From IMG/VR virus record IMGVR_UViG_2634166457_000009: a stretch of 10,933 bases of DNA; one strand, given 5' to 3'. This document shows, piece by piece, positions 1 through 10,933 of the stretch. Below the pieces are notes generated by a model. It was not told the DNA's origin and did no database searches. It saw nothing but the letters and a program-made list of their open reading frames with translations. The position numbers and the translations under genes were made by a program. Position 1 is the first letter of the stretch, and every line of letters starts with the position of its first letter. The stretch is from a virus (Duplodnaviria > Heunggongvirae > Uroviricota > Caudoviricetes).

Positions 1-94
1 ATTACCCAGCGTTGCGGTAACCGTATGCGTGCCCGCTTTTTTGCCTTTGAGGGTGACATGCGCTTCGCCATTGGCCTGAGTGATGGCAATACCG

Positions 95-97
<3 letters not shown>
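1..97 (-). pseudogene. yeeJ: Downstream continuation of the yeeJ-like adhesin coding sequence, displaced by one frame relative to ORF 95..3682; continues past the window edge
   Basis: Reverse complement of 1..93 translates in the alternate frame to GIAITQANGEAHVTLKGKKAGTHTVTATLGN, the same Ig-like repeat pattern as inside the ORF (e.g. GVAIASLTGTLAGTHMITARLANSN). The main frame ends at TAA (97..95) immediately after an A4 run (plus-strand CTTTTC, 98..103). Confidence 0.6.
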
Positions 98-3682
<3,585 letters not shown>

Positions 3683-3873
3683 GCTTACCTTCCCTGAACG
3701 AGCTAACATAAATGCGCCCTTTCTAGCACAGCGAAAAAAAGTAAATCCTGATAGCAATATGATTGAAAATTAATAACTTTTCGTTAAGCAGTTTTGGGTG
3801 TGAGTTGCAAGAGGGGAGACTACTGAATTACTCAAGTTTTATAATCGAGGGGAAAATGGTGATGGCGTCCATA

Positions 3874-3908
3874 GCAAAACGCCCTCAACCATAAAGGTCG
3901 AGGGCGCT
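3874..3908 (-). terminator. Rho-independent terminator downstream of tRNA-Asn
   Basis: On the minus strand GCGCCCTC-(13 nt loop)-GAGGGCG followed by TTTT; 7-bp GC-rich stem at 3880..3886 / 3900..3906, about 90 nt past the tRNA 3' end. Confidence 0.5.
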
Positions 3909-3994
3909 TAAGATGTCAAAAACCCGCTATCCGTTAAAAAGCAATGCTCAACTAAGGTCAGTGACATTGCGCTAAAAAGCGAATTTTTAGAATT

Positions 3995-4070
3995 TGGCTC
4001 CTCTGACTGGACTCGAACCAGTGACATACGGATTAACAGTCCGCCGTTCTACCGACTGAACTACAGAGGA
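3995..4070 (-). tRNA. asnT: tRNA-Asn (anticodon GUU), 76 nt including CCA
   Basis: Reverse complement reads TCCTCTGTAGTTCAGTCGGTAGAACGGCGGACTGTTAATCCGTATGTCACTGGTTCGAGTCCAGTCAGAGGAGCCA, matching E. coli tRNA-Asn; anticodon loop CU-GUU-AA. Symbol asnT assigned from its position between yeeJ and mtfA. Confidence 0.95.
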
Positions 4071-4088
4071 ATCATGTGAACGGGGCGC

Positions 4089-4117
4089 ATATTACTTAGC
4101 GGTACCTTGTCTGTCAA
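4089..4117 (-). promoter_or_regulatory. Sigma70 promoter for tRNA-Asn with GC-rich discriminator
   Basis: Minus strand: TTGACA (4117..4112), 17-nt spacer, TAATAT (4094..4089), then GCGCCCCG discriminator; tRNA 5' end 18 nt downstream of the -10. Consensus -35, optimal spacing and GC discriminator are typical of stringently controlled tRNA promoters. Confidence 0.6.
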
Positions 4118-4170
4118 CACTAAATTTCATAAGTCATTTCAATTGGTTAATTAATCTGCAAAGTTGTTAA

Positions 4171-4968
4171 TTAATGAACATTCGTCGCCGAAAACGAGTC
4201 TGTATCATTAGCGTGATGCAGTCTCTGCAAAGGATCTTGTTGATAAAATTGGCAGAAACGTTGCCACAATGAAGGGAAACGAGGAGCAAAAAGTTCTGGG
4301 GCGCTAAAGAAATATTCAGAAAGTACGGCAAAACATTCAGCAGGATCACTGGCAGCATAAGCATCAATGCTCGCCGCATTCTCGCCAACCAATTCGATTT
4401 CTTCCTGAATGTTGTTCATTGCAGCATGAAGATCGTGTTCCCAGCCAGCAACCTCACGCAACGGAATAAAGGGAACTCCGCTGGCGCGATCGCCGTTACG
4501 GGTGTCCAGCTTATGAGCGACTTCATGAATAATCAGGTTAAAACCAGAAGCATCAAAAGAATCTTGTATATCCAACCAGTTCAAAACGATAGGCCCTTGC
4601 TGCCAGCTCTGACCTGACTGAACAATACGTTGGTTATGCACCAGACCGATATCGTCTTCCCATTCATCATCGACCACAAATGGCGCAGGATAAATTAAGA
4701 CTTCATGAAAACCATCCAGCCATTCCAGTCCTAACTCCAGAACGGGCAGGCAAAATAGAAGTGCTATCCGGCAGCTTCTTAATGAATCCAGTTCAAAGCC
4801 CTGTAAAGGAACAAGCCGCTTTTGCTGTAAAAAACGTTCGGCAAGAGTGACTAATTTGCTTTGTTCCTGTTCCGTCAGACACGTTAAAAGGGGGATCGAT
4901 AGTGCTTCCTGCCAGGGAAGGGCAGTTTGATGTGCTGATTCTTGTACTTTCCAGGGCCACTTAATCAT
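4171..4968 (-). CDS. mtfA: MtfA (Mlc titration factor A), zinc-dependent peptidase, 265 aa
   Basis: ORF track 4171..5007 begins at GTG; the annotated-like start is ATG at 4968 ([14 protein letters not shown]...). HEVAHKLD HExxH metalloprotease motif present. Located between asnT and serU as in E. coli. Confidence 0.9.
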
Positions 4969-5061
4969 CGTTTTGCTCGCAAACTCGTCACTTGAACAAA
5001 ATTGCACGGACAGGGACTGTTAAAATGCCAAATTTCCTGGCATCATGGCAACCATCTGAAC

Positions 5062-5151
5062 GGAGAGATGCCGGAGCGGCTGAACGGACCGGTCTCGAAA
5101 ACCGGAGTGGGGGCAACTCCACCGGGGGTTCAAATCCCCCTCTCTCCGCCA
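5062..5151 (+). tRNA. serU: tRNA-Ser (anticodon CGA), 90 nt with long variable arm and encoded CCA
   Basis: GGAGAGATGCCGGAGCGGCTGAACGGACCGGTCTCGAAAACCGGAGTGGGGGCAACTCCACCGGGGGTTCAAATCCCCCTCTCTCCGCCA; anticodon loop CU-CGA-AA; class II tRNA. The two plus-strand ORFs overlapping it (4992..5177, 5002..5268) are artefacts. Confidence 0.95.
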
Positions 5152-5196
5152 AAATTCAATCATTTACACATCATTAAGTCAGTGACAAAAATCACA

Positions 5197-5227
5197 CTTG
5201 GAATTACTTGGAATATTTTCTTGGAAT
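5197..5227. repeat. Three direct repeats of CTTGGAAT (starts 5197, 5207, 5220), candidate arm-type integrase binding sites of attL
   Basis: aCTTGGAATtaCTTGGAATattttCTTGGAATatt; spacing 10 and 13 bp, immediately prophage-side of the tRNA-Ser 3' end and overlapping the last codons and stop of int. Lambda attP/attL P' arms carry tandem arm-type sites in this position. Confidence 0.4.
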
Positions 5228-6229
5228 ATTATCAGGTAACGGGACATCAAGTGTTGGTGAAACTTTAACCTTTCTGTCATAGATTAGCACTTGCCCTTCG
5301 GTTTTGTGACCAGAGAAAAGTTGCTTATCCCGGCTGCTTCCTTCATAGTCTGAAATTCCTTTCGACTTCAGATCATGAAAGGTGAAGTCGGTTAAAATAC
5401 CTGAAATTTTTCCAGCACGATTTCTTGCTTCTACCCACATTTCGTTAAAGCCTTTGTACATATATCGGTTGCCGTATTGATTGCTGATCACATAGGCAGA
5501 TTTTGGTAACTGTTTTGCTTTTTCGATCGCTGCCTGTAATCGTGGACTCCATGCTTTTATCTGTTTTTTTCCGGTTTTCCCTTGCTGGATGAATATCCCG
5601 TCGTTTCCAATCTGTTCCCATTTCAGCGATAACACATCGGAAACCCTCGCTGCACACAGATAGGCAATTTCCATTGCGATAAAAACAGGAAGAGGCGCAA
5701 CGCTTAATACTGCCTGGTATTCCTTGTCGGTTATATATCGTTCGCGGTTTTTGGCCTTGAATTTACTTACACCTGCACATGGGTTAGCCTTCACGTACCC
5801 TCGCTCATATCCCCAACTGTAAACACGGGACATGCTGCTTTTTTCATGGTTGGCTTGCGTTTTGCTCTGTTCCCCTCTTTTGTCCATGTATCGACGGATG
5901 TGTTCTGGTTTTATGGAATCCGCCGGTACCTTACCGAATACGGCAAGCAACTTTTTCTGATGTTGCAGATAATCTTTTTGTGTTCTTGGACTGAGGTCAC
6001 TGTAACAGGCGCTGGTGAGGAATTTTTCCCACAATCGACCGAATGTCATTGCACGATCACGATTATTTACAGTTTCCTCATACTTTTTCCATAAAGCAGC
6101 TAAACCATCCTTGATGGCGGTTAGTGTTACAGATTCTCTGGATGTTGGTTTCCATACATAACTATATTTATTTGGGTATACATTTGGAGGTAATTTTTCG
6201 TGTTCAGGATTTTTCCTTCGTCTTCCCAT
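5204..6229 (-). CDS. int: Lambda-family tyrosine integrase (site-specific recombinase), 341 aa
   Basis: N-terminus MGRRRKNPEHEKLPPNVY resembles the lambda Int arm-binding domain; catalytic-domain landmarks AARVSDVLSLKW (Arg), QQGKTGKK (Lys), FHDLK, SGHKTEG, VLIYDRK (Tyr). ATG at 6229..6227 overlaps the upstream gene's TGA by 1 nt. Gene abuts a tRNA 3' end. Confidence 0.95.
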   Translation of the reverse strand: MGRRRKNPEHEKLPPNVYPNKYSYVWKPTSRESVTLTAIKDGLAALWKKYEETVNNRDRAMTFGRLWEKFLTSACYSDLSPRTQKDYLQHQKKLLAVFGKVPADSIKPEHIRRYMDKRGEQSKTQANHEKSSMSRVYSWGYERGYVKANPCAGVSKFKAKNRERYITDKEYQAVLSVAPLPVFIAMEIAYLCAARVSDVLSLKWEQIGNDGIFIQQGKTGKKQIKAWSPRLQAAIEKAKQLPKSAYVISNQYGNRYMYKGFNEMWVEARNRAGKISGILTDFTFHDLKSKGISDYEGSSRDKQLFSGHKTEGQVLIYDRKVKVSPTLDVPLPDNIPRKYSK

Positions 6230-6432
6230 CAGATCGCACCAAAATTCGGCTCTACCTCGCGTGGTGGTAAAGTTTTATTGCAGGTAAATAGATCCCGGCT
6301 GACAATCGGTTTGCCACTACGATTGGTATAGAACGGAAGCCCGTTTTCCATTAACCATTTTCGCTGGTGGCTTGCATATTTGCAGCCCGTTAATATTAGC
6401 AATTCATCTTCGGTTAAAAATAAGCTGCTCAT
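6229..6432 (-). CDS. xis: Small excisionase-like protein (DUF4224-type), 67 aa
   Basis: MSSLFLTEDELLILTGCKYASHQRKWLMENGLPFYTNRSGKPIVSRDLF fits the LT.EL..LTG....Q..WL...G.PF...R.G.P.V pattern recalled for DUF4224 proteins found beside phage integrases; stop overlaps int start (TGATG), indicating translational coupling. Confidence 0.7.
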   Translation of the reverse strand: MSSLFLTEDELLILTGCKYASHQRKWLMENGLPFYTNRSGKPIVSRDLFTCNKTLPPREVEPNFGAI

Positions 6433-6449
6433 AGCTATATCTCATAACC

Positions 6450-6475
6450 GCCGCTAACTATATACGGTTAGCGGC
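6450..6475. repeat. Perfect 9-bp inverted repeat (GCCGCTAAC / GTTAGCGGC, 8-nt loop) in the intergenic gap between the exonuclease gene and xis
   Basis: accGCCGCTAACtatatacgGTTAGCGGCaatt; no adjacent U-tract on either strand, so not a canonical intrinsic terminator. Confidence 0.5.
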
Positions 6476-6490
6476 AATTAGGGTTGAACA

Positions 6491-8932
6491 TTAAAAATCA
6501 GCCTGACTCGGGATCAGTTTTTGCCAGATAGCTGAAACGTATTTTGCCTGGTAACGAGCGTCATCAAGTGCATTATGGCGCTCACCTTCGAATGGGATAG
6601 CAGTTCTGGCATCGAAGTCTATGGCTTTCCCCAGCTCAACGATTGTGCGTACATCGCGATCGTTGCAGTAGCGCCACGGGCAGGGGATACCCTGTCGTTC
6701 GTATGAACGGCGTAAAATCACGTTGTCGAAGTTGGCCCCATTACCCCAGACCTGAACAAAAAATTCACCGGAGTTTTCGTCGATAAATTCCCGCAATTGC
6801 AGTAGTGCATCATCTAACGGGATTTCATCGGTCATAATGGCAGACTGCGCTTCACGTGATTGCTTCAGCCACCATTTAATGACGTCACGATCAATGACTC
6901 CGCCAGCAGTATCCAGATCGATGGTCTTGCTAAATTCCGGTCCCATATCTCCGGTTTGTGGATCGAAAAATATTGCGCCTATTGAGATAATCGGGGCATC
7001 GGGATTTTTTCCCATGGTTTCAAGGTCGATCATCAGATGAATCCCCGTTCTGCTGGTGGATGTGAGCTTATGATGACCATTCACCTTAATTAAGGGATCT
7101 GTCGACTCGCCAGTTTTATTATCGCTGGCGTGATGCTGATTGCCGCCAGGGTTCTCCTTGTGTGGATGTTCAGCGCCTTCCATTTCCTCCGTATCATTTT
7201 CCTGAACTTCAACCTGATTCTCTTCATCGAATGTTTCCTGGTATGTTGCGTCGCCCATCACCGCGCCACAATCAGGGCAGTTGCCGCCACCGCTCTGACC
7301 GCAGACGGTGCAGACTTTTTCCGGTTCCTGTTGCGCTACTGGTTCGGATTGTTTCGTTTCTGGCTCGTTTTGTAACGCATTTGGGCTGTTTTGTTCCGCT
7401 TTTTGGTCGTTCCGTTCCGATTCATGCTGGTTCTGGTTCACAGAATCGCGAGTCTGGATCCCCTTGACCCATTTCGGATCATTAGGGTCGCTAATCCCCT
7501 CAACAAATTCACCACGCGATACAGCAAGTAACTTATCGGCGTCAGGCTGGCTGATATTGGCTGCCTGCATAATTTTGTTTACTTCGTCAGCGGTGACTTT
7601 TACTTGGTTAGCGGAACTCACCTGCGACTGAGCATCCAGCGACTGCGCGTTCTGGCAATGTTCAGTTGTATCCGGTTCCATTGTTTCAGTTGTTGCCTGT
7701 TCACCTGCCATTGCGTCAGATGGTTGTGGTTTTTCTTCTTCTGTTTCACGCTCAGTAACCACCTCGCGGTTAATTTCTTCCAGGATATCTTTTTCCGGCG
7801 TATGCCGGGCAGCTGTGAGAGTTTCCTTGCTGGGGTTCTCGTGATCTGTTTCCGTCAAATAGGCGTTGATATACCCCTGAAGGCGTCCCGGGTAGTGATA
7901 AAATTCAGGGTGTGCGCTTCGGATAAGTGCAAAAATAGCGGCGCGGGAATAGTCCAGAATACCCGGGGTTGCACGAAGTGCTGCGGACCATTCTTTGAAC
8001 GGACTTTCTTTTTTCAGGACGACTTTTTTTGCGCGACGATAAACGCTGCCCGGAATTTCATAAATATTAAAATCCATCGGAAGTGTGGCTGCTGCAATCT
8101 CCACATCCAGTGTGTCGAGGGTGTGTACTAAATTCGGATTGCGATCGGTTTTGTTCCCACCGCCAGCATTAGCACCGGAAGCCGTGCGGGTGATGCGTGA
8201 AACACGATTTCCTTTCATCCACTCTTTTGTCAGCAGACCCCGATCGGTGTAGTCAGCGCCCAGGTATGCTTCGAAAAAAGCAGTCATCAGTCCCAGGTCT
8301 GAATTACCAGGATTAGGGAAAACTTTGTCCGTGTCACGAACCAGTTTGTGGAGATCGCGAATTTCCAGTGGTTCGAGTTGCGCAGCTTTATTTGAGATGG
8401 CCAGCGCGGTAACGGCGGGAAGTTTTTCATCCTGTGCGTTATGTAATGCGCGCAGTTCGCCCCGCGAAACGTGTGTGATCGGTTTTTCGCTGCCGTGCTG
8501 TGCCAGCCATCGAACAGGCAGAATCTGACCTGAAACCGGCAGGAGCATGTTCTCCTCAATCTCAGTCATGTCTTCGCCGTTGACGTTGGTATTGTCAGTG
8601 CTGGCTGGTTTGTCCTGAACAGAGGGCGAGGGTGCGATAAGTACCATTGTGATACCATCTTCCCCGCCTTTTTCGTATCGGTTGCAGAATTCGGTATCAA
8701 ACACGCCTTCCGGAGGAAGGTCATTCACAACGGGTAAATGGACGCGAACAGGTTTTTTAAAATCCTCTTCGTCAAATCCGGCATCGTCCATTGCGACAAC
8801 ACCGCGTGATATTGCAACCGATAATTTTTTTGCTGTGCGCCAGTAAAAACCGCCTTTAATCCCAAGACGTTTTCTGACTTTGTCATTTTTGGCTTCGTAA
8901 TATAGTGCAATTTCTTCTTTATCAGCGCTCAT
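6491..8932 (-). CDS. Large prophage exonuclease, 813 aa: RecE-like (exodeoxyribonuclease VIII-type) N-terminal and central region, C4 zinc-ribbon motif, acidic Q/E-rich linker, C-terminal DnaQ-like DEDDh 3'-5' exonuclease domain
   Basis: C-terminal motifs HLMIDLETMG (Exo I), VWGNGANFDNV (Exo II), ERHNALDDARYQAKY (Exo III, DEDDh). CTVCGQSGGGNCPDCG zinc ribbon. Segments such as NTNVNGEDMTEIEENMLLP and SRGEFVEGISDPNDPKWVKGIQTRD resemble Rac RecE as I recall it (not verified). ATG at 8932 with GAGG 9 nt upstream. Confidence 0.85.
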   Translation of the reverse strand: MSADKEEIALYYEAKNDKVRKRLGIKGGFYWRTAKKLSVAISRGVVAMDDAGFDEEDFKKPVRVHLPVVNDLPPEGVFDTEFCNRYEKGGEDGITMVLIAPSPSVQDKPASTDNTNVNGEDMTEIEENMLLPVSGQILPVRWLAQHGSEKPITHVSRGELRALHNAQDEKLPAVTALAISNKAAQLEPLEIRDLHKLVRDTDKVFPNPGNSDLGLMTAFFEAYLGADYTDRGLLTKEWMKGNRVSRITRTASGANAGGGNKTDRNPNLVHTLDTLDVEIAAATLPMDFNIYEIPGSVYRRAKKVVLKKESPFKEWSAALRATPGILDYSRAAIFALIRSAHPEFYHYPGRLQGYINAYLTETDHENPSKETLTAARHTPEKDILEEINREVVTERETEEEKPQPSDAMAGEQATTETMEPDTTEHCQNAQSLDAQSQVSSANQVKVTADEVNKIMQAANISQPDADKLLAVSRGEFVEGISDPNDPKWVKGIQTRDSVNQNQHESERNDQKAEQNSPNALQNEPETKQSEPVAQQEPEKVCTVCGQSGGGNCPDCGAVMGDATYQETFDEENQVEVQENDTEEMEGAEHPHKENPGGNQHHASDNKTGESTDPLIKVNGHHKLTSTSRTGIHLMIDLETMGKNPDAPIISIGAIFFDPQTGDMGPEFSKTIDLDTAGGVIDRDVIKWWLKQSREAQSAIMTDEIPLDDALLQLREFIDENSGEFFVQVWGNGANFDNVILRRSYERQGIPCPWRYCNDRDVRTIVELGKAIDFDARTAIPFEGERHNALDDARYQAKYVSAIWQKLIPSQADF

Positions 8933-9009
8933 TGATAAACCTCGTAACTATTTTTAGGGTGAACAAATCCCTGCCATTTCTGACATATAAAAATGAAACC
9001 GGATATTAA

Positions 9010-9213
9010 TTACGGTGCTGTTTTAAGTCCTGCCGGGACTTCGTTATTATCCATGCGAATAACTTTATCGACCGGATAACAGTTACCGGGAATTTTCTGT
9101 TCCGCTGCGGCAGCCATGCACTCTTTCATTGAGCCATATATACCAGTAACCACATCAACCGGTTCGCCCGTATTAAGAAAAGCAGTCAGAACGAGTGCGA
9201 ATGCTGTATTCAT
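9010..9213 (-). CDS. Hypothetical small protein, 67 aa, with hydrophobic N-terminus (possible signal peptide or membrane anchor) and two Cys
   Basis: MNTAFALVLTAFLNTGEPVDVVTGIYGSMKECMAAAAEQKIPGNCYPVDKVIRMDNNEVPAGLKTAP; start chosen at the internal ATG (9213..9211), which has AAGGA 8 nt upstream and overlaps the upstream stop as ATGA. The longer track ORF (to 9267) has a poor RBS. Confidence 0.5.
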   Translation of the reverse strand: MNTAFALVLTAFLNTGEPVDVVTGIYGSMKECMAAAAEQKIPGNCYPVDKVIRMDNNEVPAGLKTAP

Positions 9214-9398
9214 TGCCAGCGTCCTTTTTGCGTCGGGCGTAAACGGGCCAGCATTGAAGCAATACATATCTCATTTGATGAATCTGGCTCATGCTTTATC
9301 TGACTAATGGCATCCTCAATAAAGTTTTTATCGCCAGTGATAACGCCAATTTCAAAACGGGTCTCAGGCGTAGTGGAATTGAGTAATAACGTTTCCAT
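9210..9398 (-). CDS. Hypothetical small protein, 62 aa
   Basis: ATG at 9398 with GAGGA 9 nt upstream; stop TGA overlaps the start of the next ORF (ATGA); sits 10 nt downstream of the rha stop in the same operon orientation. No recognised motifs. Confidence 0.45.
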   Translation of the reverse strand: METLLLNSTTPETRFEIGVITGDKNFIEDAISQIKHEPDSSNEICIASMLARLRPTQKGRWQ

Positions 9399-9408
9399 TA
9401 TCGCGTCC

Positions 9409-9966
9409 TCAACGAGTAAATTTAAGTAACTGCTCTACGGTCATATTTTTAATTGCGCCCGGATTTACAAGAGTCCATCCCTGTTTTTCCAGATAAAAGC
9501 GGAAGGTATCCAGGGTGCAGACCATTGCGCCGTCAGGAACGGTTTCAGTGAATTCAACATTGCCGAATTTGTCGAAGTGAACAACCAGAGTGCGTCCATC
9601 TCCCGGAATAATTTTGTCAGCGGGTGGGGTATTATTCTGACGCAGCTCTGCCTCCATGCGGTCGAACTCAGCGATGTAGGCCTCTTTGAATGCAGCGGCT
9701 TTTTTACCAGTGAAGCCCATCACCAGGAAAACGAAGCCGTTTTTGGTGATTTGGAACATTGGGAGTTTGCGTCCGGTTGAGTCGGTGTATTCGCTCGACA
9801 CAAAATTGTGCTCAGTGAATTTTGCTGAACAGTCCAGATTGCGAATTTTATCCAACACTCGTTCGTGGCGTTTGCCAAAGAACTCGGCGATCGCAACAGA
9901 CGTAGTGACAGCGCGACCATTTTCGATGGTTACGTCAGGGTGAGAAAGGACAGGGATAGTAGCCAT
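9409..9966 (-). CDS. rha: Rha-family phage regulatory protein (Phage_pRha domain), 185 aa
   Basis: RAVTTSVAIAEFFGKRHERVLDKIRNLDC...NFVSSEYTDSTGRKLPMFQITKNGFVFLVMGFTGKKAAAFKEAYIAEFDRME matches the conserved Rha core. Start placed at ATG 9966 (MATIPVLSHPD...) with GAGG 8 nt upstream; the track ORF extends to 10260 but that extension contains a terminator-like hairpin. Confidence 0.8.
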   Translation of the reverse strand: MATIPVLSHPDVTIENGRAVTTSVAIAEFFGKRHERVLDKIRNLDCSAKFTEHNFVSSEYTDSTGRKLPMFQITKNGFVFLVMGFTGKKAAAFKEAYIAEFDRMEAELRQNNTPPADKIIPGDGRTLVVHFDKFGNVEFTETVPDGAMVCTLDTFRFYLEKQGWTLVNPGAIKNMTVEQLLKFTR

Positions 9967-10127
9967 GATGGCAGCCTCGTTAGTGAATTTGATTAACTCA
10001 CCACCGGAGGTAGCAATCTCATGGGTGGTGAGACGTACAGGGTTGCTACAACCGGTCACTAACGAACCCGGCCAGTCTTGCGACTGCCCCGCACGCCCCA
10101 CCATAATTTGAATGTGGCTGTGCATTA

Positions 10128-10160
10128 CGCATAAAAAAACCGCCTGAGCGCGGTTATGCG
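10128..10160 (-). terminator. Terminator-like hairpin with U7 tract in the leader upstream of rha
   Basis: Minus strand CGCATAA-CCGC-GCTCAG-GCGG-TTTTTTT-ATGCG: inner CCGC/GCGG stem (extendable by two A-U pairs) followed by seven U; outer arms CGCATAA/TTATGCG can also pair, leaving a 5-U bulge. Short stem, so weak. Confidence 0.3.
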
Positions 10161-10260
10161 CGTTAGTGAACATCGGGGTAGCAATCCCGGCACCCGTTTT
10201 ATGAGGTGCAGGTGCACTATAATTCCACCCGTTCTGGTTTTCAATAGCTACATTCAACAT

Positions 10261-10828
10261 TTTCTCTACCTTTCATCACCGAAGTGAACTTTGTTGATGC
10301 GGTGCCTGGTGCCTCCAGGTGACGTTAACCAGTTAACAATTAACGCCGGATACAGAGAATCCACCCATAACACTGTTTTTGGTTTTAACTGTTCCGCGTG
10401 CGCTTAGCCGCATTCACCGCATCACAAAATTCACTTTAAAAAGGGCGGCAGAGCAGTCACGGAGTAAAACTGATACCGCCAAACGTCACCAGAAAATTGA
10501 TAACAGAGGGCGTTGCAGCGGGGTTGTCACTTAAGCGTATGGTCAACCTGACAACCCGGTGTCCTCAACGGGGAAGGAATAACCACGCCATACTTACCGC
10601 CGCGCCATTTCGCGGAGTGCCACAACCGGAAGCGCACGGTCGACGAAAATTTAACGACAGGCTATCTATGAACCAGCAACCTCGCCGTGCGCTTTCGCGT
10701 TATGCTCTGACTTTTCAGAGAAATATCCTTTCAGTAAACTGTCAGTGCCGGATGTTCACCCGTGTCCGGCGCACGCACTCCACTTCACCCGTGGAGAACT
10801 CCTTAATTACCAACCCTCAGGAGGGTGA
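10261..10828. other. About 570-bp structured, apparently non-coding region between the rha leader and the next plus-strand ORF
   Basis: No ORF with a credible start/RBS on either strand: the 112-codon track ORF 10497..10835 starts at TTG and is Arg/Gln/Pro-rich, and minus-strand ORFs are under 27 codons. Contains a CCTGG/CCAGG hairpin (10305..10319), a GTTAAC tandem array (10324..10344), a GGCGG/CCGCC stem with U-tract on the minus strand (10438..10480) and twin hairpins (10747..10796). Confidence 0.4.
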
Positions 10829-10933
10829 ATGTTAAAATCAACTCTTATTGCTAAATGCCTTTATCAAAATCGCATGGTAAGCAGCATTTCAATAGGCGAG
10901 TCTGCAGTTAAAAGTATTTTCGAAGAGTACTTT
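10829..10933 (+). CDS. 5' end of an unidentified plus-strand gene (first 35 codons; continues beyond the window)
   Basis: AGGAGG at 10819..10824, 4-nt spacer, ATG at 10829; in-frame TGA immediately upstream; MLKSTLIAKCLYQNRMVSSISIGESAVKSIFEEYF open to the window end. Not in the ORF track because it is truncated. Confidence 0.4.
   Translation, partial: MLKSTLIAKCLYQNRMVSSISIGESAVKSIFEEYF

Follow-up and report, generated by a model that had tools for sequence, protein, structure and literature searches.

The question raised by this locus is whether a tyrosine integrase that carries lysine in place of its second catalytic arginine (Arg II, the arginine of the box II motif H-x-x-R) is crippled, leaving its prophage locked into the chromosome, or belongs to a lineage in which lysine does the work. 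An earlier note on this DNA had offered both possibilities. The window, i.e., the whole stretch of 10,933 nucleotides that was analyzed, was compared with sequence databases, complete genomes, structural models and published work on recombinase mutants. Taken together, the gene very probably encodes a working integrase, that of a lambdoid prophage which has inserted into the 3' end of serU, and it belongs to a gammaproteobacterial clade with lysine at Arg II (hereafter Lys-type; relatives with arginine are termed Arg-type).

The prophage locus and the integrase active site

The window was assigned to the E. coli chromosome around serU together with the left end of a lambdoid prophage; features are listed in Table 1. 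The tRNA-Ser(cga) gene was intact, with 53 nt between its end and the int stop codon, and in E. coli genomes with an empty site the match to the window ended at about 5151-5159. Of 5426 complete E. coli genomes, 1094 carried the element at serU and the others lacked it. The exact integrase protein was found as KNA40577.1 of E. coli M114, and its 90% cluster included Shigella and Salmonella members. An orthologous prophage in strain XDL (98.7% identical) was 41.9 kb long and complete-looking, with 62-nt direct repeats at both ends: the 3' part of serU that forms the att core occurred again 41.9 kb away, adjoining yodB. The corresponding far end of the element lies beyond the window.

Table 1. 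Features of the locus, with positions counted in the window unless a locus is named.
Feature	Position	Strand	Remark
Inverse-autotransporter gene, large	95-3757	minus	
tRNA-Asn	3995-4070		
mtfA	4171-5007	minus	Peptidase_M90
tRNA-Ser(cga) (serU), integration target, intact	5062-5151	plus	ARAGORN
att core, 62-nt 3' part of serU	5090-5151		second copy at the other prophage end
Three direct CTTGGAAT repeats (5197, 5207, 5220)	5197-5227	plus	candidate arm-type Int sites (P' arm)
CTTGGAAT copies inside the opposite XDL junction	L006 8056-8063 and 8121-8128		
int, 341-aa lambda-type (arm-binding, heterobivalent) tyrosine integrase	5204-6229	minus	ORF
Y317, nucleophilic tyrosine	5279-5281	minus	lambda Y342 equivalent; invariant
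H308, His III	5306-5308	minus	lambda H333 equivalent; nearly invariant
S289 (TCG), private A289S	5363-5365	minus	lambda S312 equivalent
K288, Arg II position (box II)	5366-5368	minus	lambda R311 equivalent; invariant
K218, catalytic Lys of the beta2-beta3 hairpin	5576-5578	minus	lambda K235 equivalent; invariant
R195, Arg I, box I YLCAAR-VSD	5645-5647	minus	lambda R212 equivalent; invariant
C192 (Arg I minus 3)	5654-5656	minus	lambda T209 equivalent
xis-like gene, 67 aa, DUF4224, overlaps int start	6229-6432	minus	PF13986, E = 1.9e-15
813-aa exonuclease	6491-8932	minus	
283-aa ORF, N-terminal Ash-family domain fused to Rha phage regulatory domain	9409-10260	minus	

The xis-like ORF also matched the 'excisionase' family PHROG 1266 (E = 3e-21), and the DUF4224 protein encoded beside int is likely to be the directionality factor. 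In the 813-aa protein, a long linker of acidic, low-complexity sequence connected an N-terminal region of the exonuclease VIII (RecE-like) type to a Rv2179c-like 3'-5' exonuclease domain at the C terminus. Two small ORFs between the exonuclease and Rha/Ash genes resembled DUF1482 and dicB of the relatives, and the Ash/Rha gene itself was missing at the matching place in XDL.

The int product matched PF00589 with 45.2 bits (cut-off 27.1, E = 1.2e-11), as well as SAM-like/central integrase domains and the PHROG 1 integrase family (E = 9e-55). NCBIfam held no model specific to the Lys-type family and returned only sub-threshold Xer matches. For the fold predicted with AF2 (pLDDT 85.8), the PDB structures that matched best were those of full-length lambda Int, and the top Foldseek matches were lambda Int, Tn1549 Int, XerA, an integron integrase and Cre, each with a probability of 1.00. 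The protein aligned to full-length lambda Int from residue 1 (MGRRR..LPPN.Y), with an N-terminal arm-binding domain preceding the core-binding domain, and a profile of 60 relatives covered residues 1-343 of lambda Int (E = 1.4e-26).

Read on the minus strand, positions 5366-5377 are CATGATCTGAAG (CAT GAT CTG AAG), encoding H285-D286-L287-K288. The HDLK that the earlier note had reported in place of H-x-x-R was thus confirmed by translation, and also by phmmer against lambda Int in the PDB, in which TFHDLKS of the query stood opposite TFHELRS with high posterior (H285 = H308, K288 = R311), and by alignment to the profile. When lambda Int was aligned to the 60-relative profile with hmmalign, R212 fell on R195, D215 on D198, K235 on K218, H308 on H285, R311 on K288, H333 on H308 and Y342 on Y317, in agreement with all residues named in that note (the Arg of AARVSD, the Lys of QQGKTGKK, H285, K288, H308 and Y317). 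A profile alignment, which the note had proposed among its checks, placed K288 and not an arginine in the box II column, and FHDLKSKGISDY did indeed contain no arginine. Y317, R195, K218, H285 and H308 all occupied canonical tyrosine recombinase positions; the arginine of H-x-x-R is what the protein lacks. Lysine at Arg II is a documented minority state, and membership of the PF00589 family is not excluded by it.

Between serU and int, and overlapping the last int codons, the three CTTGGAAT repeats were located 46-76 nt from the tRNA end (3 copies in the window versus 0.49 expected). The 50 kb examined in XDL held only two further copies, on the inner side of the att junction at the other prophage end and at distances of 40 and 105 nt from it. 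The count over the 50-kb locus was not significant (5 versus 2.3 expected); only the placement was striking, and it was noticed post hoc. The 3+2 layout resembles the P' and P arm-type sites of lambda, and we infer, likewise post hoc, that the repeats are candidate sites of this kind.

Conservation of the lysine and selection on int

Each of the 120 nearest homologues (55-98% identity; the best 120 from 5.8 billion proteins) had the motif HD[LI]KAK, so that close homologues do share H-x-x-K, and because all of them do, K288 is neither a sequencing error nor a private mutation. In an alignment of 60 diverse Lys-type sequences (31-59% identity to the query, mean column identity 34%), five columns and no others were invariant: R195, K218, H285, K288 and Y317. 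The second possibility of the earlier note, a lineage tolerating lysine, was supported: throughout a clade that is large and old the lysine does not vary, and it is conserved to the same degree as the tyrosine nucleophile.

When representatives of 50%-identity clusters were searched exhaustively with HMMER, 81 of the best 121 full-length proteins had lysine and 37 had arginine, and the Arg-type representatives were more distant from the query than the Lys-type ones. The arginine codons AGA and AGG are one transition from the lysine codons AAA and AAG. Across 80 species loci the lysine was encoded by AAA in 48 and by AAG in 32; as this set was retrieved by a Lys-containing pattern, the split shows synonymous turnover only. 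When one genome for each bacterial species was scanned by pattern, 306 loci proved to encode relatives with the Lys motif, distributed over Enterobacterales, Aeromonas, Vibrionales, Alteromonadales and one Pseudomonas. The Pseudomonas and Burkholderia phages LESphi2, KL3 and Magia were considered as clade members and placed outside the clade, arginine being present in their integrases. A literature search found no explicit description of an H-x-x-K integrase clade.

Clade integrases were located 55-160 nt from a convergent tRNA gene, in one constant geometry, in 38 of the 60 species genomes examined, the targets being Leu(taa) in 27, Ser(cga) in 6 and Ser(tga) in 5. The Leu(taa) target is part of the glyW-cysT-leuZ cluster. 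Since three tRNA genes serve as targets, the clade has changed targets repeatedly while the lysine was retained. Prophages of the Lys-type family, Sp14 of O157:H7 among them, occupy serU, serT and leuZ, and their hosts are E. coli, Shigella, Salmonella, Klebsiella and many other Gammaproteobacteria.

Selection on int was estimated from two pairwise comparisons. Against the O157:H7 orthologue, dN/dS was 0.054 at a dS of 0.33 (57 synonymous and 14 non-synonymous changes), and against strain XDL it was 0.099; these ratios point to a gene under strong purifying selection and not to one in decay. RefSeq/PGAP marks int copies of 93-99% identity as 'frameshifted' (L005 3180-4227; L006 48747-49797), and a pseudogene reading was considered on this account and rejected. 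The 341-aa frame was uninterrupted, and the length forms of 341, 352 and 360 aa differed in the number of 8-mer repeats, which alters the last few codons only (window 5204-5230). Because the 341-aa frame ends in a tail (..NIPRKYSK) that is kept down to 67% identity, the flag was attributed to an annotation artefact of repeat number, apparently confined to the variable tail beyond residue 335 and well past Y317. Flags of this kind on Lys-type int genes appear unwarranted.

Activity of enzymes with lysine at Arg II

In a survey of >12,000 tyrosine recombinases by Gibb et al., Arg II was arginine in 99.1% and lysine in 0.5% (PMC2943603). Cre R292K was active in vivo and in vitro but had a ligation defect, with accumulation of the covalent intermediate (PMC2943603), and vaccinia TopIB R223K had about 10% activity (as cited in PMC2943603). 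Both have the same substitution at the same position as the present enzyme and kept activity, and the view in the earlier note that substituting this arginine is generally strongly deleterious was too strong where the replacement is lysine. Because Cre R292K has a ligation defect, lysine is nonetheless no free substitution in every scaffold. Natural enzymes with lysine at this position have also been assayed: Pal_Y-Int_1 (Integrase-On-Demand) gave site-specific plasmid integration in Pseudomonas putida, in 18.7% of recipient cells, and a second natural Lys-type integrase, Pal_Y-Int_2, was inactive (PMC12884075). The Cre and TopIB mutants differ from the clade in that they are Arg-adapted scaffolds with reduced rate or ligation defects, whereas the lysine of the clade is an evolved, conserved state. 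The clade is a natural, well-sampled scaffold with a fixed lysine at Arg II, and its comparison with Cre R292K could bear on why lysine suffices.

Within the clade, FHD[LI]KAK was found in the deposited genomes of phages ST64B, ZF40, mEp390, KpF5, Evi and Chris1. Pectobacterium phage ZF40, of which gp02 is 50% identical to the window integrase, is recorded as temperate with the source 'induced lysogen'. Excision of ST64B has been quantified by attP qPCR (PMC12455584), and the known defect of this phage is a frameshift in a tail-assembly gene, not in int (PMC5322425).

A closely related prophage is Sp14/CP-933U of O157:H7, which in strain Sakai occupies a site between yodB and tRNA-Ser(cga) (PMC8190617), where the element also lies in the window and in XDL. 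This paper carries the link of Sp14 to serU; a text match to 'serU' in the Sp14 induction study proved to be the word 'serum' and was discarded. The O157:H7 serU integrase (sequence read from strain Z1833, not from Sakai itself) was 95.9% identical in protein sequence and had HDLK, with the same locus and the same int-xis-exonuclease order; it differed by a 1-codon deletion (Y24) and by A289 instead of S289. The window integrase is its orthologue. Asadulghani et al. judged the Sp14 integrase intact and detected the circular attP form by PCR after mitomycin C (PMC2669165). The circles were scarce and were seen only once the strain had been induced, with replication of the region (PMC2669165), and a related integrase of the same strain acting in trans could have contributed to them.

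Further evidence came from IMG/VR. Of 75 stretches in which the 31-nt repeat block of the int 3' end occurred, the prophage (attL) configuration was seen in 61. Five contigs (L112, L118, L130, L148, L153), one of them from a metagenome, had the phage right end, the 62-nt core and int in that order, an attP-type junction, with int 98% identical to that of the window. Such a junction indicates an excised circle or a tandem lysogen, both of which require Int; an assembly mis-join across the 62-nt repeat could in principle also produce it. Two other contigs (L140, L157) had a third sequence of another kind upstream of the core.

The record of 'Escherichia phage vB_EcoM-606R7', with an int of 98.5% identity, was considered as a free phage and set aside. 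Because it includes host flanks (mtfA, tRNA-Asn and yersiniabactin genes), it is a prophage prediction and not a virion sequence, and it gives no proof of activity. The records ON470580.1 (vB_EcoM-606R7) and ON470583.1 (vB_EcoS-689R5) each hold part of a genome.

The earlier note had named, as evidence against impairment, close homologues that share the lysine and are demonstrably active; such homologues are essentially provided by the Sp14 circles, temperate ZF40 and the excision of ST64B. The lysine is thus present in phages that are viable or that excise, and it is a conserved working state of a large integrase family, not a defect.

Readings of the lysine and comparison with lambda

With this evidence the window integrase is probably an ordinary, functional enzyme. 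Y317 would attack the scissile phosphate, with R195, K218, H285 and H308 in their usual catalytic roles. For K288 and for the activity of the window allele we infer the following: the epsilon-ammonium group of the lysine would supply the positive charge and a hydrogen bond to the non-bridging oxygen in place of Arg II, and with this job done, integration and excision between attP and serU would proceed normally, the DUF4224 protein being the likely directionality factor.

The best-surviving alternative, although an unlikely one, is that the active site of the clade was re-tuned as a whole (lysine at Arg II, Cys/Ala for Thr/Gly in box I, and R230) and that cleavage, ligation or regulation are altered relative to lambda. 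In most tyrosine recombinases box I is T-G-x-R. Here it is Y-L-C-A-A-R, in which C192 replaces the Thr and Ala193 the Gly. Cysteine at 192 was found in 120/120 nearest homologues and in 88% of Lys-type representatives (71/81), whereas Thr was found in 95% of Arg-type representatives (35/37), so that mixed states were few; R230 was present in 83% of Lys-type versus 24% of Arg-type sequences. The shift of the cleavage/ligation equilibrium in Cre R292K is also consistent with re-tuning. Against it, proteins with lysine at Arg II could also have T, L, A, V or M as residue 192, and the association of K288 with C192 may stem from one ancestral event and be phylogenetically confounded. Given these mixed states, and a neighbor-joining tree in which the placement of the Arg/Thr subgroup was without bootstrap support, independent co-evolution of K288 and C192 was not established.

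A more specific form of this idea, that lysine together with the box I Cys/Ala defines a mechanistically distinct subclass with a shifted equilibrium or an oxidation-sensitive thiol near the active site, was considered improbable. Induction or excision of ST64B, a clade member, has been reported specifically under peroxide/NO stress, and this response is most simply explained by SOS induction.

It is less probable still that the clade is active and the window allele is weakened by A289S or by other private changes (A72T, V166I, E333D). The serine of FHDLKSK was private to the window allele, Ala being found in 120/120 nearest homologues and in all cluster members examined, and the exact protein was present on only 3 contigs. 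In more distant Lys-type integrases residue 289 is H, K, G, R or I, Ala to Ser is a conservative change, and the ORF is otherwise intact. Because lambda Int has Ser at this place (R311-S312), A289S is expected to be tolerated.

The least credible reading, in which Arg-to-Lys cripples catalysis and a decaying int leaves the prophage locked into serU, could draw on the near-universal arginine at Arg II, the covalent intermediate of Cre R292K, the scarcity of Sp14 circles and the RefSeq pseudogene flags on near-identical genes, but it conflicts with a lysine that is invariant clade-wide to the same degree as the Tyr, Arg I and hairpin Lys, with the low dN/dS, with the same lysine in deposited phage genomes of which at least one is temperate, with excised or attP-type forms for integrases of 96-98% identity, with an element whose presence at serU varies among E. 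coli genomes and which is found also in Shigella and Salmonella, and with 'frameshifts' that touch only the tail. The impaired, locked-in prophage of the earlier note was thus not supported, and H-x-x-K is no valid criterion for calling Lys-type integrases defective.

The functional integrase favored here is an ordinary finding: published work already covers the phenomenon itself, the prophage orthologue and the fact that lysine is tolerated at Arg II, and the current understanding of site-specific recombination is unchanged. The six deposited phage integrases (ST64B Sb28 and those of ZF40, mEp390, KpF5, Evi and Chris1) were 47-59% identical to the window protein and shared FHD[LI]KAK and YLC[AC]AR with it; they differed in their C-terminal tails and partly in their tRNA targets, and mEp390 has an annotated attP with a tRNA-Leu(taa)-like fragment. 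Lambda Int (PDB 1Z1B, 1Z1G, 5J0N) has the same arm-binding, core-binding and catalytic architecture from residue 1 to the nucleophilic Tyr, with identical counterparts in the window integrase for R212, D215, K235, H308, H333 and Y342, and in both systems a small xis upstream overlaps int and short motifs are repeated on either side of the core. The two proteins differ in overall sequence (about 20-25% identity), in R311 versus K288 and in T-G-Q-R versus C-A-A-R, and the attB of lambda lies between gal and bio, whereas here it is the 3' end of a tRNA gene with a 62-nt core.

Follow-up and report, generated by a model that had tools for sequence, protein, structure and literature searches.

Content of the interval upstream of rha

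The window, i.e. the whole 10,933-nt stretch of DNA that was analysed, encodes an integrase, a xis-like gene, exonuclease VIII, dicB and rha on the minus strand adjoining a tRNA-Ser, in agreement with its initial annotation as a prophage early region. The interval of interest, 9967-10828, begins next to the rha start; about 300 E. coli genomes hold most of the same stretch. In the RefSeq relatives, ydfA-ydfB-ydfC and a repressor/cro-like pair lie upstream of it, and dicB, DUF1482 and an exonuclease lie downstream. The hairpins and short repeats ascribed to the interval were found: it contains direct repeats (9978-9987 = 10161-10170; 10009-10018 = 10177-10186) and inverted repeats (9977-9986 with 10056-10065, 100%; 10627-10639 with 10685-10697; 10290-10304 with 10415-10429), and the minus-strand RNAs 10209..9950 and 10830..10437 fold better than their shuffles (z = -4.2 and -2.7, respectively). 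Its description as GC-rich is weak, the GC content being 0.51 against 0.466 in the coding part of the prophage.

A covariance-model scan, which had been proposed as a check, was run on Rfam and gave three families above the gathering score, all on the minus strand: C4 (10108..10021), IsrK (10209..10133) and DicF (10494..10443). The suggestion of one or more prophage-encoded sRNAs was thus borne out. A permissive scan (E<=10, 9900-10933) added sub-threshold matches to STnc100 and c4-a1b1 and two chance snoRNA matches, and gave no match within 10495-10828. All functional content located in the interval reads on the minus strand, contrary to the earlier focus on the plus strand, where the scan at E<=10 found no RNA family and no conserved ORF was seen. 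None of the three sRNAs is listed in the RefSeq annotation of the two relatives inspected, though the locus is common.

The interval is very probably the untranslated, RNA-rich leader of the minus-strand early operon of a Qin/Rac-like lambdoid prophage at tRNA-Ser, and would be built from two known modules: (i) from ~10276 to beyond 10828, the long untranslated region of dicBF, whose processing would release DicF; (ii) from 9967 to ~10275, an immI-type cassette of the P1 immI/Gifsy-1 isrK type. What looked like a gene-free stretch is densely packed with regulatory RNAs that have been characterised before, and offers little that is new, the exception among these mostly known elements being one undescribed conserved RNA domain of 115 nt.

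The isrK-C4-rha cassette and its relatives

The cassette and its surroundings comprise the following features.

9210..9398, minus strand: dicB, 62 aa, full-length Pfam DicB, now downstream of rha
9409..9966, minus strand: rha, Rha-family anti-repressor-like regulator of 185 aa, ATG at 9966..9964
9975..9986, minus strand: b2 target box (9986..9977, UCACUAACGA), overlapping the rha Shine-Dalgarno GAGG (9978..9975)
10010..10016, minus strand: a2 target box (UUGCUAC), exact complement of the C4 a' box
10021..10108, minus strand: C4-type antisense RNA, Rfam RF01695 (77.5 bits against a gathering score of 45, model 1-87 of 87)
10067..10056 and 10050..10043, minus strand: single-stranded boxes of C4, the b' loop and the a' box
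10104..10102, minus strand: orf45-like in-frame AUG inside C4, corresponding to the Gifsy-1 orf45 start
10133..10209, minus strand: IsrK sRNA, Rfam RF01394 (64.2 bits against a gathering score of 50)
10155..10138 plus U-run, minus strand: intrinsic terminator of IsrK, from a terminator scan
10184..10178 and 10169..10161, minus strand: decoy boxes a1 and b1 of IsrK, complementary to the C4 boxes
10216..10244, minus strand: isrK promoter, -35 TTGAAA (10244..10239), 17-nt spacer, -10 TATAGT (10221..10216), matching the sigma-70 consensus at 10/12 positions
10276..10292, minus strand: left junction of the cassette, an imperfect direct repeat of 9423..9409

The cassette measures 870 bp and, compared with K-12 Qin, has been added 18 nt before dicB between imperfect direct repeats of 15-17 nt. 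Both junction repeats (10276..10292 and 9423..9409) resemble what lies immediately 5' of dicB in K-12, and homology to K-12 stops at ~10285. The K-12-type Shine-Dalgarno sequence of dicB (GTTGAGGACGCGATAATG) overlaps the rha stop codon. The two modules are also found apart: sharing is limited to 10282-10933 in phages Evi and PPompW and to 9900-10208 in Stx2a phages.

The predicted start of the isrK promoter coincides with the IsrK 5' end, its -10 hexamer ending 7 nt before it, and the hexamer positions are kept in six diverse phages including Gifsy-1, P1-like and Stx phages. IsrK precedes C4 by 24-45 nt in 14/14 diverse phages, Gifsy-1 and P1-like phages among them, and the isrK-C4 tandem also occurs in P4. 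Among 16 C4 homologues including that of the window, all 432 pair cells of the C4 helices are paired (32-49% in slid controls) and 13 of the 27 pairs are altered on both sides, i.e. show compensatory changes. The boxes of C4 match both of their target pairs: b' pairs with b2 at 10/10 positions and with b1 at 9, and a' with a1 and a2 at 7/7. The b2 box is 100% complementary to the C4 loop 10065..10056 and covaries with it across specificity types; the a'/a2 7-mer rule is obeyed in all real specificity types, and the C4 boxes covary three ways with both target pairs over 26 specificity types in 96 modules. The C4-target duplexes reach energies of -36.4 and -35.6 kcal/mol; shuffled targets give -23.4 and -20.9 kcal/mol, and none of 500 shuffles equalled the real ones.

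RNase P processing out of a longer transcript and repression of the downstream gene are hallmarks of the C4 class. If experiments on P1/P7, P4 and Gifsy-1 are a guide to the direction of regulation and the processing steps, the isrK promoter would yield the short, terminated IsrK, while read-through transcripts would carry C4 and then rha, with RNA ends placed here by homology. The b' and a' boxes of C4 could pair with b2 and a2 in the rha leader, mask the Shine-Dalgarno sequence and keep Rha untranslated. IsrK bears the same two boxes (a1/b1), so that it could compete for C4 and open rha translation. The C4/IsrK pair would thereby gate an anti-repressor able to tip the prophage towards induction; the anti-repressor role of Rha, carried over from the same experiments, is a guess at the family level.

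The best-studied IsrK locus is the isrK-orf45 (STnc1160)-anrP system of Gifsy-1, whose mechanism has been published (Hershko-Shalev et al. 2016, PMC4825925). It shares with the window the promoter, a 77-nt terminated IsrK, a spacer of ~25 nt, a C4-type RNA and the Shine-Dalgarno and AUG block of the regulator; both of its RNAs score above the Rfam gathering thresholds, and its leader AUG lies at a like distance (A107 for orf45, against nt 106 from the predicted start for AUG 10104). In the Gifsy-1 model IsrK activates; that it binds Hfq and stimulates, in trans, translation of the mRNA made by read-through of its own gene has been demonstrated for Gifsy-1 only (PMC4825925). The two loci differ in that orf45 stops on the anrP start codon (AUGA), whereas the orf45-like frame of the window is fused in frame to rha. 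Their box sequences also differ, and the window has neither isrJ downstream nor antQ upstream, its cassette lying inside the dicBF operon. The regulator of Gifsy-1 is AnrP, to which the Rha-family regulator of the window showed no similarity by BLASTP, indicating that the cargo protein is not conserved with this locus.

In P1/P7 immI, reportedly characterised by Citron and Schuster in 1990 and by Heinrich et al. in 1995, a c4 antisense RNA is said to act with a1/b1 and a2/b2 targets, icd and ant. The window resembles it in having a two-box C4 RNA, targets duplicated on either side of c4, specificity set by box sequence, and, at the first gene, a b2 box placed over the ribosome-binding site. 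The P1-like elements RCS47 and D6 give the same IsrK and C4 matches and have the same Shine-Dalgarno sequence, AUG and first codons as the window; this block (AGGAGGCTGCCATTATGGCTACT) is likewise conserved with Stx2 F004, ST64B, P1-like icd and Gifsy-1 anrP. As a P1-type immI operon, however, the window fails: only the Shine-Dalgarno sequence, the AUG and ~12 codons resemble icd, and the protein belongs to the Rha family. The similarity of Rha to P1 Icd/Ant covers the first ~12 codons only, after which rha takes over, and neither icd nor Ant1/Ant2 is present. Furthermore, the element that hosts the cassette is lambdoid and not P1-like, and the a1/b1 carrier is a discrete terminated sRNA (IsrK). 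In the P1 model C4 represses, and the P1 and Gifsy-1 models are not identical. The cassette would work like immI but is distinct from the P1 operon.

P4 is the third comparison, with Rfam matches to C4 (8507..8420) and isrK (8692..8615), an antisense RNA that is released by processing and flanked by its targets (seqA/seqC) and, as discussed below, a spurious PF10554 'protein' reading. It differs in the wider spacing between the isrK-like and C4-like RNAs and in its downstream genes, epsilon and alpha. The P4 CI acts mainly by transcription termination, according to a statement in PMC4825925.

The main explanation might be refined, rather than replaced, by translation from within C4. It is conceivable, if somewhat doubtful, that ribosomes starting at the orf45-like AUG 10104..10102 run into rha and produce a 231-aa Rha beside the 185-aa form. 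The position of this AUG is that of the first AUG of Gifsy-1 orf45, whose translation is required there for anrP expression, and it is part of the 'AUGG' that is conserved on the 5' side of C4. The C4-phase frame is joined in frame to rha in 8/8 Rha-type modules examined, and the hypervariable boxes have gained no stops. On the other hand, AUG 10104 has no Shine-Dalgarno sequence before it and is buried in the 17-bp closing helix of C4, and pN/pS over the orf45-like stretch is 0.83, suggesting that the peptide sequence is unconstrained. Such an ORF would carry ribosomes through the structure, and has been likened here to P1 Ant1/Ant2.

Reading frames and promoters across the cassette

The only long ORF in the interval is the minus-strand 9409..10260, which spans IsrK and C4 and continues into rha. 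Its variation was followed in 80 relatives retrieved with the long ORF as query, a sample that is biased towards open frames. Variable sites are spread evenly over the codon positions in codons 1-98 (37/38/37), with a pN/pS of 0.71 (range 0.71-0.90). From codon 99 onwards, i.e. in the Rha part, the third position dominates (44/34/81) and pN/pS is 0.34 (range 0.24-0.34). The coding signature of rha begins at 9966, which is codon 99; the Pfam Phage_pRha domain starts 21 aa past this ATG, and the annotations of F004 and phi191 use the equivalent start. Together with the conserved Shine-Dalgarno and AUG block, these data agree with the initial annotation of the rha start at 9966, and we argue that this start is right and that the longer RefSeq start at 10260 is wrong. 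The statement that the interval contains no credible gene holds insofar as no ORF with a coding signature was found; the accompanying claim that no ORF has a credible start is at odds with RefSeq, since PGAP calls Rha in relatives from the ATG equivalent to 10260 (855 nt). By our reading, RefSeq Rha has been lengthened by 98 codons consisting of translated RNA genes.

According to the competing view behind that call, 9967-10260 is coding, Rha is a 283-aa protein starting at 10260 with a real N-terminal 'Ash' domain, and the RNA matches are secondary. We consider this improbable. Besides the PGAP annotation, it draws on a match to Pfam PF10554 Phage_ASH over aa 14-108 of the long ORF (66.7 bits against a cut-off of 26), and on a frame that is open in 80/80 IMG/VR relatives despite heavily varied boxes, the indel seen being of one codon; but this count comes from the set picked by the long ORF itself. 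An ORF in the same phase spans IsrK and C4 in ST64B, WGPS2, phiP27, P88, Stx1_132418 and Lys8385Vzw, and in some of these six phages it starts 350 nt further upstream, overlapping the stop of the preceding gene. Transcription from the isrK promoter, however, begins only after ATG 10260, and the ORF has an intrinsic terminator within it. Stops break the frame in D6, RCS47, Klebsiella phage 020009, ZX5 and Gifsy-1, where both RNAs still score at least 59 bits, and in distant modules the similarity begins at the IsrK 5' end rather than at ATG 10260. The even codon-position spread of codons 1-98 and their high pN/pS relative to Rha argue in the same direction. That the frame is open through IsrK and C4 in all 80 relatives and in several distant phages nevertheless makes some translation possible.

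The Phage_ASH region thus fails the protein-evolution test, showing no third-position bias and a broken frame in five phages that keep both RNAs. In P4, the PF10554 match falls exactly on the CI RNA gene, over the 1990 'cI protein' ORF; the P4 immunity factor is an RNA according to refs 45-47 as cited in PMC4825925. The Pfam 'Ash domain' appears to be an artefact composed of translated IsrK and C4/CI RNA genes, and this would affect the domain-based classification of Stx-phage regulators and P4-like satellites. In the literature, the 'Ash domain' is handled as a protein domain of unknown function and serves as a P4 epsilon marker. PHROG matches to the plus-strand ORF at 10829 and to the 98-codon extension were taken as mere prior annotation by others.

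Another proposal of the initial annotation was that operators and divergent promoters might make the interval an immunity or regulatory switch, and that a perfect TATAAT on the plus strand might launch a rightward transcript. The hexamer exists (10218..10223) and two weak plus-strand promoter-like sites match at 9/12 positions, but this reading is very unlikely. The TATAAT has no -35 and overlaps the -10 (TATAGT, 10221..10216) of the better (10/12), positionally conserved leftward isrK promoter. Within the interval, the plus strand has neither an RNA family nor a conserved ORF, the repressor/cro-like pair of the relatives lies elsewhere, more than 1.4 kb further right and outside the window, and three promoter-like sites against 0.9 +/- 1.1 in shuffles are no strong excess.

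The dicBF leader and a conserved domain upstream of DicF

The remainder of the untranslated leader contains the following features.

10290..10431, minus strand: STnc100-like remnant of the dicF-dicB spacer, closed by the helix 10429..10415 with 10304..10290
10438..10495, minus strand: DicF sRNA, 53-nt form 10495..10443 plus the terminator U-run, Rfam RF00039 (76.7 bits against a gathering score of 48)
10512..10626, minus strand: 5' domain of 'long DicF', a conserved, structured 115-nt element with a predicted pseudoknot, just upstream of DicF
10626..10619 with 10519..10512, minus strand: domain helix P0
10615..10611 with 10604..10600, minus strand: domain helix P1
within 10588..10569, minus strand: variable domain hairpin P2
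10557..10549 with 10529..10521, minus strand: domain helix P3
10592..10588 with 10542..10538, minus strand: predicted domain pseudoknot
10627..10697, minus strand: helix 10697..10685 with 10639..10627, a 13-nt inverted repeat, 92% complementary
10698..10828, minus strand: upstream part of the dicBF untranslated spacer, sharing 97% identity with the ydfC-dicF spacer of K-12 as far as 10815

Over 531 nt (10285-10815) the window matches K-12 Qin between ydfC and dicB with an identity of 96.8%. Like K-12, the window has an identical DicF (53 nt aligned), the ydfC-dicF spacer, 157/174 nt of the dicF-dicB spacer and dicB downstream, and the dicBF operon context is thus present; ydfABC and the repressor were seen only in relatives, beyond the window. 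It differs from K-12 Qin, apart from the inserted cassette, in an extra module that replaces the ydfC-proximal sequence beyond 10815. Unlike the cryptic Qin of K-12, the prophage is integrated at serU and its int and exonuclease genes are intact. The untranslated spacer runs past the window end, and in phage Evi the end of the next minus-strand gene corresponds to ~11040 in window numbering. The remnant between DicF and the cassette remains below the STnc100 (RF02076) gathering score (38 bits against 47, model 22-154 of 206), and the dicF-dicB spacer of K-12 itself scores 34.4 bits. A 'partial dicB pseudogene' called by PGAP in a relative (L001 3395-3478, ~window 10290-10373) was dismissed as an annotation artefact, being unlike DicB and having its K-12 counterpart upstream of dicB.

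DicF, an antisense sRNA that depends on Hfq, represses ftsZ among other host mRNAs; it arrests host cell division and rewires host metabolism. Here it would end at its own intrinsic terminator. In K-12, dicF is contained in a long untranslated region from which RNase III and RNase E produce DicF species of 190, 72 and 53 nt (PMC5069750; bioRxiv 10.1101/2023.04.14.536235). For the 72-nt species described in PMC5069750, the reported 3' end made by RNase III would map near 10424. The 190-nt species is a product of RNase III (bioRxiv 10.1101/2023.04.14.536235), and the helix 10627..10697 is likely the substrate that gives its 5' end; we infer a position of ~10632 for this end by counting 190 nt back from the 3' end of DicF (10443).

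No other part of the spacer is as widely conserved as the 115-nt domain (10626..10512), which is more conserved than DicF itself and has no Rfam match even at E<=10. It is common to P1/P7, a Pasteurellaceae phage and other phages. Across its instances, 94.3% of pair cells are paired (29-56% when slid) and 9/27 pairs show double changes. The P2 hairpin was followed by folding each sequence alone, the register of the MAFFT alignment shifting there. A hairpin followed by a U-run, i.e. an intrinsic terminator, comes after the domain in 119/120 instances.

A decayed protein-coding gene, which the initial annotation had named as a finding that would count against it, is very improbable for the spacer 10495-10828: a 112-aa plus-strand ORF (10497..10835, TTG start) and a 36-aa minus-strand ORF (10637..10527) could be taken for its remains, but the former has no Pfam match, the spacer is 97-99% conserved as an untranslated region in K-12 and many phages, homologues show 5- and 7-nt indels and compensatory base-pair changes, and one natural variant, PhiR5_2, drops exactly the domain between the P0 strands.

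The cis-acting antitermination RNA suggested for the interval was not supported and survives as a minority hypothesis for 10626..10512 only. On a speculative view, to which we give a rather low probability, the domain represents a class of cis-acting phage RNA not described before and controls the intrinsic terminator that follows, either by antitermination without protein, as put does, or by attenuation in response to a factor or ligand. Put RNAs suppress downstream terminators in cis without protein factors. HK022 putL/putR and the domain are alike in being structured RNAs that precede terminators in an early operon under repressor control; the domain, however, is predicted to fold into three to four helices and a pseudoknot over 115 nt, against the two stems of put over ~70 nt, and searching it against the HK022 genome gave chance-level matches only, with no put sequence similarity. 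If such a role were true, the domain would commit early-left transcription either to stopping with a DicF-type sRNA or to continuing through rha, dicB, the recombination genes and int. In P1/P7, where it lies ~60 nt downstream of Pban, its downstream target would be the ban operon. The domain offers a concrete target for work on the production of DicF-type sRNAs or on read-through of early-operon terminators. An alternative extension of the pseudoknot (GGCG with CGCC) also fits the data, but competes with two of the P1 pairs.

Two minus-strand modules in a prophage early operon

No gene with a coding signature was found in 9967-10828, and its repeats and stable folds are real, as the initial annotation had described, whereas the GC richness also claimed for it amounts to a slight rise only (0.51, against 0.466 in the adjoining prophage genes). 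An Rfam scan at gathering thresholds identified three small RNAs, C4, IsrK and DicF, whose family membership is borne out by score, structure and context. The suggestion of prophage-encoded sRNAs was thus correct; the strand, promoter and switch that accompanied it were wrong, all identified elements lying on the minus strand. The TATAAT motif proposed to drive a rightward transcript is present at exactly 10218..10223, but it overlaps the opposite-strand -10 of the isrK promoter.

Features of the interval and its margins
~10276 to beyond 10828, minus: module 1, dicF region, by identity with K-12 Qin
10494..10443, minus: DicF (Rfam, 76.7 bits)
9409 to ~10275, minus: module 2, isrK-C4-rha cassette
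-35 10244..10239 and -10 10221..10216, minus: isrK promoter (sigma-70, 10/12), ending 7 nt before the IsrK 5' end
10209..10133, minus: IsrK (Rfam, 64.2 bits)
10184..10178, minus: a1, inside IsrK
10169..10161, minus: b1, inside IsrK
10155..10138 and U-run, minus: IsrK intrinsic terminator
10108..10021, minus: C4 antisense RNA (Rfam, 77.5 bits)
10067..10056, minus: b', C4 hairpin loop, with two targets (b1 and b2)
10050..10043, minus: a', single strand after the b' hairpin, with two targets (a1 and a2)
10016..10010, minus: a2, rha leader
9986..9977, minus: b2, rha leader, overlapping the SD GAGG

The operon belongs to a lambdoid prophage of Qin/Rac type and is its leftward early operon. Its prophage genes all read leftward (integrase, a DUF4224 xis-like gene, an 813-aa exonuclease VIII-type protein, DUF1482, dicB and rha), and rightward of the window the closest RefSeq relatives carry a hypothetical gene, ydfC, ydfB, ydfA and an HTH repressor diverging from ydaS/ydaT. 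The elements of the interval are already known, and most of the same stretch occurs in sequenced E. coli, about 300 of 5426 complete genomes covering at least 80% of the query 9900-10933. The window flank is E. coli-like (inverse-autotransporter adhesin, tRNA-Asn, M90 peptidase, tRNA-Ser(cga)); 95-5007 and the tRNA region agree with the E. coli gene order yeeJ-asnT-mtfA-serU. The adhesin ORF, within 95-5007, has 1220 aa and a TTG start. The integration site adjoins tRNA-Ser(cga) (5062..5151), and the integrase gene ends at 5204. The 813-aa exonuclease (6491-8932, minus) joins an exonuclease VIII (RecE-type) segment to an Rv2179c-like 3'-5' exoribonuclease domain at the C terminus. A putative plus-strand ORF (10829-10933, running off the window) has a strong SD (GGAGGG) and lies antisense to the dicBF operon; it is a hypothetical protein in RefSeq and in phage Evi (77-92 aa, phrog_10348, function unknown), and in Evi its counterpart overlaps a minus-strand gene of 135 aa at that gene's 3' end.

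Phages Evi and PPompW have only 10282-10933 in common with the window and Stx2a phages only 9900-10208, which places a mosaic joint near 10282. Imperfect direct repeats of 15-17 nt flank the cassette, at 10292..10276 (AAAGTTCACTTCGGTGA) and 9423..9409 (AAATTTACTCGTTGA), both resembling the K-12 sequence just 5' of dicB. The K-12-type dicB SD and start (GTTGAGGACGCGATAATG) directly follow the second repeat, and the rha stop lies inside the dicB SD (9403-9423 region). This arrangement suggests that a short conserved boundary sequence was a site of recombination. Among known systems, the interval is homologous to the K-12 Qin dicF region joined to an immI-type unit of the same kind as Gifsy-1 isrK-STnc1160-anrP, and would work as they do. 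A strict P1 immI operon was rejected, as icd and ant are absent.

The isrK-C4-rha cassette

The two C4 boxes are complementary both to IsrK and to the rha leader, and the last base of the SD GAGG lies 8 nt before AUG 9966. Predicted C4-target duplexes reach -36.4 and -35.6 kcal/mol; shuffled targets give -23.4 and -20.9, and 0/500 shuffles were as good. Across 96 modules gathered from IMG/VR and GenBank phages, which represent 26 distinct (b', a') combinations, the complement of the a' 7-mer is present in both target regions in every combination (26/26) and that of b' likewise in most, while the C4 helices are wholly kept, with 13 compensatory pairs. The IsrK-C4 tandem, 24-45 nt apart, recurred in all 14 diverse phages scanned, among them Gifsy-1, D6, RCS47 (P1-like), ST64B, phiP27, P88 and Stx, Klebsiella and Yersinia phages; P4 has both RNAs, farther apart. 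Because the tandem extends to Gifsy-1, its orf45/STnc1160 is a C4 RNA, and the unit in the window is of this kind too.

With the RNA identities, promoter, terminators, covarying complementarity and coding start established here, the regulatory steps can be modelled on the known scheme of P1/P7 and on P4. Those of Gifsy-1 (PMC4825925) provide a further analogy. Transcripts from the isrK promoter would mostly end at the IsrK terminator. Read-through RNA would carry C4, which could pair with a2/b2 and hide the rha ribosome-binding site, whether as a processed RNA or, through a1/b1, inside one molecule; surplus short IsrK, bearing a1/b1, would compete for the C4 boxes and so open rha translation. 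Rha-family proteins would act as anti-repressor-type regulators, so the cassette is probably a gate on the way to prophage induction or to interference with other phages. The dicB gene, directly behind rha, could be reached by transcripts of both the isrK promoter and the operon promoter.

A 12-nt inverted repeat (92% complementary) joins 10108-10119, in the IsrK-C4 spacer, with 10246-10257, just upstream of the isrK -35, and would exist only in transcripts entering from the dicBF operon. A tandem of two isrK-C4-rha modules, or of a full and a partial one, is seen in some IMG/VR prophage contigs: L010 (1501-2340 and 3031-3840) with differing a' boxes, and L080 (1501-1738 and 1915-2769) with differing b' loops. 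Phage phi191 has an Rfam sRNA-Xcc1 match (2023-2106; 79.6 bits, gathering 53) between rha and a second anti-repressor gene.

The rha start and the Pfam Ash domain

The start at 9966 proposed in the initial annotation is the regulated rha start, although 98 further open codons upstream had been overlooked (minus ORF 9409..10260), and RefSeq/PGAP uses the longer ORF in relatives (an 855-nt 'Rha family phage regulatory protein'). In 52 unique relatives, variable sites in codons 1-98 are spread 37/38/37 over codon positions (pN/pS 0.71, and 0.90 over C4), whereas the sequence from codon 99 onward is gene-like (44/34/81, pN/pS 0.34, then 36/20/58, pN/pS 0.24). The AGGAGGCTGCCATTATGGCTACT block, comprising SD, AUG and first codons, is kept in the window rha, Stx2 F004, ST64B, icd of RCS47/D6 and Gifsy-1 anrP; phages F004 and phi191 are annotated with the equivalent start; and in distant modules similarity reaches back to the IsrK 5' end rather than to ATG 10260. 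Together these observations identify 9966 as the regulated start.

Pfam Phage_ASH (PF10554) spans aa 14-108 of the long ORF, that is, IsrK, C4 and the a2/b2 leader (9937-10221, minus). It likewise lies over IsrK/C4 in seven other phages, and in P4 (8330-8521) its match to an obsolete 'cI gene product' ORF coincides exactly with the CI RNA gene, so that family and RNA genes correspond one-to-one. The frame is broken in D6, RCS47, Klebsiella phage 020009, ZX5 and Gifsy-1, where both RNAs are intact. Pfam Ash thus very probably represents translated RNA genes. The literature treats the Ash of Stx-phage Rha as a protein domain whose function is unknown, and one paper used it as a P4 epsilon marker; the true P4 epsilon family is PF25738. 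By-products of the analysis are this probable RNA origin, the over-long Rha annotation that results from it, and an unannotated conserved domain of long DicF.

One reservation applies to this reading: in all eight Rha-type modules the frame traversing C4 stays open and continues into rha as a fusion, and it is open in 80/80 relatives, a set biased by its retrieval with the ORF as query. AUG 10104..10102 matches the orf45 start of Gifsy-1, where orf45 translation is needed for anrP expression (PMC4825925), and by analogy a ribosome relay from this AUG into rha is plausible.

The dicF region and the domain upstream of DicF

Between 10285 and 10815 the window shares 96.8% identity with the K-12 Qin segment that begins 21 nt after ydfC and ends 18 nt before dicB, and its DicF is identical to that of K-12. 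DicF is cut from the polycistronic dicBp transcript in a 190-nt form by RNase III, a 53-nt form by RNase E and a 72-nt form by an RNase III 3' cut (bioRxiv 10.1101/2023.04.14.536235; PMC5069750). Projected onto window coordinates, these sizes would put the 5' end of the 190-nt form at ~10632, the base of a 13-bp helix (10697..10685 with 10639..10627), and the 3' end of the 72-nt form at ~10424, within a 15-bp helix (10429..10415 with 10304..10290) that closes the dicF-dicB spacer. As in K-12, DicF would be made from the operon transcript and target mRNAs of the host.

Folding of the spacer RNA (10830..10437, minus) is somewhat better than that of shuffles (z = -2.7). STnc100 membership of the dicF-dicB spacer was rejected by threshold (38 bits, gathering 47; K-12's own dicF-dicB spacer scores 34.4). 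The PGAP pseudogene 'partial DicB, missing C-terminus' (10290-10373; 3395-3478 in the RefSeq relative L001) was also rejected: its translation is unlike DicB, and the region is untranslated spacer upstream of dicB in K-12.

Conservation in the spacer is widest not in DicF but across the ~115 nt that precede it (10626..10512, minus). This domain has counterparts of 77-89% identity in Stx2c phages, Ayreon, 2H10 and an Actinobacillus phage, is present in P1/P7 ~60 nt downstream of the C1-controlled Pban promoter (ban leader), and was found by genome scan in Escherichia, Shigella, Citrobacter, Trabulsiella, Erwinia and Izhakiella; it gave no Rfam match even at E<=10. The Rfam DicF threshold was reached at only 2/15 scanned loci.

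We propose a modelled fold with a closing helix P0, hairpin P1, a variable P2 with a CU-rich loop and hairpin P3, and a pseudoknot between UAUGG and the P3 loop. Across 21 non-redundant sequences this fold pairs 94.3% of cells, compared with 29-56% when partners are slid, and 9 of 27 pairs changed on both sides, a count that 0/500 shuffles reached; support is moderate, as the structure was derived from the same, rather similar sequences. P2 forms in most of them, with differing stems.

Our best guess, which could equally well prove right or wrong, is that the domain is a 5' scaffold defining and stabilising DicF-type precursors; its 5' edge would coincide with the RNase III end and its 3' edge with the RNase E cut. 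A single hairpin with a U-run follows 20-58 nt after the domain in 119/120 instances, in at least 10 linker-plus-terminator classes; action of the domain in cis at this terminator seems unlikely, and no similarity to HK022 put was found. Escherichia phage PhiR5_2 (~590-640) naturally lacks just this domain, the deletion lying between the P0 strands (junction GGTTGTG/AATAACAAC), and keeps the upstream spacer, linker and terminator. In the window, P2 (10569-10588, minus) carries a G-to-U change (GCGUGG, against GCGGGG in most copies) that breaks one pair, the hairpin reaching -3.3 instead of -8.1 kcal/mol.

Follow-up and report, generated by a model that had tools for sequence, protein, structure and literature searches.

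Twin hairpins upstream of a small prophage gene as the probable 5' part of a leader masking the ribosome-binding site

The question raised by this locus is what two hairpins, set directly upstream of the ribosome-binding site (RBS) of a small open reading frame (ORF), are doing on the strand opposite to the early operon of a lambdoid prophage. The window (the whole stretch of 10,933 nucleotides analysed here) is a Rac/Qin-type lambdoid prophage whose early-left operon includes the small RNA DicF. Because DicF lies on the minus strand, this operon runs in that direction and is antisense to the leader discussed below, whose twin hairpins lie on the plus strand, opposite to the operon; the Qin prophage of E. 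coli K-12 is arranged likewise. We put at roughly 60% the probability that the twin hairpins make up the 5' portion of a plus-strand leader of about 85 nt (10747-10831) that masks the RBS and belongs to an antisense accessory cassette resembling a phage "moron". The features on which the argument turns are the following.

10443-10494, minus strand: DicF small RNA (Rfam RF00039, 76.7 bits)
10712-10717, plus strand: weak -35-like hexamer TTTTCA, with a 17-nt spacer to TAAACT
10735-10740, plus strand: predicted -10 box TAAACT, 6 nt upstream of hairpin A (from the TAnnnT statistic)
10747-10770, plus strand: hairpin A, GCCGGA (10747-10752) with TCCGGC (10765-10770), 12-nt loop TGTTCACCCGTG (sequence, repeat finder and fold)
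10755-10761, plus strand: anti-spacer TTCACCC in loop A, complementary to 10823-10829 (predicted duplex -13.2 kcal/mol)
10778-10796, plus strand: hairpin B, CTCCAC (10778-10783) with GTGGAG (10791-10796), 7-nt loop TTCACCC (sequence and repeat finder)
10799-10803, plus strand: CTCCT, complementary to AGGAG of the Shine-Dalgarno (SD) region at 10819-10823 (anti-SD)
10819-10831, plus strand: RBS read from the sequence, with SD GGAGG (10820-10824), spacer and ATG (10829-10831)
10829-10933, plus strand: first part of a 77-aa ORF that runs past the window's end (RefSeq WP_000920491.1; a CDS in phage Evi)

Direct reading of the sequence and a repeat finder agreed exactly on both hairpins, and the 10-nt motif described in the initial annotation, TTCACCCGTG, was indeed present in both of them with a spacing of 29 nt (10755-10764 and 10784-10793), upstream of an RBS whose AGGAGG starts at 10819 and whose ATG is at 10829. 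Neither hairpin is an intrinsic (Rho-independent) terminator, as had been noted from the missing U-tract: no T run follows either of them and no terminator-like site was detected on either strand in 10200-10933. The repetition of the motif is in itself only mildly unusual, since 8 of 200 shuffled sequences also reached the three occurrences (with at most one mismatch) found in the window, where 0.73 were expected. The case for a real feature comes instead from conservation, plus-strand folding and covariation in related loci. The identity of the two loops, which the initial annotation emphasised, holds in the window but is not conserved: hairpin B shares the loop-A motif in some lineages only (the window type, the commonest type with CTCACCC, and locus L157 with CTTACCC), other lineages showing unrelated hairpin B loops or a different hairpin at that place.

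Conservation was examined in about 160 related loci, whose comparison revealed a portable module in which a -10-like box, hairpin A, hairpin B, the anti-SD stretch, the SD, the spacer and the ATG follow one another in that order. There is exactly one element per locus, always at this position, over 1.19 Mb of loci, the exception being L152 with two copies. The 146-nt stretch with the hairpins was matched in 3,549 of 5,426 complete E. coli genomes, and the E. coli genomes matching the 634-nt region 10300-10933 did so at a median of 2 places and at up to 10. Only eight genomes matched the DicF anchor, so that the taxonomic breadth of the comparison is limited; a metagenome scan added one locus, and a covariance model (R1) gave no extra diverged copies in 156 loci. 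The prophages bearing the element differ in their immunity regions (RacR, DicA, LexA-like and Stx-phage types). Searches of Rfam assigned no family to the hairpins (E <= 1 for the whole window, E <= 10 for 10495-10870), the sole match being a spurious snoRNA, and we found no description of the element in the published literature; the conserved leader of about 85 bases, with the twin hairpins as its front end, is thus previously undescribed.

Both loops contain TTCACCC, perfectly complementary to the GGGTGAA (10823-10829) that stands between SD and ATG, and hairpin B of the window allele carries a second copy of this anti-spacer. This complementarity of the loops to the spacer is absent from the initial annotation. 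Among the 28 distinct leaders that we took from the related loci for the analysis of covariation, loop A and the spacer covary in three states (TCACCC/GGGTGA, TTACCC/GGGTAA and TTATCC/GGATAA), which may be only two evolutionary events; the third state came from a scan of RBSs in which the loop was left unconstrained. In this helix 97.9% of the cells are paired and two of the five pairs change on both sides, and it was the only one of 1,848 possible 5-column helices to combine at least 95% pairing with at least two covarying pairs. With shifted partner columns the whole structure was 34-48% paired, and none of 500 shuffles matched the observed covariation score. Neither further variants of the RBS spacer (T7 to V, A9 to B) nor a fourth loop state (TCATCC) appeared in the viral contigs scanned.

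The second contact with the RBS behaves similarly. The anti-SD/SD helix is 91% paired in the 28 leaders and has two covarying pairs (CUCCU/AGGAG vs CUCCAU(U)/(A)AUGGAG); that is, an upstream complementarity to a downstream SD, the mark of an RBS-occluding leader, is retained here by compensatory change. At this locus E. ruysiae, Shigella and Salmonella have leaders that are not homologous to the present one but show the same design of a hairpin followed by an anti-SD/SD pairing in other sequences (TCCTTCTT/AAGAAGGA and TCCTTAC/GTAAGGA). The initial annotation had expected compensatory changes in the stems and conservation of the motif. Hairpin B bears the first expectation out, with four of its six pairs changing on both sides and four versions of its stem (CTCCAC/GTGGAG, CTCCAT/ATGGAG, CCCTAC/GTAGGG and CCCAAC/GTTGGG). 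Hairpin A does not, its stem being invariant in the 28 leaders (96% of cells paired, zero covariation). The loop-A motif is conserved, covarying with the RBS spacer. The block CCGTGTCCGGCGCAC after the stem of hairpin A is also invariant or nearly so, and together these two invariances point to an additional, sequence-specific role that RBS masking does not explain. The regulatory recognition element first proposed thus survives as a cis-regulatory feature which covariation ties to the RBS of the ORF at 10829, but, judged from these sequences, the loop's partner appears to be the SD-ATG spacer of the mRNA itself and not a protein.

We asked which strand the structure belongs to by comparing folds and wobble pairs on the two strands. 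The 110-nt fold of the window gave z = -2.79 on the plus strand vs 0.03 on the minus strand, and five diverged leaders ranged from -2.1 to -3.5 in the sense of the leader and from -0.2 to -2.0 in the reverse complement. An architecture of three hairpins is the minimum-energy fold in three of these five leaders (L151, L148 and L157), and in the leaders of class 6 the anti-SD/SD helix is part of the minimum-energy fold. The window and L027 fold hairpins A and B, their SD region being taken up by a different or a local stem. In the window this is the plus-strand stem ACCCTC/GAGGGT (10813-10826), and the nested fold leaves the SD/spacer bases 10823-10826 with unpaired probabilities of 0.02-0.2; since part of the SD is already buried in this way, a pseudoknot with loop A may add little. 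Single-step variants of the hairpin B stem gave G-U pairs on the plus strand in at least four cases and on the minus strand in none, those of the loop/RBS helix in two vs one, while for hairpin A alone two variants at weak positions (G-U vs A-C) favour the minus strand.

These measurements bear on an alternative that we regard as unlikely, in which the hairpins would act in the RNA of the minus-strand operon as intercistronic stem-loops in the extended untranslated region upstream of DicF, for instance by protecting the 3' ends left on ydfABC-type mRNAs by Rho termination or RNase E cleavage, or as structure of the DicF precursor. The dicBF operon is known to run on the minus strand, in its sense the element comes after ydfA-C-type genes, and in K-12 Qin, L132-L134 and the Stx2 phages it lies just after the last upstream gene with no plus-strand ORF. 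A 400-nt region also folds with z = -3.7 on that strand, the hairpin region pairing at long range with the 5' end of DicF; however, the predicted 9-bp long-range pair is lost in K-12 (GCAACCC instead of GCACTCC) and there is no U-tract. Besides the two hairpin A variants, the L021 type (11 loci) combines the RBS GGATGA with the loop TCACCC, a C-A mismatch on the plus strand and a G-U pair on the minus strand. Against this, the pairing that is conserved and covaries involves the SD and spacer of a gene on the plus strand, the reverse complement is the less structured in five of five leaders, the wobbles of hairpin B favour the plus strand by at least four to none, and the plus strand carries a -10-like box in phase with hairpin A.

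This box deserves closer description. In 8 of 11 families of upstream flanks (about 6 of 9 when related flanks are merged), hairpin A is preceded at a distance of 5-7 nt by a TAnnnT hexamer, against 3.4% expected from a background of 0.011 per position (binomial tail about 1e-7 to 1e-10), and two flank families carry extended -10 boxes, TGnTAACAT. The phasing predicts a plus-strand start at about 10747, so a transcript would begin at the first G of hairpin A or close beside it. A scan for two-hexamer promoters gave none at the predicted place in the window and in four other loci, hence the predicted start derives from the -10 statistic. No transcript 5' or 3' end was listed for the K-12 counterpart (1649080-1649139) in the text-format supplements of two E. 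coli transcript-end studies.

What the leader precedes is variable. The same leader stands before at least 15 unrelated small ORFs in different prophages, the sequences diverging directly after the ATG, and where Rac-like prophages have a RecE-like protein about 51% identical to its homologues in E. coli phages, the leader of about 56-87 nt was all that BLAST found in common with those phages. The ORFs encode 59-104 aa, mostly polar and of many unrelated families, three loci having in addition a proline-rich first ORF of 30-36 aa. The 77-aa ORF of the window, whose full length was read in L001, matches PHROG 10348 (1e-47) and has no Pfam or PADLOC match; at least 1,000 contigs encode the identical protein. 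For the downstream ORFs as a whole, Pfam, PHROG and PADLOC suggested no function except for a weak GhoS-like and a weak IraP-like similarity and one AbiH, which is part of an operon forming one of the cassettes.

Morons are promoter-gene-terminator cassettes inserted between conserved phage genes, and the present unit resembles them in being an autonomous cassette that runs against the operon around it and occupies a hotspot where many different cargo genes alternate. It differs in its shared structured leader with covarying RBS pairing, for which we found no description among morons in the published literature, and in having no terminator after the ORF, the 3' end of which overlaps a convergent gene of 135 aa. 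The element also occurs without a downstream ORF in its commonest class, in K-12 Qin, where it lies 40-90 nt after ydfC, and in functional Stx2 phages, where it lies between two co-directional genes. An RBS-masking role does not explain these ORF-less copies.

Placing these observations into a mechanism, transcription would start at or beside the first G of hairpin A, which would form at the extreme 5' end and be followed by hairpin B. The CUCCU just 3' of hairpin B would then pair with the SD and the loop of hairpin A with the SD-AUG spacer, creating a pseudoknot to which the loop of hairpin B could also contribute in the window allele. Together the two upstream segments would cover about 11 consecutive bases of the RBS, and we infer from this that translation of the small ORF is weak or conditional; most likely, the leader would keep the translation of the accessory gene that follows it low. 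The 5'-terminal hairpin would probably stabilise the mRNA as well. In E. coli mRNAs a 5'-terminal hairpin, as in the ompA 5' untranslated region (UTR), protects from 5'-end-dependent decay, and hairpin A likewise begins at the predicted first transcribed base; beyond what a stabiliser hairpin requires, however, the loop of hairpin A covaries with a further partner in the RBS.

SD-sequestering leaders are known from IS200 tnpA, from the fold-back inhibition of IS10 and from the 5' UTRs of the type I toxins hok, tisB and zorO, and the leader described here shares with them the short 5' leader of a mobile gene with an upstream hairpin followed by a helix occluding the RBS, which is thus paired in the default state. 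Here the occlusion is in two parts, a linear anti-SD and a hairpin loop making a pseudoknot, and one leader serves many unrelated, non-hydrophobic ORFs with no overlapping antisense small RNA gene identified. A type I toxin-antitoxin locus was discarded on similar grounds, the ORFs being mostly polar and of many families and no small RNA family in Rfam overlapping them. An RNA thermometer of the ROSE or fourU kind, in which non-canonical pairs or a U4 stretch let the SD helix melt at 37-42 C, does not appear to fit the sequences either: the anti-SD CUCC(U/A) pairs by Watson-Crick rules only, there is no stretch of four U, and the covariation is between standard pairs.

Extending the model, it is conceivable though improbable that the promoter and leader form a conditional switch which silences the cassettes until a signal opens the pseudoknot, the orphan copies acting in trans on the RBSs of other prophages. 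The cassettes held silent would include the AbiH-containing operon, the IraP-like and GhoS-like proteins and many uncharacterised ones, and the signal might be the RNA or a protein of an infecting phage, a host factor acting on hairpin A with the CCGUGUCCGGCGCAC block, or 5' processing. If the RBS-masking model is true, thousands of prophages of E. coli, Shigella and relatives would share one compact promoter-leader unit setting the expression of a hypervariable slot for small genes beside DicF, almost all of them uncharacterised, with at least one cassette bearing the defence gene AbiH. Its mutable RNA structure would offer a handle on the timing of these genes in the lysogen, at induction and at superinfection, a covariance model would aid the annotation of such cassettes, and the leader would be a simple case of two-part RBS occlusion by an anti-SD stretch and a hairpin-loop pseudoknot.

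Slightly less probable than a minus-strand role is that the element works as DNA, the invariant palindrome GCCGGA-N12-TCCGGC with the adjoining GCGCACG serving at +1 to +30 of the cassette promoter as an operator or another site bound by a protein, or else a short conserved junction anchoring homologous recombination during the exchange of accessory cassettes. In its favour, hairpin A shows no covariation in its stem, loci that are otherwise unrelated share a 15-nt invariant block, and the points where homology between classes breaks off coincide with the edges or the interior of the hairpins. Recombination between the two 10-mers has removed 29 bp from two loci (L004 and L059), and the predicted -35 is overlapped by another palindrome, CTCTGA-N4-TCAGAG (10705-10720), for which a compensatory variant, CCCTGA/TCAGGG, exists. 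Nevertheless, a DNA site would not lead one to expect that a loop covaries in antiparallel fashion with a spacer at a distance of 60 nt, or that hairpin B and the anti-SD/SD helix covary as RNA helices do. The half-site centres are 18 bp apart, which is unusual for a dimeric operator, and the diversity of immunity regions among the prophages makes a phage-specific repressor unlikely. The operator pair suggested at the outset fails in particular because the second copy of the motif is absent from many lineages and because hairpin B covaries like an RNA helix.

About equally doubtful as a DNA site is that the promoter and hairpins make an antisense or trans-acting RNA in its own right, either damping read-through into the toxic dicF-dicB-kil genes by convergent transcription or silencing, as C4 and CI RNAs do, matching cassette RBSs of prophages that are co-resident or incoming. 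In favour of it are the persistence of ORF-less copies with the -10-like box and both hairpins in K-12 Qin and functional Stx2 phages, the multiple matching places per genome, and the anti-RBS sequence in both loops of the window allele, of the commonest allele and of L157, reminiscent of the P1 C4 RNA, which has two loops complementary to its target. It is weakened by the lack of a terminator or defined 3' end after hairpin B, by hairpin B loops that are often not complementary to the RBS, and by the decay of the orphans (a broken terminal pair and a changed loop in K-12, and deletion variants). The leader has no Rfam match either, though a C4 RNA was detected at 10021-10108 (77.5 bits), its C4/isrK module lying 500 nt from the leader in the same window.

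The comparison with C4 is informative also for the RBS-masking leader. In the immI C4 RNA of P1/P7 (RF01695), which acts on the icd/ant mRNA, and in the CI RNA of P4 (RF03163), an upstream segment of the same transcript blocks the RBS and with it the translation of an accessory or antirepressor operon of the phage, and the leader resembles them in that its loops are complementary to an RBS further along the transcript, both loops being so in the window. It departs from C4 in having no match to the C4 or c4-a1b1 models of clan CL00128 (10495-10870, E <= 10), in its simple hairpins instead of a cloverleaf-like RNA processed to a stable small RNA acting in trans, and in a single target site with a separate linear anti-SD. 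The genes downstream are variable small ORFs and not icd/ant.

A put/nut-like element, also suggested initially, is a poor fit. The put sites of HK022 are two adjacent stem-loops of about 30 nt and the nut sites of lambda combine boxA with a 5-bp boxB with a pentaloop, such sites lying in the sense of the early operon a short way downstream of its promoter, and beyond being small hairpins in a lambdoid early region the present structures have little of this, their stem sizes and loops being unlike boxB or put and no boxA-like CGCTCTT occurring in 10700-10830. They are on the strand antisense to the early operon (as judged from covariation, folding and the -10-like box), more than 1 kb from the early promoters, and they pair with the SD and spacer of a gene on the plus strand. 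A REP/BIME repeat was dismissed as well: the first 9 nt of the element, TGCCGGATG, resemble the REP consensus, and REP sequences are imperfect palindromes of about 35 nt with a conserved GTAG, in many copies per chromosome and often clustered, whereas here the stem is only 6 bp, GTAG is missing and there is one copy per locus at a fixed position (two in L152). A minus-strand mini-ORF of 10 codons (GTG and TGA in the complements of loops B and A, preceded by AAGGAG) was dropped because K-12 no longer has its stop and because classes 3 and 6 and the Stx phages lack the ORF.

The orphan copy in K-12 touches on one further point, in that part of the "long untranslated region" upstream of dicF in that strain appears to be the remnant of an opposite-strand cassette.

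Direct inspection of positions 10300-10933, together with a repeat finder, agreed with the initial annotation on all coordinates of the two hairpins, the repeat, the Shine-Dalgarno (SD) sequence and the start codon, and its statement that the hairpins are not terminators held in a scan that returned 0 terminator-like sites. The features are (basis in brackets):

10735-10740, plus strand: predicted -10 hexamer TAAACT (TAnnnT phasing)
10747-10752 and 10765-10770, plus strand: hairpin A, arms GCCGGA and TCCGGC, 12-nt loop (sequence read, repeat finder)
10778-10783 and 10791-10796, plus strand: hairpin B, arms CTCCAC and GTGGAG, 7-nt loop (sequence read, repeat finder)
10755 and 10784, plus strand: starts of the 10-mer repeat TTCACCCGTG (sequence read, repeat finder)
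10820-10824, plus strand: SD GGAGG (sequence read)
10829, plus strand: ATG of the plus-strand ORF (sequence read)
10443-10494, minus strand: DicF (Rfam)

BLAST matches to the 634-nt stretch (10300-10933) occur in lambdoid phages and in 4,719 of the 5,426 complete E. coli genomes. Annotated relatives have a Rac/Qin-type early-left operon on the minus strand (repressor, ydfA, ydfB, ydfC, a 135-aa gene, DicF, dicB remnant, kil and exonuclease), and a 77-aa hypothetical gene annotated on the plus strand starts at window 10829; both the hairpins and this ORF thus lie antisense to the operon.

With at most one mismatch, the TTCACCCGTG 10-mer has three matches in the window against 0.73 expected, the repeat being by itself only mildly unusual. 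What the first reading missed is that GGGTGAA (10823-10829, between SD and ATG) is the exact complement, according to the repeat finder, of the TTCACCC in both loops. The duplex predicted with GGGUGAA reaches -13.2 kcal/mol for the loop of hairpin A (loop A) and -10.4 for that of hairpin B, and in the nested fold alone the SD/spacer bases 10823-10826 have unpaired probabilities of 0.02-0.2. The best-supported model, to which we assign a probability of about 0.6, is that the element is a plus-strand mRNA leader occluding the ribosome-binding site (RBS). The first 24 nt of this mRNA would fold as hairpin A, the CUCCU after hairpin B would pair with AGGAG and loop A would bind GGGUGAA, the two jointly masking approximately 11 contiguous RBS bases. 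Translation of the accessory ORF would be expected at a low or conditional level, and the 5' end would probably be stabilised. Pairing alone does not explain why hairpin A and CCGTGTCCGGCGCAC are invariant in the leader alignment, and this invariance suggests an additional sequence-specific partner.

When the RBS GGAGGGTAAA was used as scan query with the loop left unconstrained, every leader recovered had TTACCC in the loop of hairpin A, and there are therefore three matched loop/spacer states (TCACCC/GGGTGA, TTACCC/GGGTAA and TTATCC/GGATAA); these are separated by two double changes, each compensatory and without a shift in register. In alignments of 26 distinct leaders (MAFFT) and of 28 (model-based), the loop/spacer helix was 97.7-97.9% paired with two of five pairs changed on both sides, and the anti-SD/SD helix was 91% paired, also with two such pairs. 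The compensatory changes that the initial annotation proposed to look for in the stems are found in hairpin B (3-4 pairs changed on both sides), while hairpin A is 96-97% paired but without any variation, and so without covariation. The whole-structure covariation score (0.22-0.24 vs 0.09 in shuffles) was reached in 0 of 500. Sliding the partners lowered pairing from about 90% to 33-49%, and of all 1,848 possible 5-column helices none but the loop/spacer helix, along with its one-column shift, had two or more covarying pairs together with 95% pairing or better. Exceptions are the L021 type of locus (loop TCACCC with RBS GGATGA), L031 (A-to-C change in the loop), L015 (a plus-strand U-G pair), L152a (partial complementarity, two plus-strand U-G pairs) and L147, which keeps the loop/spacer match with the 5' arm of hairpin A absent. 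The identical loop pair of the window recurs in L157, where both loops carry CTTACCC, matching its GGGTAA spacer, but it is not general across leaders. In two IMG/VR loci (L004 and L059) hairpins A and B are fused by a 29-bp deletion in the counterpart of window 10755-10793, evidently left by recombination of one 10-nt direct repeat with the other.

Because all helices are possible on either strand, we used four asymmetric signals. Folded in the leader sense, five diverged leaders had z values of -2.1 to -3.5, compared with -0.2 to -2.0 for the reverse complement, hairpins A and B with anti-SD/SD being the minimum-energy fold in three of them (L151, L148 and L157). Among single-step variants of hairpin B there were at least four plus-strand cases of G-U and no minus-strand case; wobble variants numbered two (plus) vs one (minus) in the loop/spacer helix, and zero vs two in hairpin A, at the terminal and fifth pairs. 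The SD and the spacer that act as helix partners belong to a gene on the plus strand. Of 11 upstream flank families, 8 (about 6 of 9 with related flanks merged; background 0.011 per position) have a TAnnnT hexamer whose end lies 5-7 nt ahead of hairpin A's first G; L149 and L151 carry it as the extended -10 TGnTAACAT. A two-hexamer promoter scan of the window and four other loci reported none at the predicted site, and the supplements of two E. coli transcript-end studies contained no 5'- or 3'-end record at the equivalent K-12 coordinates, for which reasons we only infer, from sequence, a plus-strand start at about 10747. The perfect palindrome CTCTGA-N4-TCAGAG (10705-10720) overlaps the -35 predicted for this promoter and shows a compensatory change (CCCTGA...TCAGGG) in other loci; an operator is one possible role, a small hairpin in operon-sense RNA another.

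Through a flanking anchor that excludes the hairpins we gathered 120 IMG/VR loci, with further loci taken from genome, phage and metagenome collections, and distinguished six classes of context:

Class 1, K-12 Qin type (commonest): hairpins 40-90 nt past the stop codon of ydfC, with dicF about 250 nt further on, no plus-strand ORF
Class 2, window type: conserved start CCCTCAGGAGGGTGAA(A)TG shared by four or more unrelated ORFs
Class 3: RBS AATGGAGGATAAAATG, hairpin A loop TTCTTATCCGTG, hairpin B replaced by a different hairpin, followed by six or more distinct ORFs
Class 4, E. ruysiae, Shigella and Salmonella: without hairpin A, a hairpin and anti-SD/SD pair of other sequence before other ORFs
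Class 5, orphans (no downstream plus-strand ORF): element flanked by convergent genes in L132 and by co-directional genes in the Stx2 phages L135 and L136
Class 6: Rac-like prophages and integrase-adjacent islands

In BLAST comparisons the leader of approximately 56-87 nt is the sole stretch that class 6 has in common with E. coli phages, and L151, a member of this class, has a RecE-like protein that shares no more than about 51% identity with homologues in E. coli and Citrobacter phages. The PHROG families to which the ORFs after the leader are assigned have no known function, and the sole family matches are weak GhoS-like and IraP-like hits and one AbiH-containing cassette. Two leader-ORF cassettes lie in tandem in L152 (1785-2546). 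The leader of L148 (5456-6110), L151 (9440-10100) and L152a precedes two ORFs in a row, the first proline-rich and 30-36 aa long (M[R/L]INQFG...PDGQVPYRP...), the second for a 155-156-aa protein without family match; L148 additionally carries an AbiH abortive-infection gene after these. Just upstream of DicF in L124 and L127-L129 (E. ruysiae, Shigella, two MAGs) and L126 (Salmonella), the same slot is taken, ahead of other small ORFs, by a different leader that has one hairpin (ACCAC-N10-GTGGT) and, as its anti-SD/SD pair, either TCCTTCTT/AAGAAGGA or TCCTTAC/GTAAGGA; its operon-sense strand reads CACACAACAC, C/A-rich like GcvB target sites. Rfam gave no AgvB match in the window.

No Rfam family matched the hairpins, and no published description of the element was found in the literature that could be searched. 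In P1 C4 and P4 CI, loops complement an RBS downstream on the same transcript, and IS200, IS10 and type I toxins have SD-sequestering leaders. The proposed leader resembles the former in function, with co-transcribed loops complementary to the downstream RBS, and also the latter; it differs from usual RBS-occluding leaders in its two-part occlusion and in being one portable leader common to many unrelated cargo genes. The element did not pass a homology test for C4, and it lacks the defining features of terminators, nut/put sites, REP elements, fourU/ROSE thermometers and type I toxin-antitoxin systems. The observation made in the initial annotation is confirmed and its interpretation partly supported: a regulatory element tied to the RBS is upheld, and the hairpin B stem covaries, but both a protein operator pair and a put/nut-like element are improbable, and linkage to an ORF is not universal.

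Orphan copies are a misfit to RBS masking, being very common (K-12 Qin) and present also in functional Stx2 phages. They may be remnants: the K-12 orphan has its terminal pair broken and its loop changed, and two loci carry the 29-bp deletion. Alternatively, they may have their own role, opposing the toxic dicF-dicB-kil genes by antisense or convergent transcription, or acting in trans. That the hairpins act instead in minus-strand (operon-sense) RNA is doubtful, the wobbles of hairpin A pointing that way and the G-U variants of hairpin B the other; a DNA-level site appears just as unlikely. A 400-nt operon-sense fold (z = -3.7) joins the hairpin region to the DicF 5' edge and to 10612-10620 by predicted long-range helices:

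10492-10504 with 10806-10818, minus strand: predicted helix (fold)
10612-10620 with 10775-10783, minus strand: predicted helix (fold), lost in K-12

On the same strand, at 10761-10793, there is a 10-codon operon-sense ORF with AAGGAG 10 nt before it, GTG in the hairpin B' loop and TGA in the hairpin A' loop; K-12 has lost its stop, and other classes lack the ORF altogether.

Further features of the window are:

3995-4070, minus strand: tRNA-Asn
4171-5007, minus strand: MtfA-like peptidase gene
5062-5151, plus strand: tRNA-Ser(CGA)
5204-6229, minus strand: phage integrase
10021-10108, minus strand: C4 antisense RNA (Rfam, 77.5 bits)
10133-10209, minus strand: isrK (Rfam, 64 bits)

C4 and isrK form, with a weak a1b1 match and a promoter-like site (10244-10216), an immI-like module (10021-10260, minus strand) that overlaps or precedes the start of a 283-aa Ash/Rha-family ORF (9409-10260), an arrangement like P1 c4-icd-ant and Salmonella isrK-anrP. 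In the region 10290-10494 (minus strand), DicF is followed by a partial STnc100/PasD-like match (10290-10431; its 38 bits fall short of the gathering score) and by a truncated dicB remnant, the latter according to the annotation of L001, a near-identical locus. The prophage end and a probable attachment site appear to lie at the tRNA-Ser gene. The 813-aa protein encoded at 6491-8932 (minus strand) joins the N-terminal region of exonuclease VIII (RecE) to a C-terminal Rv2179c-like 3'-5' exoribonuclease domain, a fusion also found in L151.
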